Shown: positions 1-64,000 of the stretch, piece after piece | Layout: every line of letters starts with the position of its first letter | How positions within the stretch are numbered: the stretch's first letter is position 1 | Assembly (NCBI GenBank): GCA_020354555.1 | Contig: CP070648.1 | Location: 710,656 to 774,655 of the forward strand | DNA length: 64,000 bases | Source: Armatimonadota bacterium | GTDB taxonomy: Bacteria; Armatimonadota; Hebobacteria; GCA-020354555; CP070648 | Reading direction: 5' to 3' | Notes under the pieces: generated by a model | The model's database searches: none | What the model saw: only the letters and a program-made list of their open reading frames with translations | What the model was told of the DNA's origin: nothing | Position numbers and translations under genes: made by a program

Positions 1-215
1 CGCACATCCTCGCCCGCAAGCAGATAGCGGCCATGGGTCGGCCGGTCCACGCATCCCAGGACGTTGAGCATCGTCGTCTTGCCCGAGCCCGACCGCCCCA
101 TGATGGCGACGAACTCGCCCGGCTCGACGTTGAGGTCGACCCCGCGCAGGGCCGGCACATCCACGCTTCCCGCGCGGTAGATCTTGGTTACGTCCTGCAG
201 ATCCACGAGGCTCAC
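1..215 (-). CDS. ABC transporter ATP-binding protein (MacB/LolD type), N-terminal fragment; C-terminus lies beyond the window start
   Basis: Reverse translation from GTG at 215 reads VSLVDLQDVTKIYRAGSVDVPALRGVDLNVEPGEFVAIMGRSGSGKTTMLNVLG, with a Walker A motif GRSGSGKTT. A GGAGGAGGAGG ribosome-binding site lies just upstream at 216-226. The GTG start overlaps the stop of the upstream HlyD gene as GTGA, consistent with translational coupling. Confidence 0.8.
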   Translation of the reverse strand, partial: MSLVDLQDVTKIYRAGSVDVPALRGVDLNVEPGEFVAIMGRSGSGKTTMLNVLGCVDRPTHGRYLLAGEDV

Positions 216-1639
216 GCCTCCTCCTCCGTCTCTTCCGACTGCCGCGTCGGGTCCTCCATCGCCACGATCTCGTTGTCGCGCAGGCCGGAGCGGATCACCA
301 CGGCGACGTCGTTACGGTCGCCCACGGTCACCTCGCGCGCGGCGAATTGCCCGTCGCGCTTGACATAGACCAGGCTCTTGCCCTTGCGCTCGAACACCGC
401 CTCCAGCGGAACGTAAAGCGCGTCCGGGATGCGCTTGACGATGAACTGCACGCTGGCGTTGAGGCCGGGCTTCAGGCGGCTCGGCTGGTCCTGATTCACT
501 TTCACCCAGGTATCGAACACGCGCTCGTTGGGATCGGCCTTGGGGTCTTCCGACAGCGATACTTCGCGCGCCACTGCGGCGACGCTGGTGACGGTGCCGC
601 TGAAGACGCGGCCAGCCAGGGCCTCAAAGTCGATCTCGGCCTGCTGCCCTTTCCACACCGACCCGATGTTCGTCTCCTTGATGCGGCACCACACCGACAT
701 GTTCTCGCTGCCGGAGATCGTGCCCAAGAGCATGCCCGGCGATACCTGATCGCCGGCCCTCGATGCGCGTCGCTCTCCGCCCACGTAACGGGAGAACAGG
801 GCGAGGACGCCCGCGCGCGGGGCGAACACCGTCGTTTCCGCCAGGGACTCGCGGATCTTGTCGAGTTCCTTGCGCGTCATCTCCGCGCGGTCCTTGGCGT
901 GCTCGACCTGCTCGTCGATGCGCGTGCGGGTGACTTCGGCTTTGTACTCGGCTGCCTCGACCGCGGTCTTCTTCTGGCGCAGCTCGGATTCGATCTCCCG
1001 CCGCCTCAACTCGAGATCCTTGACGCTTTGCTCGACCTTGAACTCCTGCGCCTCGTAGGCGGCCTTGGCGACCTGCGCTTCGGCGCCCGCGATGTAGCCT
1101 TTGTCCGCCATGCGCTGCTGCCGCTCGTACTCGATCCGCAGGCGCTCCTGCTCGGCGCGATCGAACTCCAGTTGGTCTTCAGCCTGCTTGATACGCACGC
1201 GGTTGGAGTCCTCCCACAATTGCAGATCCTGGCGCGCTTGCTCGGCCGCCCGCTTGGCGTTATCGTAGCCCTCGCGCGCGCTCTCCTCGGTCTTCTCGAT
1301 CTCCTCCTGCGCCTGCTTGAAGCGCAGCTCGGTTTGCGTTTCTCGCTGCTCCATCTCGCGCGATTCGACGCGGCAGAACACCTCGCCGGCCTGTACGATG
1401 GCGCCGTCAGGCACGATCATCGTCAGCTTACCGCCGGCCTTGCCGTTGCGCACCGTCACCGCGTCGTCGCTTTGCAGGCTACCGTCCACCTGCAGCGCGA
1501 CCACGAATTCGCCCCGGGTTGGGGTGGCGGTGGGGGGACCTGAGTCCACACTGCGCGCCGCAAACGTTCGCCACGCCCAGGCACCGCTGGCAATCACCGC
1601 CAGGGCCGCCAGGCCGCCTATGACACGTTTCGCCCTCAC
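212..1639 (-). CDS. HlyD-family periplasmic adaptor (membrane fusion protein, MacA-like)
   Basis: The 475 aa ORF has an N-terminal membrane anchor. A long Glu/Arg/Gln-rich coiled-coil stretch (RETQTELRFKQAQEEIEKTEESAREG...) is followed by beta-barrel/lipoyl-like segments (GAIVQAGEVFCRVESRE; VTVGDRNDVAVVIRSGLRDNEIV). This is the typical HlyD/RND-adaptor architecture. The gene sits between a TolC-like gene and an ABC ATPase. Confidence 0.85.
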   Translation of the reverse strand: MRAKRVIGGLAALAVIASGAWAWRTFAARSVDSGPPTATPTRGEFVVALQVDGSLQSDDAVTVRNGKAGGKLTMIVPDGAIVQAGEVFCRVESREMEQRETQTELRFKQAQEEIEKTEESAREGYDNAKRAAEQARQDLQLWEDSNRVRIKQAEDQLEFDRAEQERLRIEYERQQRMADKGYIAGAEAQVAKAAYEAQEFKVEQSVKDLELRRREIESELRQKKTAVEAAEYKAEVTRTRIDEQVEHAKDRAEMTRKELDKIRESLAETTVFAPRAGVLALFSRYVGGERRASRAGDQVSPGMLLGTISGSENMSVWCRIKETNIGSVWKGQQAEIDFEALAGRVFSGTVTSVAAVAREVSLSEDPKADPNERVFDTWVKVNQDQPSRLKPGLNASVQFIVKRIPDALYVPLEAVFERKGKSLVYVKRDGQFAAREVTVGDRNDVAVVIRSGLRDNEIVAMEDPTRQSEETEEEA

Positions 1640-1748
1640 CGAATCACCTTGTCTATGCCATCCATCACGCTGCCGGATTCGATCGCCCGGCTCATCCTCT
1701 CGGGCTGTACGCCCATCGCGCTTTCGTCCAGCGCGCGGGAGCCGCGCG

Positions 1749-3257
1749 CTAGCCGGGCAGGCCTGCTGTGATGTCCTCGCCCAACGCCCGCCGTATCCGT
1801 ATCGTCGTCAGGAAATAGTCGACCTTCTCCTGCAGCAACGACCGCTCAGCCTCGACCAGCCCGCGATCGGCGTCGAGCACGCGCAGATAGTCGCTCAGCC
1901 CCTCATCATACATACCCTGGGCCTGCTCGCGGTTCTTGCGCGCCAGGGCGACAGCGTCCTCGCCGATGGCGATGCGGGCCCGCGTCGCTTCCGCAGCCCG
2001 CACCAGGGCTTGCATCTCCTGTGTGACCTGCTCGCGCGTCGCGACGATCTGCTGATCGAGCACGTCAAGGTTACGATCGGCGCGGTCTCTGTTCTCGAAC
2101 CGCGCCCGCTCGCGCAACGGCACTTGGACACGCAGCCCCGCAAACCAGCCGGCGCTGAGGCTCTGCCCGCCGATCGTCTGGCCCGCGTCCGTGAACCCAG
2201 CCGATGCGGTCAGATCCGGCTTGTACTCGCTGTAGACAATCCTGCGCGCCGCTGCGGCGTCCTCCCGGCTCAGGTTGAGCCGCGCGAGTTCGGTGCTGTT
2301 GGTGAGCGCGGTTTGACTCAACCCCGCCTCATCGTAATCCTGTGGCTCGTACGCTATGGCCGTCATCAGGTCGGGCGTGGCGCCCGCGACAAACCCCATC
2401 TCGAGCAGCAGCGCATCCACCGCGTCTTGAAACCCTTGCTGACGGCTGATCAGGGACTGCTTGGAGCGCTCCCAGCTCAAACGCGCCTGGTCCACGTCAA
2501 TCTCGGCAACCTGCGTCACCCACTCCTCGCCGGGCTTCTTCAACTCTTCCCCGGTAAACTTCACGTAGTTCAGGTCGTAGAAGCGCTTGGCCCGGTCCAC
2601 GGCGCGCTCAGCAATCTCGATCTCCCCCTGCGCCAGCAGCGCTCGGAAGTATGCCTGGATGATGCTCAGCGCAAGAGATTGACGAGATTCGTAGAATAAG
2701 AGTTCCTCGTTCGCCAGGCCGACGCGCGCGCTGCGCACGCGCTCCCAGGTGGACGACGCCAACCCGGCCCCGCGCAGGATGGGCCGGTCGTAGGTAGCGC
2801 TGATCGCGGGGCGCTGGGTGAGCACATCGCCGAACGAACTCTGCGAGCCGGTGCCGACCTCGAGTTCCAGGGCGTCGCCCGCGAGCCCCTCCCAGCGCGC
2901 CACAGCGGAAGCCGATTCCCGGTCCTCCGACTCCCCGCCCACCGGCCGTTCCCGTTCCGCGCGGGCGGTGGCGGCGTAGAACAGGCGTTGATCGGCCACC
3001 CACAGCCCTTGCCTGGAGTTGACCAGGTTCGCCTGGTCGCGGCGGAAGCGCGCGTTATGGCGAAACGCCAGGTCAAGGCATTCCGTAAGGCTCAGCGCGG
3101 GCGGCGCCTGCGGGGAGGGCGTCGGCGACAGGTCAACCGACTCCGGCTCGGCCGCCCGGATGCGCTCCCACATCACGGGCGGCAGCCCCGCAGTCTCGGC
3201 GGCCAGCCCGGGTGCGGTCACGACCAGCAGGATCAACAACGCAATACCGCTTCTCAT
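1749..3257 (-). CDS. TolC-family outer membrane efflux protein
   Basis: The ORF runs 1749..3317. The likely start is the ATG at 3257, giving the signal peptide MRSGIALLILLVVTAPGLAAE. The TolC/OEP repeat signature is LTECLDLAFRHNARFRRDQANLVNSRQGLWVADQRLFYAATARAER, with the second repeat at LSDYLRVLDADRGLVEAERSLLQEKVDYFLTTIRIRRALG. Confidence 0.85.
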   Translation of the reverse strand: MRSGIALLILLVVTAPGLAAETAGLPPVMWERIRAAEPESVDLSPTPSPQAPPALSLTECLDLAFRHNARFRRDQANLVNSRQGLWVADQRLFYAATARAERERPVGGESEDRESASAVARWEGLAGDALELEVGTGSQSSFGDVLTQRPAISATYDRPILRGAGLASSTWERVRSARVGLANEELLFYESRQSLALSIIQAYFRALLAQGEIEIAERAVDRAKRFYDLNYVKFTGEELKKPGEEWVTQVAEIDVDQARLSWERSKQSLISRQQGFQDAVDALLLEMGFVAGATPDLMTAIAYEPQDYDEAGLSQTALTNSTELARLNLSREDAAAARRIVYSEYKPDLTASAGFTDAGQTIGGQSLSAGWFAGLRVQVPLRERARFENRDRADRNLDVLDQQIVATREQVTQEMQALVRAAEATRARIAIGEDAVALARKNREQAQGMYDEGLSDYLRVLDADRGLVEAERSLLQEKVDYFLTTIRIRRALGEDITAGLPG

Positions 3258-3386
3258 GGTTCTCCACTCACCTGAACCCGCGCGAGCGGGCAGCGAATAG
3301 CGCTCATCGGGCTGCACAGCGGCAGCACGGAAAGCTCAGCACATGCCGGTGGTCAGAGGAAAGACGAGGTGCGGTTCCACCCGCAG

Positions 3387-3836
3387 CTACTGATCCATCT
3401 CTCCCGCATGATCGGCGAGCCGGCCGAGCAGGTCCGCCAACAGCGCCTGCTCCGATGTCGTCAGGGCCGACATCAAGCCCTTGATCCGAGCGACGTGAGC
3501 CGGGTAGATCTGTTCGAAGAGTTCCCGCCCGGCGGGCGTCAGAACCGCAAGCGTGCTGCGCCGGTCCTCCGGATGCGACACGCGCGCGAGATGGCCGGCT
3601 TCCTCGAGCCGGTCGATCAGCCCCGTGACGTTCCCGGAGGTGACGTAGAGCCGCTGCGAAATCTCATTGAGTTTGACGCCCTCGCTGCCCGAATCGGCCA
3701 GCACTCGCAGGATGCCGAGCTGCGCTCCGGTCAGCCCGCGCTCGCGCAGTTCTCGATGGATGGCGCGGCCGACTTCTGCCTTCGCTCGCACGAAGCCGCG
3801 CCACGCACGCATCGCTGGCTGCTCGGCTGCTGACAT
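3387..3836 (-). CDS. MarR-family transcriptional regulator
   Basis: The 149 aa protein has a winged-helix core, LTGAQLGILRVLADSGSEGVKLNEISQRLYVTSGNVTGLIDRLEEAGHLARVSHPEDRRSTLAVLTPAGRE. A GGAGG ribosome-binding site precedes the ATG at 3836. Confidence 0.9.
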   Translation of the reverse strand: MSAAEQPAMRAWRGFVRAKAEVGRAIHRELRERGLTGAQLGILRVLADSGSEGVKLNEISQRLYVTSGNVTGLIDRLEEAGHLARVSHPEDRRSTLAVLTPAGRELFEQIYPAHVARIKGLMSALTTSEQALLADLLGRLADHAGEMDQ

Positions 3837-3848
3837 AGGCTGCCTCCG

Positions 3849-3872
3849 GAATAGTTTAGACCAAAGCTATTC
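3849..3872. promoter_or_regulatory. Imperfect palindrome GAATAGtttagaccaaagCTATTC in the marR/fasciclin divergent intergenic region; candidate MarR operator
   Basis: An inverted repeat sits in an AT-richer stretch immediately upstream of the marR start codon and ribosome-binding site. MarR regulators typically autoregulate through ~20 bp palindromes that overlap their own promoter. Confidence 0.35.
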
Positions 3873-4219
3873 ATCTGTCAAATGTTTTCTGTGGACACGG
3901 GGTATGAGCGCGCAGAGCGGGGATGGGGCGCCCTACGCGGGGGGCGACTTCGTCGCGCCCATTCTCAAGCGCGGCCTGCCCGCCGCAGCCGGGCCTCACT
4001 CGGCACGCTCAGGACGAGCGACCGGGCCCCTCCGGGCGCAGCACCGAATGATTTCGACAGATGGTGACGCTGCGTGTTGTGTGACGGAGCGAACAAGCCG
4101 GTCGATTGTGCGAGCAATCACGTTGACAAGCCGCGACCATAGCGGTTCACTCAGGGGCAAAGGACCCAAACGATTGCGCGAGTCGAGCGCACGACTTCAG
4201 CCCAGAGCAAGGGAGGTGA

Positions 4220-4771
4220 GTGAGCGTGAGAGGACTGAGAGTCATGGGTGTGGTCGCCGTCGTCCCGTTGGTGGTGATCGCGGTGGTGATGGGCTGCGGG
4301 CCGAAGCCTGCGCCGTCGCCGCCAGCCGCGCCGATCGCCCCCGAGCGTGAAGCCGCCAAGGATATCGTTGAAGTGGCCATGGAAGCGGGCCAGTTCGAGA
4401 ATCTGGTCGCCGCCGTTGAGGCCGCGGGGCTCGTCGAAACACTCAAGGGGCCCGGGCCATTCACGGTTTTTGCGCCCAACGACGACGCCTTCGCCAAGCT
4501 GCCGGAGGGCGCAGTGGACAACCTGCTCAAGCCCGAGAACAAGGAGCAGTTGACCAAGATCCTGACCTACCACGTCGTCCCCGAGAAGCTCATGGCGGCG
4601 GATGTCACGACCATGACGTCCGCCACGACCGTGAACGGGCAGGACCTGACGTTTAAGGTCGAGGGTGACACCGTCATGGTGGACGGCGCGAAGGTGATCG
4701 GGGCCGACATCATGGCATCGAACGGCGTCATCCACGTGATAGACTCCGTCGTCATGCCCAAGGAAGAGTAA
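4220..4771 (+). CDS. Fasciclin (FAS1) domain lipoprotein
   Basis: The protein starts at GTG and has a signal peptide with lipobox, [26 protein letters not shown]. The FAS1 domain core is [49 protein letters not shown]...[12 protein letters not shown]. Confidence 0.85.
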
Positions 4772-4860
4772 GGTGTTCAGAGGAGTCTGAGCGCGCATCG
4801 CTGTCGGAGCCGACGTCCCGCAGAGCCGAACGCGATTGTGCGCATGAAGGGAGAAAGGAC

Positions 4861-5268
4861 ATGGCAAATATCGTGGAGACCGCGATCGGGGCGGGCACGT
4901 TCAACGCCCTGGTGAAAGCGGTGCAAGCGGCCGGACTGGCGGACACGTTGTCGGGCCCCGGACCGTTCACCGTCTTTGCGCCAACCGACGACGCGTTCGC
5001 CAAAGTGCCAGCGAGCACGCTCGAGGACCTGCTCAAGCCCGAGAACAAGACGAAGCTCCAGGGTATATTGACCTACCATGTGGTCGCGGGCAAGATGATG
5101 GCGGCCGATGTCAGCCAGCGCACGTCACTCAAGACGGTCCAGGGCCAAGATCTGATGATAGACACGGCGGACGGCGTTAAGGTTGACGGCGCGAAGGTCA
5201 TCCAGGCCGACATCGCCGCCGACAACGGCGTCATCCACGTGATTGACAGCGTGGTTATGCCGAAGTAA
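4861..5268 (+). CDS. Fasciclin (FAS1) domain protein, a paralog of the upstream gene with no signal peptide
   Basis: The 135 aa protein has the same FAS1 core, FTVFAPTDDAFAKVPASTLEDLLKPENKTKLQGILTYHVVAGKMMAADV...[13 protein letters not shown]. It is about 65% identical to the upstream gene over the domain. Confidence 0.85.
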   Translation: MANIVETAIGAGTFNALVKAVQAAGLADTLSGPGPFTVFAPTDDAFAKVPASTLEDLLKPENKTKLQGILTYHVVAGKMMAADVSQRTSLKTVQGQDLMIDTADGVKVDGAKVIQADIAADNGVIHVIDSVVMPK

Positions 5269-5368
5269 CGCCGCACCGCCTTCCGATCCAGCGGTTAGGC
5301 GCCGGATTCGCAGCGACGCCGCATCGCCTGTGGAGTTGCGCGGCCGTAATCCGGCGCGGGCTCCGGTC

Positions 5369-7033
5369 ATGAGTGCATTCCGCTGCTTGCTTGCCGAGCG
5401 CCAGCTCGACTCCCGCGGACGGCGCTGGCTGTTCGTGCCATACGATCAGCTCTCCGACCGCATCGGCCCCCTTGCCCGCGAAGACCCCCGCCGCCTCGGC
5501 GTCGTGCTCGTCGAGAATCCGTGGAAGGCCTCCCGCCGCCCGTATCACAAGCAGAAGCTTGCGCTGATCGTGGCGAACCTGCGCCACTTCGCTCTCGAGC
5601 AGGCTGCGCGCGGGGTGGCGGTGCGCCACGTCGTCACGCGCTCTCTTTACCGCGATGCCCTACGGCCGCTGATTGTCGAACTCGGACCAGTGCGGGCGAT
5701 GACCCCGGCGGAACGGGAGCTGCGCGTCGACCTTCAGCCGCTGGCGGATGCGGGCGGCGTGGAGCTGATCGAGCACGAAGGCTGGCTCACTTCGTCCGAT
5801 CAATTTCACACCAGTCAGCGACGCGGCCCCCCGTGGCGCATGGACGCCTTCTACAGGCATGTTCGCCGAATGACGGGCATCCTGATGAGCGGCAGCAAAC
5901 CGGAGGGCGGCAAGCTCAGCTTCGACGCCGAAAACCGGCTCCCGTGGAAGGGCGCGCCTCAGGCGCCGGAGCCCCCGACGTTTGCGTCAGACCCCGTAAA
6001 GCGGGAAGTGGCGGAACTCATCGAATCCGCGTTTGGCCACCACCCCGGACGGCTCGATATGGATCATCTGCCCGCGACCGCGGCGGACGCGGAGACGCTG
6101 TGGTCGTGGGCGAAGCGCGAGTGCCTGCCCACCTTCGGTCCGTACGAAGACGCGATGTCCTTCAGTTCCAGCGGCCTGTTCCACACCCGCATCTCGGCGC
6201 TGCTGAACCTGCACCGGCTTCTCCCGGCGGAAGTGGTCGCCGACGTCCTGGGACTCGACGTTCCCCTGGCGAGCAAGGAGGGCTTCGTCCGGCAGGTTCT
6301 GGGATGGCGCGAGTTTGTCCGTCACGTGCACCTGGCGACCGACGGCTTTCGGGATCTTCCCGAAGGCAGTCCGCCGGTCGCCTCGTCGCCGGGAGACGGC
6401 GGCTACCGGCGGTGGGCGGGCGCGCCCTGGCCCAGGACGGCTCTCCCCGGCGAGCCTGATGGCGGCGCCGTACCGTCGGCCCTCGGGGGCGACACGGCGC
6501 TCCCGCCGGCGTTTTGGGGCATCGCATCGGGCCTCGCCTGCCTCGACTGCGTCGTGTCAGATGTGTGGCGCGAGGGCTGGAGCCATCACATCACGCGGCT
6601 CACGGTGCTGTCGAATCTCGCGGCGCTGCTCGACATCTCCCCGCGCGAGATCACGGACTGGTTCTGGGCCGCGTACACGGACGCGTACGATTGGGTGGTC
6701 GAGCCGAACGTGCTCGGCATGGGCACGTACGCCGTCGGCGACGTGATCACGACTAAGCCGTACGTCACCGGCGCAGCATACATTAACAGAATGAGCGACT
6801 ACTGCAAGCGCTGCGGGTTTGATCCCAAAGGCGACTGCCCGTTCACGGACCTCTACTGGGCGTTCCTGGCGCGACACGACGAGGCGCTGCGGCGCAACCC
6901 GCGCATGCGCATGCCGCTGGCGGCGATGCGCAAGCGCTCGCAGTCACAGCACCGACGTGATGCGCGGGTGTTTGAGTCCTTGCGGGACGCACTGCTCGGC
7001 GGCGCCCACTTGAGCCCGTCCGAGATGCCGTGA
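5369..7033 (+). CDS. Cryptochrome/photolyase-family protein (COG3046-type, FeS-BCP/PhrB-like)
   Basis: The ORF runs 5243..7033. The likely start is the ATG at 5369 (MSAFRCLLAERQLD...). The N-terminal photolyase alpha/beta domain includes LFVPYDQLSD...VVLVENPWKASRRPYHKQKLALIVANLRHFALE. The C-terminal FAD-binding region includes WREFVRHV...ITRLTVLSNLA...DWFWAAYTDAYDWVVEPNVLGMGTYA. The C-terminus carries conserved Cys residues (CKRCGFDPKGDCPF) as in Fe-S-containing bacterial cryptochrome/photolyases. Confidence 0.7.
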   Translation: MSAFRCLLAERQLDSRGRRWLFVPYDQLSDRIGPLAREDPRRLGVVLVENPWKASRRPYHKQKLALIVANLRHFALEQAARGVAVRHVVTRSLYRDALRPLIVELGPVRAMTPAERELRVDLQPLADAGGVELIEHEGWLTSSDQFHTSQRRGPPWRMDAFYRHVRRMTGILMSGSKPEGGKLSFDAENRLPWKGAPQAPEPPTFASDPVKREVAELIESAFGHHPGRLDMDHLPATAADAETLWSWAKRECLPTFGPYEDAMSFSSSGLFHTRISALLNLHRLLPAEVVADVLGLDVPLASKEGFVRQVLGWREFVRHVHLATDGFRDLPEGSPPVASSPGDGGYRRWAGAPWPRTALPGEPDGGAVPSALGGDTALPPAFWGIASGLACLDCVVSDVWREGWSHHITRLTVLSNLAALLDISPREITDWFWAAYTDAYDWVVEPNVLGMGTYAVGDVITTKPYVTGAAYINRMSDYCKRCGFDPKGDCPFTDLYWAFLARHDEALRRNPRMRMPLAAMRKRSQSQHRRDARVFESLRDALLGGAHLSPSEMP

Positions 7034-7182
7034 CGACTGCCGCTCAGCGCGACTCCGATTGCTCCACAACCGCGACAGGAGTTCCCACCCGCTCATGAAA
7101 GTAGGGAGAAGCGTCCTAGGCGCGAGGCCGTGGAATAGGCAGCCGCCGCGGTCGCGCAGGCGCCAGCGAGAGGAGATGAGAA

Positions 7183-7650
7183 ATGCCCAAGCTCAAACCC
7201 GGCGATGCGGCGCCGAAGTTCGCCTTGACCGATCAGAACGGGAAGACCGTCAAGCTCGCCGACTTCAAGGGCACCAAGCTGTTGGTCTATTTCTACCCCA
7301 GAGCGGGCACGACTGGCTGCACCAAGCAGTCGCAGAACGTCCGCGACCACCGCGCCGCGTTGCGCAAGCTCGGCGTGGAGGTCGCGGGCATCAGCCCGGA
7401 TACGCCGGAGCAGCAGAAGCGGTTCGACGACAAGCACAAGTTCGGCTTCCCCCTGCTGTCGGACGCCGACCATGCGGTTGCGCAGGCGTGGGGAGCGTGG
7501 GGCGAGAAGTCCATGTACGGCAGGAAGTTCCAGGGCGTGATTCGCTCGTCATTCCTGGTTGACGAGAAGGGCAAGATCGCCCACGCCTGGTACAAGGTCA
7601 AGCCGGAGCAGACCGCGCCCGAGGTGGAGAAGGCGCTGAGAGCGAAGTAG
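7183..7650 (+). CDS. bcp: Thioredoxin-dependent thiol peroxidase (peroxiredoxin Bcp)
   Basis: The 155 aa protein has the peroxidatic motif YFYPRAGTTGCTKQ and the Prx fold signature KHKFGFPLLSDADHAVAQAWGAW. A GAGGAG ribosome-binding site precedes the ATG. Confidence 0.9.
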   Translation: MPKLKPGDAAPKFALTDQNGKTVKLADFKGTKLLVYFYPRAGTTGCTKQSQNVRDHRAALRKLGVEVAGISPDTPEQQKRFDDKHKFGFPLLSDADHAVAQAWGAWGEKSMYGRKFQGVIRSSFLVDEKGKIAHAWYKVKPEQTAPEVEKALRAK

Positions 7651-7804
7651 CGGCCTCGCAGGTGTCATTCCGAGCGTAGCGCCGAGCGTCAGCCGGGCGC
7701 GGAGCGTAGAATCTCGCCGTCGTCGGACGCACGCAGGCCGGAGCTGTCAGACTCCGTCCACGGCCCCCCGACGACATCGGGTCTACCCAAAGGCAGGAGC
7801 CACA

Positions 7805-8254
7805 ATGGAAGAACCGAGACTGCGCGATCACCTGAGCGACCTGCTCTCCTCGCAGAGACTCGCCGTGCTCGCCACCCACGCCGACGGCCAGCCGTACACG
7901 AGCCTGGTGGCGTTCGCGGCAACCGATGATCTGAGGTGCCTCGTATTCGCCACGGAGCGTGGCACGCGCAAGCATGCCAACCTGGCGGCGGACTCCAGGG
8001 CAGCGCTGCTGGTGGATAACCGGTCGAATGACGAAGCTGATTTCGCGCGGGCGATCGCCGTGACCGCCATCGGACAAGCCGAGGAAGCCGGCGGCGTGGA
8101 GAAAGAGAGGCTGCTCGCGCTGTATCTCGCCAAGCACCCGGAGCTGAAGGTATTCGCGGCATCGCCCGCAAGCGCTCTGATCCGCGTGGCGATCCGCACC
8201 TACTACGTGGTCAGCGAATTCCAGCGGGTCGAGGAACTGCGGGTGGCTGAGTGA
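7805..8254 (+). CDS. Pyridoxamine 5'-phosphate oxidase-family (FMN-binding split-barrel) protein
   Basis: The 149 aa protein carries the split-barrel segment LAVLATHADGQPYTSLVAFAATDDLRCLVFATERGTRKHANLAADSRAALLV, typical of the general-stress-protein-26/PNPOx family. Confidence 0.75.
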   Translation: MEEPRLRDHLSDLLSSQRLAVLATHADGQPYTSLVAFAATDDLRCLVFATERGTRKHANLAADSRAALLVDNRSNDEADFARAIAVTAIGQAEEAGGVEKERLLALYLAKHPELKVFAASPASALIRVAIRTYYVVSEFQRVEELRVAE

Positions 8255-8290
8255 ACCGCGTTGCGGCGCGGGGGCGGCGCGCCCAACGCA

Positions 8291-9064
8291 TCACGACTTC
8301 GCCGACTCCGGCATGACCTGGAACGGGCACTGCCCGGCGGGCGCCTGGCATTCGAAATTCGGCAGCTCGCTCGTCGGCACGTCCTGCACGATGCCGCCGT
8401 CCTGAATGCGCACCAACCGGTCCGCCTGACACGCCAGCCGGTCGTCGTGCGTGACGAGAACGAAGGCGCTGCCCAGGTCGCGGTTCAGCTCGCGCATGAG
8501 CTGAAAAACCTCGCGACCGTTATCCGTGTCCAGGTTGCCGGTGGGCTCGTCCGCCAGGATCAGCGACGGCTTGTTGACGAGCGCCCGCACTACGGCCACG
8601 CGCTGTGCCTCGCCGCCCGAGAGCTGGGTGGCGGGCTTGTGCAGCAACGGCGTCATCCCGACCCGGTCGAGCAGGGACCGCACGTAGTCCTGGCCCTCGC
8701 GCAGCGCCGTGCCTCTGCCGACGATCAGGGGCATCAACGCATTCTCCAGCACCGTGAATTCGTTGAGCAGATAATGGAACTGAAACACGAAGCCGATGCG
8801 CCGGCGGCGCAGCTCGGCCAGTTCGTCGTCGCTCAGGCGATTATAGTCGCGGCCTTCAAGGCTGATGCTGCCGCCGGTGGGGCGGTCGAGGGCGCCGAGC
8901 AGGTTGAGCAGCGTGGTCTTGCCGGAGCCCGATTGCCCGACGAGGGCGACGAAATCCCGGCGGCGGATGGTCAGGTTGACGCCGCGCAGGGCGACCGTCT
9001 CCGCCCCGTTGCGATAGATCTTATGCACGTCGGATGCGACGAGCAGGGCTTCCGCTTCAGGCAC
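8291..9064 (-). CDS. ABC transporter ATP-binding protein (DevA/LolD/MacB-type)
   Basis: The protein has a Walker A motif GQSGSGKTT, an ABC signature LSGGEAQRV, and a Walker B motif [12 protein letters not shown], followed by an H-loop at VLVTHD. It carries an unusual C-terminal Cys pair, [12 protein letters not shown]. Confidence 0.9.
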
Positions 9065-10310
9065 TGCGTATCACCTCCACGGGGTCCAGCGCCGCGGCGC
9101 GCCGGGCGGGGAGCACGCTGGCGACCACGCCGACGACGATCGCCGCGACGATGGCTGCGATGAGTATGCTCGGTTCCCACTGCATCGGCACGACGGTCGC
9201 GGGCTTGCCGCCGAAGGTCCCGCCTCCCGGCCGAGGTGTATTCTGGATGAGCAGCGCCCCTGCGGTCCCCAGTGTGCCGCCGAGAGCGCCGCCGGCCAGC
9301 CCGAAGCCCAATCCCTCGAGCAGGAAGATGCGTGAGATCTGCCGACGGGTTGCACCTATCGTCTTGAGGATGCCGATGTCGCGCGACTTCTGCACCACGA
9401 ACACGAGCATGACGCCCGCGACGGCGAAGAGCGACGCCAGAACGCTGATGCCGACGATGGTGTTGGAGCTGCGGCTCTGCCCTTGCAGCCCGTCCAGGAA
9501 CGCGCGGTTTTCGATGGTCCAGCTCTTCACGTCGAGCCGTGTGTATTTTCGAATCTCATTGGCGGCGGCGTCTGCGCGATAGATGTCGTCGGTGCGCAGG
9601 TTGATCGCGGTGACATCTGTGCCCAGTTCCAGCAGCCCCTGCGCCGGGCGCAGCCGCATGAAGACCCAGCGCTCGTTGGCGTCCGGCAGCCCGAGATCGA
9701 AAACGCCGCGCACGAAGAACGTTCCCGTCTGCCCTTCGTTGGAGGTGACGCGGATGCGATCACCAATCTGCACCCGCAGCTCGTCCGCCATCTTGACGCC
9801 GATGAGCACACCTTCGCGGTCGAGTCGGGTGAATTCACCGTGCGCCATCCGCCTGCCGATGTTGATCACCTTGATCTCGCGCTCCGGCTGGACGCCGATG
9901 ATGGCCGCGCTGATGGTGCGCGCGCCGCGAGCCACAACGCCGCCGCCGGTCGCGCGAGCGGCGACGCCCGTGACGTGCGGGGTGTGCTCGATGACGTCCA
10001 TCAACTCCCGCCACTGCTCGATGGTAGAGCGCTGCTGGTACGCCGAATCCACTTTGGCCACGACCGGCGTGTCGGCGTCAATCCCCGCCTCCCACAAAGG
10101 CCGCGGTTCGCGCTCCGGCGGGGTCACCGTCACCAGCGGCGAGCCGCCGAGGATATCCTCGATCAACCCGACTTGCAGCCCGTTGATGAGCGACGAGATG
10201 AAGATGATAAGCAGCACGGCAACCGCCACCGCAGCAACGGTCAGCACAGTCTGGCCGCCGCCCGTGATGAAGTGCCGCCAGGCCACGCTGCGCTCGAAGC
10301 GCCACATCAT
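9057..10310 (-). CDS. ABC transporter permease (FtsX/MacB-type)
   Basis: The 417 aa protein has an N-terminal transmembrane segment, a large periplasmic domain, and a C-terminal FtsX 3-TM bundle (NTIVGISVLASLFAVAGVMLVFVVQKSRDIGILKTIGATRRQISRIFLLEGLGFGLAGGALG). It overlaps both neighbouring genes by 4-8 nt. Confidence 0.85.
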   Translation of the reverse strand: MMWRFERSVAWRHFITGGGQTVLTVAAVAVAVLLIIFISSLINGLQVGLIEDILGGSPLVTVTPPEREPRPLWEAGIDADTPVVAKVDSAYQQRSTIEQWRELMDVIEHTPHVTGVAARATGGGVVARGARTISAAIIGVQPEREIKVINIGRRMAHGEFTRLDREGVLIGVKMADELRVQIGDRIRVTSNEGQTGTFFVRGVFDLGLPDANERWVFMRLRPAQGLLELGTDVTAINLRTDDIYRADAAANEIRKYTRLDVKSWTIENRAFLDGLQGQSRSSNTIVGISVLASLFAVAGVMLVFVVQKSRDIGILKTIGATRRQISRIFLLEGLGFGLAGGALGGTLGTAGALLIQNTPRPGGGTFGGKPATVVPMQWEPSILIAAIVAAIVVGVVASVLPARRAAALDPVEVIRSA

Positions 10311-11761
10311 TCCGTCCTCGCTCTCACCCGCGCCCCGGGGCGGACGCTCGCGTCCGCGATCACCGCTTCGCCATCGGAGATGCCGCCGAGCACGACGAGG
10401 CCCTGCGGCCCACTCTCGCCCAGTTCCACGTTGCGCGCCACCGCGCGCCCGTCTTTCGCGATCATCACCGTCGCTCTCCTGCCGGTGATGTTGACCGCCG
10501 ACGCCGGCAGCAGGAGCCGGGGGCTCTCCCCCAGCAACACGTTCACGTCCACCGTCAGATCGCTGCGCAGCCAGTCCGGGGATTCCACGGGACGCAGTCT
10601 AATGAGCAGCGTCCCGCGCTCGGGATTGGAGCGTGCGCCGAGGTCCTTGAGTGCGGCCTTGAAGCTGCGCCCGGGATATGCCTCCGACGTGACGACCGCC
10701 TCCTGCCCCAGCCGCAGGAGCGCCAGGTTTTGCTCGTCGGTCTCAACTTCGATCTCCGGATCCTGCAGTTCGACCAGGCGTATGGCGGTCTGGCCCGGCG
10801 ACACCGCGTCGCCGTCCTCGACGGGGACATCGGTGGCGACGCCGGCAAAGGGAGCGACGAGGGCCGCTTTTCGCTTCTGCTGCTCGGCTCTATCGAGCGC
10901 AGCCCGCGCTTGCACGACGCGAGCGCGCGCGGCGGCGATCACCTCGGGACGGGGCGTGGCGAGCAAGGTCGCGAGCGCCTGCCTCGCCGCCTCGCGGTTG
11001 CCCTCGGCTTCGGCCTGTGCGGCCCGGAGCGCAGCGCGTCCTTGAATGACCTCTTCCTCTCTCGTGCCCGCGCGCAGGAGGTCGAGGCGAGACCGGGCGG
11101 CGGCCGTCGCTTGCTCCGCCGTGCGCAGCGCCGCGCGCGCCCGATCGAGGTCTGCGGCTGAGATGGCCCCATGGCTGTGCAACCGTTCGGCTCTCGCGAA
11201 GTCGGCGCGGGCGAGGTCGGCGGCGGCCATCGCGCGGCTCAGCTCCGCCTCCGCCTCCTGGATTTCCTCGCGCCGGTAACCCGCCTCGAGTTGCCTCACC
11301 CTCTCCTGCGCCTGGTACACCCTTGCCTCGCCGACGCGTTCGGCTTGCTCCAACTGCGCCTCCAGCCGCCGGCGCTCCGATGGCAGCGGCGCAGCAGCCG
11401 CTTGCCGCAGGTCCGCCTCGGCGGCGGCGAGCTGTGTGCGCGCCTGCTCTAACGCGGCATCCAGCTCGCCGGTGCGCAGCATCATCAGGGTCGCGCCGGC
11501 GTCGACGCGGTCGCCTTCCTCAACCATCACCGCCGCGACCACGCCGCCGATGTCGAAGCCCAGACTCGCCTCGCGCACCCCGCGAACTCGACCCGTGGTC
11601 GCCAGTGTCTCCACCACCGGCTGCTCAGCCGCACGGATGATTGCCACCTCGTGAGGAGCAACCCGACCGCGTACCAGCCAAGCCGTAAGCACACTCACGA
11701 TCAGCAGCAGGACAACCCAGCGCCAGGGGATGCGGCGCCTACCGGCCTGTGTTTCGCTCAT
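10307..11761 (-). CDS. HlyD-family periplasmic adaptor (DevB-like)
   Basis: The 484 aa protein has an N-terminal anchor (WRWVVLLLIVSVLTAWLV), a long Ala/Arg/Glu-rich coiled coil, and a beta-barrel C-terminus. It lies immediately upstream of, and overlaps, the permease gene. Confidence 0.85.
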   Translation of the reverse strand: MSETQAGRRRIPWRWVVLLLIVSVLTAWLVRGRVAPHEVAIIRAAEQPVVETLATTGRVRGVREASLGFDIGGVVAAVMVEEGDRVDAGATLMMLRTGELDAALEQARTQLAAAEADLRQAAAAPLPSERRRLEAQLEQAERVGEARVYQAQERVRQLEAGYRREEIQEAEAELSRAMAAADLARADFARAERLHSHGAISAADLDRARAALRTAEQATAAARSRLDLLRAGTREEEVIQGRAALRAAQAEAEGNREAARQALATLLATPRPEVIAAARARVVQARAALDRAEQQKRKAALVAPFAGVATDVPVEDGDAVSPGQTAIRLVELQDPEIEVETDEQNLALLRLGQEAVVTSEAYPGRSFKAALKDLGARSNPERGTLLIRLRPVESPDWLRSDLTVDVNVLLGESPRLLLPASAVNITGRRATVMIAKDGRAVARNVELGESGPQGLVVLGGISDGEAVIADASVRPGARVRARTE

Positions 11762-12197
11762 GCCATCCGTCTTCTCTCATGCGGCCCGACATCCTTGCCC
11801 TGAGTCGCGACAACCTCTCCCTTGCGCGCCATGCGGTTGGGGTCGCCGACGACTGCCGCGCGGGCGGCCCGGCGGTTCGCCACGGCGTGTGCCCGGTTGC
11901 GCCCGCGTTTCGGGTCCCGCGCAGCTCGGGCTCAACTCCCACAGTGTGGAGATGACGAATGGCACGAGAATCGACAATGATCGGGAGGATTCGACCGCAG
12001 GGCGGATGAACATGGCCGATGGTTCGGAGATGGCTGCTGGCAAACTCGCTGAGCGGCTTGAGTGGTCGAGCGATTCGCGCGCTCGAGGATGTCAGTCCGA
12101 AGCGGAGATGAACAACCGGAGCCAGCGGCGGCGTAGCAGCCGGTAGCACGACTTCTTAAGCATATGGCTTCGGGGTCAGAAAGGAGGTGGACGCGAG

Positions 12198-13076
<879 letters not shown>

Positions 13077-13235
13077 GCCTCGACCTGCAACCGGCGCAGC
13101 GTCTCGTGCTCGTGCGAGGCGCGCCACGAACTAAGCGGCCCGCCCCGGTGAGCATCAGGGCGGGCCGCTCTCTTCTCGGCTCGTATGCGCCGTCGACGGT
13201 CGCCGAGACACGGGGCCAATGCATTCTACGAACGC

Positions 13236-14852
13236 TCAGCGCGCCGACGACCACCCCTTGCCCGATAACGAAATGGTCACTGTGCACGCGTCGGCGCCAG
13301 GGGAGCACGTCACGCGCACGGCGCCGCTGTCGTCGCGGCTGGTCTGAGCCGTGCCTTTACCCGCAAACGCAACCTCAACTTCGGCTTCGGTGCTCGGCGG
13401 CACCCAGATGACCGTCTCGCCGCCGTTTTCCAGAGGCGCGAAATCGAGTTCGAACCGCTCGTCCGTACTGTGCATCCGGCTCGGCACGCCGGCGATCGCC
13501 TCCGCATACGGCCGCGTGATCAGCGGCATCACGGCGAGGTCCTGGAACTCCTTGCCGTACTGCCAGTACGCCCAACCGCACAGGAGTTCGTCGAACGCAT
13601 CCATGTGGTGCCGGACGAGCAGTCCGCCGTCCGGCCGCTCCACTTGAGGACTCCACGTTCCCCACTCGCCGAACCATGTGGGCATGCCCATGCTGTCGCC
13701 GCGCTGCTGGGCGCGAGCGAGGAACTCCTTGAGATACGCCGACGTGCCGGTGTACGGGAAGTCGAAATTGGTGGAGAAGTCATAGAAGTGAAGAGAGAAG
13801 ACGAGATTCGGGAACGGTCGGCCGGCGGCGTCCTGCGGCGCCTCCAGGCCGGAGCGCAGCAGGGCTCCGGACATATCACCCGGCGGCGGGTCGAGAAAAA
13901 TGACGTGGTGCGGATCCGCCTCGCGGATCGCGGCGACGACGCGGTTGTAGAACGGCTGCAAGACCGCCCGCTCGAACTCCTGCGCCGGGGCGCTCGCCGC
14001 GTCCAGAGCCGGGAACAGCGCATCCCTCTCAAGTAACGCCTTCACGATCCCGGCGATCGCGTCGCCGCTGCTCGCCGGGTCTCCACCCTGGCCGGCAAGA
14101 GCCGCCCCGGCCTCGGGCCCGAGCTGCTGCATTGCCCCCATTGCCATCGCGCCGATGATGGTGCCGAAGGCACTTCCATACGACGGCTCATTGATGACGT
14201 TGTAACCGATGACGTTCGTGTCGTCGCGGAATCGCTTCGCCACGTGCTGCCACATCGCGATGAAGCGGTCCTGGATGCCGACCCCGCCCGGCCCCGGCTT
14301 GTTGGCGTAGAAGTTGTCGAACGCCCGCATCACCGCCGGGGACATGTACGCCATGAACCAGCCGCCGCCGGGGTGGCTGTACTCGAGCCCGTCGTCCACA
14401 CACGCCCACTCCGGCGCGCCGTCGCCCCCGTACTTGCGCGAGTACAGATCCTGGTGCATGTCGAGGACGACCTTGAGCCCGGCCTCGCGGCACCACTCCA
14501 GGCGCTCCGCGACCTGATCGAGATACGAGTCGTCGTACTGCCCGGGCTGCGGCTCTACCGCCTCCCAAACGGTGAGATAGCGCACACTATCGAATCCGGC
14601 CTTCCTCAGCCACGCGATCTCGTCCTTGCTCTGCCACGGCAGGAACGGCGGCGCCTTGCAGGAATTGGCGACGTTGACGCCGTGGAGTATGAGCACTCGC
14701 CCCTGGCCATCCACAATCCAACGGCCTTCCGTGCGCGCGTAGCTGTCACCGGGTGCGCTCTGGCCCATCGCGAAGCCGTTCAGCGCCACCAGCATCAGCA
14801 CGGACGCGAGAACCTGACCCACTGCGCTCGGCCACATGGCGTTCCTCGCCAT
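13236..14852 (-). CDS. Glycoside hydrolase family 5 protein (endoglycoceramidase/cellulase-like)
   Basis: The ORF runs 13236..14936. The likely start is the ATG at 14852 (GGAGG ribosome-binding site), giving the signal peptide MARNAMWPSAVGQVLASVLMLVALNGFAMG. GH5 signatures include VLILHGVNVAN...GFDSVRYLTVWEAVEPQPGQYDDSYLD...GLKVVLDMHQD...VIGYNVINEP (catalytic NEP). Confidence 0.8.
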   Translation of the reverse strand: MARNAMWPSAVGQVLASVLMLVALNGFAMGQSAPGDSYARTEGRWIVDGQGRVLILHGVNVANSCKAPPFLPWQSKDEIAWLRKAGFDSVRYLTVWEAVEPQPGQYDDSYLDQVAERLEWCREAGLKVVLDMHQDLYSRKYGGDGAPEWACVDDGLEYSHPGGGWFMAYMSPAVMRAFDNFYANKPGPGGVGIQDRFIAMWQHVAKRFRDDTNVIGYNVINEPSYGSAFGTIIGAMAMGAMQQLGPEAGAALAGQGGDPASSGDAIAGIVKALLERDALFPALDAASAPAQEFERAVLQPFYNRVVAAIREADPHHVIFLDPPPGDMSGALLRSGLEAPQDAAGRPFPNLVFSLHFYDFSTNFDFPYTGTSAYLKEFLARAQQRGDSMGMPTWFGEWGTWSPQVERPDGGLLVRHHMDAFDELLCGWAYWQYGKEFQDLAVMPLITRPYAEAIAGVPSRMHSTDERFELDFAPLENGGETVIWVPPSTEAEVEVAFAGKGTAQTSRDDSGAVRVTCSPGADACTVTISLSGKGWSSAR

Positions 14853-15078
14853 CGGATTCCTCCCACCGAGCCGCTGATTCGCTCCGAAGGGCAAAAGCTC
14901 CTCGCCGTCGGCGGGTCGAGGCAGCCCGGACGGCACGTGCGCTCACCGATACCCGCCGAGGCGGCATTCCCGAACGCCGTCCTCCGGCATCGCGGGTTGA
15001 CGCGACGCATGCCCCCGCGTAGTATTGGCAGGACCAGTCGGGATGCTGCGTCCCGAAGTGAGGAGGTGGCTCTCAGCC

Positions 15079-16158
15079 ATGCACCTGCATTTCTCCCGTC
15101 GTCTCGTCTTTGTCTCGCTGCTGTTGGCCGCGCTGACGTCGCTCGGCGCGTCCGCCCGCAACCTGGACGGCACGCTCGCCATGATCGTCAGGCCGATCTC
15201 GACGCTCCCGACCATCGTGCAGGCCGGCGATGCGTTCGAGGTGACCATCGTCGCCGGACAGCCGGTCGAGGAAATGCGGGTGGCGCTCTACCGGGGCCCC
15301 GACGATACCATCGTCTTCACGCATTCCCGGCAGGAGCCGCCGCTCCAGCCGCAGGACGGCTCGATTACCGTTGAGGCAGTCGTGCCGCAAGACATGGCGC
15401 CCGGGCTCTACGACATGCTCGTTACCACCAGGCCCGATCGCCGGCGCGATACGGCCGAGCGCGCGGTGAAGGTCGTGGCGCAATGGCCGCAGTCCTACGT
15501 CTTCGCCCACGTCACCGACGTGCACATCGGCCGCGAGGATCCCCCACTGCGCGACCAGGTCTTCAAGCGAACCATCGCCGAGATCAATCCGATGGGAGTG
15601 GACTTCGTGCTCATCAGCGGAGACGATACCGATCGCGCGACGCCGGAGCAGTACCGTGACTTGCTGCAGCCGCTCGACGGCTGTGAAGTGCCGACGTTTC
15701 TGTCGCCGGGCAACCACGACCGCGCTGAAGGAGAGCAACCGGGCGCCGCCGGCAACATCTACGAGCGTTACTGCGGGCCGGGCAATTACGCGTTCGATTT
15801 CGGCTCCCATCGCTACCTCTGCCTCGATACGAGTTGGGGGTGGGAATACCTCAACCTCCCTGCCAATCGCACGTGGCTGGAGCAGCAGCTCGAGCGGCCG
15901 AAGCCTTCGATGGGTGTCGCGTTCTCCCACCGCTTCAGTGACAAGGAGTTCCCGTACTTCCAGGAGCAATTGCCCGCCAACAACTACCGGCTGTGTGTGT
16001 ACGGCCACACCCACGACGACGGCATGCAATGGATCGGCCCCAAGCGGCTGATGCTGCTCAACACGAGCGAGGAACTGATGGGGACGTACAATATCGTCAC
16101 CATCTCCGGCGATCAAGTCTTTGCGATTGACCACGTCCAGCGCAAGTGCGCGGACTGA
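15079..16158 (+). CDS. Secreted metallophosphoesterase (calcineurin-like)
   Basis: The ORF runs 15025..16158. The likely start is the ATG at 15079 (GAGGAGG ribosome-binding site), giving the signal peptide MHLHFSRRLVFVSLLLAALTSLGASA. Metallophosphatase motifs are present: FAHVTDVHIG, VLISGDDTD, SPGNHD and VYGHTHDD. Confidence 0.75.
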   Translation: MHLHFSRRLVFVSLLLAALTSLGASARNLDGTLAMIVRPISTLPTIVQAGDAFEVTIVAGQPVEEMRVALYRGPDDTIVFTHSRQEPPLQPQDGSITVEAVVPQDMAPGLYDMLVTTRPDRRRDTAERAVKVVAQWPQSYVFAHVTDVHIGREDPPLRDQVFKRTIAEINPMGVDFVLISGDDTDRATPEQYRDLLQPLDGCEVPTFLSPGNHDRAEGEQPGAAGNIYERYCGPGNYAFDFGSHRYLCLDTSWGWEYLNLPANRTWLEQQLERPKPSMGVAFSHRFSDKEFPYFQEQLPANNYRLCVYGHTHDDGMQWIGPKRLMLLNTSEELMGTYNIVTISGDQVFAIDHVQRKCAD

Positions 16159-16319
16159 GCACGGGCTGTCGGCGCGAGCAAAGCGGGCTGCCCCGGCCAG
16201 ACCAGAAGAGACATCCCCGTCGCCGCGGGCGCGACGACGTACGTGAACTTCTTCCTGCAACCGGGGTGAGGAGTCTGGAGCCAGCGCGTTCGCGGCCGCG
16301 CGGCGACGGTCCCAGGCGA

Positions 16320-17516
16320 TCAGGTGCCAAACGATCCCGCGCGCTTTGAGCGCAGGTGGGCGGCGACGGCGAACAGGCTCAACGCGAAGAACATCGCGGG
16401 CGGGATGAGCATGCCGGTGGCGACGCCTGCGCGCTCACTGACATACCCCATGATGATGCTCACCGCCAGTGTGCCCGGCCCGGATACCGCGTTTACCGCA
16501 CCCAGCACCGTGCCCGTCTGGGTGGGGAAGCGCTCGCCGGCGTAGCCCAGGGTCGAAGGCCAGTTGAGCGACGTGCACAGCCCCGCCATGCCGTACAGGA
16601 CGACGACCGCGGGGAACGCCGGCGCACGCACCGCGAGCAGCAGAATCCCCGCGCCGATCAGCGACCCCAGCGCGATGTTCGGCAGCGGCCCCAGGGGCCA
16701 ACGCAGAGTGCCGCGCAGGAGCCGTCCTATGACGTAGGCGGTGCCGTGCGCCGCAACCAGATACCTGGTCATCTCCGGGCCTGCATTGAAGCGCTCTTTC
16801 GCCATGAGGATGAGCCAGAAGTAGGCGCTGTTATCGGCGGAGGTGTGCAGCACGCCCAGAATGAGCACGACGAGGAAGAAAGGGCTGCGCGCCAGCGCGG
16901 CGACGCTTTCCCAGCGCACCGGTTCGACGCCGGTTCGCCGGCCCAGCGACCGCGCCGGCACCACTGCGAGCAGCAGCAGGAACAGCGGCGCGCTCGCCAG
17001 CAGCAGCACGCGCCACCCGCGCGGCTCGCCGTAGCGGGCGGCTGCCGAAGCCAGCAGCGCGCCGATCACCAGCGGTATGAGCACGCTCGCCAGCGAGACC
17101 CACAACTGCCAGCGCGCCATCGCGCGCGTGCGATCCTCGGGGTGGAGGTCCGAGAAGTACACCATCGGCACGACGTTGAGCGCCCCCGACGCTTGGCCGA
17201 AGACGACCATGGTCACGGCGAGGAGCACCCAGTACGGCGCCAGGCCACCGGCGATGCACGCCCCCGCCGCGATCAACAGGACGACGCGAGCCAGCGCCGC
17301 GACTGCAACGCTATCGAGCAATATGCCCGCGATGAGCGCCGCAATGCCGTAGCCGAAAACGCTCGCCGGCCCGAGCAGCCCCATGCGCTCGTAGCTCAGG
17401 CGGAACGTGCTCTGGAATGCCGGCTGCGCGAGCGCGTAGAGGCTCATGACGATCTGGGGCGAGATGCCCACTACCCCGATCCAGACGGTGGCGATCCATC
17501 GCGCTCGCGTTGTCAT
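16320..17516 (-). CDS. MFS transporter
   Basis: The 398 aa protein has 12 predicted hydrophobic helices, with a cytoplasmic loop RTRAMARWQLW between TM2 and TM3 and a central loop. Confidence 0.8.
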   Translation of the reverse strand: MTTRARWIATVWIGVVGISPQIVMSLYALAQPAFQSTFRLSYERMGLLGPASVFGYGIAALIAGILLDSVAVAALARVVLLIAAGACIAGGLAPYWVLLAVTMVVFGQASGALNVVPMVYFSDLHPEDRTRAMARWQLWVSLASVLIPLVIGALLASAAARYGEPRGWRVLLLASAPLFLLLLAVVPARSLGRRTGVEPVRWESVAALARSPFFLVVLILGVLHTSADNSAYFWLILMAKERFNAGPEMTRYLVAAHGTAYVIGRLLRGTLRWPLGPLPNIALGSLIGAGILLLAVRAPAFPAVVVLYGMAGLCTSLNWPSTLGYAGERFPTQTGTVLGAVNAVSGPGTLAVSIIMGYVSERAGVATGMLIPPAMFFALSLFAVAAHLRSKRAGSFGT

Positions 17517-17600
17517 GTCATGGTTCCGAGTCGAGACATGAGGTGGGCAGCAATCATGACGCGAAGGCCGGCTGGCGCGTGCCGTCGCGCCAGCGCGCCG

Positions 17601-18578
17601 TCAACCGTCTTGCCCATACACCCAATCCGGCGCCAAGCAGACGTGTTTGATGCGCGTCCGCATGTGCGTGTAGGTGACGTGAACCAGGCCGCCGCGATCC
17701 TGGATGATGGCGGGGTACGAGAACTCGCCCTCGTCCTCGCGCTCCAGGTCGCGCACGACGGGGAACGTCTCCCCGTCGTCTTCCGACACCGCGAGCGAGA
17801 GCGCGCTGCGCCCGCGTTCCAGCGGATTGAACGCGAGGACGACCCTGCCGTCGGCGAGCTTGACCATGTCTACCGCGGCGCCGGGGTTGGGCATGTCGGT
17901 GTTGACGGCGGGCTCCCACGTTCTGCCGTTGTCATGAGAGACGCTGCGCGCGATGCGATGCTGTCCGCAGGGACGCAGCAGCGCGAGAATCGAGCCGTCG
18001 GACCGCTGGATCATGGTCGGGTGTTGGTTGGGCACACCGGGCAACTCGCCGGTGTACCACCACGTGTCCCCGTCGTCCTCCGAGATGAGGAACAGACTGT
18101 GTTCGCTCGAATGCTCGACGCCGATAATCGTGTCGCCGTTCGCGAGGTCGAGGGGCTTGGTGCGAAAAACACACCCCCATTCCGCGCGCAGCATGATGTC
18201 CTCACTCCACGTATGTCCGAGGTCATCGCTGAGCTTCATCTTCTGATCCACCGTATCCCAGCGCACGCCCGGACCCGGCGGGCCGTCGAGCTTGCCGTGC
18301 ATGGTTCCGTAGAGCAACTGAAGCCGGCCTCTGCGATTGACCCATAATATCGCATTGCCCTCGGGCTTGCCGGGGGTGTCCGCCACGATCAGCGGAGGGC
18401 GACTCCATGCGCCCCCGGGCGCCTTGCGGGCGATCACCACGGCGGCGTCGGGCCGCGCCTCGTCTTCGCCGGCGTACCACGCGGAAAGCAACTCGCGGTT
18501 CGGCAGTTCGACGATGACCGCACAATGACACCGCGGAAGCCGCTCCGTCGGCTCATGCACCCAATCCCATTCGAACAT
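17601..18578 (-). CDS. BNR/Asp-box repeat protein, sialidase-like (GH33-like) beta-propeller
   Basis: Four Asp-box motifs (S-x-D-x-G-x-T-W/F) are present: SDDLGHTW, SEDDGDTW, SHDNGRTW and SEDDGETF. There is no signal peptide. Confidence 0.75.
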   Translation of the reverse strand: MFEWDWVHEPTERLPRCHCAVIVELPNRELLSAWYAGEDEARPDAAVVIARKAPGGAWSRPPLIVADTPGKPEGNAILWVNRRGRLQLLYGTMHGKLDGPPGPGVRWDTVDQKMKLSDDLGHTWSEDIMLRAEWGCVFRTKPLDLANGDTIIGVEHSSEHSLFLISEDDGDTWWYTGELPGVPNQHPTMIQRSDGSILALLRPCGQHRIARSVSHDNGRTWEPAVNTDMPNPGAAVDMVKLADGRVVLAFNPLERGRSALSLAVSEDDGETFPVVRDLEREDEGEFSYPAIIQDRGGLVHVTYTHMRTRIKHVCLAPDWVYGQDG

Positions 18579-18793
18579 CCCGCCCTCCCTGTCAGATTTC
18601 GTTCTGGATACCGCGCTCGGGGTGTCATCACCTCTTCAACGGCCGCGGCGCAGTGCGCGCCGACCGCGGTCATCGCGTCCGTTCGCGCGCGAGCGGCGTG
18701 AATGCCCCCGGGCGCGCCGCTCCGGAGCTCTGCGGCGGCGATCCAGGTCGGCCTCAGGCGGGAACTCGGCGGGGCTCGCCAACGTCAGAAGGA

Positions 18794-18822
18794 TTGACAG
18801 TGCCCAGGGGGTATGATACATT
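18794..18822 (+). promoter_or_regulatory. Consensus sigma70-type promoter TTGACA-N17-TACATT upstream of the first repeat-protein gene
   Basis: TTGACA sits at 18794-18799 and TACATT at 18817-18822, exactly 17 nt apart. It is followed by the AGGAGG ribosome-binding site at 18853-18858 and the ATG at 18865. Confidence 0.45.
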
Positions 18823-18864
18823 TACGGATGCGCGAGAGGGGGCATCGCAAGCAGGAGGCGTGAT

Positions 18865-19815
18865 ATGGTCAGGCGGCTCGCGGTACTGGTGCTTGTAGCC
18901 GCGGCATTCGTGCTGATGCCGCAAGCCGATGCGGTTGAGCTCGGGCTTGCCGACATTGCCCTGGGCCAATCGGCGGTGGACCTCTTCAATCAGGAGCCGT
19001 ACGGCCCACCCGATTTCCGTGGCCCGGCGGGGGCCGTGACAACCTGGGGAATAACACTGACCGAGACCCCGACACCCGCCGGTGCTCGTCCCGCGGCGGC
19101 GCGGGGCGCAGTACCTGCCCGCGGAGGAGTTGGCGCGCCGGCTCCGGCCGCCCGTCCAACAGGGGGATTGCAGCTTCGGCTCGGCGGCGGACGCGGTGAG
19201 GACCGGCCATCAACGCCCGCAGCCCCGACTGTGGGCGCTCGCCCTCCGATGCTCCGACTCGGCGGCGGGCGTACCACGCCTGGCGCGGCCGGCCGTGGCG
19301 TCGCGCGGCCGCAGGCCGCCGCGACGCCAGCAGCGAGCGGCGGGCAGACCTACTGGCTCTACAATCAGCCTGGCGGCGTCCAGATCGTCGCCGGTATCGA
19401 AGCCGACGGCAAGGTCAATTCCGTCATCCTCTCGGGGCAGTCGTATCCAGCCAAGACCGAGGGCGGCGTAGCCCTGGGGGACAGTTACAAGTCGGTGCTC
19501 GACAAGTACGGCTACCCCGATACCACTCGCAATGCAGGCGACGCGCTCATCCTCAGCTATCGCAACGCCGGCTTGACTCTGACGCTGCAAAACCTGCGGG
19601 TGCAGACGATCGCCTTGGCCAAGCCGGCGCCGCTGGGCGCCGCAATTGCACCTGGCGGCCCTGCCGCGCCGACGGCTCCCGCACGGACCGGTGTGCGGCC
19701 GCTGGGCCCGACGCGGCCCGGCGTGGCGAGACCGCGGACGGCGCCCGGGACGCCCGGGACGCCGGGTCAGAGGCCGAGGTTGAGGCTTCGCCTCGGCGGC
19801 GGCAGAGAAGACTAG
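18865..19815 (+). CDS. Secreted Pro/Ala/Gly-rich protein with LRLGGGR repeats (uncharacterised family)
   Basis: The protein has a signal peptide MVRRLAVLVLVAAAFVLMPQADA and a conserved N-terminal box EPYGPPDF. There are three copies of the motif: GLQLRLGGGRGEDR, MLRLGGGRTTPG and a C-terminal RLRLRLGGGRED. The central globular domain is QTYWLYNQPGGVQIVAGIEADGKVNSVILSG...GDSYKSVLDKYGYPD. Confidence 0.7.
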   Translation: MVRRLAVLVLVAAAFVLMPQADAVELGLADIALGQSAVDLFNQEPYGPPDFRGPAGAVTTWGITLTETPTPAGARPAAARGAVPARGGVGAPAPAARPTGGLQLRLGGGRGEDRPSTPAAPTVGARPPMLRLGGGRTTPGAAGRGVARPQAAATPAASGGQTYWLYNQPGGVQIVAGIEADGKVNSVILSGQSYPAKTEGGVALGDSYKSVLDKYGYPDTTRNAGDALILSYRNAGLTLTLQNLRVQTIALAKPAPLGAAIAPGGPAAPTAPARTGVRPLGPTRPGVARPRTAPGTPGTPGQRPRLRLRLGGGRED

Positions 19816-19842
19816 GTCGGCATACGAGCGCGGAGAGAGATC

Positions 19843-20820
19843 ATGGCTTACGCGACAACTCGCATCCTCATCTCCCTGGCGCTGGCGGCGGCACTGGCGG
19901 CGTTAGCCGCCCCCGCTCTGGGCCAGGAAATGCAGTTGGTGGGCATGTCCCTCGGCGACACGCCGGAGGAACTCCTGGCGCACGAGGACTACGGTCCGCC
20001 CGATGCCATGTTCACCCCCGGTAACGTGTTCAACTCCGTCAAGACCACGCCCGGCGAAGTGCCCCCGTGGGCGATCGCCGTTCGCATGGCGCAGGTCGGC
20101 CCGGACCAGGTGCAGTGGGTGTACAACCGCGATCCGGTGGCCATCGGGCTTCTGATCACCGGCGAGGGGATAAACGCCCACGTCACCAACATCGTCGTGA
20201 GTATGTGGCGGGATTTCAAGCCGTCCAAGATCGCAGAAACGGAAAAGGGCATTCGCCTCGGCAGTTCCTTCGCCGAAGTGTTCGAGCGCTACGGCTGGCC
20301 CAACCGCATGCAGATCATCGCCGAAGCTGGCACCACTGAGCCGCAGCAAGCCGGCACGGCGCGCGCCGCCCGCCCGGCGGCCCCGGGAGCGGGGCGCCCG
20401 GGCGCCCTGGGAGGCCTGCAATTGCGGCTCGGCGGCGGTCGCGACGGCGGTGGATCTGCCGCGCCCGCCGCGGCGCGCCCTCGCCCAACAATCGGCTCGT
20501 CGGGCGTTGGGCCCCGGCTGCCTGCCCCACGCGCTGCGGCCCGACCCCGGGCCGCCAGCGGAGGCCTGAGCCTGAGACTCGGCGGAGGCAGGGGCGAGGA
20601 TCGAGGCACCGGTCCCGGCCCGCTGCCCAGAGTCGGGCGCGCGCCAACCACTGCGCCCGCGCGCGTGGCCGTACCGACGGGGCCAACCACCAGCACGGCG
20701 GCCGCCGTTGGGCAGGTGCCGAACGTGACCTTCACCAAGAGCTGCATCCTGAGCTATCCCACGGTGGATTTCGTCGTCTACCGCATGACGGTCTTCCGCA
20801 TCCACATCTACGGGCGCTGA
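19843..20820 (+). CDS. Secreted LRLGGGR-repeat protein, paralog of the upstream gene
   Basis: The protein has a signal peptide MAYATTRILISLALAAALAALAAPALGQ. It shares the box EDYGPPDA and the globular domain VQWVYNRDPVAIGLLITGEG...GSSFAEVFERYGWPN with its paralog. It carries two repeats, GLQLRLGGGRDGGG and GLSLRLGGGRGEDRG. Confidence 0.7.
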   Translation: MAYATTRILISLALAAALAALAAPALGQEMQLVGMSLGDTPEELLAHEDYGPPDAMFTPGNVFNSVKTTPGEVPPWAIAVRMAQVGPDQVQWVYNRDPVAIGLLITGEGINAHVTNIVVSMWRDFKPSKIAETEKGIRLGSSFAEVFERYGWPNRMQIIAEAGTTEPQQAGTARAARPAAPGAGRPGALGGLQLRLGGGRDGGGSAAPAAARPRPTIGSSGVGPRLPAPRAAARPRAASGGLSLRLGGGRGEDRGTGPGPLPRVGRAPTTAPARVAVPTGPTTSTAAAVGQVPNVTFTKSCILSYPTVDFVVYRMTVFRIHIYGR

Positions 20821-21429
20821 GGCAGGCCGCGCCCAGGCTCGCAGATGCGTGCGCGACGCGTGTCGTTCTGTCGCAACCGAGCGGCCGCTCGCCGGACACA
20901 AGCTTGTCAGCGACGCTTCATGGAATAATACAGGCGACACCGCATCATGCGCCGCGCAGGCCGCGTCCGGCATTCGCGACACCGCCAGGGCCCAATCAAC
21001 TTCCGACGTCCCGTGTCGTAGACTATCGCATGCGGAGCGCCCGCATGATGACACGTGATGACCGGCTGCGGCCGCCGCGCGTACGTACCGCAGCACGGCG
21101 CAGGTCGGCACGGCAGCGCATGTGAGTATGTCGGTCCACGGGTATATCTATAGAGTCTCGGGTATTACCGGAGCACCGGTAATGCCCGCAGACTGTTGCG
21201 GACGAGGTTCGATCGGGAGGAGCGCTGGCATCCCTTGCGTCCTCCCCTAATGCACGAACCTCGGTAATGGGGTTCGTGTATTAGCGCAGAGCTTCAGGCA
21301 TGATGCGGCTCCGCCGCGTTCCGGAGACGCCATAACTCACCGCGCGCATGCCGGCAAGCGCACACATCAGCGCCGCCGTGCGTTCCGCGCACATATGACG
21401 CAGAGATGAGACCGAAAGGCAGCAATCCC

Positions 21430-22782
21430 ATGCATCGCAAGCATCGCACAGCGCTCGTCGCGCTGCTGGTCGCCCTGATGGCGTGCTCGTTCACGGCCGG
21501 CCGGCAGTTCCAGAGCCTTTACGACAGCGCCGCCGGGCGCATTGACATAGCCGACGCCCTGCGCGCGACTCAGCTCGCCAGCGCGGTCGGCGTGACGCCG
21601 GCGGACGTCACGGACGACGTCGACCTCAGGCCCCTGGAGACGTTCGGCCAGGTGCTCAAGAACATAGATAACCTGTACGTCGCGCCCGTCGAGGATCGAT
21701 CCAAGCTGACCTACGGGGCGATCCGCGGCATGCTCGCGGCACTCGAAGATCCGTACACGAGGTTCATGGAGCCGGAGGAGTATCGAGCGTTTCAGCAGGA
21801 GAACCAGGGCCACTTCGAGGGCATCGGCGCAACCATCGGCCTCACCGAGATAAAAGGGAACGAGGACGCGGCGAAGGTCACGCCCGGCTTGCGCTGCCCC
21901 GCGTGCGGCTCGGAGATTCACCCGCGGCGCTTCCGCGTCACGATCATAGCGCCGCTGCCCGGCAGCCCGGCGACCGAGGCGGGCGTGCAGGCCGGCGATC
22001 TGATTCTCGGGATTGACGACGTGTCCACCGAGGGCATGACCCTCGGCGATGCCGTCAAGCGCATCCGCGGCGAGCGGGGCACCACGGTCAAGCTGCTGCT
22101 CGGACGCGAGGGGGCGAGCCAGCCCGTGCTCAAGGAGATCGTGCGTGGGCCGATTCAGGTGCCCACGGTTGAGACGAAGATGCTCGAGGACGGCATCGGC
22201 TACATGCGTTTGAACTACTTCTACGAGGATACCGGGCGGTCGGTCGAGCAGGGATTGGAGAAACTCCGCTCGCAGAACATGCGCGCGCTGTTGCTCGACG
22301 TGCGCAACAACCCCGGCGGGCTGCTCAACCGGTGCATAGACGTCGTGCGCCACTTCGTTGATGAAGAGCCGGTGGTGTACGTTCAGGAGCGCGGCCAGCC
22401 GATGCATCCTTTCTACGGCGGGGAGCGCGGCAAGGGGCACCGGTTCGAGTACCCGCTGGTGGTACTCATCAACAAGGGCAGCGCGAGCGCCTCCGAGATC
22501 CTCGCCGGCGGCATCCAGGACGCGAAGGTCGGCGTGCTCGTCGGCACCACGACGCACGGCAAAGGCTCGGTGCAGACGGTGCTGCCGCTGAAGGACGGTT
22601 CCGCCCTGGCGCTCACGACCTCCAAGTGGTACACGCTGGGGCGCCGCGGCATTGATCACGAGGGGGTGAAGCCGGACGTCGTGGTCGAGGTGCCTCCGGA
22701 AGCCAGGCTCGCGAGCGCGGAAGACACCCAATACCAGAAGGCGCTCGAGATGCTGCGGCAGCAGGTAGCGGCCCGCCCGTAG
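21430..22782 (+). CDS. S41-family C-terminal processing peptidase with PDZ domain
   Basis: The ORF runs 21406..22782. The likely start is the ATG at 21430 (MHRKHRTALVALLVALMACS). S41 motifs are present: GAIRGMLAALEDPYTRFM, the PDZ segment IIAPLPGSPATEAGVQAGDLILGIDD, LLDVRNNPGG (catalytic region) and VVLINKGSASASEILAGGIQD. Confidence 0.85.
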   Translation: MHRKHRTALVALLVALMACSFTAGRQFQSLYDSAAGRIDIADALRATQLASAVGVTPADVTDDVDLRPLETFGQVLKNIDNLYVAPVEDRSKLTYGAIRGMLAALEDPYTRFMEPEEYRAFQQENQGHFEGIGATIGLTEIKGNEDAAKVTPGLRCPACGSEIHPRRFRVTIIAPLPGSPATEAGVQAGDLILGIDDVSTEGMTLGDAVKRIRGERGTTVKLLLGREGASQPVLKEIVRGPIQVPTVETKMLEDGIGYMRLNYFYEDTGRSVEQGLEKLRSQNMRALLLDVRNNPGGLLNRCIDVVRHFVDEEPVVYVQERGQPMHPFYGGERGKGHRFEYPLVVLINKGSASASEILAGGIQDAKVGVLVGTTTHGKGSVQTVLPLKDGSALALTTSKWYTLGRRGIDHEGVKPDVVVEVPPEARLASAEDTQYQKALEMLRQQVAARP

Positions 22783-22869
22783 GCGAGCGGCTGCGACACC
22801 GGGCGGATTGCCTGCCCGCCCGGCTGGATGACGCGCCGCGCTCCGAATGCCTCAGCGCCATAACCCGCC

Positions 22870-23973
22870 ATGACACCGTCACCACGCCGCACAAGGAAAT
22901 CGACATCGCCGTGGACGCTCATTGCGCTGCTCGCGCTCGTTATCGTAGCCCTGTGGTGGATGTCGAGAGAGCCGCGCGGCTCTGGGCCGTCCCCGACGGG
23001 TGGCCCATCCGGCGACCGTCCCTCCCATCCCGGCGCCGTGCAACCGCCTGGGCACGGTCGCTCCCACGGATCTCCGGACGCATCGGGGTCCGCGACCTCC
23101 GCCTCGGAATCTCGCAGGGATCTGCCAGATTCATCACTAGCAGGCCGCGGCCCGCTGCCGGACACCCAGTGGCAACCGCAGCGACCGCTCCTTCCTGCCG
23201 CGCCCGGCCGCGTCGCGATCATCGTTGACGACGTCGGCTACAACGACGGCGCGCTCGACGGCTTTGCGGAGGTGGATTTCCCGTTGACCTTCTCCGTGCT
23301 TCCCCAACTCGACGACTCGCGGCGACTGGCGCGCGCCTGCGCGGCCGCCGGGTTCGAAGTCATGCTCCACCTGCCGATGCAGCCGAGGAACTCGGATCTC
23401 GATCCCGGACCCGGCTGCGTCATGGTCGAGATGACCGACGACGAGATTGCCGAGCTAGTGGAGCGGAACCTGACCAGCGTCCCGGGCGCGGTGGGCGCCA
23501 ACAACCACATGGGGTCGCTGGCAACCGCCGACGAACGGGTAATAACCGCCGCGCTGTCCGTGCTGCGCCGACACGGTCTGTTTTTCGTGGATAGTCTCAC
23601 GACCGGCGGCAGCGTGGCGGAGGAAGCGGCCGCCGAGGTCGGCATTCCCTACGCCGAGCGGAGCGTCTTCCTCGACACGAATTTCACGCCCGAGCCGACG
23701 ACCACGGAGGAGTTCTGCGAGGCGGCGCAGGAGCGCGTGCAGCAGTTGGGGCGCATCGCGCAGCGCCGCGGTTCAGCGATCGGCATTTGCCACTACCGGC
23801 CGCAGACGGCGCAGATGCTCGGCCTCATCCTGCCCGCGCTCGAGGAATCCGGCGTCGCAGTGGTAAGCGTATCGAACGTGATGTCGGGGGCGAGCCGAAG
23901 CGTGTCACCGACGCGCCCCGGCGCCGCGCCGAGAGCAGAGCCGGGAACTCACGAGCCCGCGCGCGACCGCTGA
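22870..23973 (+). CDS. Divergent polysaccharide deacetylase-family protein (YibQ-like)
   Basis: The protein has an N-terminal transmembrane segment (WTLIALLALVIVALWWM) and a low-complexity linker. The YibQ-type domain is VAIIVDDVGYNDGALDGFAEVDFPLTFSVLPQLDDSRRLARACAAAGFEVMLHLPMQP...NNHMGS...GLFFVDSLTTGGSVA. Confidence 0.75.
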   Translation: MTPSPRRTRKSTSPWTLIALLALVIVALWWMSREPRGSGPSPTGGPSGDRPSHPGAVQPPGHGRSHGSPDASGSATSASESRRDLPDSSLAGRGPLPDTQWQPQRPLLPAAPGRVAIIVDDVGYNDGALDGFAEVDFPLTFSVLPQLDDSRRLARACAAAGFEVMLHLPMQPRNSDLDPGPGCVMVEMTDDEIAELVERNLTSVPGAVGANNHMGSLATADERVITAALSVLRRHGLFFVDSLTTGGSVAEEAAAEVGIPYAERSVFLDTNFTPEPTTTEEFCEAAQERVQQLGRIAQRRGSAIGICHYRPQTAQMLGLILPALEESGVAVVSVSNVMSGASRSVSPTRPGAAPRAEPGTHEPARDR

Positions 23974-25175
23974 AGCCGACGTTTCTGGACCGCTTCGTGC
24001 ATCGCCGCCCGATGCACCGGGTGCACGTTCTCCACGATCCACTCGCGCATTTCGCGCCCGGCTTCGGTCTGCTGCGGGTACGACATGAATCCCAACTCGA
24101 CGCCCAACGCCTGAGCCGCATCGTAGGCCACAAGCGGCCAGATGACGCCGATATCGCCGATGACGGGCAGGCTCGTCGGCAGGCGCGCGAACCCCGACAT
24201 TTCCATGCGGAAGGGCACGCCCGTGACCTTGGTCTTCGGCAGGCCCTTGGCGACCGCCGCGGCGACGGTGCCAGAGTCGCGCTCCATCTGCCACGCGCGC
24301 TCCAGGTTCGGGTCGAGGTCAATGCGGATGAGCTGCTTGCCCGCCAGCGAGTAGGTCGCGAAGCCGTCCCAGTCGGCCCAGATACCGTGCCCGGTGTGCG
24401 TCTCGAACGGACCGTCGTGAATCTCCTGGGTCAGGGCCACTGCCGACTCGATGATGACGTCGGCTTCGCCGAGCAGTGCGGCGACGCGGGCGGCGCGCGC
24501 GGTGATTGAAATGCTGTCGCCGACCGCGAGGCCCACCGCGCCCCCGCCCACCAACTGCGGGATACTCACCAGCACCGGCGCACCCCGCGCGTATCCCGCG
24601 CCGATCATGGTGTGTGAATCAGCGCCGGCGCCGGCTATTGCCTCCAGAGGATCACCGACGGATTTCGCAAGCGCCTCCGCCTCACGCGCGAGGCGCTCGG
24701 TGCGCAGTCCCAGCGGGTATGCCAGGTTCCCCGCCGCCTTGATGATGTTCGCGCCCTCCGTCGCCAGCGCGCGATCCATGAGGTCGCGCTCCACCGGCAT
24801 TTCCGCTTCGATCGTTTCGAGCCAGCCGTCGGGCAGCAGCGAGATCTCGAACATGCCGTCCATCGGCAGTGCTGCGGCGTCGAGGCCGAGCGGCTCGCCG
24901 CGCACACGATGCACGCGCTCCAGCGTTCCCGCCATCTCGTGGGCGATCGCGGCGGACGACGTCGTCACGCCGTCCACGATGCCGGTACGAATCAGCTCCG
25001 CCAGCAGCGTCGTCACGCCCTCATGCAGATTCGGCCCGCTGCCGGTGACGACGACGACCTTGCCGCCCTTCTGCTTGGCGGCGACGATGGCGGCGACGGC
25101 CTTGCCGATGCGCTCGCGCACATCCGCATCCAGCTCCGCGCGCAACGCCTCGATTACACCTTTGTCAACTGACAC
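23949..25175 (-). CDS. Deoxyhypusine synthase-like (DHS/homospermidine synthase superfamily) protein
   Basis: The segment VVVTGSGPNLHEGVTTLLAELIRTGIVDGVTTSSAAI aligns to the DHS NAD-binding signature T-S-N-L-x3-G-x-R-E-x(n)-V-D-x-x-V-T-T-x-G-G. At 408 aa the protein is longer than canonical DHS. Confidence 0.5.
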   Translation of the reverse strand: MSVDKGVIEALRAELDADVRERIGKAVAAIVAAKQKGGKVVVVTGSGPNLHEGVTTLLAELIRTGIVDGVTTSSAAIAHEMAGTLERVHRVRGEPLGLDAAALPMDGMFEISLLPDGWLETIEAEMPVERDLMDRALATEGANIIKAAGNLAYPLGLRTERLAREAEALAKSVGDPLEAIAGAGADSHTMIGAGYARGAPVLVSIPQLVGGGAVGLAVGDSISITARAARVAALLGEADVIIESAVALTQEIHDGPFETHTGHGIWADWDGFATYSLAGKQLIRIDLDPNLERAWQMERDSGTVAAAVAKGLPKTKVTGVPFRMEMSGFARLPTSLPVIGDIGVIWPLVAYDAAQALGVELGFMSYPQQTEAGREMREWIVENVHPVHRAAMHEAVQKRRLQRSRAGS

Positions 25176-25425
25176 GGTCTGACTCCTCGCAGCGGATTGG
25201 CGACGGGATCATTATAGCAATGTGTCGCGCCGCGGCCAAGCGCAGCAAACGTGTGCGGCAAACGAGACGCTCGCTCTGCGATGGTGGCGCAACCATCTCG
25301 GTTGCCACTGTCTGGCAAGGCAAGCTTACGCCACCGACTTGGCGCCAGGGCAACGCGGCTTGACCCGCTCCGTCGCCCGCGGCTATAATCCCGGGACAGC
25401 CACGCGCTCCCACGGAGGGTTTCCC

Positions 25426-26163
25426 ATGGCACAAGTCATCGGCATCATTCCCGCCCGCTACGGGTCAACGCGCTTCCCCGGCAAGCCGCTGGCCGACCTC
25501 TTGGGCAAGCCGATGATTCAGCACGTCTACGAGCGCTCGAGCAAGGCGCGCTGCCTGGAACGACTGCTGGTGGCCACCGACGACCAGCGCATCCTCGACG
25601 CCGTGGCCGCGTTCGGCGGCGAGGCCGTCATGACCAGCCCCGATCACCCGACCGGGACGGATCGCTTAGCCGAAGCAGCCGCCGAACTGGCCGTCGAGAT
25701 CGTCGTCAACATCCAGGGCGACGAGCCGCTCATCGAGCCTTCCGTTATTGACGCCCTTGCCGCGCCTCTCATCGAGGACTCGTCCATTCCCATGGGCACG
25801 CTCATGTCGCGCATCACCGAGCCCGCGGACCTGCACGACCCCAACGTGGTCAAGGTCGTGGTTGACCGGAACAGCTTCGCCCTCTACTTCTCGCGCACGC
25901 TCATCCCCTATGCGCGAGAGGTGAAGACCGAAGACGTGATGTACTACTACCATCCCGGACTATACGTGTACCGCAAGGACTTCCTGCTCACCTATGCCTC
26001 TCTGCCGCCGACGCCGCTGGAGAAGACCGAGAAGCTGGAGCAGCTGCGGGCGATGGAGCACGGTTACCGTATCAAGGTCGTCGAGACCGCGCACCGCCCG
26101 GTGAGCGTGGACACGCCCCACGACCTCGAGCACGTCAAACACCTCATGCAGCGCGGGCGGTGA
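25426..26163 (+). CDS. kdsB: 3-deoxy-manno-octulosonate cytidylyltransferase (CMP-Kdo synthetase)
   Basis: The ORF runs 25222..26163. The start is the ATG at 25426 (MAQVIGIIPARYGSTRFPGKPLADLLGKPMIQHVYERS...). KdsB motifs are present: VNIQGDEPLIEP, YHPGLYVYRKDFL and EKLEQLRAMEHGYRIKVV. Confidence 0.9.
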   Translation: MAQVIGIIPARYGSTRFPGKPLADLLGKPMIQHVYERSSKARCLERLLVATDDQRILDAVAAFGGEAVMTSPDHPTGTDRLAEAAAELAVEIVVNIQGDEPLIEPSVIDALAAPLIEDSSIPMGTLMSRITEPADLHDPNVVKVVVDRNSFALYFSRTLIPYAREVKTEDVMYYYHPGLYVYRKDFLLTYASLPPTPLEKTEKLEQLRAMEHGYRIKVVETAHRPVSVDTPHDLEHVKHLMQRGR

Positions 26164-26326
26164 AGGCTCAGGCGGCGCTCGCAGAGCAGTCGCCGTCTGC
26201 CCGCGCGGCTTCGGCGGAGTGGCCCCGGCTGTGTGCTCCCGATAGATGCTGACGTCTGAGGCGCTCCGCCGCGCCGTGTCGTCACGAAGTCCAGTAACCC
26301 CGCGTCCTTGCCCCTGCGTATAGCCA

Positions 26327-28270
26327 GTGATGAAACAGTGGCACTCCCGAGACAACGCGATCCAGTTGCCGAAGGCCGCGCGGGCGTCGCTGACGGTAGT
26401 GACGGTGAGCGCCGTGCTGGCAGTCGGGTGCGGCGGGACGTGCGGCGGGTCGCGACCGGCGCCGCTCACCGCGCCTGCGCCCGTCGCCGCGCCGGAGCCA
26501 GCCCGTGAGCAACCGCCCCAGCCAGGTGGGGTCTCCTTATCCGATCTCCCGGCCCTGCCGACCGGCGAGGACTTGAAATCCGCTCTCGAGCTTCCCATGC
26601 GTTCGCGGGTCGCGCCCCTGACCATGCAGTACTGGGGCGAGCAGGCATCGGGCGAGGTCCTCCTCGATTCGCTCGCTGAGGAGCCGTTGTTCCCGCAGTT
26701 TGACCGGGTGACATGGCACCGCTGGCTGAGCGACGGATCTCTCGTGCTCCTAAACGGCGACCGGCTGTACCGCGTTCATCCATCTGGCGACTCGCGGTTG
26801 CTCGCGGCGGTCGGCGAGCCGGATCTGCCGCCCAGGCTGTCGCCGGACGGGCGATGGGTCGCGGTAGCGCTGGGACGCAGCATCACCTTCGTTCCGACCG
26901 ACGGCGGCCCGGTAAGGCGCCTGCCGCAGCCGGGCTGGGTGCACAGCATCGGCTGGCACCCCGACAGCACGCGCCTTGCGTTCAATGCCAGCAACCGCAT
27001 CTGTGTGGCAACGACCGCGGGGGACGTGAGAGTGCTGGAAACGGAGGCGCCAACAGTCCAGGCCTGGTGGGGCGCGCCCGTCACCCTTGCGAACGTCCCT
27101 CAGATCGAGTGGTCTGCCGATGGGACGCGTCTGGCATACCGCCTGGTGTACCGTGCCGAGAGCGCACCGCGCGACTGCGCTGACTACCAATATGACTCTC
27201 GCGTAGTGGCGTTGCACGGCGAGCAGCGAGAGATGGTCATGACGGGTGGTTACTCGCCCGAGGATGGTCTCTTTTCCTGGGCCACAGCCGGATACGTAGT
27301 AGCGTACACGGGCAACTTCGGCGAACCGGATACGTGGTGCAACCTGTGGACGCCGCATGGGCGGGGGTCGGTCGCGATCTCGGGCACCGTGCTGAGCTAC
27401 CGCCGTACCGCCTGGCATCCACGTGACGGGGTGCTCGCCGTCGAGGAACACTGGTTTGGGCCTGAAGCTGCGCGCCAATTCGGTCCCGTCGCGCCGACGA
27501 CTCAGTTGGCGTTCTTTACCATTCCTCAAGCCAGTGGCCGAAGTGTGCGCGAAGACGACTGGCCCGACTTCGAATGGGCACCAACGGGCCGCGCATTCGT
27601 GATGCGGCGCAAATGCGCTTACGTCGCACAGGGCCGCAAGACCGCCCACCAGGTCACCGGCAACGACATCGGCGATTTCGCAATCACGGGGAGTGCAATG
27701 AGCGGCGAGTTTGCGCAGATGGCGCCACTCGACGTCACGATCACTGGCGTACAGTGGACACCACTGCGGAGCGCCGTCAGTTTCGAGCGGAAATCGGCGC
27801 CAGACAGGTCCGTCCTTTGCGTGGCACCCGTCACGAGGAATCGGAGCGGCGCGACCCACGCTCGCCGGTGGCTGGCCGCGGGCAAAGAACTTCGACGCTC
27901 CGGGAATATCGAAGAGGCTACGATCTGCTTCCGCAACGCTGTCCGATGCGAGCCGGATTGGGCGGAACCGCGCGTCCGCCTAGCCCAGTGCTATCTCGAC
28001 CTCAGCGCGCGAGAGACGAATCCCGCGTGCATGGCGTGGCTGCTCGACGGCGCAGAGTTCGAGACGCAACGCGCGGCGAAGCTGACCACGCTGTCAGACG
28101 ACAGCTTGCACCTTCGCACGGTCATCGCCAGGCGCCGCGAGCATGCTAGTGCCGCGCTAAGCATCTCCGCCGGGCGCTGGTGGGGCAGGAGCATCGCTCC
28201 TGGTGCTCCGCTGTACGCCGACGATCCGGAGACATTCGGCCGACCGTTCGGTGGGCCTGGGAACAAATGA
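26327..28270 (+). CDS. Lipoprotein with PD40/TolB-like beta-propeller and C-terminal TPR-like region
   Basis: The lipobox is VLAVGC. A Pro/Ala-rich linker is followed by PD40-type repeats (LSPDGRWVAVALGRSITFVPTDGGPVRRL...WHPDSTRLAFNASNRICVA; WSADGTRLAYRL). The C-terminal helical region is ATICFRNAVRCEPDWAEPRVRLAQCYLDL. Confidence 0.75.
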   Translation: MMKQWHSRDNAIQLPKAARASLTVVTVSAVLAVGCGGTCGGSRPAPLTAPAPVAAPEPAREQPPQPGGVSLSDLPALPTGEDLKSALELPMRSRVAPLTMQYWGEQASGEVLLDSLAEEPLFPQFDRVTWHRWLSDGSLVLLNGDRLYRVHPSGDSRLLAAVGEPDLPPRLSPDGRWVAVALGRSITFVPTDGGPVRRLPQPGWVHSIGWHPDSTRLAFNASNRICVATTAGDVRVLETEAPTVQAWWGAPVTLANVPQIEWSADGTRLAYRLVYRAESAPRDCADYQYDSRVVALHGEQREMVMTGGYSPEDGLFSWATAGYVVAYTGNFGEPDTWCNLWTPHGRGSVAISGTVLSYRRTAWHPRDGVLAVEEHWFGPEAARQFGPVAPTTQLAFFTIPQASGRSVREDDWPDFEWAPTGRAFVMRRKCAYVAQGRKTAHQVTGNDIGDFAITGSAMSGEFAQMAPLDVTITGVQWTPLRSAVSFERKSAPDRSVLCVAPVTRNRSGATHARRWLAAGKELRRSGNIEEATICFRNAVRCEPDWAEPRVRLAQCYLDLSARETNPACMAWLLDGAEFETQRAAKLTTLSDDSLHLRTVIARRREHASAALSISAGRWWGRSIAPGAPLYADDPETFGRPFGGPGNK

Positions 28271-30180
28271 GAGGACCCCAACTGCGATTGGACGACGGCG
28301 AAGGGCGTCGGGCGTGGCTCCGTAGACTGCTCCACCTGTGCGTCCTACTGGCCGTATGCTCAGTGGCAGTCGGGTGCGGCGGGTCGCGACCGGCGCCGCT
28401 GACCGCGCCTGCACCCGTCGCCGCGCCGGAGCCAGCCCGTGAGCAACCGCCCCAGCCAGGTGGGGTCTCCTTATCTGATCTCCCGGCCCTGCCGACCGGC
28501 GAGGATTTGAAATCCGCTCTCGAGCTTCCCATGCGCTCGCGGGTGGCGCCGTTGACCATGCATTACTGGGGCGTAATCACGAACGGTCGCGTGTCGCTTG
28601 ACTCGCTGGCGGAGGAGCGCCTGTGTCCTCAGTTCGACCGCGTGCGCTGGCACCGCTGGCTGCCGGATGGATCGCTGGTGATTCTGAATGGCGACCGGTT
28701 GTATCGCGTTCATCCATCTGGCGACTCGCGGTTGCTCGCGGCGGTCGGCGAGCCGGAGGTGCAGCCCAGGCTGTCGCCGGACGGGCGATGGGTCGCGGTA
28801 GCGCTGGGACGCAGCGTTACCTTCGTTCCGACCGCCGGCGGCCCGGTAAGGCGCCTGCCCCAGCCCGGATGGGTGCACAGCATCGGCTGGCACCCCGACA
28901 GCACGCGCCTTGCGTTCAATGCCAGCAACCGCATCTGTGTGGCCGAGACTGGCGGAGCCGTTGAGACGCTTCGCGTAGAGCCCGTTAGGCGGCCAGCGGA
29001 ATGGGAGGGCGATGCGGCGCTCTGGAAAGTGCCCCAGGTCGAATGGTCGGCCGATGGCCGCCTGCTTGCCTACCGCCTGATACTCAAGAGCAAGAACGTA
29101 CACGGCGAGATTGACTACGAGACTCGGCTTTCTGTCCTCGGGCCGCGCGGCAAGACCTGGGAGCACATCTCCTCCAGCTTCGGGCAAGAGGACGGTCTGT
29201 TCTCGTGGGCGCTTGGAGGAGACGTGTTAGCGTGGACCGGCACTGGCGGCGACGTCCACTCGGCCGGCTTTCTGTGGACGCCTCGCGGGAGTTCGGAAGT
29301 GGTGGAGACAGGGACAGAGCCGACCTTCTATCACACCGCGTGGCAGCCCCACGGGGAACTGCTTGCGGTGGAGGCGATGTACAGCGCCGGGGAATCGGAA
29401 ATGTTCGGAGCCGCCAGCACGTTCCACGACGTGGATCTGGTCGCAATCGCGGGAATCCCTCGCGGCGCCGCGCGCGAGGATGGATGGACAGAGTTCGAAT
29501 GGGCCGGCTCGGGAAGCGCGTTCGCCGCCGCAGTGAGGGCTCGCGCGCGCGTGCCCGATCCGAAGACTCGCTACTATCGCCTTCAGGCCGTTGGTGATTT
29601 CCCGATGGCCGGGAATCCGAAGGCAAACGCAGTGGTGCAAATAGCGCAGCTCGGGGGCGACGTCACCGACATGCAGTGGCAACCCGGTGAACGCGCGGTG
29701 ACCTATGTCCGACAACTCGGCGGGCGCCAGTCGAGGCTGTTCTCCGCCGCGATCACGCACAGCGCTGCCGGGCGTGAAGAGGTCCGCCGCCGACTCGCCG
29801 AAGGAGATGCGTCGTACCGCCAGGGCCGCTTCGAGGATGCCGCCATCCACTTCCGCAACGCGGTTCGCTGCGCGCCCGACTGGTCGGAACCGCGCGTCCG
29901 CTTAGCCCAGTGTTACCTCGACCTCAGCGAGCGCGAGACGAATCCCGCGTGCATGGCGTGGTTGCTCGACGGAGCAGGATTCGAGCTCCGCCGCGCCGGG
30001 TCACTCGCGCACGTCTCCGAGGTGGATGAGCGCATAGACATCATTATCGCGGCGCGCCGCGCCCACCTCAATGAGGCCCTGGGCGTCCGTACCGGCGAGC
30101 GCTGGTCGTGGGATTACAACCTGAGCCCGCGCACGCCGAGCTGGCGACCGCAGCCCGTCGAACTGTCCCCCGGTGAATAG
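28267..30180 (+). CDS. Paralogous PD40 beta-propeller/TPR lipoprotein, a tandem duplicate of the upstream gene
   Basis: The likely start is the ATG at 28267, overlapping the upstream stop as ATGA (MRGPQLRLDDGEGRRAWLRRLLHLCVLLAVCSVAVGC). The ORF track begins at 28180. It has the same architecture as the upstream gene and shares long blocks of identical protein and nucleotide sequence with it. Confidence 0.75.
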   Translation: MRGPQLRLDDGEGRRAWLRRLLHLCVLLAVCSVAVGCGGSRPAPLTAPAPVAAPEPAREQPPQPGGVSLSDLPALPTGEDLKSALELPMRSRVAPLTMHYWGVITNGRVSLDSLAEERLCPQFDRVRWHRWLPDGSLVILNGDRLYRVHPSGDSRLLAAVGEPEVQPRLSPDGRWVAVALGRSVTFVPTAGGPVRRLPQPGWVHSIGWHPDSTRLAFNASNRICVAETGGAVETLRVEPVRRPAEWEGDAALWKVPQVEWSADGRLLAYRLILKSKNVHGEIDYETRLSVLGPRGKTWEHISSSFGQEDGLFSWALGGDVLAWTGTGGDVHSAGFLWTPRGSSEVVETGTEPTFYHTAWQPHGELLAVEAMYSAGESEMFGAASTFHDVDLVAIAGIPRGAAREDGWTEFEWAGSGSAFAAAVRARARVPDPKTRYYRLQAVGDFPMAGNPKANAVVQIAQLGGDVTDMQWQPGERAVTYVRQLGGRQSRLFSAAITHSAAGREEVRRRLAEGDASYRQGRFEDAAIHFRNAVRCAPDWSEPRVRLAQCYLDLSERETNPACMAWLLDGAGFELRRAGSLAHVSEVDERIDIIIAARRAHLNEALGVRTGERWSWDYNLSPRTPSWRPQPVELSPGE

Positions 30181-30207
30181 CGAGGCCGCCCAGGTCAATT
30201 CCTGCCG

Positions 30208-30825
30208 TCACGTGATCAGGTTCGCCGGCAGGTGCGCGGTGCGGTTCTGGAAGACCATCTTCGCGCGGCCGGGGAGCACCTCGATGACGCTGATACAGCA
30301 GTTGGACTGGCTGAACCGCGTGGAGCCGCACGGCGGCGCGCCGAGGAACCGGCTCATCAGGATCGCACCGAACGTGCCGTGGCCGACCAAGGCCACCCGC
30401 GCCTCCGTCGCCTCGAACCTCCTGCGCATCGCCTCTTCGACGCGCGCGGCGCGGACATATGCAGCCGGTTCATCCTCGGGCAGCTTCTCCGGCCACCACC
30501 GCTCCGGCATGTCAGCGGGCAGGATCACCTCCGGCCACCGGCGCACGATATCGCTGCGAGTGACTACGTCACAGCGGGAGCCCCACTTCTCCGCGAGGTC
30601 CGGCCACGCGCTGATCGACAGCCCCAGCGTCGCAGAGATCTCGGACGCGGTCTCCAGCGCCCGCGTCAGCGGGCTCGCGCGCAGCGCCTCGATGCCCTCG
30701 TCCGCCAGCGCCTGCGCCACCAGCTTCGCCTGCCGCCAGCCGCGCTCGGTCAGTGCTGGATCGTCGGAGTGGTCGGTGCCGGCGTTGCCGCCGGATTCAC
30801 CGTGTCGGATGAGATACAGACGCAT
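30208..30825 (-). CDS. Histidine phosphatase-family protein (phosphoglycerate mutase-like)
   Basis: The start is the ATG at 30825 (MRLYLIRHGESGGN...). The RHG catalytic motif, TERGWRQA, and the C-terminal VALVGHGTF with the second catalytic His are present. Confidence 0.8.
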   Translation of the reverse strand: MRLYLIRHGESGGNAGTDHSDDPALTERGWRQAKLVAQALADEGIEALRASPLTRALETASEISATLGLSISAWPDLAEKWGSRCDVVTRSDIVRRWPEVILPADMPERWWPEKLPEDEPAAYVRAARVEEAMRRRFEATEARVALVGHGTFGAILMSRFLGAPPCGSTRFSQSNCCISVIEVLPGRAKMVFQNRTAHLPANLIT

Positions 30826-30950
30826 TGGGTGCTCACAACATCGCCACCAGCGGCACAGCATGTGGCTAGGCTGAGCCGCCACCCCGGCCCGAAGGGCTTA
30901 AGGGCCTGTGCCCCTACGTGCCGGCCTGTGTAGGGTACCCGGACAGCCGC

Positions 30951-32558
30951 CTACCCGATGTGCGCCCACGGCAGCGGCTCGTCGGGGCCGCGCGCTCGCG
31001 ACGCGAAGTGCTCCGGATCGAGCCCCTCCGCCGCGAACGCCTCGCGCCACGCCGCCAGCGATCCTCCGCCCTCGCACGCGCGCGCAATGACCGCGCCGAG
31101 GCGCCGGTCGCCGCGGGCCAGCGCCGCCTGGATAAACGACCAGTTCGGGCTTTCCGCGGTCATGTTCACGCCTGGCTCCGTGTGCAGCAGCGAGCGCACC
31201 GTCTTCAACTGCTGCTGGAGGTAGCGCACCGGCGCCATCGCCTCGCGCTCGAACGCGGTTTGGGGCTTGGGGACGAAGGCGTTGATACTCGCGGTGACCT
31301 GAGCCATGTCAGAGTCTCGGCGCAGACGGTGCACCAGTCGGGGAATGGCCTCGACGTCGGCCTCCGTCTCGCCGGGCAGGCCGAGCATGAAGTACAGCCG
31401 CAGGCGGCGGATGCCGTTCGCCGCTGCCAGGCGCGCGGCCGCCAGATACTGCTGCTCGGTGATGGACTTGCGCAGGCGGCGGCGCAGCTTGTCCGTGCCC
31501 GCCTCGGGGGCGAAGGTGATTGAGCGCGCGCCGCTTTCGCCAAGCGCCTCGACGACCGCAGTACTGGCGCCATCAGCCCGCATGGACGACAGCGAGATCC
31601 GCGCCTTCATCTCCCGCAGCCCGCGCACGATCCGCTTGAGCTGCGGATGGTCGGTCACCGCCGCCGCGACCAAGCCGACGGTGCGCCGGTGATCCAGCCC
31701 CGGCGCCGCGATGTCGAGCACGTGCTGCGCCGAGCGCTGGCGGTACGGCTGATGGCACGGCGCGGTGACGCAAAACTTGCAGGCGTGCGCGCAGCCGCGG
31801 CTGATCTCGATGAGGAACATGTTGCCGAACTCGGTGTCGGTGCTGAGAACGCGGCTGTGCGTCGGCCAGCGGTCAACATCCTTCACCAGCAGGCGACGAA
31901 TCGCCTTCGGCGCGCCCTTGGCGGGTGTGAGCCGCACGAAATCCCCCTGCGGCGAGTACTCGGGCTCGTACAGCGACGGCACGTACACGCCGCGAATGGC
32001 CTGCAAGCGCTGCAACGCATCCGTGCGATCCTGCGCTTCGATGAGCGCGTCCGCGACGCGGTCGAGCGCCGGCTCCGCCTCGCCGACGACGAAGGCATCA
32101 ACCACCTCTGCCAGCGGCTCCGGGTTGAACGCCGCACACGGGCCGCCCGCGATGATGACGGGATGTCGCTGGTCGCGATCCCGCGCGAACACCGGCACCC
32201 GCGCGCGCTGCAGCGCGTCCACCACGTTGATGTAGTCAAGCTCGAACGAGAGGCTGAAGCCGATGACGTCGAAGCGATCGAGGGGTGACTGCGATTCGAT
32301 CGCCGCCAGCGGCAGGCGCCGATCCGCAGAGTCGTAACCGCGGTCGGGCATGAAGGCGCGCTCGCAGATCACATCGGGCCTGGCGTTGAGGAGCTGGTAC
32401 ACCGCGTGCACGCCGAGATTCGACATCCCGACGTAATACGTGTTCGGATACACGAGCGCGAAGCGAAGTCCCTGCCCGTGATCCTTTATGACAGCGCCGG
32501 CCTCCCGCGACAGATGCCAGCGCGCGCGCTCAGCCAGAGGGTTACTCATCAGCGGCAC
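30951..32558 (-). CDS. B12-binding-domain-containing radical SAM protein (TIGR03960-like)
   Basis: The 535 aa protein has an N-terminal B12-binding-like region (FALVYPNTYYVGMSNLGVHAVYQ). The radical-SAM cluster motif is CAHACKFCVTAPC (CxxxCxxC). The C-terminal extension is typical of the TIGR03960 family. Confidence 0.8.
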   Translation of the reverse strand: MPLMSNPLAERARWHLSREAGAVIKDHGQGLRFALVYPNTYYVGMSNLGVHAVYQLLNARPDVICERAFMPDRGYDSADRRLPLAAIESQSPLDRFDVIGFSLSFELDYINVVDALQRARVPVFARDRDQRHPVIIAGGPCAAFNPEPLAEVVDAFVVGEAEPALDRVADALIEAQDRTDALQRLQAIRGVYVPSLYEPEYSPQGDFVRLTPAKGAPKAIRRLLVKDVDRWPTHSRVLSTDTEFGNMFLIEISRGCAHACKFCVTAPCHQPYRQRSAQHVLDIAAPGLDHRRTVGLVAAAVTDHPQLKRIVRGLREMKARISLSSMRADGASTAVVEALGESGARSITFAPEAGTDKLRRRLRKSITEQQYLAAARLAAANGIRRLRLYFMLGLPGETEADVEAIPRLVHRLRRDSDMAQVTASINAFVPKPQTAFEREAMAPVRYLQQQLKTVRSLLHTEPGVNMTAESPNWSFIQAALARGDRRLGAVIARACEGGGSLAAWREAFAAEGLDPEHFASRARGPDEPLPWAHIG

Positions 32559-32719
32559 ACAGAGTCGGCACGACCCAAGCGCATCAGAGTTTAGGCGAAC
32601 AGCGGCAATGTCCCTGCTGCCGCGGAAAAAGACAGCGCCGACTCACCCCGGCACGGTCGGCAACGGCGATGCGCGAGTCGCCGCACGCCGCCGCCGGGCA
32701 TCCTCCGCGCCATCAAGAG

Positions 32720-34111
32720 CTACGGCGCCTGCTCGCCCTCCCGCGGCATGATCTCGCGCGCCGCGATCATGCCGCTCGCCGACGCCTGCACCAAGCCGCG
32801 CGTGACGCCGGCCCCGTCGCCGATGGCGAACAGGTTATTCACCTGCGTCTCCAACGCCGGGGTCAGCCGCACCCGCGCGGAGTAGAACTTCACCTCCACC
32901 CCGTACAGCAGCGTATGCCGGGACGCCACACCAGGGGTCATGTGATCCAGCGCTTCGATCATCTCCAGGATGCTCGCGAGGTACCGATACGGCAGCGCGA
33001 AGCTGAGGTCGCCGGGGGTCGCCTCCGCGAGCGTCGGCCGCACCATGCCGCGCGCGATGCGCTCCTGGGTCGAGCGCCGCCCGGATGTCAAATCCCCCAG
33101 CCGCTGCACGATGATCCCCCCGCTGAGCAGGTTCGCCAGCCGCGCGACGTACCTACCGTACGCGATCGGCTCGCGGAACGGCTCCGTGAACCTGGTCGTC
33201 ACCAGCAGCGCGAAGTTCGTGTTCTCGGTGCGCTTGCCCGCGTAGCTGTGGCCGTTGACGGTGATCGTCGCATCGGAGTGCTCGATAACGACCTCGCCGT
33301 AAGGGCACACGCAGAACGTGCGCACGCGGTCGTCGAACTCCTTGGAGTTGAACAGCAGCTTCGGCTCGTACACCACCGAGGTCAGCGGTTCCATCACCGC
33401 CGCCGGCAGCTCAACGCGCACGCCGATGTCAACCGGGTTGTCGGCGCGCTCCAACTGCAGTTGATCCGCCTGATGCTGGAACCATTCCGCGCCCTCGCGC
33501 CCGGGCGCGACGACGACGTACTTGCCCTGGATGATCTGACCGTCCGCCAGGCGCACTCCGCACGCGATGCCTTCGTAGGTCAAGATCTCCGTCACTTCCG
33601 CGCACGTGCGCACCTCGGCGCTCTGCTCGACGTGCGTGCGCATGTGCTGCAACACCTCGAGGCAGCGGTCGGTGCCCATGTGCCGCACGCGCGTCGGCAC
33701 GAACTCGAGATCCGCCAGAGTGGCCTTGCGCGCGATGTCCCCGAGCGCGTCGTCGTCCGCGCCATACACGCGTTCCGGCGCGCCGAAGTGGACGTAGGTC
33801 TGCTCGACCTCGTCGAGCAGCGACGTCAGGTGATCCGGCGACACGAAATTGGCGAGCTGCCCGCCGACCAGCGGCGACATCGTGAGCTTGCCGTCGCTGA
33901 ACGCGCCCGCGCCGCCCCAGCCGGTGGTGATGGAGCACGCCTCACCGTGTTCGCGGGAATGGCTGTTGCGCCGCGCGATGCGCGTGTCCAGGTCCTCCCC
34001 CTTCTCCAGCATCAGCACCCGCACGTCCGACTTCTTCGCCAGTTCAAGGGCGCAGAAAACCCCCGCCGGCCCCGCGCCGACGATGATAACGTCCCAGTCG
34101 TGCTCGCTCAT
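32720..34111 (-). CDS. FAD-dependent oxidoreductase (COG2509-like)
   Basis: The protein has a dinucleotide-binding motif DVIIVGAGPAGVFCALEL and the signature TGWGGAGAFSDGKLT. The C-terminus is LFAIGDGAGVTRGLVQASASGMIAARE. Confidence 0.75.
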   Translation of the reverse strand: MSEHDWDVIIVGAGPAGVFCALELAKKSDVRVLMLEKGEDLDTRIARRNSHSREHGEACSITTGWGGAGAFSDGKLTMSPLVGGQLANFVSPDHLTSLLDEVEQTYVHFGAPERVYGADDDALGDIARKATLADLEFVPTRVRHMGTDRCLEVLQHMRTHVEQSAEVRTCAEVTEILTYEGIACGVRLADGQIIQGKYVVVAPGREGAEWFQHQADQLQLERADNPVDIGVRVELPAAVMEPLTSVVYEPKLLFNSKEFDDRVRTFCVCPYGEVVIEHSDATITVNGHSYAGKRTENTNFALLVTTRFTEPFREPIAYGRYVARLANLLSGGIIVQRLGDLTSGRRSTQERIARGMVRPTLAEATPGDLSFALPYRYLASILEMIEALDHMTPGVASRHTLLYGVEVKFYSARVRLTPALETQVNNLFAIGDGAGVTRGLVQASASGMIAAREIMPREGEQAP

Positions 34112-34244
34112 CGACTTGCCTCACCAGCTTGTCGTTCGCGTTCTCTCCCCGGCTCGGCAGCGCTCCCCGCCTCAGGCGCCCCCAACAGCTAATCTACCAC
34201 ATTCCGGGCTGCTCAGACGCCCGCCAGGCGGCGCAAGCACGCCC

Positions 34245-35231
34245 CTACCGCAGCCCCTCGCGCAGCGCCTTGAGTTGATCCACGAACTCCTGCGGGATGT
34301 GCCCGTCGGCTTCGATCGGCACGTCCCACGTCACCACACCCTCTTTCTCGATGATCGCGCGCGTCCACCCGACGATCTGCTCGGTCGTGAACCGCGGCGG
34401 CCCCGCCGCCCACCACGGGCCGAGATAGCTCAGCATGTGGAACTGCGCCTCGTCCACCCATCGCCCCGGGCACATCACCTCACCCGGCTCGTTGATCTCA
34501 CCCGCCGTGTAATCCTCATATTCGCTCACCGATATGATCGGGTTCAGCACGCCCGGGTTGAAGGCGACGATGCTGTCCGGGTTCCCCGCGCGGGCGGCGG
34601 CGGCGAAGCTCGCGAAGTTCGGCGGCTCGGGAAAGCGGTACATCTCGTTCGGCCAGTAGCAGCCGTCGAACCACCACCCGCAGACCTTGTCGCCCCAGCG
34701 CAGCGACCACTCGCGGATCACGTATTCCCACCGCGCCTGGAACGCCCAGTTGCGATGCGGGCCGTTCTGCCATTCGAGGCGCTCGACCGCAATCGGATCC
34801 TGGTTCGGCGCGCCGGCGGGAAGATAGACCAGCAGCTTGATGCCTTTCGGCTGCACGGCGTCGTAGATGTCGGCCACCAGGTCGCGCTGCGAGCACTTGC
34901 TGGGCTGTATGCCGACGTAGGCGTCATAGGTCGCGTTGGGCGAGCAGTAATGCCCCGAGTTCTGCCCGAGCGTGATGAAGTAGTACTTCGTCCCGATCTC
35001 CTCGAGCTGCGCCGCGAGTGCTGTGACATCGACCGCGTTGACCCGCGCGTTCCACTCCTGCGATGACATCTCCGGCCCGGTGAGGTAATGCGTGAACACG
35101 CCCCAGCGGGCGTCCCTGAACCAATCGGTGCGATGCTTCGTCCCCAATCCGGCCTCCTGTGCGAGAGCGATTCCACCGTGCAACGCGAGCACAATGCCCG
35201 CGCCGATCAGCCATGTCCGCGGATTAGCCAT
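34245..35231 (-). CDS. Secreted GH29-like alpha-L-fucosidase-family protein
   Basis: The ORF runs 34245..35438. The likely start is the ATG at 35231 (GGAGGAG ribosome-binding site), giving the signal peptide MANPRTWLIGAGIVLALHGGIALA. The GH29-type N-terminal motif is DWFRDARWGVFTHYL. A cluster of aromatics (WWFDGCYW) is also present. Confidence 0.6.
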   Translation of the reverse strand: MANPRTWLIGAGIVLALHGGIALAQEAGLGTKHRTDWFRDARWGVFTHYLTGPEMSSQEWNARVNAVDVTALAAQLEEIGTKYYFITLGQNSGHYCSPNATYDAYVGIQPSKCSQRDLVADIYDAVQPKGIKLLVYLPAGAPNQDPIAVERLEWQNGPHRNWAFQARWEYVIREWSLRWGDKVCGWWFDGCYWPNEMYRFPEPPNFASFAAAARAGNPDSIVAFNPGVLNPIISVSEYEDYTAGEINEPGEVMCPGRWVDEAQFHMLSYLGPWWAAGPPRFTTEQIVGWTRAIIEKEGVVTWDVPIEADGHIPQEFVDQLKALREGLR

Positions 35232-35521
35232 CCTCGCGACTCCTCCTTCGCCGTCATTATAGCCGTAGTGGTGGTGGGGTTCAACCGGGGCGGTTCGATG
35301 CAGCGGGTCGCCTGCCAACGGTCGCGGCGCGATGCGGCCGTGCGCGTGGCGGGCATTGCGGTTTCCCCGGCCGGCTGCCCGCAGGTGCGCGGCGGACCAG
35401 CGGCGAATAGCAGAGGCCGCTGGAGCACCCACCATCACCGTGACCGAATTCCGCGCGATGACGGCGTTCGCTGAACGCCTGACGCTGCCGGCCGTGCCCG
35501 ATACATCTCAGAGGGGCGCCT

Positions 35522-36769
35522 GTGTTCGAACGCCTTGAACGCGCTTACATCGCGCTGTTTCGCGAGTATCCGCCGCTCATCCGTCTTGCCGTGGTAACGG
35601 GGGCCGGCCAACTCGCCTTCGCTCTCCTCAATAACTACGCGCTCCCCATTTACCTGCTCCAGGACCTCCGCCTGTCGGGAAAGGCCCTGGGGGCGATTAG
35701 CGCCACGTTTCTGCTGTGCGAGACGCTGCTCAAGTTCCCGATGGGACGGCTCTCCGACCGCTTCGGGCGCAGGCCGTTTGTCGCGCTCGGCCCGCTGCTG
35801 ATCTGCCTCAACCCGATCATCATCGTGCGCCTGCCGGTCAGCCTGTGGGCGCTGGTGTTCCCGGTCCGCGCCGCCGACGGTGCGGGCGCCGCGGCGCTGT
35901 GGCCGCCGCTCTATGCCACGGTCGGAGATCTGGTTAAAAAGGAGTCGCGCGCGGCGGCCATGAGCGTCATGAATACCGTCTATGTGCTCGCCATGGGCGG
36001 GGCCGTGGTCGTCGGCTCCTTCGCCGCGTACCTCTTGGCCAGCAACCGCGCTCCGTTCTACATCGCGAGTGCGCTGCTCTTCATCAGCGGCGCCGTCGCA
36101 GTTATCGCTCTCCCGCGCGCCGACCGCCGCGTCGCCGCACAGTCATCGGACGCCGCCGCGCTGATGCCCATGGTGCCCGCGTCGGCGCAGCCGCCGCTGC
36201 CAGCGCCCGACCGCGCGTATCCGCTGCCGCTCGTCATGCTCATCAGCCTCCTTATGACCCTGGGCGTGCTCATGCTGGCGAATTTCGCCATCCCCTACTT
36301 GAAGCTCGAACTGGAGCTGTCGCCGCTTCACATCGGCACCCTCGTTATCACACTCGGCATCCCGGTGGGGCTGCTGGGGCTGCCGCTCGGCCACGCCGCC
36401 GACCGCTGGGGCAAGACCTTGGCGGTGCGCGTGTCGCTCGTCGCCTCGGCCGCGCTGATGTGGCTGATCCCGTCCTGCCGCACCATGCCCGCGTTTGCCG
36501 CGGTTGGCACGCTGCTCGTCCTCAGCCACGTCCTGGGCACGCCAGCCTGGCTCGCGATCGTCTCCGAGTTGGCGCCGACGAGCCGCCGCGGCGGCGTCAT
36601 GGGCATCGTGGCGACGGCCCAAGGGGTCGGCGCAGCGGTGGCGCCCCTGATCGCGGGGTCGCTGTGGGACATCGGGCCCCCGTACGTCTTCTACGGCAGC
36701 GCGGTGATGCTGACCCTGGGCGCGCTCGTCGCCGGTCTCACTCTGCGCGCGCGGACGGGCGACGCGTAG
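35522..36769 (+). CDS. MFS transporter
   Basis: The protein starts at GTG. It has 12 hydrophobic helices and the MFS loop motif GRLSDRFGRRPF between TM2 and TM3. Confidence 0.8.
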   Translation: MFERLERAYIALFREYPPLIRLAVVTGAGQLAFALLNNYALPIYLLQDLRLSGKALGAISATFLLCETLLKFPMGRLSDRFGRRPFVALGPLLICLNPIIIVRLPVSLWALVFPVRAADGAGAAALWPPLYATVGDLVKKESRAAAMSVMNTVYVLAMGGAVVVGSFAAYLLASNRAPFYIASALLFISGAVAVIALPRADRRVAAQSSDAAALMPMVPASAQPPLPAPDRAYPLPLVMLISLLMTLGVLMLANFAIPYLKLELELSPLHIGTLVITLGIPVGLLGLPLGHAADRWGKTLAVRVSLVASAALMWLIPSCRTMPAFAAVGTLLVLSHVLGTPAWLAIVSELAPTSRRGGVMGIVATAQGVGAAVAPLIAGSLWDIGPPYVFYGSAVMLTLGALVAGLTLRARTGDA

Positions 36770-36983
36770 CACCGCGGAGACCGCCGCACGACAACCGCAG
36801 GTGGCAGCGCTCGGATCGAAGCACGCCGTGCATGATCCCCCGCAAACGCGGTGCCGGATCCCTGGATTCGCCCGCCCGTCGCGCCCCGTCGCAGGTTCGC
36901 TCTCCTCGCGCGGCGAATAGAAAAATGAGTTGAGTTGGCGTCGCCGGCTTCGGTGACGGCGTCCGGGGGTAACGCGGGGTCTC

Positions 36984-38255
36984 ATGCGCACCGTTTTCGC
37001 CGACCTGCACATCCACATCGGACGGACCTTCGGCGGGGAGATGCCGCGCGCGCCCGAGGACGTCGGCACCGGCGAGCCGGCGAAGGGCGGCCAGCCCGTC
37101 AAAATCACTGCCGCGCGCGACCTGACCTTCGCCAACATCGCACGTGAGTGCGCCCACCGCAAAGGCATCCAAATGGCGGGCGTGGTGGACTGCGCGTCGC
37201 CCGCCGTGCAGCGCGAAATCCAGGCTCTCATCGCCAGCGGCGAAATGATCGAGCTGGCCGGCGGCGGCCTGCGCTTCGGCGACAAGACGACCGTCATCCT
37301 TGCCTGCGAACTGGAAACGGCCGAGGCCGACGGTTCCTGCGCGCATCACATCTCCTACTTCCCGTCCCTCGCCGAGCTGCGCGACTTCAGCCGCATCATG
37401 GGCGCCCTGGTCACCAACCTCGACCTCAGCTCCCAGCGCTGCCGCCTGCCGGCGCAACAGCTGTGGGAGATCACCCATTCCTGCGGCGGCGTCTTCATCC
37501 CGGCGCACGCCTTCACCCCGCACAAGAGCATCTACGGCAACTGCGCGCGGCGGCTCAGCGACGTGTTCGATGACGACGCGCTGACCGCCATCCCCGCGCT
37601 CGAACTCGGCCTCTCCGCCGATTCGTTCATGGCCGATCGCCTGGCGGAGCTGGCCGACAAGACGCTGCTGTCCAATTCCGACGCGCACTCCCTGCCCAAG
37701 ATCGCGCGCGAGTACAACGCGCTCGAAATCGAGGAGCCGACCTACGAGGAGTTCCTGCGCGCCTTGCGCCGCGAGGACGGCCGCAAGGTCACCGCCAACT
37801 TCGGCCTCGACCCGCGGTTGGGCAAGTACCACCGCACCTTCTGCCCGAAGTGCGAGCGCATCGAAACGCAGCCGCCGCCGGTGCTGGCGTGTCCCGCGTG
37901 CGGCGCAGAAGGCGTCGTACGCGGCGTCCTCGATCGTGTCTCTGATATCGCCGATTATCCCGGACCGCGGCCACCGGCGCACCGACCGCCGTATCGCTAC
38001 CAGGTGCCGCTCCAGTTCCTGCCGAAGCTGGGGCCGGTGGCGCTGGGCAAGCTGCTCAACCGCTTCGGCACCGAGATGGCGGTGCTGCATCACGTCGAGG
38101 CATCGGAGCTGACACAGGTCGTCGGGGGCAAGCTGGCGCACCTCATCATCGCGGCCCGGGACGGCGCGCTGCCCCTCAAGGCCGGCGGCGGCGGGCATTA
38201 TGGCCGGCCGCTGGAAAAGCCCGCCGAGGCGCAGTTGGATCTGACCATCACGTAG
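36984..38255 (+). CDS. Endonuclease Q-family protein (TIGR00375; PHP domain plus zinc finger)
   Basis: The N-terminal PHP motif is FADLHIHIG. The protein also has ...SNSDAHSLPKI and a C-terminal C4 zinc finger, FCPKCERIETQPPPVLACPACG. Size and architecture match archaeal and Bacillus EndoQ. Confidence 0.7.
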   Translation: MRTVFADLHIHIGRTFGGEMPRAPEDVGTGEPAKGGQPVKITAARDLTFANIARECAHRKGIQMAGVVDCASPAVQREIQALIASGEMIELAGGGLRFGDKTTVILACELETAEADGSCAHHISYFPSLAELRDFSRIMGALVTNLDLSSQRCRLPAQQLWEITHSCGGVFIPAHAFTPHKSIYGNCARRLSDVFDDDALTAIPALELGLSADSFMADRLAELADKTLLSNSDAHSLPKIAREYNALEIEEPTYEEFLRALRREDGRKVTANFGLDPRLGKYHRTFCPKCERIETQPPPVLACPACGAEGVVRGVLDRVSDIADYPGPRPPAHRPPYRYQVPLQFLPKLGPVALGKLLNRFGTEMAVLHHVEASELTQVVGGKLAHLIIAARDGALPLKAGGGGHYGRPLEKPAEAQLDLTIT

Positions 38256-38270
38256 CGCGAGGCGAGATGC

Positions 38271-38906
38271 GTGCGACGGGGAATCTTAATCACGGTCGAA
38301 GGCATAGACGGCGCGGGCAAGACCACGCACGCGCGCATGCTCGCCGACTGGCTGCGCCAACGGGGACACGACGTCGTGCTCACCCGCGAGCCGGGCGGGT
38401 CGAAGCTCGGCGAGAGGCTGCGGCCGCTGATCCTCGACGGCGGCGCGACCGAGGTCACCGCCGCCGCCGAGCTGTTCCTCTACGCCGCGGACCGGGCGCA
38501 GCACGTCGAGGAGGTAATCCGCCCCGCCCTCGGCGAAGGACAAACCGTGGTCTGCGAGCGCTACGCCGATTCTACGACGGCGTATCAGGGCTATGGCCGC
38601 GAGCTCGATCTGGAATTCGTGCGCCGTCTCAACGAGGTCGCGACCGGCGGCGTGGAGCCGGATCTGACCATACTGCTGGATTTGGCGCCCGACGCGGCGC
38701 GCCAGCGCATGGCGCACACGCCCGATCGGCTGGAGCGCGAGGAGCCGGCGTTTCATCATCGGATCGTCGAGGGTTACCGCGAGTTGGCGCGGGCGCACGG
38801 CGAGCGGATCAAGGTGGTTGACGCGGCCCCGCCCCGAGATGAGGTGTTCCAGGGCGTGGCGCAGGTCGTCGAGGCGTTCCTCAGCGAGCGCCGACCCGAC
38901 CCTTGA
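38271..38906 (+). CDS. tmk: dTMP (thymidylate) kinase
   Basis: The protein starts at GTG. The P-loop is ITVEGIDGAGKTT. It also has the motifs TREPGGS, DRLE and YADSTTAYQGYGR. Confidence 0.9.
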   Translation: MRRGILITVEGIDGAGKTTHARMLADWLRQRGHDVVLTREPGGSKLGERLRPLILDGGATEVTAAAELFLYAADRAQHVEEVIRPALGEGQTVVCERYADSTTAYQGYGRELDLEFVRRLNEVATGGVEPDLTILLDLAPDAARQRMAHTPDRLEREEPAFHHRIVEGYRELARAHGERIKVVDAAPPRDEVFQGVAQVVEAFLSERRPDP

Positions 38907-38977
38907 GCTGCCCAGCGGAACGCCGGCGACGCCCACCGCGCGCGAGATGCCGCGCGGCGGCAAAGGAGGCTTAAACG

Positions 38978-39307
38978 GTGAAGCTCATCGTAGCCGTGGT
39001 GCAGGATAAGGACCGGCGCAAGGTCACGGACGCTCTGCTCGAGGCTGGCTACAAGTTCACCAACATCGCCAGCACCGGCGGATTCCTGCGCGAGGGGAAC
39101 GTGACCTATCTCATCGGCGTGCCTCCGGATCAGGTGGACGCCGTGCTCGAACTCATCGGCAAGCATTCGAAGACCCGCGAGCAGTTCGTCAACGTCTTCC
39201 CGCCGACGATCGAGCCCATCGGCACCTGCATGCCGAGTCCGGTCAAGGTGACCGTCGGCGGCGCCGTGATCTTCGTCGTGGACGTCGAGCAGTCCAAGAC
39301 ACTGTAG
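38978..39307 (+). CDS. darA: Cyclic-di-AMP receptor protein DarA/PstA (YaaQ, DUF970, PII-like)
   Basis: The 109 aa sequence MKLIVAVVQDKDRRKVTDALLEAGYKFTNIASTGGFLREGNVTYLIGV...VKVTVGGAVIFVVDVEQ is near-colinear with Bacillus YaaQ/DarA. It sits between tmk and holB, the conserved position. Confidence 0.85.
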   Translation: MKLIVAVVQDKDRRKVTDALLEAGYKFTNIASTGGFLREGNVTYLIGVPPDQVDAVLELIGKHSKTREQFVNVFPPTIEPIGTCMPSPVKVTVGGAVIFVVDVEQSKTL

Positions 39308-39403
39308 GCCGGTCGGCACGGCGTGGGGGCGGCCCGCGAGCCGCCCCTGTGGTCAACTCGGCGCCGTGCGGCGCCATCCCTGGGAGCCAGCGATCGCATC
39401 TCG

Positions 39404-40654
39404 ATGACCGATAGCCCCGCGAACTTGAGCGACCTCATCGGCCAGGATGCCGCCGTCACTATCCTGCGCTCGGCGCTGCGCCAGCGCCGGGTCGGGCACG
39501 CGTACCTCTTCGTCGGCCCGGAAGCGGTGGGCAAGCTGACCGCGGCCATGCTGTTCGCCAAGACGCTCAACTGCGAGGACGAGTCCGCGCCCGACGAGGC
39601 GTGCGGCGCGTGCAAGTCGTGCGTGCGCTTCGAGCACGGCAATCATCCCCAGATCTGGCGCATCGCGCCGATGTACCGCCGCCAGCCGATCACCGATCCC
39701 AGGTTGCTCGAGCTGATCGAGGATCAGGCGTGGATCACCATCGCGCAGACCCGCGGCGATGACCGCGACAGTCCGCCTCATCCGCCCGTGCTGCGCGAGG
39801 CGATGCGCAAGCCGATCTTCTCCCCCTACAAAGTTTTCATCTTCGAGCCCGCGGATCGCATGACCGAGGAGGCCGCCGATTCGCTGCTCTACACCCTCGA
39901 GGAACCGCCGCAGGGCACCGTCTTCATCCTCGTCACCAGCCGCCCCGCCGCACTGCGCGAGACCGTCGTCTCGCGCTGCGAGCAGGTGCGGTTCCACATG
40001 GTCGCGCCGCAGCACATCGAGGACTTGCTCCAGGCCCGCGGAGTCGAGAGTGACCGCGCGCAGCTCATCGCGGGACTCGCCGACGGCCGCCCGGGCCGCG
40101 CGATAACCACCGCCGAGCGGCCGTACGTCATGGAGGTGCGCGCCGAGGCAATAGAGCTTGCCCAGAGCCTGTTCTCCTCGCCGCTGCAAGCAGCGCTCGC
40201 GCTGTCATCGCGAACCAAAGAACTCGCCGCGCGCCTGTGGGAGAAGGAGTTCGAAGCGATCGTCGAGGAAGAGCGCGAGGAGGAAGAAGAACAGCTCGGC
40301 GAGTCCGAAGGCGCGGTGGAGGCCGAGAAGTTCAGGATCAGCTACACGCGCGCCATGCGCCGCGCCGTGCCGGAAGTGCTCAACATGATGGCCGCGTGGC
40401 TGCGCGACGTCATGGTTGCCAAGAGCGGCCGGCCCGAACTCGTGATCAACCGCGATTTCCTCGAGCAAGCTCAACTGCTCGCCGGGCAGGCGCCGTACGA
40501 CGTCCTGCGCCGGGCGATTGACTGCATCGTGCGCACCGGCGGCTACATTCGCAGCTACGTCAATCTCGACCCCGCGCTGGAGGGGGCGTACGTCGAATTG
40601 CTCGAACGTTCCGGCGCGCCGGAACGTATCGCCGCAGGGGAACGGTCAGGCTAA
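39404..40654 (+). CDS. holB: DNA polymerase III subunit delta'
   Basis: The ORF runs 39323..40654. The likely start is the ATG at 39404. The AAA+ motifs are LIGQDAAVTILRSALRQRRVGHAYLFVGPEAVGKLTAAMLFAKTLNCE...CGACKSC and KVFIFEPADRMTEEAADSLLYTLEEPP (sensor region). Confidence 0.85.
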   Translation: MTDSPANLSDLIGQDAAVTILRSALRQRRVGHAYLFVGPEAVGKLTAAMLFAKTLNCEDESAPDEACGACKSCVRFEHGNHPQIWRIAPMYRRQPITDPRLLELIEDQAWITIAQTRGDDRDSPPHPPVLREAMRKPIFSPYKVFIFEPADRMTEEAADSLLYTLEEPPQGTVFILVTSRPAALRETVVSRCEQVRFHMVAPQHIEDLLQARGVESDRAQLIAGLADGRPGRAITTAERPYVMEVRAEAIELAQSLFSSPLQAALALSSRTKELAARLWEKEFEAIVEEEREEEEEQLGESEGAVEAEKFRISYTRAMRRAVPEVLNMMAAWLRDVMVAKSGRPELVINRDFLEQAQLLAGQAPYDVLRRAIDCIVRTGGYIRSYVNLDPALEGAYVELLERSGAPERIAAGERSG

Positions 40655-40925
40655 GGCAGGCTCTTCTCCGGCGCCGGCCATCGCCCGCAAGGTCGGCATG
40701 TCCTCGACGACCGCGGCCCGGAGGTGCTGGTCCTCGCGACCGCGCTCCGGCAGCACACGCCGCGCTCGGAGCGGCCGCCCGCGCAGATCCCTTTCCGGCG
40801 ATGCAACCTACCCGGCCCGCTGCGCGTCTAAGATTGGTGTGAATCTGTGGAACATAGCCGCGTGCGCGGACGAACAGCGCCAGTGGGCCCCTGGGTAGAA
40901 GCGTCCATGGGAACAAAGGTGTGCA

Positions 40926-40954
40926 TTGACACGTCGAGCGCGGTGTGTTACATT
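40926..40954 (+). promoter_or_regulatory. Consensus sigma70-type promoter TTGACA-N17-TACATT upstream of the 3D-domain gene leader
   Basis: TTGACA sits at 40926-40931 and TACATT at 40949-40954, with a 17 nt spacer. The hexamers and spacing are identical to the promoter at 18794. It is followed by a ~230 nt untranslated leader. Confidence 0.5.
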
Positions 40955-41185
40955 CACGCGTCGCGGTCCCTGGGGAGCCGCTGACAGTTCCGGACATACT
41001 GCGTCGCATTCCCATCAGGGCTTATAGCCACCGTCACTGCCTCACATCGCAGCACCGGCCCCACCAGAGCCCCACCATTAGCTACGCGAGACTTGCCGCG
41101 CGTCGGGTTCGCCCGGAGCGCGAGTGTGGCGGCGCCGTACCGTGGCACCGCTGCCGAGCGAACAATTCCGACGGAGGATTGCGCC

Positions 41186-42058
41186 ATGCCGCCTAGTGGC
41201 CGCGTCCGGGGGACATGCCGCGAGCAGCCGGTGCTTGCTGCCGCAGTTCGAGTATCTGCCATAATTGCGATCGCCATCGCGTGCAGCATCGTCATCTTGC
41301 CGTCCGTTGACACCGGTGTGAGTCAGGTCCTCGCGGCCAGCGACGCGGCGGAGCAAGTGACCGTCACCCTCATCGCGGACGGTCGGGAACGCTCGGTTAC
41401 GACAGAGCCGGTCACCGTCGCCGAGCTGGTCGCCGGCGCGCGCATCGCCCTCAGCGAATTGGACCGCGTCGAACCCGGGCTCGACGAACTGGTGTCGCAG
41501 GGCCTGGTCGTGCGCGTGGTGCGCGTGACCCACCAGCAAGTGACACGCGAGATCGAGATCCCGGTCACCGCCCGCGTGCGCTACGACGCGCGCGTCCACA
41601 AGCCCATCGTCCTTCACGATGGCTCGCCGGGCCGAGCGGTCGCGGTACTCGACATCTGGACCAAGGACGGCGACGAAACCGAACGCGCAGTGGTATCGCA
41701 GCGCGTGATCGAGCCGATGAAACCGCGCCTCGTGGTGCGCGGCACGAGGTCGCTGCCCTCGCGCGGCGGGGAAGTGCTGCACATGGAGGCGACGGGCTAT
41801 GATCCCGGGCCCCGCAGCTGCGGGCGATACGCCAGCGGCCGCACGGCCATCGGGCTCAAGGCGGGCAAGGGCGTGGTCGCGGTGGACCCGCGCGTCATCC
41901 CGCTCGGCACCAAGCTCTACGTTGACGGCTACGGCGAGTGCGTCGCCGGTGACGTCGGGCGCGCGATCAAAGGCCGCCGCATAGACCTCGGCTTCGACAC
42001 CTACCGCGAGGCGCTCTCCTGGGGCCGCCGCATGGTCAAGGTGCGCATCCTCGAATAG
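41186..42058 (+). CDS. 3D-domain (RlpA-like double-psi beta-barrel) cell-wall protein, YabE/YuiC-like
   Basis: The ORF runs 41093..42058. The likely start is the ATG at 41186 (MPPSGRVRG...), with a transmembrane/signal anchor AAAVRVSAIIAIAIACSIVIL. A G5-like middle region (VTREIEIPVTARVRYD) is present. The C-terminal 3D domain is HMEATGYDPG...GRTAIGLKAGKGVVAVDPRVIPLGTKLYVDGYGECVAGDVGRAIKGRRIDLGF. Confidence 0.75.
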   Translation: MPPSGRVRGTCREQPVLAAAVRVSAIIAIAIACSIVILPSVDTGVSQVLAASDAAEQVTVTLIADGRERSVTTEPVTVAELVAGARIALSELDRVEPGLDELVSQGLVVRVVRVTHQQVTREIEIPVTARVRYDARVHKPIVLHDGSPGRAVAVLDIWTKDGDETERAVVSQRVIEPMKPRLVVRGTRSLPSRGGEVLHMEATGYDPGPRSCGRYASGRTAIGLKAGKGVVAVDPRVIPLGTKLYVDGYGECVAGDVGRAIKGRRIDLGFDTYREALSWGRRMVKVRILE

Positions 42059-42123
42059 GCCCGCCCGCGGCTGGCCCCGACACCCGTACGACTCGGCGCG
42101 AGCGGCGGAACGATTCCCCGTCT

Positions 42124-42906
42124 CTATGCCGGCAACTCCTGCTGCAGCAGCTCCTTCATCTGCGCGGCATTGGTCGCCGCCTTGCCGCCGAAGCAGTTGT
42201 TCATGAACACGTAGACCTTCTCCGTCTCTTGCTGGAGCTGATCGATCTTCGGCACCCACTCGCGCAGCTCATCCTCGCTGTAGAGGTAGTCGTAGCGCGT
42301 CTTGTTGTCGCCCTTCCACCACTTCTCGTAGTTGCGACCGTGGAACCGCACATAGCCGACCGGCGACGTCGCCACCGCGACCGGCGGCATCAGGCTCTTG
42401 AACTGCGGCTCGTCCACCGCGCAGTAGCCCACCCCGTGCTCGCGCAGGAAATCGAACACCGGCTGCTCCGCCCACTCGCGGCTGCGAAACTCCACCACCA
42501 ACGGCAGCCCCGTGAACCGCTCCCCGAACTCGGCGAGATACGCGCGGTTCTCCTGCGTGTTGTGAAAGCGATGCGGAAACTGCGCCAGCACGCAGCCGAA
42601 CTTGTCGGCCTCGATCAAGGGCTGCAGCGAACCGATGAACGACTCGAAATCCGCGTCGCGCGACTCGCTCGGCTCGTGCGTCAGCCCGCCGTACGCCTTC
42701 ACCGTGAACTGGAAGCCCGCCGGAACCTTGTTCGCCATGTGGAAGAACGTGCGCGGATGCACCAGGCGGTAGTACGTCGAGTTGACCTCCACGCAGTCGA
42801 ACCGCTCGCCGTAGTACGTGAGCCAGTCCCGGTCCGACAGGCCCTCCGGATAGAAGCTGCCCTTCCAATCCGCGAATTTGAATCCCGAAGTACCGATGTA
42901 GATCAT
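42124..42906 (-). CDS. DUF72 (YecE-family) protein
   Basis: The likely start is the ATG at 42906 (MIYIGTSGFKFADWKGSFYP...). The ORF track extends to 43239. DUF72 hallmarks are present: YGERFDCVEVNSTYY, FTVKAY...LTH and YVFMNNCFGGKAATNA. Confidence 0.85.
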   Translation of the reverse strand: MIYIGTSGFKFADWKGSFYPEGLSDRDWLTYYGERFDCVEVNSTYYRLVHPRTFFHMANKVPAGFQFTVKAYGGLTHEPSESRDADFESFIGSLQPLIEADKFGCVLAQFPHRFHNTQENRAYLAEFGERFTGLPLVVEFRSREWAEQPVFDFLREHGVGYCAVDEPQFKSLMPPVAVATSPVGYVRFHGRNYEKWWKGDNKTRYDYLYSEDELREWVPKIDQLQQETEKVYVFMNNCFGGKAATNAAQMKELLQQELPA

Positions 42907-42973
42907 GACCTCGCCTCGCACGCGCTGCTCCGCGGCCGTCGAGCAGCTATGCCGCCGTCGTCCGCCGTCCCTT

Positions 42974-43834
42974 TCATCGCCGGCGCGCCTTGCGCCTGCG
43001 CAGCTTCTGGCACGTCGGGCAGAAATGAGCCGAGCGCCCGTGGAGCACGATGCGCCTGATCGGGGTGCCGCAGCGCCGGCACGGCTCGCCCGCGCGCTGA
43101 TACACGGCGAGGCATCGCTGGAACGACCCGCGCCGGCCGTTGGCGTCCACGTATGCGGCATCGTTCGCCGAGGTGCCGCAGCAGCGAATCGCGTGACGCA
43201 GCACCCCTCCGATCGCTCGGCACAGGCGCGCGATCTCATCGTCCGTCAGCGTGTTTGCCGGCTGCGCGGGATGCAGCCCGACGCGGAACAGCGTCTCGTC
43301 GGCGTAGATGTTGCCGAGGCCGGCGACGAAGCCCTGATCCATGAGCACCTGCTTGATGCCCCCAGACCGGCGCGGCAGGCACGCGCGGAAATGGTCGCGC
43401 AGCCCGCGATCGAACGGCTCCGGCCCCAGTTCGCTCAGGCCTCGGATGTTCGCCGCGTCCGTGCCGCGGGCGACCCAGACCTCGCCGAAGCGGCGCGGAT
43501 CAACGTAGCGCAAGTCCCGCCCGCCGCTGAGGCCGAGAATGACGTGAGTGTGCGGCGCCGCAGGCTCGTCGGCGCGCACCACGATCAGCCGCCCGCTCAT
43601 GCCCAGGCGCACCACCAGCGTGTCCGCGCCGTCCAGCGCCAGCAGCAGCGCCTTGCCGCGCCGCGCGATGCCGGTGATGCGCCTGCTTGCCGCAAGCTCG
43701 CCAAACCGCCGCGCGGCTTGCCGGCGGCGGCCGAGTATGTCGCGCTTGCCGACCCACACCGACTCGACGCGTCGCCCTACGACTTGCGGCGTCAGTTGGC
43801 GTCGTATCGTCTCTGCTTCGGGAAGCTCTGGCAT
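42974..43834 (-). CDS. mutM: Formamidopyrimidine-DNA glycosylase (Fpg/MutM)
   Basis: The likely start is the ATG at 43834 (MPELPEAETIRRQL, with catalytic Pro2/Glu3). The H2TH region is GLGNIYADETLFRVGLHP. The C-terminal zinc finger is CRRCGTPIRRIVLHGRSAHFCPTCQ. Confidence 0.9.
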   Translation of the reverse strand: MPELPEAETIRRQLTPQVVGRRVESVWVGKRDILGRRRQAARRFGELAASRRITGIARRGKALLLALDGADTLVVRLGMSGRLIVVRADEPAAPHTHVILGLSGGRDLRYVDPRRFGEVWVARGTDAANIRGLSELGPEPFDRGLRDHFRACLPRRSGGIKQVLMDQGFVAGLGNIYADETLFRVGLHPAQPANTLTDDEIARLCRAIGGVLRHAIRCCGTSANDAAYVDANGRRGSFQRCLAVYQRAGEPCRRCGTPIRRIVLHGRSAHFCPTCQKLRRRKARRR

Positions 43835-44167
43835 TCGTGTGCTCGTGTCAACGCAATCCGGCCGCGACGCCGATCGCTCATTCGCTCCGAGGGCATCGTG
43901 ACCGGCCACGGCGATCGGTGCGACTGCGCCGTGGGCTGGTTGTCATTATAGCAAAACGCGCCGCAGAATTCTCTGCCGCGAGGAGGGCATCGCGCATCTC
44001 CGGCGAAATCCCAGTGCGACGCGCGCGCCTGCAACCGCGCAGAAACCAAGCCGGCGATTCATACTATACGTGAGGCGCGTTGATCGGATGCGCCGCGCGT
44101 GCGCGCATGAGTAATGCGCGCGAAGCAGCTAAAAAAGCGTTTGCTGCGCGCAGGGGTGTGTGGTATA

Positions 44168-44878
44168 ATGTGCGCGCTTTCGGGACCGATCCTTGATATC
44201 GCAGGCAACGTCGCGCGTGTGCGCGAGCGTATTGCCGCCGCTGCAGCACGCGCCGGACGCCGCGCCGAGGACATCATTCTCGTCGCCGCAAGCAAAACGG
44301 TGGAAGCCGAGCGCATCGCGCTCGCCGCGCAGGCAGGGATCGCCGATTTCGGCGAGAACTACGTCCAGGAGGCGCAGCGCAAGATCGAGCGCGTCGGGCG
44401 CGGCGTGCGCTGGCACTTCGTCGGGCACCTGCAGACGAACAAGGCGAAGCAAGCGGTCGCCCTGTTCGACATCGTCCAGATCGTGGACAGCGAGCGCCTG
44501 GCGGCGGCACTCGACAAGCGCGCCCGTGCCGCCGGCCGCACGCTGCCGGTGCTGGTCGAGGTCAACACCAGCGGCGAGGCGACGAAGTTCGGCGCGGCGC
44601 CGGACGAGGCGTCGCGCGTGGCCGAGGCGGTCGCCAGCCTCGATGCGCTGGAGCTGAAGGGGCTGATGACCATGGGCCGGCTGGGCGCGACGCCGGACGA
44701 CGCGCGTCCATGCTTTGCGCTCCTGCGCGAGCTGTCGCAGCGCATCTTCGCGGCGGCGCCCGGCGCCCCGGAGCGCTGGCTCTCGATGGGCATGAGCCAG
44801 GACTTCGAGGTCGCGATCGAGGAAGGGTCAAATGTGGTGCGGGTCGGGACCGCGATTTTCGGCGCGCGCCCTGAGTAG
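44168..44878 (+). CDS. yggS: YggS-family pyridoxal-phosphate-dependent (PLP homeostasis) protein
   Basis: The ORF runs 44114..44878. The likely start is the ATG at 44168 (MCALSGPILDIAGNVARVRERIAAAAARAGRRAEDIILVAASKT..., with the PLP-binding Lys). The motifs FGENYVQEAQ, WHFVGHLQTNKAK and MGMSQDFEVAIEEGSNVVRVGTAIFG match E. coli YggS. Confidence 0.85.
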   Translation: MCALSGPILDIAGNVARVRERIAAAAARAGRRAEDIILVAASKTVEAERIALAAQAGIADFGENYVQEAQRKIERVGRGVRWHFVGHLQTNKAKQAVALFDIVQIVDSERLAAALDKRARAAGRTLPVLVEVNTSGEATKFGAAPDEASRVAEAVASLDALELKGLMTMGRLGATPDDARPCFALLRELSQRIFAAAPGAPERWLSMGMSQDFEVAIEEGSNVVRVGTAIFGARPE

Positions 44879-45080
44879 TGCTGACGATCGAGGTTCCTGT
44901 ATCATCGAAATGGCTCGTGCGCTGCGGTGCGCACCTAAAGGATTTCGTCGGAAAAAGCGTCTGGCGTCAGCGGCCCTCCGCTCATGCCACGCAATCAATA
45001 AACGCGAACCCGTCTCCGGCCGTTACGCTGACGGCTCGAAGCAACATTAGCAGCACAAATCACACCACAGGGAGGCTCGC

Positions 45081-45482
45081 ATGTCAGGGGTTCTGGAACG
45101 GGTCAAGAGCTGGTTGTTCGCGGAGGACGACGGCAATGAAGCCGTCGTGCCGGCCAATCCTGATGTCGGCTCCAAACCACGTCTGCTTCTTCACCCCCGT
45201 CAGGACGAGATCTTCGTCCGCTGGCCCAAGTCGCTTGACGACGCGCAGGTCTGCGCCGATTGCCTGAAGGCGCGCAGGCCGGTCGTGGTCAACCTCAAAG
45301 TCCTTGAGGAGCACAAAGCCCGCCGCGTCCTCGATTTCCTGGGCGGCGTCGTCTATGCGATTGACGGGCATCTGGAGCAGGCCGGCGACGGGATTTACAT
45401 CCTTGCCCCGACCAGCATGCTCATTACCGCCGAGGCCGAAGACCGCTCGACCGCCGACACGGAACTCTGGGCGGAGCCGTAG
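45081..45482 (+). CDS. sepF: Cell division protein SepF
   Basis: The 133 aa protein has the SepF/DUF552 core, IFVRWPKSLDDAQVCADCLKARRPVVVNLKVLEEHKARRVLDFLGGVVYAIDGHLEQAGDGIYILAP. It lies directly downstream of yggS, as in the Gram-positive ylmE-sepF arrangement. Confidence 0.8.
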   Translation: MSGVLERVKSWLFAEDDGNEAVVPANPDVGSKPRLLLHPRQDEIFVRWPKSLDDAQVCADCLKARRPVVVNLKVLEEHKARRVLDFLGGVVYAIDGHLEQAGDGIYILAPTSMLITAEAEDRSTADTELWAEP

Positions 45483-45616
45483 GCCGCCGCATCCCACTGA
45501 TTCCGTTCCGGTCGCGAACTGCTGACAGGTCGGATCGCCGGCTCCTCCGTCGCACCCGGCGCGACGGCAGCGGCCACGTCGAGCCGCGCCCGGTCAGCGA
45601 GGCGTGAGGCGTTCTC

Positions 45617-46438
45617 ATGTCCGAACAACGCACAATTGGCGTCATCGGCGTCGGCCGTATGGGCACGGCGCTGGTGCGCGGCCTCATTTCCGCAGGGGCG
45701 TCACCCGCTTCGATCCGCGCCTTCGATGCGGCGCCGGACCGCCTGCGGGCCGCTCAGGAAATGGGCGTCACCGCGTGCGCCTCCGCTGCCGAGGTCGCCG
45801 ACGGCGCGGACGTCATCGTCATCGCCGTCAAGCCGCCCGATGTCCCCACCGCGCTGCAGGAAATCGGGCCGTCGCTGACCGCGCAGCAGACCGTGCTGTC
45901 CATCGCCGCCGGCGTCACGACGCGGGCGCTGCGCGCCAGCCTGCCGCCGGACTGCCGCGCGGGAGTCGTGCGCGCCATGCCCAATACGCCGTGCGTCGTC
46001 GGCGAGGGCATGTCCGTCGTCGCGCTCGACAGCCCCGCGTCGTCGGAGGGCATCGCCGCCGCCAAGCAGGTGCTCGCCGCCGCCGGCAAGGTAGTCGAGC
46101 TGCCCGAGAAGTTGCTTGACGCGGCTACCGGCCTGTCCGGCAGCGGGCCCGCATATGCATTCGCCTTCCTTCAGGCGCTGGCTGACGGCGGCGTCGCAGC
46201 CGGGCTGCCGCGAGCCACGGCGGTCGAGTTGGCGGCGCAGACCGTGCTCGGCGCTGCGCGCATGGTTCTCGCCGGCGAGGGCCATCCGGAGCAGCTCAAG
46301 GACATGGTGATGTCCCCGGCAGGCACGACTGCAGCGGGGATGGCGGCCCTGGAAGCGCGCGCCTTCCGCGCCGCGGCGATCGAGGCGGTGGTTGCCGCGT
46401 GGCGTCGCGCCCGGGAACTGGGAGGCGATGACCCATGA
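45617..46438 (+). CDS. proC: Pyrroline-5-carboxylate reductase
   Basis: The Rossmann motif is IGVIGVGRMGTALVRGL. The ProC C-terminal dimerisation signature is LSGSGPAYAFAFLQALADGGVAAGLPRATAVELAAQTVLGAARM...MVMSPAGTTAAGMAALE. Confidence 0.9.
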   Translation: MSEQRTIGVIGVGRMGTALVRGLISAGASPASIRAFDAAPDRLRAAQEMGVTACASAAEVADGADVIVIAVKPPDVPTALQEIGPSLTAQQTVLSIAAGVTTRALRASLPPDCRAGVVRAMPNTPCVVGEGMSVVALDSPASSEGIAAAKQVLAAAGKVVELPEKLLDAATGLSGSGPAYAFAFLQALADGGVAAGLPRATAVELAAQTVLGAARMVLAGEGHPEQLKDMVMSPAGTTAAGMAALEARAFRAAAIEAVVAAWRRARELGGDDP

Positions 46439-46719
46439 GCCCTTGGTTCGGCGCCGCGTCGCTCGTCGGCATTATCCACCTCATCTTCTGGGTGCTCCAG
46501 CTTCTCGTCTTCGCGCGCGTCATCATGTCCTGGATCCGCGTCGCGCCGCATCACCCGCTGGTCCACTTCGTCCACGACACGACCGAACCCATGTTGCGCC
46601 CGTTTCGCGCCGTTCTTCGCGTCGGCCCGGGCGGGATAGACTTCTCCCCCCTGATTCTGCTGCTCGTGTTGTGGGTCGCGGAGCGACTCGTAATCTCAAT
46701 CATAGTGGGAGCACCGTGA
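46435..46719 (+). CDS. YggT-family membrane protein (YlmG-like)
   Basis: The 94 aa protein has two hydrophobic helices and the YggT motif IMSWIRVAPHHPLVHFVHDTTEPMLRPFR. It overlaps the proC stop as ATGA. Confidence 0.8.
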   Translation: MSPWFGAASLVGIIHLIFWVLQLLVFARVIMSWIRVAPHHPLVHFVHDTTEPMLRPFRAVLRVGPGGIDFSPLILLLVLWVAERLVISIIVGAP

Positions 46720-47195
46720 TGACGAACGACATCATGCCCATAGATATAGTGAACCGGAAGTTCCGCCAGGGGCTCAAGGGGTATGCCCAGGCCGAGGTTG
46801 ACGACTTCCTGGGCCAGGTGGCCGACGCCTACGGCAAGGCGCTGCAGGAAAGCGACCGCCTCAAGCAGGAACTGGAGCAGGCGGAGCGCGCGCTGCGCCA
46901 GTATCGCGATGCCGAGGAGACCATCAAGAACGCCCTGGTGCTGGCGGAGAAGACTGCGGACGAGGCGCGCAGTCGCGCCCAGGAAAACGCGAGCCTGGTG
47001 GTGCGCGAGGCGGAGCAGCAGGCGAGAGAGATGATCGCCGCCGCACGGCGCGAGAAGGAAGACATCGCCCGCGAAGCGGAGGAGCTGCGCCGCGAGCGCG
47101 AGCGCTTCGAGGCTGAGTTCCGCGCGCTGCTGGAGACCTACATGCATTTGCTCTCGCGCGCCGGGAACGCGGCACCCGAGCCCGCGCCGGACTGA
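46719..47195 (+). CDS. divIVA: DivIVA-domain cell division protein
   Basis: The start is the ATG at 46719, overlapping the yggT stop. The N-terminal DivIVA lipid-binding motif is MTNDIMPIDIVNRKFRQGLKGYAQAEVDDFLGQVADAY, followed by a coiled coil. Confidence 0.85.
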   Translation: MTNDIMPIDIVNRKFRQGLKGYAQAEVDDFLGQVADAYGKALQESDRLKQELEQAERALRQYRDAEETIKNALVLAEKTADEARSRAQENASLVVREAEQQAREMIAAARREKEDIAREAEELRRERERFEAEFRALLETYMHLLSRAGNAAPEPAPD

Positions 47196-47276
47196 TTCGC
47201 AGCAGCCCCGCGGGGCGCCCTACCTACAGCCTACAAGTAGCACGGGCATCTCCGGCCCGCAGCCCAACGCGGCGGA

Positions 47277-48722
47277 TTGGCAATGCAGCACGACGACACG
47301 CCAATGGAGGAACCCACGGCGGCCCCGCATCGCACCTCGCGGGGCCGTATCGCAGCGGCGCTCGTCCTGTTGGCGCTCGCAGCCACCGGCCTCACCCTCG
47401 AATTCGCGATCACGCTCCGCGGCAATTGGGTGCTGCGCGACGCTCAGGCCCGCATGGACATGTTCGAGGGCGAGGTCGTCATGCGACTGTCGTACTACCT
47501 CTCAGGCATCCATCGGCGGGGCGCGCCCGCCACGCTGGCGGGGGACTTCGCGCGCAAATCCGCACGCACTGGCTTCGCCGGCGCGGCAGCCTACTTCGAC
47601 AAGGCCGCGGCGGGCTTCGCCGATCCGGATGACCAAACCGCAGCGGCCGCCTCCGCAGCCGCCCTCTACAGCCACGTGGGCGAGGACTTTCGAGCGCTGC
47701 GCGTCATCCAGCGCTCGCTGGCTACCGGCGACCGCGACGTGCTCTCGATGCTCGCGCGCCTCTACGCCAACCAACGCCCCGCCCCCGAATGGCTGCGCAC
47801 CAGGGAGTTCGACTGGATCGTCAGCCACGTGCCCGCCGCGCTCCTCATCGAGACCCAGCTCAATGAGAAGCTGGACCGAACCGCCCGCGCCGCCGACCTC
47901 AGGCGCGAGATGTATAACGCCGGTACCGCGGCGGCATTGCGCGTCGAAGTGCTGCTGCTGCTCGCCCTCGCTCTGACACTGGGAGGCGTCATCATCCTAG
48001 CGCGGGGGCTGTTCGCCTTGGGTTTCGGCCCGTACGCAGGGCTGCCGCAGCGGCGGTGGGGAATCTGGGAGGGACTGCAGCTCGTCGGCGCATGGTTGGT
48101 GCTCATGTTGATGCTCCAGCAATTCGGCGCACTTGGGGCCATGGCGGGTAGCGGCGGCTTCGCGGCGGGCATCCTGGCCTCGTACGCGCTCGCATCGCTT
48201 CTCGCGTTGGTCTGGTTCGCGCGGTCAGTTGCGCCGGCCGGCAGCGGCCTGAGCACAGCGGGCTGGCGGCCGCTAGGCCTCGGCCGGAGCGCAGCGCTCG
48301 GCCTTGCGACCTATGCCGCCGTGGTGCCCGTCGTCTTCGCCGCTGCAATCCTCGCCATGCGCACGCTGCCCCCGCCGCCGGCGAATCCGCTCATCGCACT
48401 CATGATTGAGACCAAGAGCTGGGGCGTACGCGGACTGTTTCTGATTCTGCTCTGCGTCGTCGCGCCCGTGGCCGAGGAGACCGTGTTCCGCGGCGGCCTC
48501 TACGGCGGCATGCGCAAGCGATGGTCGCTGCCGCTGGCCGCGCTCCTCAGCTCGGCGCTGTTCGCGGCGGTGCATCTCAACTGGGCGAGCTTCGTGCCCG
48601 TGATGGCCCTCGGCGTCGCTTTCTGCGTCATCTACGAGCGCACCGGATCGCTCCTCCCCGCGATGATCGCTCACGCCTTCTTCAACCTCGGCACCGCAAT
48701 CGCGATCTTCGCGTTCGCCTGA
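47277..48722 (+). CDS. CPBP-family intramembrane glutamic endopeptidase (CAAX protease/Abi domain) with large N-terminal extension
   Basis: The C-terminal Abi motifs are EETVFRGGLYG (EExxxR), FAAVHLNW (FxxxH) and MIAHAFFNLG (second His). The N-terminal ~250 aa are helical and soluble. Confidence 0.75.
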   Translation: MAMQHDDTPMEEPTAAPHRTSRGRIAAALVLLALAATGLTLEFAITLRGNWVLRDAQARMDMFEGEVVMRLSYYLSGIHRRGAPATLAGDFARKSARTGFAGAAAYFDKAAAGFADPDDQTAAAASAAALYSHVGEDFRALRVIQRSLATGDRDVLSMLARLYANQRPAPEWLRTREFDWIVSHVPAALLIETQLNEKLDRTARAADLRREMYNAGTAAALRVEVLLLLALALTLGGVIILARGLFALGFGPYAGLPQRRWGIWEGLQLVGAWLVLMLMLQQFGALGAMAGSGGFAAGILASYALASLLALVWFARSVAPAGSGLSTAGWRPLGLGRSAALGLATYAAVVPVVFAAAILAMRTLPPPPANPLIALMIETKSWGVRGLFLILLCVVAPVAEETVFRGGLYGGMRKRWSLPLAALLSSALFAAVHLNWASFVPVMALGVAFCVIYERTGSLLPAMIAHAFFNLGTAIAIFAFA

Positions 48723-48919
48723 CCGGCGATAATCGGCCGCGAGCCGCTCAACCCGGGTACCGCTCCCGCGACATTTGTGTTAGTCTAATGGAGTTCCGTA
48801 TCGGCGGAGGGCCCTCGAACCGTGGAATCGTACCCGGGGACTTCGTTGCGGAGAAACCCCGGGAGATGCGCTCCGCCCGCGCGTATGAATCATGCGCGCG
48901 CAGAGGGAAGAAACCTGAA

Positions 48920-49216
48920 GTGGCAAGGAAAACGGAGAGTTCGGGAGGGCCGGTGACCCTTCGCGTGCGCGTGCGCGCGCGGGCGAGCGCGGACGGGGTG
49001 CAGGCGGATTCCGCCTCGCGCGAAGTCATCGTGTCGGTCACCGCCCCGGCGGTCGAGGGCAAGGCCAACCGCGCCATGCTGGCGCAACTCGCAAAGCATC
49101 TCGGCACCTCCCGCTCGTCACTTCAGATCGTATCGGGTGAGAAATCGCGGCGCAAGGTCGTCCGCGTCCACGGCCTGGGCGAGGCCGAGGCGTGGCGGCG
49201 ACTGACCGGGCAATAG
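48920..49216 (+). CDS. DUF167 (YggU/UPF0235) family protein
   Basis: The ORF runs 48521..49216. The conserved DUF167 core is LRVRVRARASADGV...VIVSVTAPAVEGKANRAMLAQLAKHLGTSRSSLQIVSGEKSRRKVVRVHGL. The start is uncertain: GTG at 48920 with an AGGGAAG ribosome-binding site, or ATG at 48866. Confidence 0.65.
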   Translation: MARKTESSGGPVTLRVRVRARASADGVQADSASREVIVSVTAPAVEGKANRAMLAQLAKHLGTSRSSLQIVSGEKSRRKVVRVHGLGEAEAWRRLTGQ

Positions 49217-49336
49217 TCTCGCGGTCGGCGGTCCGAACTCCGCATGGCGGCGCCGCGCCGCGTGCCTGACCGACGACGGGGATGCCGCCGCGCACCACGG
49301 AGAATAGTTGACCACGACACCACGGAGGGCGTTACC

Positions 49337-50431
49337 TTGAAGGGAGTAGTTCTCGCCGGCGGCAGGGCAACCAGGCTGCGGCCCCTGACCCACACCATGA
49401 CCAAGCACCTCATCCCGCTCGCCAACAAGCCGATCATCTACTACTGCCTCGAATCCCTGGCCGTCGCCGGCATCACGGAGGTCGCCATCATCGTCGGCTG
49501 CCGCCACCCCGACTATCCCGGCAGCATTGACACCGGCCCCGAGATCATGGAGGCGGTCGGCGGCGGCGAGCGCTGGGGGCTCAAGGTCACGTACGTCCCC
49601 CAAGACGCCCCGCGCGGCATCGCGCACGCCGTCGGCCTCACCCGCGATTTCGTCGGCCGCGACCCGTTCGTCGTCTTTCTCGGCGACAATTTCCTGCCCT
49701 CGGGCATCGCCGATTTCACGCGCGAGTTCGAGCACGCCGCGCCCAACGCCATGATCCTGCTCTGCCGCGTGCCCAATCCCCGCGACTTCGGCGTCGCGGT
49801 CCTCGAGGGCGAGCACGTCACCCGCCTCGAGGAGAAACCGGAGCATCCGCCGAGCGATCTCGCCTTGGTCGGCGTGTACCTCTTCGACCACCATGTCTTC
49901 GACGCCATCGACGACCTCAAGCCCTCGCGCCGCGGCGAGCTGGAGATCACCCATGCCATCCAGTCTCTGATAGATGGCGGCCTCGTCGTGCGCTCGCATC
50001 AGGTCAAGGGGTGGTGGAAAGACACCGGCACCTTAAGCGACCTGCTCGAGGCCAACCGCATCGTCCTCGACACCCTCGAGGAGAGCAAACAGGGCGAGGT
50101 GGACGATCGCAGCCAGCTGCTCGGCAGCGTCGTCATCGAGGACGGCGCCGCAATTACCAACAGTATCATCCAAGGCCCGGCCATCATCGGGCGCAACGCC
50201 CGCGTCGCCGATTCCTTGCTCGGCCCGTACGTCTCCATCCATTTCGACGTCGAGATCGAGGGCAGCGAACTTGCCAACAGCATCGTCCTCGAGGAGAGCG
50301 CCATCCGCCACATTCCCGGCCGCATCCGCGACAGCCTCATCGGCAAAAACGTCGCCGTCCATGCCGCCGACCGCCGCCCGGGATGGCACCAATTCGTGCT
50401 CGGCGACTACAGCCAGGTGATTCTCACCTAA
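49337..50431 (+). CDS. Glucose-1-phosphate thymidylyltransferase-family sugar nucleotidyltransferase (long form with C-terminal left-handed beta-helix)
   Basis: The protein probably starts at TTG 49337 (GGAGGG ribosome-binding site; LKGVVLAGGRATRLRPLTHTMTKHLIPLANKPIIYY). The ORF track begins at 49244. The nucleotidyltransferase motifs are GGxGTRL-like and LGDNF. The C-terminus has hexapeptide repeats (IIGRNARVADSLLGPYVSI...). Confidence 0.75.
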   Translation: MKGVVLAGGRATRLRPLTHTMTKHLIPLANKPIIYYCLESLAVAGITEVAIIVGCRHPDYPGSIDTGPEIMEAVGGGERWGLKVTYVPQDAPRGIAHAVGLTRDFVGRDPFVVFLGDNFLPSGIADFTREFEHAAPNAMILLCRVPNPRDFGVAVLEGEHVTRLEEKPEHPPSDLALVGVYLFDHHVFDAIDDLKPSRRGELEITHAIQSLIDGGLVVRSHQVKGWWKDTGTLSDLLEANRIVLDTLEESKQGEVDDRSQLLGSVVIEDGAAITNSIIQGPAIIGRNARVADSLLGPYVSIHFDVEIEGSELANSIVLEESAIRHIPGRIRDSLIGKNVAVHAADRRPGWHQFVLGDYSQVILT

Positions 50432-50452
50432 CGGGGCCCTCGTGTCATCAGA

Positions 50453-51307
50453 ATGCTCCAGGCCGGGCAGAGCGCCCTCAATAACCCTATTCCGGAAGAG
50501 CCGCGGGCGCTTTCAGAAGGCCCGCAACTCCTTGCGCCGTCCACAGGAACGAGATTGACTCCAGCACATCCAATCGCGCCGCCGGTCTATCTCTCGCTCG
50601 TCATCCCGGCGCACGACGAAGAGGAGCGCATCGGCGCCACGCTCGAACGCGTTCTCGAATACCTGTCCGGCCGAGAGTACTCCTGGGAGGTCGTCGTTGT
50701 GGATGACGTCAGCAGCGACGGCACCGCCGAAGTCGTGTCTCGATTCCAGCAGCAGGAGGCGCGGCTGCGCCTGCTCCACCGCGCCGCCGACCCCGGCAAG
50801 GGCGCGGCGGTGCAGGCCGGCATGTTCGCCGCGAAAGGCCAGCGCGTGCTGTTTTCCGACGCGGACCTGTCCACGCCCATCGAGGAATCGGAGAAACTCC
50901 TCGACGCGGTCGAGCGCGAGGGGTATGATATAGCCATCGGCTCGCGCGGGCTGCCGCAGTCGGACCTCCGCGTGCGCCAGCCGTGGTACCGCGAGACGAT
51001 GGGGCGCGTGTTCAACCTGATGGTGCGCGCCGTCGCGCTGCGCGGGTTCAAGGACACGCAGTGTGGGTTCAAGCTCTTCCGCGGCGAAGTGGCCGCCGAT
51101 CTGTTCGGCCGCCAGACGATCATGGGTTTCGCCTTCGACGTCGAGATACTGTACGTCGCCATCAAGCGCGGGCTGCGGGTCAAGGAAGTGCCCGTGACGT
51201 GGATCAACGCCCCGCGCAGCAAGGTGGATCCGATCCGCGATTCGCTGCGTATGGCGCGCGATATGATGGGCATCCGATTCAAGAGCCTGCTCGGGCTCTA
51301 CAGGTGA
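50453..51307 (+). CDS. Family 2 glycosyltransferase (dolichyl-phosphate/polyprenyl-phosphate sugar transferase-like)
   Basis: The GT-A motifs are LSLVIPAHDEE, VVVDDVSSDGT, DAD (the DxD motif) and QCGFKLF. The exact start is uncertain. Confidence 0.8.
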   Translation: MLQAGQSALNNPIPEEPRALSEGPQLLAPSTGTRLTPAHPIAPPVYLSLVIPAHDEEERIGATLERVLEYLSGREYSWEVVVVDDVSSDGTAEVVSRFQQQEARLRLLHRAADPGKGAAVQAGMFAAKGQRVLFSDADLSTPIEESEKLLDAVEREGYDIAIGSRGLPQSDLRVRQPWYRETMGRVFNLMVRAVALRGFKDTQCGFKLFRGEVAADLFGRQTIMGFAFDVEILYVAIKRGLRVKEVPVTWINAPRSKVDPIRDSLRMARDMMGIRFKSLLGLYR

Positions 51308-51311
51308 AGCG

Positions 51312-52202
51312 ATGCGCGTAATGGTCACCGGCGCCGAGGGCATGCTCGGCAGAGCCGTCGTCGCGAGGCTTGCGCCCAAACATGACGTCGTCGGCGTTGA
51401 TATCGGCGATTTCGACATCACCGATCACGCCGCCGCCGAAGCGGCGATCGCCGCCGCGCGGCCGGACCTCGTGTGCCACTGCGCCGCCTATACCGACGTT
51501 GACGGCTGCGAGCGCGAGCCCGATCGGGCGTTCCGCGTCAACGCCCTCGGAACGTGGAATACCGCCTCCGCGTGCAGCGCGGCGGGCGCGAACATGATAT
51601 ACATCAGTACCGACTTCGTCTTCGACGGCGACAAGGGCGAACCGTACAGCGAATACGACGCGCCGCGGCCGCTCGGCGCGTACGGCGCCAGCAAGCTGGC
51701 CGGCGAGAGGCACGTCAGGGAACTGGTCCAGCGCCACTTCATCGTGCGCACCGCCTGGCTCTTCGCCGAGCACGGGCACAATTTCGTGCTCTCCATCCTG
51801 CGCAAGGCGCAAGAGCTGGCCGCCGCTGCGGTGGCGTCAGGCGGCGCGCCCGTGCTGCGCGTGGTGGCGGATCAGATTGGCTCCCCGACCTACGCGCGCG
51901 ATTTGGCCGACGCCATCGCGCGCCACATAGTTGATTCGCATCTCTACGGGACGTATCATATAACCAACGCTGGCTCCTGCTCGTGGGCCGAGTTCGCCGC
52001 CGAGGCGCTGCGCTACGCCGGCAGCCCGGCCCAGGTGGAGCCGATATCGTGGAAGGATTGGCCGAGCCCGACCCGGCGCCCGGCCTATGCGGTTCTGCGT
52101 CACTTGAGCCTCGAACTCCAGGGCCGCGACGATATCCGCCCGTGGCAAGAGGCCCTGGCCGAGACCGTGGCGCGGACCCAACTGGGAGGTGACGCCGGGT
52201 AG
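51312..52202 (+). CDS. rfbD: dTDP-4-dehydrorhamnose reductase
   Basis: The SDR motifs are MRVMVTGAEGMLGRAV, the catalytic YGASK, and STDFVFDG. The protein is 296 aa. Confidence 0.85.
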   Translation: MRVMVTGAEGMLGRAVVARLAPKHDVVGVDIGDFDITDHAAAEAAIAAARPDLVCHCAAYTDVDGCEREPDRAFRVNALGTWNTASACSAAGANMIYISTDFVFDGDKGEPYSEYDAPRPLGAYGASKLAGERHVRELVQRHFIVRTAWLFAEHGHNFVLSILRKAQELAAAAVASGGAPVLRVVADQIGSPTYARDLADAIARHIVDSHLYGTYHITNAGSCSWAEFAAEALRYAGSPAQVEPISWKDWPSPTRRPAYAVLRHLSLELQGRDDIRPWQEALAETVARTQLGGDAG

Positions 52203-52267
52203 CCTGCAGGCCTGTACACTCCACAGGCGATGGCTCTGCGTGTGAATGCGGATTAACGCGGGTTCGG

Positions 52268-52291
52268 GCGCGCGGTCTCCAGACCGCGCGT
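52268..52291 (+). terminator. GC-rich hairpin (9 bp stem CGCGCGGTC/GACCGCGCG, loop TCCA) followed by a T-rich tract (TGTTATT); candidate intrinsic terminator of rfbD or attenuator of ileS
   Basis: A perfect 9 bp inverted repeat lies in the 150 nt rfbD-ileS intergenic region. It is followed by GCGCGTGTTATTCG. Confidence 0.3.
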
Positions 52292-52353
52292 GCGCGTGTT
52301 ATTCGACTGGGCGCCCACGGACCGTCCCGCGGCTGGAGCAAGAACGGGAACCC

Positions 52354-55155
52354 ATGAAACGCGAAACTGCAAACGACTACCGGCAGACTCTGAATCTGCC
52401 GCATACCGATTTCCCGATGAAGGCCAACCTGCCGCAGCGCGAGCCGGAAACCCTGTGCTTCTGGGAGGACCTCGACATCTACGCGCGGATTCAGCAGCAA
52501 ACCGCCGGCCGCGAGCAGTACATCCTCCACGACGGCCCGCCCTATACCAGCGGCGACATCCATCTCGGCCAAGCGCTCAACAAGATCCTCAAGGACATCG
52601 TGGTCAAGTTCAAGTCAATGCAGGGCTTCGACGCGCCCTACGTGCCGGGATGGGATATGCACGGCCTGCCGACGGAGATGCGCGCCCTGCGCACGTTCGA
52701 TCTTGACCGCCGCGAGATCGACCCGATGGAGCTGCGCCGCCGCGCGCACGAAACCGCCCTCCACTTCATGGAGGTGCAGCGGCGCCAGTTCAAGCGCCTC
52801 GGCGTGCGCGGCGAATGGGAGCATCCCTATCTCACGGTTGACCCCGCGTTCGAGGCCGCCGTGCTCGGCATATTCCGCGATCTCGTCGCGCACGACGCCG
52901 TCTATCGCGGCCTCAAGCCCGTGTACTGGTGCGCCACCTGCGAAACCGCCCTCGCCGAGGCCGAGATCGAATACGCGCCCGCCACCTCGCCCTCGATCTA
53001 CGTCAAGTTCCCGGTCGTCGGCGACCTGCGCGAGCGCTTCCCCTCGGCGCCGCCCGATCTGCCTGCGTTCTTCGTGATCTGGACGACGACGCCGTGGACC
53101 CTGCCCGCCAACCTCGCCATCGCGGTGCATCCGGCGTTCGAGTACGCGCTGGTGCGGGCCAATGACGAGCTGCTCGTCGTCGCGAACGACCTCGTCGCGC
53201 CGGTGATGCAGGCCATCGGGCGTGCGGATTATGAGGTCATCGAGACCCGCCCCGGCGACAAGCTCGAAGCGATGCGCGCGCAGCATCCGTTCGTCGAGCG
53301 CGAGTCGGTGCTCGTGCTCGCCGACTACGTCACCCTGGAACAGGGCACCGGCCTGGTGCACACCGCCCCGGGCCACGGCCAGGAGGACTTCGAGACCGGC
53401 CGCGCATACGACCTGCCCGTGCTCAGCCCGCTCGACAACCGCGGCGTGTTCACGGACGAAGGCGGCAAGTTCGCGGGCATGCGCTACGATCAAGCCGACC
53501 CGGCCATCCTCGCCGAGATGCGCGAGCGGGGGGTGCTGCTGGCGAGCGAGGATTTCGAGCACTCCTACCCGCACTGCTGGCGCTGCCATCAACCGATCAT
53601 CTTCCGCGCTACCGAGCAGTGGTTCGTCGCGGTGGACAAGTTTACGCGTCAGGCGCTCGAGGCGATTGACGGCGCCACGTGGGTGCCGCCGTGGGGCAGG
53701 GATCGCATCACGGGCATGGTCGCCGAGCGCCCGGACTGGTGCATCTCGCGTCAGCGCGCGTGGGGCATCCCCCTACCCGCATTCTATTGCCTGGGGTGCG
53801 GCGCCGTGCTGCTTACGCCGGAGGTGGTGGACGCCGTGCGCGCGGTCATCGCCGAGCGCGGCAGCGACGCCTGGTTCCAGTTGCAGGCCGCGGATTTCCT
53901 GCCCGCCGACACGTGCTGCGCCTCGTGCGGCCGCGCCGACTTCCGCAAAGAGACCGATATCCTCGACGTCTGGTTCGACGCCGGCTCCACTCACGCCGCG
54001 GTGCTGGAAACGCGCGGCAACCTGCGCTCACCCGCCGACCTCTACCTCGAAGGCAGCGACCAGCACCGCGGATGGTTCCAGGCGTCCCTGTGGACCTCGA
54101 TCATCGCCCGTGGCCGCGCGCCGTACAAGTGCGTCCTGACCCACGGCTTCTTCCTCGATGAAACCGGGCGCAAGATGAGCAAGTCGCTGCAAAACATCGT
54201 GGACCCCAACGCGATCGCCGACCGCTACGGCGCGGACATCCTGCGCCTGTGGGTCGCCTACGTTGACTTCAAGTACGACATGCCGATGTCGGAGACCATC
54301 TTCGAGCAGGTCATCGAGGCCTACCGGCGCATCCGCAACACGGTTCGCTTCATGCTCGCCAACCTGTACGATTTCGATCCCGCGGCCGACGCACTCGAGC
54401 CCGGGGACCTGCTGCAATCCGATCGCTGGGCGCTGCACCGGCTCCAGGAGCTTGCCGCCAAGGCGACCCGTGCCTACGAGGAGTTCGAGTTCCACCGCGT
54501 TTACCACGGGGTCAATGAGTTCTGCGCCGTGGATATGTCGGCGTTTTATCTGGACATGTTGAAGGATCGCCTATATACTACCGCTGCCGGTTCGCGCGCG
54601 CGGCGCTCGGCGCAGACCGCCCTGTACGGGCTGGCGCACGGGCTGGCGCGGTTGCTCGCGCCGATATTGAGCTATACCGCCGAGGAAATCTGGCGACACT
54701 TGCCGGGCAACCACGAGGAGAGCGTGCAGCTCGCGCCGTGGCCCGCCCCCGACGAGCGGTGGCTCGACGAGGATCTCGCGCGCCGGTGGGAGCGAATCCT
54801 GCGTATTCGCGACGAGGTGAATGGCGCGCTGGAGCAGGCGCGCACGACGGGCGTGGTGGATCAGCCCTTGCACGCAGGGGTCACGCTCTACGCGCGCGAC
54901 GACGAGGCCGACCTGCTGCGCGGCTTGGGCGACGACTTGGCGCGCGTGCTCATCGTGTCGCACGCTGCGGTCAAAGACGCCGGGGAGGCGCCGCCGGGCG
55001 CCTTCGTGAGCAGTGTGGTGGACGGCCTGACGATCGAGGTCGCGCCAGCGGCCGGCAGCAAGTGCGCGCGGTGCTGGCTCGTATGTCCGAGCGTTGGCGA
55101 GCGGGACGACCATCCCGGTCTCTGCGCGCGCTGCGCCGACGTGATCAAGGAGTAA
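52354..55155 (+). CDS. ileS: Isoleucine--tRNA ligase
   Basis: The start is the ATG at 52354 (MKRETANDYRQTLNLPHTDFPMKANLPQREPE). The class I motifs are HLGQA (HIGH variant, as PPYTSGDIHLGQA) and KMSKS (GRKMSKSLQNIVDP). The C-terminal zinc-binding motif is CARCWLVC...CARCADV. Confidence 0.95.
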   Translation: MKRETANDYRQTLNLPHTDFPMKANLPQREPETLCFWEDLDIYARIQQQTAGREQYILHDGPPYTSGDIHLGQALNKILKDIVVKFKSMQGFDAPYVPGWDMHGLPTEMRALRTFDLDRREIDPMELRRRAHETALHFMEVQRRQFKRLGVRGEWEHPYLTVDPAFEAAVLGIFRDLVAHDAVYRGLKPVYWCATCETALAEAEIEYAPATSPSIYVKFPVVGDLRERFPSAPPDLPAFFVIWTTTPWTLPANLAIAVHPAFEYALVRANDELLVVANDLVAPVMQAIGRADYEVIETRPGDKLEAMRAQHPFVERESVLVLADYVTLEQGTGLVHTAPGHGQEDFETGRAYDLPVLSPLDNRGVFTDEGGKFAGMRYDQADPAILAEMRERGVLLASEDFEHSYPHCWRCHQPIIFRATEQWFVAVDKFTRQALEAIDGATWVPPWGRDRITGMVAERPDWCISRQRAWGIPLPAFYCLGCGAVLLTPEVVDAVRAVIAERGSDAWFQLQAADFLPADTCCASCGRADFRKETDILDVWFDAGSTHAAVLETRGNLRSPADLYLEGSDQHRGWFQASLWTSIIARGRAPYKCVLTHGFFLDETGRKMSKSLQNIVDPNAIADRYGADILRLWVAYVDFKYDMPMSETIFEQVIEAYRRIRNTVRFMLANLYDFDPAADALEPGDLLQSDRWALHRLQELAAKATRAYEEFEFHRVYHGVNEFCAVDMSAFYLDMLKDRLYTTAAGSRARRSAQTALYGLAHGLARLLAPILSYTAEEIWRHLPGNHEESVQLAPWPAPDERWLDEDLARRWERILRIRDEVNGALEQARTTGVVDQPLHAGVTLYARDDEADLLRGLGDDLARVLIVSHAAVKDAGEAPPGAFVSSVVDGLTIEVAPAAGSKCARCWLVCPSVGERDDHPGLCARCADVIKE

Positions 55156-55162
55156 GCGAGGG

Positions 55163-55534
55163 ATGAGATCGGCCGAGTTGGAGCGGTTCCGCAAGCGGCT
55201 CGATGCCGAGGAGCAGCGCCTGCTCGAGGAGCTGCGCGATATCGCCGGCAACAGGGGCCGCGGCAGCGAGGCGGAGGTCGTCATGGAGATGTCCGGCTAC
55301 GACGACCACCCGGCGGATATGGCCTCGGAGACGTTTCAGAAGGAAAAGGATCAGGCCGTCGTGGAGGGCATCCAGAATTCCCTCGCCCGCGTGCGCAATG
55401 CGCTTGCGAAAATCCGGCGTGGCACGTACGGCAAGTGCGACACCTGCGGCACACCGATCAGCCACAAGCGCTTGCGAGCACTCCCCTACGCGACTCTCTG
55501 CGTCGAATGCCAGGGGAGACGGGAGAACATCTGA
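55163..55534 (+). CDS. DksA/TraR-family C4-type zinc-finger protein (YlyA-like)
   Basis: The 123 aa protein has a coiled-coil N-terminus and a C-terminal CxxC-x17-CxxC motif (CDTCGTPISHKRLRALPYATLCVEC). Its position between ileS and lspA matches Bacillus ylyA. Confidence 0.8.
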   Translation: MRSAELERFRKRLDAEEQRLLEELRDIAGNRGRGSEAEVVMEMSGYDDHPADMASETFQKEKDQAVVEGIQNSLARVRNALAKIRRGTYGKCDTCGTPISHKRLRALPYATLCVECQGRRENI

Positions 55535-56070
55535 CGCGGCCCGAACGTCCCCAAAGTGCCAACGATCAGCTGCCGCGCGTCCCCGAGCAACGGAACCACG
55601 ACGACTTGATCCGGGCGCGCTGGCCGCTCCTCGTCGCGGTGGCGGTCGCCGCGCTCGCGGCGGATCAGGCGTCCAAGCTGGCCGCCCTCGGCATGCTGTC
55701 CGATAACCAGCCTCATCCGATCGCGGGGCGCTGGCTTTATTTCACCCTCGCGCGCAATCCGGGCGGCGCCTTCGGCATCCTGCCCCAAGCTGCCGTCTAC
55801 CTGATCGCGGCCTCCGCCGTGATCGCGCTCGTCATTCTGTTGTACGCGCGCGCCGCGCTTGCCCATTCGGCACTGCTCACAGTTGCCGTCGCCCTGCTGC
55901 TCGGCGGCGCCACCGGCAACCTGATTGACCGCCTGCGCCTGGGCCACGTCGTGGATTTCATAGACCTGCGCGTGTGGCCGGTGTTCAATGTCGCCGACAT
56001 CGCGATCACCGTCGGCGTCGCCCTCATCATTCTGGTGTGGCTGCTGCCCGACCGACGCGAGGAGCCATAG
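55507..56070 (+). CDS. lspA: Lipoprotein signal peptidase II
   Basis: The ORF runs 55435..56070. The likely start is the ATG at 55507, overlapping the upstream gene by 28 nt. The LspA motifs are ARNPGGAFG, GGATGNLIDRLRLGHVVDFID and FNVADIAITVG (catalytic Asp residues). Confidence 0.8.
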   Translation: MPGETGEHLTRPERPQSANDQLPRVPEQRNHDDLIRARWPLLVAVAVAALAADQASKLAALGMLSDNQPHPIAGRWLYFTLARNPGGAFGILPQAAVYLIAASAVIALVILLYARAALAHSALLTVAVALLLGGATGNLIDRLRLGHVVDFIDLRVWPVFNVADIAITVGVALIILVWLLPDRREEP

Positions 56071-56073
56071 CGC

Positions 56074-56847
56074 GTGCGACCCGTTTTCTTCAATCTCGGC
56101 CCCCTCTCGGTGCGCGCCTACGGCGTGATGCTCGTCATCGCGTTCGTCGTCGGCATCGCGTGGGCGCTGCGAGAGGCCGGGCGGCGGGAGCTGCCGCCGG
56201 AGCGCATGATTGACGCCGGCCTCGCGGCGCTGGTCGGCGGCCTGATCGGGTCGCGGGTGCTCTATGTCATCCTCGACCCCTACTTGGGCTGGCGCGACCT
56301 GCCCTTCATCTGGCGCGGCGGACTGTCGTTTCACGGCGGGCTCGTCGGAGGCATCCTCCTGGTTGCCCTGTACGGCGTCGCGGTGCGCGTGAGCCCTGCG
56401 CTTATATTCGACACCGGCGCGCCTTCGATGGCTCTCGGCTACGCCGTCGCCCGCATCGGCTGCTTCCTCAACGGCTGCTGCTACGGCGGCCCCACGCACC
56501 TACCGTGGGCGGCGCGGTTCCGCGACCCGACCACCGCCGAGCTGACTCCGCCCAGCCATCCTGCCCAGCTCTACGCCGTCCTCGGCGGTCTCGCCACCTT
56601 CGCCATCCTGCTCTGGCTCAGGGGGCGGGCCCGAGTCCACGGCCAGCTCTTCATCGCTTACATCGGCCTCTACGGCGTGCTTCGCTTCACGGTCGAGTTC
56701 TGGCGCAAGGGTTATACCTCCGGGCCCGAGATCGGCGGCCCCTTCACCGCGGCGCAGCTTGCGAGCATCGCCCTGATGGCCTTCGGGATCGCCGGCTGGC
56801 TCGGACTCAAGGCTTTAGGAGCACGCCGTCATGCGGCTGACGGTTGA
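56074..56847 (+). CDS. lgt: Prolipoprotein diacylglyceryl transferase
   Basis: The protein starts at GTG (FNLGPLSVRAYGVMLVIAFVVGIAWAL). The Lgt signature is GLSFHGGLVGG...ARIGCFLNGCCYG. There are seven hydrophobic helices. Confidence 0.9.
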   Translation: MRPVFFNLGPLSVRAYGVMLVIAFVVGIAWALREAGRRELPPERMIDAGLAALVGGLIGSRVLYVILDPYLGWRDLPFIWRGGLSFHGGLVGGILLVALYGVAVRVSPALIFDTGAPSMALGYAVARIGCFLNGCCYGGPTHLPWAARFRDPTTAELTPPSHPAQLYAVLGGLATFAILLWLRGRARVHGQLFIAYIGLYGVLRFTVEFWRKGYTSGPEIGGPFTAAQLASIALMAFGIAGWLGLKALGARRHAADG

Positions 56848-57808
56848 GCCGGCCGAGGCAGGTCAGCGCCTCGACGTCGTCGTCGCGACGCGCGCGCCGG
56901 AACTCTCTCGCGCGCAGGCGCAGCGGCTCATCAGGGCGGGTGACATTGTGGTTGACGGCGTCGCCGTGAAGCCGCGGTTCATCGTCACCCCCGGCCAGCA
57001 GATAACCGTCAGCATCCCCCCGCCGCAGCCCGTGGGCATCGAGCCCCAGGAGTTCCCCCTCGACATCCGTTACGAGGATTCCGACGTCGTCGTCGTCAAC
57101 AAGCCCGCCGGCGTGGTCGTCCATCCCGGCGCGGGTCGCCGCGAGGGGACGCTCGTCAATGCCTTGCTCGCGCACTGCACCGACCTCTCCGGCATCGGCG
57201 GCGAGCTGCGGCCGGGGATCGTCCACCGCCTGGACAAGGATACGTCGGGCCTGATCGCGGCGGCGAAGAATGACTTCGCCCACGCCTCCCTCGCGGCGCA
57301 GCTCAAGGCGCGCACCGCCGAGCGCCGTTATCTCGCTCTCATCTGGGGGCGGCCTGACAAGGACCATTTCACCGTGCGTACGCTCTTCGGCCGCCACCCG
57401 AAGCATCGGATCATGATGGCCGTGCTCGACCCGCAGCGCGCGGGCAAGCCCGGCGCGCGCGAGGCACTCACCGAGGTGCGCGTGCGCGAGCATCTCGGGC
57501 CGATGACGCTCATCGAGGCGCGCCTGCACACCGGGCGCACGCACCAGATTCGCGTCCACGCCTCCTACATCGGGCATCCGGTCGTCGGCGACCCCACGTA
57601 CGGCGGCAAGCGCCAGAAGGCCGAATTGGCGGGGCTTGACGCGAAGGCTCAGCGCCTCGTCCGCGACCTACACGGCCAGGCTTTGCACGCATACCACCTC
57701 GCGTTCGACCACCCGCGCAGCGGCGAACGCATCGAGGTGAAGACGCACCCGCCCGACGACATGCAGGCGCTAATCGCACACATGCGAGGTGTCAAGGAAC
57801 ACCGGTAG
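56831..57808 (+). CDS. rluD: RluA-family 23S rRNA pseudouridine synthase (RluD-like)
   Basis: An S4 domain is followed by the catalytic motif HRLDKDTSGL and HTGRTHQIRVH. It overlaps the lgt 3' end. Confidence 0.9.
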   Translation: MRLTVEPAEAGQRLDVVVATRAPELSRAQAQRLIRAGDIVVDGVAVKPRFIVTPGQQITVSIPPPQPVGIEPQEFPLDIRYEDSDVVVVNKPAGVVVHPGAGRREGTLVNALLAHCTDLSGIGGELRPGIVHRLDKDTSGLIAAAKNDFAHASLAAQLKARTAERRYLALIWGRPDKDHFTVRTLFGRHPKHRIMMAVLDPQRAGKPGAREALTEVRVREHLGPMTLIEARLHTGRTHQIRVHASYIGHPVVGDPTYGGKRQKAELAGLDAKAQRLVRDLHGQALHAYHLAFDHPRSGERIEVKTHPPDDMQALIAHMRGVKEHR

Positions 57809-58063
57809 AAGCAGGCCCCGGGCCTCCCCAGTCATCGGGACAGCCGCGAGAGCCGCCCGTACGACGCCCGCCCACGCGCTGGTCACCCATCCGGGCAGGA
57901 TATCCATCCGCCGCAAGCGAAGAGCATACTGACCTGACGTCAGAGATGCTCACGGGGTTGGCCTACCACCGGCTGATTCGCAGGCCGGGGAGTCATGTTC
58001 ACGGACCCCATTCCGCAGAAGCCCCGGCTGCTTCCCTGGTAGCCGAGACTCTACAGGAGACCA

Positions 58064-59221
58064 ATGACAGAGAATACACGCGACCATCCGCGTTTCTGCG
58101 TGATCGGCGCGGGCCACGGCGGCACCGCGCTCGCGGCATACCTCGCTCTCAGCGGCTACCGCACGAACCTGTACAACCGCAGCGAGGATCGTCTCACCCC
58201 GATCAAACTGCTCGGCGGTATCGAACTCATCCGCCACGAGCCGGACATCCTGCCCCACGGCGTGGGGCAGCTCAACTGCGTCACCAACGACCCCGCGGAA
58301 GCGCTCCAGGACACCGACGTTGTCATGGTCGCGGTCCCGGCGAACGGACATCGCTTTGTCGCCGAGGCCTGCGCGCCGCATCTGCGCGACGGCCATGTCG
58401 TCGTTCTCAACCCCGGCCGCACCGGCGGCGCCCTTGAGTTCTCCCATGTCCTGCACGAGCACGGCGTCGCCGCCGACGTCATCGTCGCCGAGGCGCAGAC
58501 CTTCATCTATGCCAGCCGCTCCGTCAACCCCGCCCAGGTGCAGATCTTCCGCGTCAAGAACAGCATCCCCGTCGCCGCTCTGCCCGCGTATCGCACCCCC
58601 GAGGTGATCACCGCGCTCCACGACGCCTTGCCCCAGTTCGTCCCCGGCGACAACGTCATCAAGACCAGCCTCGACAATATCGGCGCGGTGTTCCATCCCG
58701 CCGTCACCGTGCTCAACTCGGCACGCATCGAGAGCACCCACGGCGAATTCGAGTACTACATTGACGGCGTCAGCGAGTCGGTCTCCCGCGTCCTGGAATC
58801 CCTCGACGCCGAGCGCGTCGCGGTCGCCGCCGCCATGGGATTCAACGCCATCACCGCCCGCCAGTGGCTGTACCAGGCGTACGACGCCGCCGGTGATACC
58901 CTGCACCGGGCAATGCGCGCCAACCCCGGCTACTACGGCATTAAGGCGCCCCATCACCTCGACCACCGTTACCTCGACGAGGATGTCCCGATGAGCCTGG
59001 TGCCGATCGCCTCTCTCGGCGAGATGCTCGGCGTCGAAACGCCGACCATACGCGCCATCATCCACCTCGCCTGCCTGCTCAACCAGCGCGACTACTGGGC
59101 GGACGGGCGCACCGCCGAACGTCTCGGCCTTGCCGGACTCAGCCTCAAGGAAATCCGACAACTCATCCTCGAGGGGCTGCCGGACATCCCCGGCAGTCGG
59201 CGAACCTCCGAGCAGGCCTGA
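58064..59221 (+). CDS. NAD/NADP octopine/nopaline (opine) dehydrogenase-family protein
   Basis: The N-terminal Rossmann motif is FCVIGAGHGGTALAAYLA. The middle and C-terminal regions resemble the ODH family (VLNPGRTGGALEF...; NIGAVFHPAVTVLN). The protein is 385 aa. Confidence 0.7.
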   Translation: MTENTRDHPRFCVIGAGHGGTALAAYLALSGYRTNLYNRSEDRLTPIKLLGGIELIRHEPDILPHGVGQLNCVTNDPAEALQDTDVVMVAVPANGHRFVAEACAPHLRDGHVVVLNPGRTGGALEFSHVLHEHGVAADVIVAEAQTFIYASRSVNPAQVQIFRVKNSIPVAALPAYRTPEVITALHDALPQFVPGDNVIKTSLDNIGAVFHPAVTVLNSARIESTHGEFEYYIDGVSESVSRVLESLDAERVAVAAAMGFNAITARQWLYQAYDAAGDTLHRAMRANPGYYGIKAPHHLDHRYLDEDVPMSLVPIASLGEMLGVETPTIRAIIHLACLLNQRDYWADGRTAERLGLAGLSLKEIRQLILEGLPDIPGSRRTSEQA

Positions 59222-59379
59222 CCCGGATTATTCATGACGGACGCAGGTATCGCGCAGACTGCCCGCGTCGGCGGTCACGAATTATCCGCGAGCAGTGACT
59301 GTGGCTCACGCACGGACGATACCGCCGACGACGACGGGTATGAACAACGCAGGCTAACATCCGCAAAAGGCCCATTGCC

Positions 59380-61038
59380 ATGTCAAAGATCATCGGCGCT
59401 GCTATAGGCAACTGCGTTCACGTCGCCGGCGTGCTGTCGTTTCTCAACCTTGCCCGCCGCCTCGGCCACGACACGGAATTCCTCGGCGCAGCCGTGAGCG
59501 TGGATGACCTCATCCGCGCCATTCGCGAGCGCGACCCCGACATCGTCGCCGCGAGCTATCGTCTCACGCCGGAGGTCGCGCGCGAGCTGTTCGCGGACCT
59601 CGCGCGCCGGGTAAGAGATGAAGGCCTGGAGCGCAAGCGCTACGTCGTCGGCGGCACGCCGCCGGTGTGCGAGGTAGCGAACGAGACGGGGCTGTTCGAA
59701 GCCGCGTTCTCCGGCGCCGAGGGTCCCGAGGAAGTCATCGCCTACCTGCGCGGCGAGCACCTTGCGCGCACGCCGGAGGATTACGGAACCACGCTCCTCG
59801 AACGCCTGGAGCGCAAGGCCCCATACCCCTTGCTGCGCCACCACTACGGCCGTCCCACCGTCGAGGAAACCGTCCGCGGCGCGCGGCAGATCGCCGAAGC
59901 GCGCGTCCTCGACGTGCTTTCCATCGGCCCCGACCAGAACGCCCAGGAGCATTTCTTCCGCCCCGAGGAAATGAAGGATGAGCTGTCCGGGGCCGGCGGC
60001 GTGCCGCTGCGCTCGCCCGACGACCTGCGTGCGATCTACGAAGCGACCCGCACCGGCAACTATCCCCTGCTGCGCATCTACTCCGGCACCCGCGACCTCG
60101 TCAAATGGGCGGAAGTGGCGACCGACACCATCCACAACGCCTGGGCCGCCATCCCGCTCTGTTGGTACAACACCCTCGACCGCCGCGCCGACCGCCCGCC
60201 GGAGCAATCCATCGCCGAGAACCAGCAGGCCATCCGCTGGTACGCCGAGCGCGGCATCCCGGTCGAGTTGAACGAGCCGCATCACTGGAGCCTGCGCGAG
60301 GCGCACGACGCGCTCTCCGTCGCCATGGCCTACGTGGCGGCGTATAACGCCAAGGCTCTGGGCGTTCGTCATTACGTCTCGCAGTATATGTTCAATACCC
60401 CGGCGACGATGTACGCCGCGATGGATCTGGCGAAGATGCTCGCCCAGGCCGAGGCGGTCGAGAGCTTGCATGACGACGGCTTCGCCAGCATCCGCCAGAC
60501 GCGGGCCGGCCTGCTCCATTTCTCAACCGACCCGGATATCGCCAAGGGCCAGCTCGCGTCGTCCACCGTCGTCCAGCTTGCCCTCGATCCGAGGATCATC
60601 CACGTCGTCGGCTTCTGCGAGGGCGATCACGCGGTGACGGCGGAGGAACTCATCGAGAGCTGCCGCATCGCCGACGGGGTGCTGCGCAACTGCCTGGCCG
60701 GCATGGCCAACCTCAAGGCCGACCCGGCGGTGCACGCCCGCAAGCAGCATTTGCTGCGGCAGGCCGAGGTCACCGTTGCCGCCATTCGCGCGCTGGGCGA
60801 TGGAGAAACCGACGCGCTCATAGGCCCGGCGACTCTCGCGCGCGCAATCCGCGACGGCATATTCGACGCGCCGCATCTCTGCGGCAACCCCGATGCCGCC
60901 GGCCGCCTCGCCACCCAGGCCATTGACGGCGCCATCGAGCCGATTGACCTCGACACCGGCAAGCCCATCACCGAGGAACAGCGCGTCGAGCGCGTCCTCG
61001 GCCGCGTCCCGGAAATGCAAGACCGGCTTTCGTACTGA
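59380..61038 (+). CDS. Protein with N-terminal cobalamin-binding-like Rossmann domain (degenerate DxHxxG: GNCVHVAG) fused to a ~400 aa uncharacterised (possibly mutase/TIM-barrel-like) domain
   Basis: The 552 aa protein begins MSKIIGAAIGNCVHVAGVLSFLNLARRLGHDTEFLGAAVSVDDLIRAIRERDPDIVAASYRLT, which resembles B12-binding domains but lacks the Asp of DxHxxG. The remainder has no motif I can assign. Confidence 0.4.
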   Translation: MSKIIGAAIGNCVHVAGVLSFLNLARRLGHDTEFLGAAVSVDDLIRAIRERDPDIVAASYRLTPEVARELFADLARRVRDEGLERKRYVVGGTPPVCEVANETGLFEAAFSGAEGPEEVIAYLRGEHLARTPEDYGTTLLERLERKAPYPLLRHHYGRPTVEETVRGARQIAEARVLDVLSIGPDQNAQEHFFRPEEMKDELSGAGGVPLRSPDDLRAIYEATRTGNYPLLRIYSGTRDLVKWAEVATDTIHNAWAAIPLCWYNTLDRRADRPPEQSIAENQQAIRWYAERGIPVELNEPHHWSLREAHDALSVAMAYVAAYNAKALGVRHYVSQYMFNTPATMYAAMDLAKMLAQAEAVESLHDDGFASIRQTRAGLLHFSTDPDIAKGQLASSTVVQLALDPRIIHVVGFCEGDHAVTAEELIESCRIADGVLRNCLAGMANLKADPAVHARKQHLLRQAEVTVAAIRALGDGETDALIGPATLARAIRDGIFDAPHLCGNPDAAGRLATQAIDGAIEPIDLDTGKPITEEQRVERVLGRVPEMQDRLSY

Positions 61039-61076
61039 GCGGCGCGGGATTCGCATTGGCCGCGGCGAGACGCCAA

Positions 61077-61331
61077 TCAGTCAGAGTAGAAATGCGGCCG
61101 CAGTTCGTTCTCGGGGATATACTGCGAGGCTTGCCTGAAGATGGCTCGCAAGGTGCCTGGATCGAGTTCGGGATGTACTGGTACCACGAGCGTCTCCCTC
61201 TCGCCGCCCGGCCCCACCCTCCTCAACTTCACATGGCTACCGCGCTGCGAGAGGATGGCGAAACCGAAGCGCGCCAGTGCCGCGACAACCTGTCGTCCGG
61301 AAAGGCGACGCAGCCTACCTGGCATGGACAA
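61077..61331 (-). CDS. hicA: Type II toxin-antitoxin toxin HicA (YcfA-like mRNA interferase)
   Basis: The 84 aa protein has the conserved HicA core, LSGRQVVAALARFGFAILSQRGSHVKLRR. GC content is lower than in neighbouring genes. Confidence 0.8.
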   Translation of the reverse strand: MSMPGRLRRLSGRQVVAALARFGFAILSQRGSHVKLRRVGPGGERETLVVPVHPELDPGTLRAIFRQASQYIPENELRPHFYSD

Positions 61332-61545
61332 GCGGCTCCGTTTCCAGTGTCACGAGGAGGGACGGATCGGGCGCGAGATCGAAATCCGCCGGATCTTCCC
61401 CTTGCAGGAACAGCGCCACTGCCTCTTCGAGATTCGCTACGGTCTCGTCCAGCGTCTTGCCCTGCGTTACGACACTGATCTCGAGGCATTCCGCCACATA
61501 GTGTGTTTCGCCCTTCGTGATGAATGCCTTGATCGTTCGCCGCAT
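61315..61545 (-). CDS. hicB: Type II toxin-antitoxin antitoxin HicB (UPF0150-like)
   Basis: The likely start is the ATG at 61545 (GGGAGG ribosome-binding site; MRRTIKAFITKGETHYVAECLEISVVTQGKTLDETVANLEEAVALFL). The ORF track extends to 61740. It overlaps hicA by 17 nt. Confidence 0.7.
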   Translation of the reverse strand: MRRTIKAFITKGETHYVAECLEISVVTQGKTLDETVANLEEAVALFLQGEDPADFDLAPDPSLLVTLETEPLVHAR

Positions 61546-61805
61546 ACCTGCCTCCCTGGGCGAGGCTGACAAACCGCTGACCGCCAACTCGGAGCGACGG
61601 CAGCGATCGGCACAGCCAGGCGTATTTGCTCTGTTCGCCGCGTTCGCTCCGTCTCCTGTCTTCCGCCCGCTCGCGGCACGCGGTCGTCCTCTGCGCCGCG
61701 CAATCCGCCGTCCACGCGGCAGGACATCCGGCGGGTTCACGCCAAGAACACGGACGGCAGGCCCGCACCCCAGATTCCCGCAGGCCAGCAGAGCAGGGAG
61801 GGCGC

Positions 61806-63254
61806 ATGGTATCAGCTATTCCGCTCAGCGTTGTCATCGCGCTCGCGGCGCTATTTGCGATGGCCGCCGGCGCCGATCCCCTCCGCATCGGCAGGGAACG
61901 CCAACTGTTCGTTGACGACTATGTCATCGAGAGCATGGACGGCCTGCGCCGCACGGTGCATCAGTGGCAGAAGCACCCCGACAATCCGGTCCTGCGCGCC
62001 GAGATGCCCTGGGAGGGCGGGGGAACGTATGCCCTTGCCTACGGCAGCGCCCTCTTCGACGAGCAAGAGCAGCTCTTCAAGATGTGGTACTGGGCGCCCC
62101 ACGATGGCGGCGAGGCGATGCTCTACGCGACGTCCCGCGACGGGGTGCACTGGGAGCGGCCTGACCTCGGCCTGTTTGAGTTCCACGGCAGCCGCGACAA
62201 CAACATCTGCGTGGTCAGCGCGTCGGGCGACATGGAGACCTACGGCTGCTTCAAGGATCTCGACGACCCCGATCCGGCCCGCCTCTATAAGGCGCTGTTG
62301 TGGGAGCGGGTCGCGCCGGGAACCTGGGGCGAGAACGACCCGCCGGAGAAGCTCGGCGGCGTGTGGACCGCGACCTCGCCCGACGGCATCCACTGGACCA
62401 AGTCGCGCCGGCCCGTCGTGCCGCACCCCCCGGCGGGCGATACCGTCGGCTTCCTCGACTCCCGCGCCGACGGGCGCTACGTCGGCTTCGTCAAGATCCA
62501 GACCGACCGCGGCCGCTCGCGCGCCATCATGGAGAGCGACGACTTCGAGACCTGGAGCGAACCGCGCCTCATTTTCGCCAGCGACGACGAGGACGACCAG
62601 CCCTGCGACGTCTACAACAACACCGCCTTCAGCTACGAGGGGCTGTATCTGGGCTGGCTCCAGATGTACTACCACCACCAGGACCCGTATCGCCGCCGCC
62701 TCGAGGTCGAACTGATCTACAGCCGCGACGGGCGGGAGTGGCATCGCATGCCGGGGCGCGAATCGGTCCTGCCCGTCGGCCCGGACGGCGCATGGGATCG
62801 CACCAACCAGTCCCCCGCCAACGGCAGGCCGATCCGCGTCGGCGACCGGCTCTACATGTATTACGGCGGACGCACCTACTACCACCCGCCGTACAAAGGC
62901 GGAGAAGGCCGGTGCAGCATCGGCCTGGGAACGCTGCGCGTTGACGGCTTCGTCTCCCTCGACGCGAACCCGTTCGGCGGGACGATGACCACGAAGCCGG
63001 TGCTCCTCCAAGGCTCGCGCCTATATGTCAACTGCGCGTCCGATTGGGGGCATCTGCGGGTGGAAGTGCTCGGCGAGGACGGTGAGCCTCTGCCCGGCTG
63101 CGCGCGCGAGGACTGCGACGATATCAGGGCCGACGGTGTGCGGCTGCCGGTGTCGTGGCGCGGAAATGCGGACCTCGGCGTGCTCCAGGACCGCCCCGTT
63201 CGCCTCCGCTTCCACCTCCAGAACGCGCGCCTCTACTCCTTCTGGGTGGAATAG
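61806..63254 (+). CDS. Secreted putative glycoside hydrolase with 5-bladed beta-propeller fold (GH43/GH32/GH130-like superfamily)
   Basis: The likely start is the ATG at 61806 (GGGAGGG ribosome-binding site), giving the signal peptide MVSAIPLSVVIALAALFAMAAGA. Propeller-type motifs recur: HPDNPVL, YATSRDGVHWERP, ATSPDGIHWTKS and LYMYYGG. Family assignment is uncertain. Confidence 0.45.
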   Translation: MVSAIPLSVVIALAALFAMAAGADPLRIGRERQLFVDDYVIESMDGLRRTVHQWQKHPDNPVLRAEMPWEGGGTYALAYGSALFDEQEQLFKMWYWAPHDGGEAMLYATSRDGVHWERPDLGLFEFHGSRDNNICVVSASGDMETYGCFKDLDDPDPARLYKALLWERVAPGTWGENDPPEKLGGVWTATSPDGIHWTKSRRPVVPHPPAGDTVGFLDSRADGRYVGFVKIQTDRGRSRAIMESDDFETWSEPRLIFASDDEDDQPCDVYNNTAFSYEGLYLGWLQMYYHHQDPYRRRLEVELIYSRDGREWHRMPGRESVLPVGPDGAWDRTNQSPANGRPIRVGDRLYMYYGGRTYYHPPYKGGEGRCSIGLGTLRVDGFVSLDANPFGGTMTTKPVLLQGSRLYVNCASDWGHLRVEVLGEDGEPLPGCAREDCDDIRADGVRLPVSWRGNADLGVLQDRPVRLRFHLQNARLYSFWVE

Positions 63255-63437
63255 ATGGCCGCCGCAATGAGAGAGGGCAGGGCGCCACGGAGTCACATCG
63301 CGGCGCCCTCCATTATGCACATGTCATGCTGAGCGAGGCGCGAGCACTCGCAAAGCGCCGAGCGAAGACTTGTCCTGAGCAGAGCCGAAGGAATCTCGGT
63401 CCCGGCGCATGCGATCGGACTGTACTGTGGAATCGTA

Positions 63438-63755
63438 TTGGATGCCGCTTGTCCGGCAAAGGGCACCATGAAACGCCCGCTGCAGGTCACGCCCGACGAC
63501 CTCCCGCCAGCCTTGGAGCCGAAGCGCCGGCGCGCTGAGAAGGCGCTCGGCATGCCCGTTCGCGTGCGCGGCGTCCGGACGCGCCACAAATCCTTCCGCG
63601 GCCGCACGGTACTCCGCCAGGGCTGCGTCATCGTCGAGTATCAGGTTGCCGCCGCGGGCTACTTCTGGCACGTCCCGATCATCGAGGAAATCCTCGACCG
63701 CCTCGCCGCCGGCGAAACCGAAATCCACCTGGAGCGGGGCGAGCCGCCGCGCTGA
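63438..63755 (+). CDS. Hypothetical protein
   Basis: The 105 aa ORF has plausible codon usage. I recognise no family (…VLRQGCVIVEYQVAAAGYFWHVPIIEEILDRLAAGETEIHLE). Confidence 0.3.
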   Translation: MDAACPAKGTMKRPLQVTPDDLPPALEPKRRRAEKALGMPVRVRGVRTRHKSFRGRTVLRQGCVIVEYQVAAAGYFWHVPIIEEILDRLAAGETEIHLERGEPPR

Positions 63756-63762
63756 CGCCTGC

Positions 63763-64000
63763 TCAGTCCCCCCGCTTGCTCAGCGCCCATGCCACCAGGC
63801 CGGTGAGCACCACCGCCGCCACCGTGAACGCGGCCTCGACCACGAACTGCCCCGTCTGTCGCGTCGCCATCCGCGCCACCAGGTCTTTCGCGCGCTCCCC
63901 CGCCGGCAGCGCGGGCTGGCGCGGCTCGTCCAGCCCAAGCACGTCGTGAGTCAGCAGCATCTTGACGTGCGACATGATGGTCTGACCCCACGCGTCCGCG
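63763..64000 (-). CDS. Hypothetical protein, possibly the 3' part of a longer gene continuing beyond the window end
   Basis: The reverse-frame ORF contains a hydrophobic helix (FTVAAVVLTGLVAWAL). The frame is open to the window edge. Confidence 0.2.
   Translation of the reverse strand, partial: ADAWGQTIMSHVKMLLTHDVLGLDEPRQPALPAGERAKDLVARMATRQTGQFVVEAAFTVAAVVLTGLVAWALSKRGD

What the first reader, a model, noticed from the sequence alone, without database searches (positions are those of the whole stretch)
18786..20820. Tandem secreted paralogs carrying a novel repeated peptide motif L-R-L-G-G-G-R-[GD]-[EG]-D-R
Both proteins have a signal peptide, a conserved E-[PD]-Y-G-P-P-D box, and a small globular domain (W-x-Y-N...LGxSxxxVxxxYGxP). 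Pro/Ala-rich linkers are punctuated by five copies of the motif ([LQ]-x-L-R-L-G-G-G-R-G/D-E/G-D-R). One copy sits exactly at the C-terminus of the first protein. The codons differ between copies (cag ctt cgg ctc, atg ctc cga ctc, agc ctg aga ctc), so the conservation acts at the peptide level rather than reflecting DNA repeat expansion. I know of no described domain or sorting signal with this sequence. It could be a cell-envelope anchoring or sorting tag, a protease or transglutaminase recognition site, or an adhesion repeat. The pair is driven by a near-perfect sigma70 promoter and a strong ribosome-binding site, suggesting high expression.
Basis: seen in the sequence. Interest (0 to 1): 0.7.

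Follow-up and report, generated by a model that had tools for sequence, protein, structure and literature searches.

The report
Shared peptide motif in paired secreted proteins
Two neighbouring secreted proteins of an uncultured Armatimonadota bacterium carry five selected copies of the peptide L-R-L-G-G-G-R on floppy loops and a tail, and the pair always sits next to a cell-wall protease gene, so the peptide is most likely a docking tag rather than a sorting signal.

Summary
ORFs 18865-19815 (P1, 316 aa) and 19843-20820 (P2, 325 aa) are paralogues (hhalign 98.9%). Together they hold five exact LRLGGGR copies, against at most three copies of any 7-mer in 20,000 linker shuffles. Codons at the copies match no more often than local codon usage predicts, so selection acts on the peptide.

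Orthologues keep the motif sites only in degenerate form: hydrophobic-R/Q-hydrophobic-x-hydrophobic-G-(G/R)-R.

Two further findings:
- The order P1-P2-CtpA-type PDZ/S41 protease is kept in every related locus with enough flank, usually followed by a YibQ/SddA-like deacetylase. This is the position envC holds in Pseudomonas.
- In each genome the P1 and P2 loops share genome-specific words (pairing permutation P <= 5e-5).

Best reading (about 0.35): multivalent docking motifs for a common partner, most simply P1/P2 themselves, within a CtpA-linked cell-wall module. A sorting signal is not supported. No experiment or complex model supports any function yet.

The parts
18794..18822 (+). Sigma-70-like promoter: TTGACA, 17-nt spacer, TACATT, with an upstream TG
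   Evidence: 10 of 12 positions match and it is the only hit in 18400-21500 (shuffled sequences average 0.4 hits). This is a consensus match only and has not been shown to function.
18853..18858 (+). AGGAGG ribosome-binding site, 6 nt upstream of the P1 ATG
   Evidence: Read directly from the sequence.
18865..19815 (+). P1 coding sequence (316 aa). GenBank annotates only the last 188 aa (JSV65_02970).
   Evidence: Eleven orthologues of 305-347 aa align from Met1, and the signal peptide and residues 24-63 are conserved.
18865..18933 (+). P1 signal peptide, residues 1-23, with signal-peptidase-I type site ADA|VE
   Evidence: Judged by inspection. P19, A21, A23 and E25 are invariant in alignment A1. 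No predictor was run.
18934..19053 (+). P1 N-terminal piece of the BLIP/YfeY/DUF4309-like domain (residues 24-63, including LGQSAVDLFNQEPYGPPD)
   Evidence: AlphaFold2 pLDDT is about 70-82 here. The region is conserved and aligns to P2 residues 29-56.
19054..19341 (+). P1 disordered Pro/Ala/Gly/Arg-rich loop (residues 64-159), carrying motif copies 1 and 2
   Evidence: pLDDT is below 50. Composition is P 0.18, A 0.20, G 0.20, R 0.14, computed over the P1 loop and C-terminal tail together.
19174..19194 (+). Motif copy 1, LRLGGGR (context GGLQLRLGGGRGEDR)
   Evidence: The hydrophobic-polar-hydrophobic-x-hydrophobic-G pattern is kept in at least 90% of orthologues at this site.
19252..19272 (+). 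Motif copy 2, LRLGGGR (context PPMLRLGGGRTTPG)
   Evidence: This site is only partly conserved in orthologues.
19342..19620 (+). P1 main piece of the BLIP/YfeY/DUF4309-like domain (residues 160-252)
19621..19812 (+). P1 disordered C-terminal tail (residues 253-316), ending in motif copy 3
   Evidence: pLDDT is below 50. Eleven full-length orthologues have a tail that ends in the motif.
19786..19806 (+). Motif copy 3, LRLGGGR (context PRLRLRLGGGRED-stop)
   Evidence: R307 is invariant in all 12 sequences.
19843..20820 (+). P2 coding sequence (325 aa; GenBank JSV65_02975), starting 27 nt after the P1 stop
   Evidence: Seventeen orthologues were found. Third-codon-position GC is 0.82 in this frame, against 0.69 for the antisense ORF.
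19843..19923 (+). P2 signal peptide, residues 1-27, with site ALG|QE
   Evidence: Judged by inspection. The -1 residue is C, G or A and E29 is invariant in orthologues.
19924..20337 (+). P2 main part of the BLIP-like domain (residues 28-165)
   Evidence: hhalign against the P1 family gives probability 98.9%, E 2e-17. The AlphaFold2 model of P2 is poor.
20338..20727 (+). P2 disordered loop (residues 166-295), carrying motif copies 4 and 5 and the GPGPLPRVG box
20422..20442 (+). Motif copy 4, LRLGGGR (context GGLQLRLGGGRDGGG)
   Evidence: The site is moderately conserved in orthologues.
20572..20592 (+). Motif copy 5, LRLGGGR (context GGLSLRLGGGRGEDR)
   Evidence: The site is absent from the shorter orthologues.
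20611..20637 (+). GPGPLPRVG box in the P2 loop; a second linear motif that is conserved more deeply than LRLGGGR
   Evidence: L261, P262, V264 and G265 are invariant in 18 sequences. An LPPxG-like form persists in distant relatives.
20728..20817 (+). P2 C-terminal beta-hairpin that completes the domain (VTFTKSCILSYPTVDFVVYRMTVFRIHIYGR)
   Evidence: It is nearly invariant. It matches the pattern of P1 residues 228-252 (ILSYRNAGLTLTLQNLRVQTIALA), read from the sequence.
21406..22782 (+). CtpA/CtpB-type C-terminal processing protease (CtpB_N-like, PDZ and Peptidase_S41 domains), the conserved downstream neighbour
   Evidence: Pfam. Synteny.
22870..23973 (+). YibQ/SddA-like divergent polysaccharide deacetylase (PF04748), with an N-terminal membrane anchor and a disordered linker
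   Evidence: Pfam E 3.4e-68. Translation. Conserved position.

Best explanation
P1 and P2 are a co-expressed pair of secreted (periplasmic) paralogues. Each is built on a BLIP/YfeY/DUF4309-like (PepSY-clan) domain that is interrupted by a long disordered loop, and P1 also has a disordered tail.

The LRLGGGR peptides are short linear motifs displayed on those flexible segments. They are this genome's version of a fast-evolving, genome-specific 'sticker' that P1 and P2 share. I propose that the five copies act as multivalent docking strands: an amphipathic hydrophobic-x-hydrophobic-x-hydrophobic strand followed by a Gly/Arg turn, binding one common partner.

The motif changes from genome to genome but stays matched between P1 and P2. 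The simplest partner is therefore P1/P2 themselves, either loop to loop or loop to domain, which would give a hetero-oligomer or mesh.

The pair works in one module with the adjacent CtpA-type PDZ/S41 protease and the SddA/YibQ-like peptidoglycan deacetylase. That places it in cell-wall remodelling, at the genomic position held by the amidase activator EnvC in Pseudomonas.

Shown here: the motif is real and under peptide-level selection, the fold class, the split-domain architecture, the conserved gene order, and the P1/P2 co-variation. Inferred: binding as such, the identity of the partner, and the link to cell-wall remodelling.
For: 1. Five exact copies against at most 3 in 20,000 shuffles. 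Codon identity between copies is at the level expected by chance, 3.0 against 2.75 of 7. DNA similarity is confined to about 34 nt or less. Together these show the peptide is under selection.

2. Motif sites are conserved in position across 11 P1 and 17 P2 orthologues. The residue-class pattern h-R/Q-h-x-h-G is at least 90% conserved at P1 site A and at the P1 C-terminus, and R307 is invariant.

3. P1 and P2 of the same genome share genome-specific words:
- LRLGGGR and GRGEDR in this window;
- RLSFGRR, ALRFGFG and GGLRI in close orthologues;
- GGRGSE in L004 and L028;
- GVIMRPSFAPEEEE against GIIMRPTFAEEEEQ in L006 (a near-identical stretch seen by eye; no shared 5-mer from it appears);
- GGGLRGPGA and GPQMGGG in L009;
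- GYPGAP in L038;
- a 45-residue module PQMLE..QIAQMA..NLSAEQV in L039.
Permuting the P1/P2 pairing over 15 genomes gives P <= 5e-5 for k = 4, 5 and 6. A curated motif comparison gives within-genome identity 0.49 against 0.39 between genomes, P = 2e-4.

4. The two genes always occur together, 10-60 nt apart or overlapping, which suggests stoichiometric co-expression.

5. The order P1-P2-S41 is kept in every locus with enough flank, down to relatives with profile E-values of 1e-28 to 1e-37; a YibQ-like gene follows wherever the close-orthologue loci extend far enough.

6. The fold belongs to the BLIP/YfeY/DUF4309 group. This clan of protein-binding modules includes enzyme inhibitors (PMC11836899).

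7. An envC-ctpA-yibQ/sddA operon, and SddA's role at the septum, are documented in PMC12569750 and bioRxiv 10.1101/2025.02.18.638797.
Against: - There is no direct evidence of binding.
- AlphaFold2 left all motif segments below pLDDT 50 and did not dock them. No multimer prediction was possible.
- Within-genome matching is strong in some genomes (this window, L009, L039, g3086, g16437) but absent at the exact-word level in others (g7719, L026, g6354). Without the window genome, the curated-motif test is only marginal (P = 0.05).
- Shared amino-acid composition within a genome could inflate word sharing, although words made of two or fewer letters were removed.
- Conserved gene order shows functional linkage, not mechanism.
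- The gap between P2 and the S41 gene is 585 nt in this window, so co-transcription is not assured.
Confidence: 0.35

Rival explanations
1. The motifs are recognition, tethering or cleavage sites (degrons) for the neighbouring CtpA-type protease. P1/P2 would be its substrates, or NlpI/LbcA-like adaptors or inhibitors, and the amphipathic strand would insert by beta-augmentation into the PDZ groove or the catalytic cleft.
For: - The P1-P2-S41 order is strictly conserved.
- From general knowledge, S41 proteases of the Prc, CtpA and CtpB types act on disordered tails and are gated by their PDZ domain.
- P1 has a conserved disordered tail that ends in the motif.
- The PepSY/BLIP clan includes protease and hydrolase inhibitors (PMC11836899).
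- CtpA and Prc use accessory proteins, and SddA may be a Prc substrate (PMC12569750).
Against: - The PDZ carboxylate-binding loop and groove (FEGIGATIG; GSPAAKAGVQAGDLIL) are almost invariant in genomes whose motifs differ radically: LRLGGGR, IIMRPTFAEEEE, GGGRGSE and FTFRFSSGGEE.
- P1 C-termini are charged rather than hydrophobic (RED, RRD, GDE, RRR, GSE), unlike classical PDZ ligands.
- Four of the five copies lie in loops that split the fold, so cleavage there would nick the domain.
- P1 and P2 are neither TPR proteins nor lipoproteins.
Confidence: 0.25
2. The motifs are cationic amphipathic beta-strands, (hydrophobic-Arg)n followed by Gly-Arg. They would tether P1/P2 non-covalently to an anionic envelope component such as phospholipid, LPS, peptidoglycan or another polymer.
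For: - In the window's clade the copies alternate hydrophobic and Arg residues and end in Arg clusters: RLRLRLGGGR, MRFRFGRR, LRIRLGGRR, LRLGLGRRR.
- Neither protein has a lipobox.
- From general knowledge, BamE-like domains bind anionic lipid.
- The neighbouring genes act on peptidoglycan (bioRxiv 10.1101/2025.02.18.638797).
Against: - The cationic character is not general. L006 has IIMRPTFAEEEE, L026 has FTFRFSSGGEES, L038 has GYPGAP and L039 has a Gln/Met-rich module.
- In this window Glu/Asp directly follow the Arg (GEDR, ED).
- A generic polymer ligand does not explain why P1 and P2 stay matched while genomes diverge.
Confidence: 0.15
3. The motif has no specific function. It would be a by-product of low-complexity linker evolution, homogenised between the adjacent paralogues by gene conversion or replication slippage.
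For: - The linkers are low in complexity: P, A, G and R make up about 70% of residues.
- Small tandem DNA repeats occur nearby.
- L009 shows long repeated units in both genes.
- The motif sequence evolves fast between genomes.
Against: - Codons of the five copies are as different as random synonymous draws, and they include rare codons (AGA, AGG, CGA, CTT, TTG).
- DNA similarity stops at the edges of the motif.
- The repeated units of L009 are only 64-71% identical at the DNA level between genes.
- Motif sites are conserved in position, and R307 is invariant.
Confidence: 0.1
4. The motif is a C-terminal sorting or anchoring signal, or a processing site of the ubiquitin-tail LRLRGG or double-glycine type, read by a dedicated sortase-like enzyme or peptidase.
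For: - One copy lies at the extreme C-terminus of P1 in this window and in eleven full-length orthologues.
- It resembles LRLRGG and Gly-Gly cleavage sites. This is a resemblance from memory only.
Against: - No hydrophobic helix follows the motif, and the tail ends 0-12 residues after it.
- No NCBIfam sorting-domain model hits.
- Four copies are internal to loops that split a domain.
- L006 P1 lacks the tail altogether, and in L010 the tail sits on P2.
- Many orthologues have no Gly-Gly (FGRR, LNRR).
- No other ORF in the 64 kb carries the motif.
- The fold is not a beta-grasp.
Confidence: 0.03

Closest known systems
YjgB/DUF4309, YfeY, CAP_assoc_N and BLIP/BLP proteins (Pfam clan PepSY, CL0320; ECOD BLIP-like and yfeY-like groups)
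   Different: There is no sequence-level match: Pfam gives nothing at E <= 1, a PDB profile search gives nothing, and only 3 of 93 relatives give weak BamE hits. Here the domain is split by 95-130-residue disordered loops carrying linear motifs, and the proteins come as a fixed paralogue pair next to an S41 protease.
The envC-ctpA-PA5135 (yibQ/sddA) operon of Pseudomonas aeruginosa and the envC-sddA operon of E. coli
   Same: A CtpA-type S41 protease gene is followed on the same strand by a PF04748 deacetylase gene and preceded by genes for secreted accessory proteins (PMC12569750; bioRxiv 10.1101/2025.02.18.638797).
   Different: The upstream slot holds P1-P2 (BLIP-like domains with disordered loops) instead of EnvC (coiled coil plus LytM/M23). 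No M23 domain is present. Whether P1/P2 regulate amidases is unknown.
NlpI-Prc and LbcA-CtpA adaptor-protease pairs
   Same: The idea of an accessory envelope protein working with a PDZ/S41 protease in cell-wall hydrolase control (PMC12569750).
   Different: NlpI and LbcA are TPR lipoproteins encoded elsewhere in the genome. P1 and P2 have neither TPR repeats nor a lipobox and are encoded directly upstream. No interaction has been shown.
C-terminal sorting signals (LPXTG, PEP-CTERM, GlyGly-CTERM)
   Same: A short conserved Gly/Arg-containing peptide lies at the very C-terminus of a secreted protein.
   Different: There is no transmembrane helix after the signature, most copies are internal, and no NCBIfam model hits.
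Sticker-and-spacer disordered proteins and elastomer-like repeats (elastin, resilin, abductin, FG-nucleoporins). This comparison is from general knowledge only.
   Same: Gly/Pro/Ala-rich spacers are punctuated by short hydrophobic or aromatic stickers. Relatives carry GYPGAP, MPGM/GGMRGG and GGGLRG repeats.
   Different: Here the disordered parts are loops anchored at both ends in a small folded domain of a bacterial periplasmic protein. No phase or material behaviour has been tested.

Membership tests
BLIP/YfeY/DUF4309-like fold (Pfam clan PepSY) | Three-dimensional similarity to solved members (tandem helix plus beta-sheet repeats) | tested here: met
BLIP/YfeY/DUF4309-like fold (Pfam clan PepSY) | Sequence match to a member family HMM (PF14172, PF04355, PF07467, PF14505 and others) | tested here: not met
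   P1 and P2 have no Pfam hit at E <= 1. Three of 93 distant relatives hit BamE weakly, best E 0.0035. PDB profile searches are empty.
ctpA-yibQ/sddA cell-wall gene cluster | An S41/PDZ protease gene directly followed by a PF04748 gene on the same strand | tested here: met
   In the window, 21406-22782 is followed by 22870-23973. The same holds in the related loci that extend far enough downstream.
ctpA-yibQ/sddA cell-wall gene cluster | An EnvC-type gene (coiled coil plus LytM/M23) directly upstream | tested here: not met
   The upstream genes are P1 and P2, which have no M23 domain.
C-terminal sorting signals (LPXTG, PEP-CTERM, GlyGly-CTERM and similar) | A signature motif followed by a hydrophobic transmembrane segment and a basic cluster at the extreme C-terminus | tested here: not met
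   P1 ends LRLGGGRED-stop with no hydrophobic segment. NCBIfam gives no hits. Four copies are internal.
C-terminal sorting signals (LPXTG, PEP-CTERM, GlyGly-CTERM and similar) | The same tag at the C-terminus of many proteins of the genome | not testable with these tools
   Only 64 kb of the 4.88-Mb genome is available. No other copy occurs in the window. The word-based motif search failed.
RTX calcium-binding repeats | Tandem arrays of the nonapeptide GGxGxDxUx | tested here: not met
   Only copies 1 and 5 contain GGRGED. The copies are 26-180 residues apart, not tandem. No Pfam hit.
Ubiquitin-like tail (LRLRGG) | A beta-grasp domain ending in a free or processed Gly-Gly | tested here: not met
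   The fold is BLIP-like, not beta-grasp. The proteins have signal peptides. Orthologues often lack Gly-Gly (FGRR, LNRR).
NlpI/LbcA-type protease adaptors | A TPR lipoprotein that binds the S41 protease | tested here: not met
   No TPR hit and no lipobox. Binding could not be tested.

The most novel reading that the evidence does not exclude
P1 and P2 form a periplasmic sticker-and-spacer system. Their genome-specific motifs (LRLGGGR here; GYPGAP, GGGLRG, MPGM or a 45-residue helical module elsewhere) would bind like to like, cross-linking the two paralogues into a reversible mesh or condensate at the cell wall. The adjacent CtpA protease would trim or dissolve that mesh. This would be a bacterial envelope analogue of elastomeric or FG-type cohesive proteins, replacing EnvC-type control in this lineage.
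Probability: 0.15. Interest if true: 0.8.

Novelty: new variant of a known kind. Interest (0 to 1): 0.5.

Why it matters
CtpA/Prc-type proteases and the SddA deacetylase control peptidoglycan hydrolases and daughter-cell separation in model Proteobacteria. How deep-branching diderm phyla such as Armatimonadota do this is unknown.

This locus points to an unannotated protein family that occupies the envC slot of the conserved cluster. The family has about 128 clusters at 50% identity among 1.84 billion representatives and no Pfam or NCBIfam model.

It also offers an unusually clean natural case of short linear motifs that evolve quickly between genomes yet stay matched between two paralogues. 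That pattern can be used to find the binding partner and to study how linear motifs co-evolve in bacteria.

In addition, the GenBank start of P1 is probably wrong, which hides the signal peptide and half of the protein.

Tried and rejected
1. Motif search of the 5.8-billion-protein collection. A 55-aa composite of three motif copies found only one candidate sharing words with the query and nothing scored. Low-complexity words seem not to be indexed, so whether other proteins carry LRLGGGR remains untested.

2. The genome-contig scan with the P2 family profile found no relatives. Using the S41 protein as bait found only proteases 33-39% identical, in unrelated MAGs mostly labelled as candidate phyla. 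The lineage is therefore not among the held GTDB representatives, and no named or cultured carrier was found.

3. The afdb50 fold library was unavailable.

4. The AlphaFold2 model of P2 was too poor to use (pLDDT 42.6). The motifs were not docked in either model.

5. PDZ co-variation was looked for and not found.

6. Rfam and tRNA scans of the window were empty. The 585-nt gap between P2 and the S41 gene holds nothing recognisable.

7. Literature searches found no description of this family: 'LRLGGG', DUF4309/YjgB/YfeY, CtpA with BLIP or BamE-like, and Armatimonadetes with C-terminal processing protease.

8. RTX, ubiquitin-tail, lipoprotein and sortase-type readings were considered and rejected (see the membership tests).

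9. The long antisense ORFs (19903-21111 and others) were rejected. They have no homologues, and third-position GC is lower than in the sense frames.


Full report
**1. What is there**

The window is 67.5% G+C. By an exact protein match it comes from a 4.88-Mb contig of an uncultured Armatimonadota bacterium, with locus tags JSV65_02970 and JSV65_02975.

Two same-strand ORFs fill the flagged interval:
- P1, 18865-19815, 316 aa.
- P2, 19843-20820, 325 aa, starting 27 nt after the P1 stop.

Upstream lie a promoter-like site, TTGACA-17-TACATT with a TG, at 18794-18822 (10 of 12 positions), and an AGGAGG 6 nt before the P1 ATG.

The sense frames are supported by homologues and by third-position GC (P2 0.82). 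The long antisense ORFs (for example 19903-21111) have no support.

GenBank calls only the last 188 aa of P1, starting at the Met of 'MLRLGGGR'. Eleven orthologues of 305-347 aa align from Met1 through a conserved signal peptide and N-terminal segment, so the long ORF is the right one.

**2.

A six-frame scan finds five LRLGGGR peptides, all in P1 or P2 and none elsewhere in the 64 kb. In 20,000 shuffles of the linker residues, no 7-mer occurred more than three times.

The seven invariant residues use different codons in the five copies, including rare ones (AGA, AGG, CGA, CTT, TTG). Pairs of copies share 3.0 of 7 codons, against 2.75 expected from local codon usage (P = 0.35). DNA-level repeats end at the motif borders, are at most 34 nt long and are 71-86% identical. 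TRF finds only three trivial micro-repeats.

The longer consensus (G/D-E/G-D-R) applies to only part of the copies.

**3. Architecture**

P1 and P2 are paralogues: BLASTP E 6e-8 and hhalign probability 98.9%, E 2e-17. Neither hits Pfam or NCBIfam even at E <= 1, and PDB sequence profiles find nothing.

The AlphaFold2 model of P1 is confident only for residues about 26-45 and 160-252 (pLDDT 70-89). All linkers and motifs are below 50. The P2 model is poor.

The P1 model matches the following solved structures:

Foldseek agrees. ECOD and Pfam place these families in one homologous group, clan PepSY, several of whose members are enzyme inhibitors (PMC11836899).

The domain is split:
- In P1 a 96-residue Pro/Ala/Gly/Arg-rich loop (residues 64-159, motif copies 1 and 2) separates the first helix-loop element from the rest. 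A 64-residue tail ends in copy 3.
- In P2 a 130-residue loop (residues 166-295, copies 4 and 5, plus an invariant GPGPLPxVG box) precedes the last, nearly invariant beta-hairpin.

Both signal peptides look like signal-peptidase-I substrates, with small residues at -3 and -1 and no lipobox. This was judged by eye.

**4. Relatives**

The family is small. A profile search of 1.84 billion representatives gave 128 hits at E <= 1e-3 and 47 at E <= 1e-10. Ninety-three of them gave no Pfam hit except three weak BamE matches. All are metagenomic, and no relative was found among the GTDB representative genomes held here.

Orthologues about 50-57% identical keep motif sites at the same places but in degenerate form: FRIALGGRR, LRISLGGRG, LQFGFGAGR, LRLSFGRR, and at the P1 C-terminus LRLRFNRR, LRIRLGGRRGM, FRLSFGRRR, MRFRFGRRD. 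The class pattern hydrophobic-R/Q-hydrophobic-x-hydrophobic-G is at least 90% conserved at P1 site A and at the P1 C-terminus, where R307 is invariant. P2 site D is moderately conserved, and P1 site B and P2 site E are facultative.

But the exact LRLGGGR is a peculiarity of this genome. Mean pairwise identity among its 9-residue motif copies is 0.86, against 0.27-0.63 in other genomes.

**5.

(a) Conserved gene order. In every related locus with enough flanking DNA the order is P1, P2, then a CtpA/CtpB-type protease (CtpB_N-like, PDZ and Peptidase_S41 domains), all on one strand. A PF04748 YibQ-like deacetylase follows wherever the close-orthologue loci extend far enough downstream. In L010 a CTP_transf_3 gene follows the protease directly, and no YibQ-like gene was detected in L039.
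- The P1-P2-protease order extends to relatives that match the P2 profile only at E 1e-28 to 1e-37 (L038, L039, L040, L009, L010).
- A still more distant hit (P0104, E 5e-6) is not linked to an S41 gene.
- The window has the same layout, continuing with a conserved 408-aa gene on the minus strand and then, on the plus strand, a KdsB-like gene and two PD40/TPR genes.
- In Pseudomonas aeruginosa the operon is envC-ctpA-PA5135 (yibQ/sddA). [quoted passage not shown]
- P1-P2 thus occupy the envC position. They are not EnvC homologues, since they have no M23 domain.

(b) Genome-specific matching of the disordered parts of P1 and P2:
- This window: LRLGGGR and GRGEDR.
- g16437: RLSFGRR.
- g3086: ALRFGFG.
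- L004 and L028: GGRGSE, also at the P1 C-terminus.
- L006: GVIMRPSFAPEEEE against GIIMRPTFAEEEEQ.
- L009: GGGLRGPGAGGGLRGGG..GPQM repeats in both proteins.
- L038: GYPGAP.
- L039: a roughly 45-residue module PQMLE..QIAQMA..NLSAEQV, plus Met-Pro-Gly repeats in both proteins.

Permuting which P2 goes with which P1 over 15 genomes gives P <= 5e-5 for shared non-trivial 4-, 5- and 6-mers. The effect is uneven: three genomes share no exact 6-mer motif word. With the window genome removed, the curated-motif test is marginal (P = 0.05).

**6. Mechanism**

Shown here:
- The motifs are real and selected as peptides.
- They are displayed on flexible loops and a tail of a secreted BLIP-like paralogue pair.
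- The pair is genomically locked to a PDZ/S41 protease and usually also to a peptidoglycan deacetylase.
- The disordered parts of P1 and P2 evolve in concert.

Inferred: the motifs are multivalent docking elements for one common partner. The chemical nature of the shared element differs widely among lineages (cationic amphipathic strand, acidic strand, Tyr-Pro-Gly, Met-Gly, a helical module), while P1 and P2 stay matched. The most economical partner is therefore P1/P2 themselves, either like-with-like or loop-to-domain. The protease and deacetylase would act on or with that assembly. I put this at about 0.35.

The main rival, at about 0.25, is that the motifs are tethers or degrons for the CtpA protease. 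The synteny and the known biology of Prc and CtpA favour it. Against it:
- The PDZ binding loop and groove are nearly invariant in genomes with unrelated motifs.
- The P1 C-termini are charged rather than hydrophobic.
- Most copies lie inside a split domain.

Other rivals:
- Envelope-polymer or membrane binding by (hydrophobic-Arg)n strands fits the window's clade but not the others (about 0.15).
- Neutral low-complexity drift with gene conversion is contradicted by the codon data and the positional conservation (about 0.1).
- A sorting signal is contradicted by the lack of a hydrophobic segment, the internal copies and the variable presence of the tail (about 0.03).

**7. Comparison and novelty**

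By fold the proteins belong with the BLIP/YfeY/DUF4309 group, but no sequence model captures them. The gene cluster is a variant of the known envC-ctpA-sddA arrangement with a different upstream component. Neither the motif itself nor the paralogue-matched behaviour of the loops matched any model or text in the libraries I searched.

I rate it a new variant of a known kind, with interest 0.5. It is a solid, testable lead in envelope biology and in the evolution of linear motifs. It is limited by the uncultured host and by the absence of any direct functional evidence.

**8. Limits**

- No multimer modelling was possible.
- No genome-wide motif census was possible.
- Signal peptides and disorder were judged from sequence and pLDDT only.
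- Pairing of some P1/P2 orthologues rests on equal contig lengths. It was verified for the loci actually fetched.

Noticed in passing
window 18865-19248: GenBank (JSV65_02970) annotates P1 as 188 aa, starting at Met129 inside motif copy 2. Orthologues and the conserved signal peptide show that the true start is 18865, so the public record lacks the signal peptide, the first domain piece and motif copy 1.
   Followed up: yes
window 20611-20637 (P2 residues 257-265): A second linear motif, GPGPLPxVG, lies in the P2 loop. It is invariant in 18 orthologues and recognisable as LPPxG in distant relatives, so it is conserved more deeply than LRLGGGR. Its role is unknown.
   Followed up: partly
window 21406-22782 (S41 protease, about residues 150-185): The PDZ domain of the CtpA-type protease carries a conserved insertion, KVTPGLRCPACGSEI, with a C-x-x-C pair. 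It is present in nearly all syntenic orthologues; L010 has CTYCGS. The N-terminus (LVALMAC) looks like a lipobox.
   Followed up: no
window 20821-21405: The gap between P2 and the S41 gene is 585 nt here, against about 100-250 nt in the related loci read individually. It holds no Rfam hit, no tRNA and no convincing ORF. The only terminator-like hairpin is on the minus strand (20955-20934).
   Followed up: partly
window 23949-25175 (minus strand): A 408-aa gene has only sub-threshold Pfam hits (deoxyhypusine synthase-like, ArgZ C-terminal Rossmann). It keeps its position between the yibQ-like and kdsB-like genes in L001, L004 and L008. Its 3' end overlaps the yibQ-like stop region by about 25 nt.
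   Followed up: no
window 26327-28270 and 28180-30180: Two adjacent large paralogous ORFs have weak PD40 (beta-propeller) and TPR hits. The first is syntenic with a 646-aa gene in L008.
   Followed up: no
P0041, P0126, P0143, P0149; L039 2-913: Distant relatives of the family carry Met/Gly-rich linkers (GGMRGGGMRMGGG, MMGGGGSGKMAGMMGGG, MPGMPMPGMPG). These recall Met-rich periplasmic copper-binding or elastomer-like sequences.
   Followed up: no
window 17601-18578 (minus strand): A BNR_2 (sialidase-like beta-propeller) gene diverges from the P1 promoter region. It recurs upstream of the pair in L001, L002 and L007, though not immediately adjacent there.
   Followed up: no
L010 398-1453: In this relative the C-terminal motif-bearing tail (RLRFGLSGRRDRRERDEE-stop) sits on P2, after its final hairpin, not on P1. 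The tail module has therefore moved between the paralogues.
   Followed up: partly

Follow-up and report, generated by a model that had tools for sequence, protein, structure and literature searches.

Two adjacent genes in an Armatimonadota genome are nearly identical in DNA sequence over three blocks and far less alike elsewhere, which raises the question of how such a mosaic came about and what it says of the encoded proteins. The original prediction, made for the window (the whole 64-kb stretch of DNA analyzed here), attributed the pattern to ongoing gene conversion between tandem duplicates whose ligand-facing propeller blades were diversifying.

A tandem pair of putative lipoprotein genes

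The pair lies between genes for a kdsB-like cytidylyltransferase and a histidine phosphatase, and its neighbors in the window also include a radical SAM protein and an S41 protease. The locus comprises the following features:

25426-26163, + strand: kdsB-like cytidylyltransferase, left flank of the locus, conserved in all relatives
26330-28270, + strand: gene 1, 646 aa when started at the ATG of 26330; putative lipoprotein (linker, propeller, TPR-like domain)
26330-26431, + strand: gene 1 signal peptide with lipobox VLAVGC (Cys34), by PROSITE-type lipobox pattern
28267-30180, + strand: gene 2, 637 aa; architecture as in gene 1, with a "type B" center
28267-28377, + strand: gene 2 signal peptide with lipobox SVAVGC (Cys37), by PROSITE-type lipobox pattern
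30208-30882, - strand: histidine phosphatase (His_Phos_1), right flank of the locus, conserved in relatives

Gene 1 starts at the family-conserved ATG at 26330 ("VMK" start), one codon past the GTG at 26327 given as the start in the ORF list; the public annotation sets the starts of both genes too late and misses the lipoprotein signals. The stop codon of gene 1 and the ATG of gene 2 overlap as ATGA at 28267-28270 on the + strand (GAACAAATGAGAGGA at 28261-28275), and a promoter and terminator scan detected neither a terminator-like site nor a promoter between the genes, so that their cotranscription is likely. The GC content of the genes (0.67) equals that of the window, indicating native composition, and no further copies of any gene segment are present within the 64 kb. 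Bases 28270-28363 form a leader unique to gene 2, without a homolog in gene 1 or the related loci; comparisons with the spacer between kdsB and gene 1, the downstream spacer, and every related locus revealed no similarity indicative of the origin of this leader or of the tandem junction. The 227 nt upstream of the gene of the relative L010 are likewise unrelated to the leader and junction.

Both proteins match Pfam PD40 (PF07676) above the gathering cut-off of 20.9 bits, at 25.6 and 28.5 bits, and contain PD40-type repeat motifs ("SPDGRWVA," "WHPDS," and "EWSADG"); matches to TPR_14, TPR_2, and TPR_16 reach 15-20 bits, below the respective cut-offs of 23.5-32.7. In the AlphaFold (AF2) models, a predicted propeller of ~8 four-stranded blades (residues 118-500 in gene 1 and 108-500 in gene 2) is followed by five antiparallel helices at residues 503-610; the gene 2 model has a pLDDT of 82 and a pTM of 0.80, with pLDDT ≥90 over most of the protein. 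Foldseek matches to the models were all propellers, corresponding to generic propeller-plus-solenoid scaffolds, with 8-bladed DPP-IV propellers among the best structural matches (TM-score ~0.38). A disordered Pro/Ala tether of ~70 aa separates the predicted lipid anchor from the propeller. The lipobox (PROSITE PS51257-type) is matched in 7 of the 8 family members, namely gene 1, gene 2, and 5 of the 6 relatives; the lipobox Cys at position 37 in gene 2, L001, and L007 lies slightly past the usual limit of 35. The ORFs, lipobox pattern, Pfam matches, and AF2 models thus bear out the predicted tandem paralogs, their ATGA overlap, the lipoprotein signals, and the combination of a PD40 propeller with a TPR-like domain. 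The suggested TolB-like function is not supported. The PD40-type motifs and confidently predicted propeller do resemble those of TolB and other PD40 periplasmic proteins, but the predicted lipid anchor with its long tether and the C-terminal TPR-like domain are unlike TolB; in the proteins we found neither the N-terminal domain of TolB nor any match specific to TolB in Pfam or NCBIfam, and the locus has no tol-pal neighbors.

Shared tracts bear the mark of recombination

Gene 1 and gene 2 share three tracts at 90-96% DNA identity, the remainder being 40-65% identical. In the order of the genes, the segments are as follows:

26418-26639, + strand: tract 1, gene 1 copy; lipobox, Pro/Ala linker, and "LPMRSRVAPLTM"; dS 0.11, dN 0
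28364-28573, + strand: tract 1, gene 2 copy; homogenized
26640-26770, + strand: N1 segment, gene 1 copy; 74% aa identity, dN 0.22, dS 2.46
28574-28704, + strand: N1 segment, gene 2 copy; counterpart of 26640-26770
26771-27009, + strand: tract 2, gene 1 copy; covers blades 1 and 2 of the propeller and runs into blade 3; 96% identical, dS 0.17
28705-28943, + strand: tract 2, gene 2 copy; homogenized
27010-27927, + strand: variable center of gene 1, from blade 3 through blade 8 into the first helices; aa identity with gene 2, 27-40%
28944-29849, + strand: variable center of gene 2, a type B cassette; aa identity with L009 and L010, 46-72%
27928-28063, + strand: tract 3, gene 1 copy; TPR-like "FRNAVRC...PRVRLAQCYLDLS..NPACMAWLLDGA"; ~90% identical, dS 0.58
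29850-29985, + strand: tract 3, gene 2 copy; homogenized
28064-28270, + strand: variable C-terminal tail of gene 1; nearest match is the tail of L001 (44% aa identity)
29986-30180, + strand: variable C-terminal tail of gene 2; pairs with the L010 tail, bootstrap 99%

The three blocks of the original prediction are therefore real, although its coordinates in the second copy were off by 3 nt for block 2 and by 10 nt for block 3 (the offset between copies is 1934 in tract 2 and 1922 in tract 3). In tract 1, the last 200 nt contain 9 mismatches, and gene 1 has an additional 12 nt, a tandem duplication specific to this gene; tract 2 has 9 mismatches over 239 nt. The longest identical run between the genes is 74 nt, against a maximum of 37 nt over 10,000 permutations, and among codons for the same amino acid the longest run of identical third positions spans 46 sites against a permutation maximum of 34 (run-length permutation test, P < 1e-4). 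Within the variable center of gene 1, the longest run identical to gene 2 is 11 nt.

The copies are set apart segment by segment at silent sites. In the framework, dS is 0.11 in the linker (tract 1), 0.17 in N2 (tract 2), and 0.58 in the TPR segment (tract 3), whereas it reaches 2.46 in N1, 1.9-2.7 in the center, and 1.8 in the tail; similarly, 9% of same-amino-acid codons differ in the linker and 11% in N2, as opposed to 44-62% in N1, center, and tail. The center has saturated silent sites (dS above 2), with a dN of 0.57-0.87. N1 is a 43-codon segment between tracts 1 and 2 that occurs as two lineages across the family. Its protein sequence is as conserved as that of the tracts (dN 0.15-0.25 in all pairs), so that discrete tracts of low silent divergence adjoin a segment that is equally constrained yet has a dS of ~2.5. 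The framework blocks differ by a dS of 0.6-1.5 when compared between genomes, and the linker, with 42-57% aa identity between genomes, is 100% identical between gene 1 and gene 2. By these silent-site contrasts, tract identity stems from recombination rather than from protein constraint, as had been predicted.

That conversion is ongoing, as was also claimed, is not supported: the tracts are of different ages, tract 3 being, on its dS, older than tracts 1 and 2. The tracts have no clear excess in GC3 by segment that would indicate GC-biased conversion. Framework identity could have arisen within this genome, through conversion of one copy by the other, or have been inherited from a pool of recombining alleles, routes that are indistinguishable with one tandem genome.

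A small family at a single locus

Searches of 5.8 billion protein clusters and 1.84 billion cluster representatives yielded only eight close members of the family, found in Armatimonadota only, and all eight are located at one locus, between kdsB and His_Phos_1; the family comparison accordingly covers eight sequences from about five lineages. A metagenome scan with the family alignment yielded generic PD40 proteins only (25-45% identity over ~100 aa) and no new members, because the pattern SPDGRWVA is too common. Scanning GTDB with one genome for each species gave no relative; the species representatives thus lack the family. Distant relatives lie in unrelated gene neighborhoods that have no partner in common, and the gene that follows P0020 downstream is not paralogous to it. 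The flanks of the locus are housekeeping or envelope genes that give no functional lead. The gene is single-copy at 6 of the 6 other loci, though short-read metagenome contigs could in principle conceal tandem copies there. The original prediction had regarded single-copy orthologous loci as evidence against it; such loci do exist, but the tandem pair itself is not refuted by them.

Alternative cassettes across strains and species

The relatives L001 and L007 do not differ in kdsB or over the initial ~640 nt of the gene (100% identity), past which identity is 40-50% over ~750 nt, 97-100% over the TPR segment, 40-60% in the tail, and 94-100% in His_Phos_1; overall, their flanks are 98.7% and 97.3% identical. 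The framework of these single-copy strains is just as identical as that of the tandem pair, with a dS of 0 in linker, N1, and N2. Each allele was recovered in independent assemblies (L001, L002, and L003 for one, L007 and L044 for the other), and the breakpoints between L001 and L007/L044 fall at the framework/cassette borders seen in the tandem pair. Conspecific strains thus have deeply diverged alternative alleles at one locus. As the mosaic also occurs between single-copy alleles, where intragenomic conversion is impossible, it appears to be a property of the allele system and not only of the tandem state.

Framework trees group genes by genome, recovering (gene 1, gene 2), (L001, L007), and (L004, L008) at 100% each, whereas center trees group them by type across species, with (gene 2, L009, L010) at 98-100%, (L004, L007) at 100%, and (L001, L008) at 92%; the tail tree unites gene 2 with L010 (99%). 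The two paralogs hence pair with each other in the converted segments, gene 2 groups with orthologs in the center and tail, and cassette clades cross genome clades, as expected of allele lineages that are common to several species and older than the species split. The centers of gene 2 and of L009 and L010 are separated by a dS of 0.75-1.3 and a dN of ~0.2, and His_Phos_1, taken as the baseline for species divergence, gives a close dS of 0.7-0.8 between the same genomes. The center of gene 2 is, by phylogeny and divergence, an ortholog of the L009 and L010 centers from other species, and with silent sites saturated between gene 1 and gene 2, the divergence of their centers predates these species. 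This runs counter to the claim that the propeller cores diverged in place after duplication. Across the family, dS between cassette types is saturated, as compared to 0.7-1.1 for flanking genes; there are at least four center lineages, and the N1 and tail lineages assort independently. The cassette set of gene 1 has no close match among the sampled relatives. Inside one cassette type, dN/dS is ~0.2-0.3, indicative of purifying selection, and divergence is equal in beta-strands (35% identity) and loops (29%), so that the predicted focus of diversification on ligand-facing parts is not supported, and the surface bears no direct signature of positive selection. Because cassettes group across species and alternative cassettes occur in near-identical strains, the variable parts are best described, at the sequence level, as old modular allele lineages shuffled by homologous recombination, two of which are in tandem here. 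Gene conversion with in-place diversification accounts for only part of this pattern.

Proposed explanation and its alternatives

The probable explanation, in our assessment, is a modular allele locus with a recombining framework, old trans-species cassettes, a tandem double allele in the window genome, and balanced binding specificity. The kdsB/His_Phos_1 locus would encode a predicted lipid-anchored envelope protein in which a lipobox and tether are followed by a PD40-type propeller of ~8 blades, a TPR-like domain of five helices, and a tail that varies. Its framework segments (linker, blades 1-2, and TPR core) would follow the genome background, homologous recombination holding them near-identical between co-occurring alleles. 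The near-identical blocks of the tandem pair are such framework segments, with recent common ancestry via RecA-type recombination. The cassette segments (N1, three sub-blocks, cen1-3, of blades 3-8, and the tail) would belong to a few deeply diverged lineages that predate the sampled species, are common to several of them, reassort independently, and, with no identical run >15 nt, are too diverged to seed recombination. Most genomes would hold one allele and the window genome two different ones, head to tail as an operon. As for function, we infer an envelope binding protein whose specificity would be set by the variable propeller surface, with the two alleles conferring two specificities on the window strain. 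The deep shared lineages suggest that alleles may be kept by balancing (negative frequency-dependent) selection, for which the most likely agent would be external, an antagonist or a partner, as in receptor use by phages or bacteriocins or in recognition between cells.

Alternatively, the genes could be ancient tandem paralogs subject to concerted evolution only, with at least two ancestral copies, intragenomic conversion, and single-copy relatives produced by deletion between the framework repeats. The grouping of the framework by genome fits such a history, direct repeats of 200-240 nt, 96% identical and 1.9 kb apart, would readily mediate deletions, and the products would resemble the observed single genes. 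We nevertheless judge it unlikely, given that at least four center lineages together with independent N1 and tail lineages would need an ancestral array of at least four copies and many parallel losses, that L001 and L007/L044 differ in cassettes between flanks 97-100% identical, which amounts to within-population polymorphism, that another tandem was seen at none of the 6 loci, and that the unique gene 2 leader is absent from every single-copy gene. The source being a MAG, and strain-level alternative alleles at the locus occurring in other metagenomes, two strain alleles of a mixed sample might have been misjoined in tandem; however, a misjoin would have to invent ~300 nt of unique junction while keeping the gene 1 tail, the ATGA overlap, and a new signal peptide with lipobox, and within a contig of 4.88 Mb. 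Even in the tracts they share, the copies are 4-10% different; neither can therefore be a collapsed or expanded repeat, and an assembly artefact is very unlikely.

Still less probable is that a tandem duplication took place recently and the blades then diverged rapidly through adaptation, the conserved blocks being the parts yet to diverge: the tandem arrangement and the 90-96% identity of the tracts speak for it, but dS is 1.8-2.7, and saturated, in center, N1, and tail compared with 0.11-0.17 in tracts 1-2, and the gene 2 center has nearer counterparts in other species than in gene 1. Purifying selection alone, acting on the protein or on a nucleic-acid element within the blocks and with no recombination at all, has next to no probability as the explanation in our view; the blocks do encode the most conserved protein motifs of the family, but so constrained a segment as N1 has a dS of 2.46 between the copies, and both the blocks and the linker diverge between genomes as described above. 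Two further kinds of mechanism were considered and rejected: a diversity-generating retroelement target, as no extra segment copy is present in the 64-kb window and the differences are saturated at all base types, and silent-cassette or shufflon systems, in view of no extra copies and no significant inverted repeats.

Relation to known polymorphic surface proteins

Conversion between outer-surface paralogs, tandem or dispersed, and balanced alleles are known from Helicobacter babA/babB, Neisseria opa, and Borrelia ospC-type systems. The modular allele locus resembles these in its silent-site mosaic tracts, segment-wise phylogenetic incongruence, and deep allele lineages kept in populations. 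Those systems belong to host-associated pathogens under immune pressure, several with silent donor cassettes; unlike the latter, extra cassette copies are absent from this 64-kb window. The lipoprotein gene fHbp, as outlined in PMC3312907 (citing Beernink & Granoff 2009), is composed of variable segments between invariant blocks, with few lineages per segment and recombinant natural chimeras. N1, cen1-3, and the tail similarly behave as lineage-typed variable segments. However, fold and organism are unrelated, fHbp being a small beta-barrel protein exposed to immune selection in a host-restricted pathogen, whereas here the invariant blocks are hundreds of nt long, the lineages span species of free-living uncultured Armatimonadota, and two alleles are in tandem in one genome. 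Myxobacterial TraA, for which many variable-domain allele types at one chromosomal locus set partner specificity between strains (PMC6372800, PMC5562445), offers an analogy for how a polymorphic envelope protein might function in an environmental bacterium. TraA differs in its PA14-like variable domain, its Cys-rich repeats, and its partner TraB; the Pfam matches of neither protein include a TraA-type domain.

Significance for Armatimonadota

At the sequence level, the locus clearly exemplifies modular allele polymorphism that crosses species, here in free-living bacteria and in a predicted envelope lipoprotein of their core genome; to our knowledge, such polymorphism has until now been known mainly from pathogens under immune selection. 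It indicates that mosaic identity of tandem paralogs can come from an allele pool, intragenomic conversion not being required, and it provides a strain-typing marker for metagenomes, with the conserved framework supplying primer sites around the variable cassettes. The protein is marked as a likely interface with phages, toxins, or neighboring cells. More tentatively, and with some doubt, the locus might be a specificity (identity) locus for a phage or bacteriocin surface receptor or a homotypic recognition receptor, with cassettes balanced across species and the window genome a natural double-allele strain that would express two specificities from a single operon. Hardly any Armatimonadota have been cultured; if this last reading is true, the locus would be the first self/non-self or receptor-type polymorphism described in the phylum, on a previously undescribed protein family.

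A tandem gene pair with near-identical DNA tracts

Positions 26327-30180 of the window are filled by two same-strand ORFs, JSV65_03000 (gene 1) and JSV65_03005 (gene 2), located on a 4.88-Mb contig of an Armatimonadota metagenome-assembled genome:

26330-28270 (+), gene 1, propeller lipoprotein
28267-30180 (+), gene 2, propeller lipoprotein, with its ATG overlapping the stop of gene 1 as ATGA at 28267-28270

The encoded proteins are 54% identical in global alignment, and the identity is strongly mosaic. Mapping of mismatches defined the borders of three shared tracts:

26418-26639 versus 28364-28573 (+), tract 1, 9 mismatches in the last 200 nt
26771-27009 versus 28705-28943 (+), tract 2, 9 mismatches in 239 nt
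27928-28063 versus 29850-29985 (+), tract 3, about 90% identical

The longest identical run between the genes is 74 nt, whereas 10,000 permutations gave at most 37 nt; when only the third positions of same-amino-acid codons are considered, the longest run covers 46 sites against a permutation maximum of 34. The clustering of identity is far beyond chance, and with three tracts mapped and runs exceeding the permutation maxima, the original prediction of tandem paralogs with near-identical DNA blocks is borne out; its block coordinates held for gene 1 but were off by 3 to 10 nt in gene 2. Inside tract 1, directly after the lipobox cysteine, 12 nt are duplicated in tandem in gene 1 (window 26425-26448; TGCGGCGGGACG TGCGGCGGGTCG), giving CGGTCGG where gene 2 reads CGG, the result of minor slippage. 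Opposite both copies of tract 1 lie long antisense ORFs (window 25960-26625 and 28146-28559, both on the minus strand) whose N-terminal halves are identical; we rejected them as genes and consider them by-products of the repeat in DNA of 67% GC.

Protein architecture, family, and locus

The public annotations (557 aa for JSV65_03000 and 542 aa for JSV65_03005) both start late by about 90 codons (window 26327-26600 and 28180-28560) and so lose a signal peptide, a lipobox, and a linker that are conserved family-wide. The conserved start lies upstream of the annotated one, where a stop codon is followed by GTG-ATG-AAR, and opens a signal peptide with a terminal lipobox cysteine; a PROSITE-type pattern identifies the lipobox in 7 of the 8 family members. 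In both proteins, PD40 scored above the Pfam gathering score and TPR matches fell under the gathering cut-offs, whereas the NCBIfam search yielded nothing specific. The AlphaFold models (gene 1, pLDDT 68; gene 2, built from a deeper alignment, pLDDT 82 and pTM 0.80) share a disordered N-terminus of ~70-115 residues, comprising the signal peptide and a Pro/Ala-rich tether, a propeller of about eight four-stranded blades, and, C-terminal to it, five antiparallel helices followed by a disordered tail. Foldseek matches in the PDB were limited to propeller-plus-solenoid scaffolds of a generic kind and to 8-bladed DPP-IV propellers, and no catalytic domain was found in either protein by Pfam, NCBIfam, the models, or Foldseek. 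Taken together, these features point to a scaffold for binding that is tethered in the cell envelope; the protein does not belong to TolB.

When 5.8 billion protein clusters were searched twice, the same eight proteins were the only close members both times, and an HMM scan across all 1.84 billion cluster representatives gave only seven matches below 1e-30. More distant full-length relatives likewise come from Armatimonadota; the family is uncharacterised and confined to this phylum. Two of the distant members (L038:4849-7818 and L041:6304-8797) are in unrelated contexts; one distant member is divergent from genes for an HtrA-like PDZ protease, a polysaccharide deacetylase, and a GT4 glycosyltransferase, and another directly follows an MNT/HepT toxin-antitoxin pair.

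All close relatives occupy one and the same locus, in the order S41 protease, YibQ-like deacetylase, 408-aa unknown, kdsB, family gene, His_Phos_1, and radical SAM gene, the last two on the strand opposite to the family gene, which is single-copy in every close relative. The 408-aa ORF (window 23952-25175, minus strand) is without a Pfam match but syntenic in all related loci; in NCBIfam, its N-terminal ~70 aa faintly resemble the GSU2086, ornithine cyclodeaminase, and deoxyhypusine synthase families (E 1e-5 to 1e-3). At locus L010, the type-B homolog P0005 (725 aa; L010:228-2402) has no lipobox, and about 100 additional residues form a helical region in its N-terminal part, behind a signal-anchor-like segment; the contig begins 227 nt upstream of this gene, where an upstream tandem copy is possible. 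In the L004 lineage, a gene about 5 kb downstream of this locus (L004:13310-14410, L005:8514-9614) encodes a separate 366-aa PD40/Tricorn-like protein that does not belong to the family. Neither gene neighbourhood nor fold, across the window, its relatives, and Foldseek, offered a further functional lead.

Silent sites separate recombination from constraint

We divided the genes into a framework (linker, N2, and TPR core) and cassettes (N1, centre, and tail) and compared substitution rates for each segment.

Divergence between gene 1 and gene 2 by segment (Nei-Gojobori), with the share of same-amino-acid codons that use a differing codon
Linker: dS 0.11, dN 0, 9%
N2 (blades 1-2): dS 0.17, dN 0.03, 11%
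TPR core: dS 0.58, dN 0.06, 29%
N1 (aa 93-135): dS 2.46, dN 0.22, 44%
Centre: dS 1.9-2.7, dN 0.57-0.87, 56%
Tail: dS 1.8, dN 0.89, 62%

In every pairwise comparison, the N1 protein is conserved like the adjoining tracts, and its silent sites are nonetheless saturated between genes 1 and 2, a contrast that, at the level of sequence, is decisive for recombination over constraint. The linker protein is 42-57% identical between genomes and 100% identical between the two genes. Together, these two contrasts establish a recent shared ancestry of the tracts by homologous recombination; the tracts are of at least two ages.

Cassettes follow type across genomes

Segment-wise neighbour-joining trees with bootstrap and identity matrices for eight family sequences group the framework segments by genome, with 100% support for genes 1 and 2, for L001 and L007, and for L004 and L008, and the cassettes by type across genomes. 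Gene 2 joins L009 and L010 (cassette type B) in all three centre sub-blocks (98-100%). Further clades unite L001 and L008 in cen1 (92%), L004 and L007 (100%) as well as gene 1, L001, and L008 (87%) in cen2, and gene 2 and L010 (99%) as well as L004, L008, and L009 (86%) in the tail. N1 comprises two lineages (gene 1, L001, L007, and L010 versus gene 2, L004, L008, and L009), split independently of centre type.

The centre of gene 2 differs from those of L009 and L010 by a dS of 0.75-1.3 (dN about 0.2), close to that of the flanking His_Phos_1 between the same genomes (0.7-0.8), so it is their ortholog. Silent sites are saturated between cassette types, so the cassette lineages are older than these species. 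Strands and loops of the variable centre are equally diverged (35% and 29% identity), and dN/dS is about 0.2-0.3 within one cassette type, a pattern that reads as old, individually constrained alternative versions rather than recent loop hypervariation. The comparisons thus show the cassettes to be ancient lineages that reassort. The original prediction had invoked gene conversion between duplicates whose blades diversify, which is right in part: the silent sites uphold recombination as the maker of the blocks, but the variable blades are inherited ancient alleles, not products of post-duplication diversification.

Alternative alleles of a single-copy gene

The key comparison is between L001 and L007, contigs that both come from a single sediment metagenome series. 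They are 100% identical throughout kdsB and over the initial ~640 nt of the family gene, after which identity falls to 40-50% over ~750 nt, returns to 97-100% in the TPR core, and drops a second time in the tail; His_Phos_1 is 94-100% identical. Each allele is represented by independent assemblies (L001/L002/L003 and L007/L044), and L004 and L008 repeat the mosaic pattern in a background of 91% identity. The breakpoints coincide with the framework/cassette borders seen in the tandem pair, although their exact positions differ, so the mosaic apparently exists also between alleles of a single-copy gene, where within-genome conversion is impossible. The L001/L007 difference reaches into His_Phos_1 (L001:9278-9895 versus L007:4142-4759; dS 0.05, 96% amino-acid identity) and suggests the import of one ~2-kb segment spanning the cassette, the tail, and part of the adjoining gene.

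Origin and maintenance of the pair

The silent-site data contradict both a recent duplication followed by rapid divergence and purifying selection acting alone. Differential loss from an ancestral tandem is unlikely, as the ancestor would have needed at least four copies in its array, with losses repeated in parallel many times, and the polymorphism between near-identical strains would stay unexplained. Less probable still is an assembly chimera: the junction is a unique, ORF-preserving sequence, and the tandem pair is most probably real.

Recombination between framework segments accounts for the borders of the mosaic. No identical run of more than 15 nt between the genes was found in N1, the centre, or the tail, compared with runs of 27-74 nt within the tracts; RecA-type exchange can thus be initiated and resolved only inside the framework, and the borders are sharp and recurrent because of this confinement. 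Gene 2 is homologous to gene 1 precisely from the lipobox onwards, and its 94-nt leader is without a counterpart among local spacers and related loci, which suggests that the tandem junction may be an illegitimate join. A second allele would have been captured beside the resident one, and later gene conversion or allelic exchange would have kept the framework alike.

Gene conversion among surface-protein paralogs is a classical phenomenon, which the present case resembles in behaviour only. We chose the closest analogues by behaviour, not homology. As described in one study (PMC3312907), meningococcal fHbp combines modular variable segments from a few lineages with invariant blocks on either side, and this lipoprotein family likewise has lineage-based modular variable segments between conserved blocks. 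Myxobacterial TraA is a polymorphic recognition receptor (PMC6372800, PMC5562445), and the likeness to receptors of this type is again one of behaviour only.

Direct repeats of 200-240 nt would favour collapse of the pair into a single chimeric gene, yet the pair is retained, which suggests that expressing two types is advantageous. That several types have long persisted across species suggests that the binding specificity of the propeller is under balancing, frequency-dependent selection, for which the most plausible causes would be phages or bacteriocins that use the protein as their receptor, or a function in recognition between cells.
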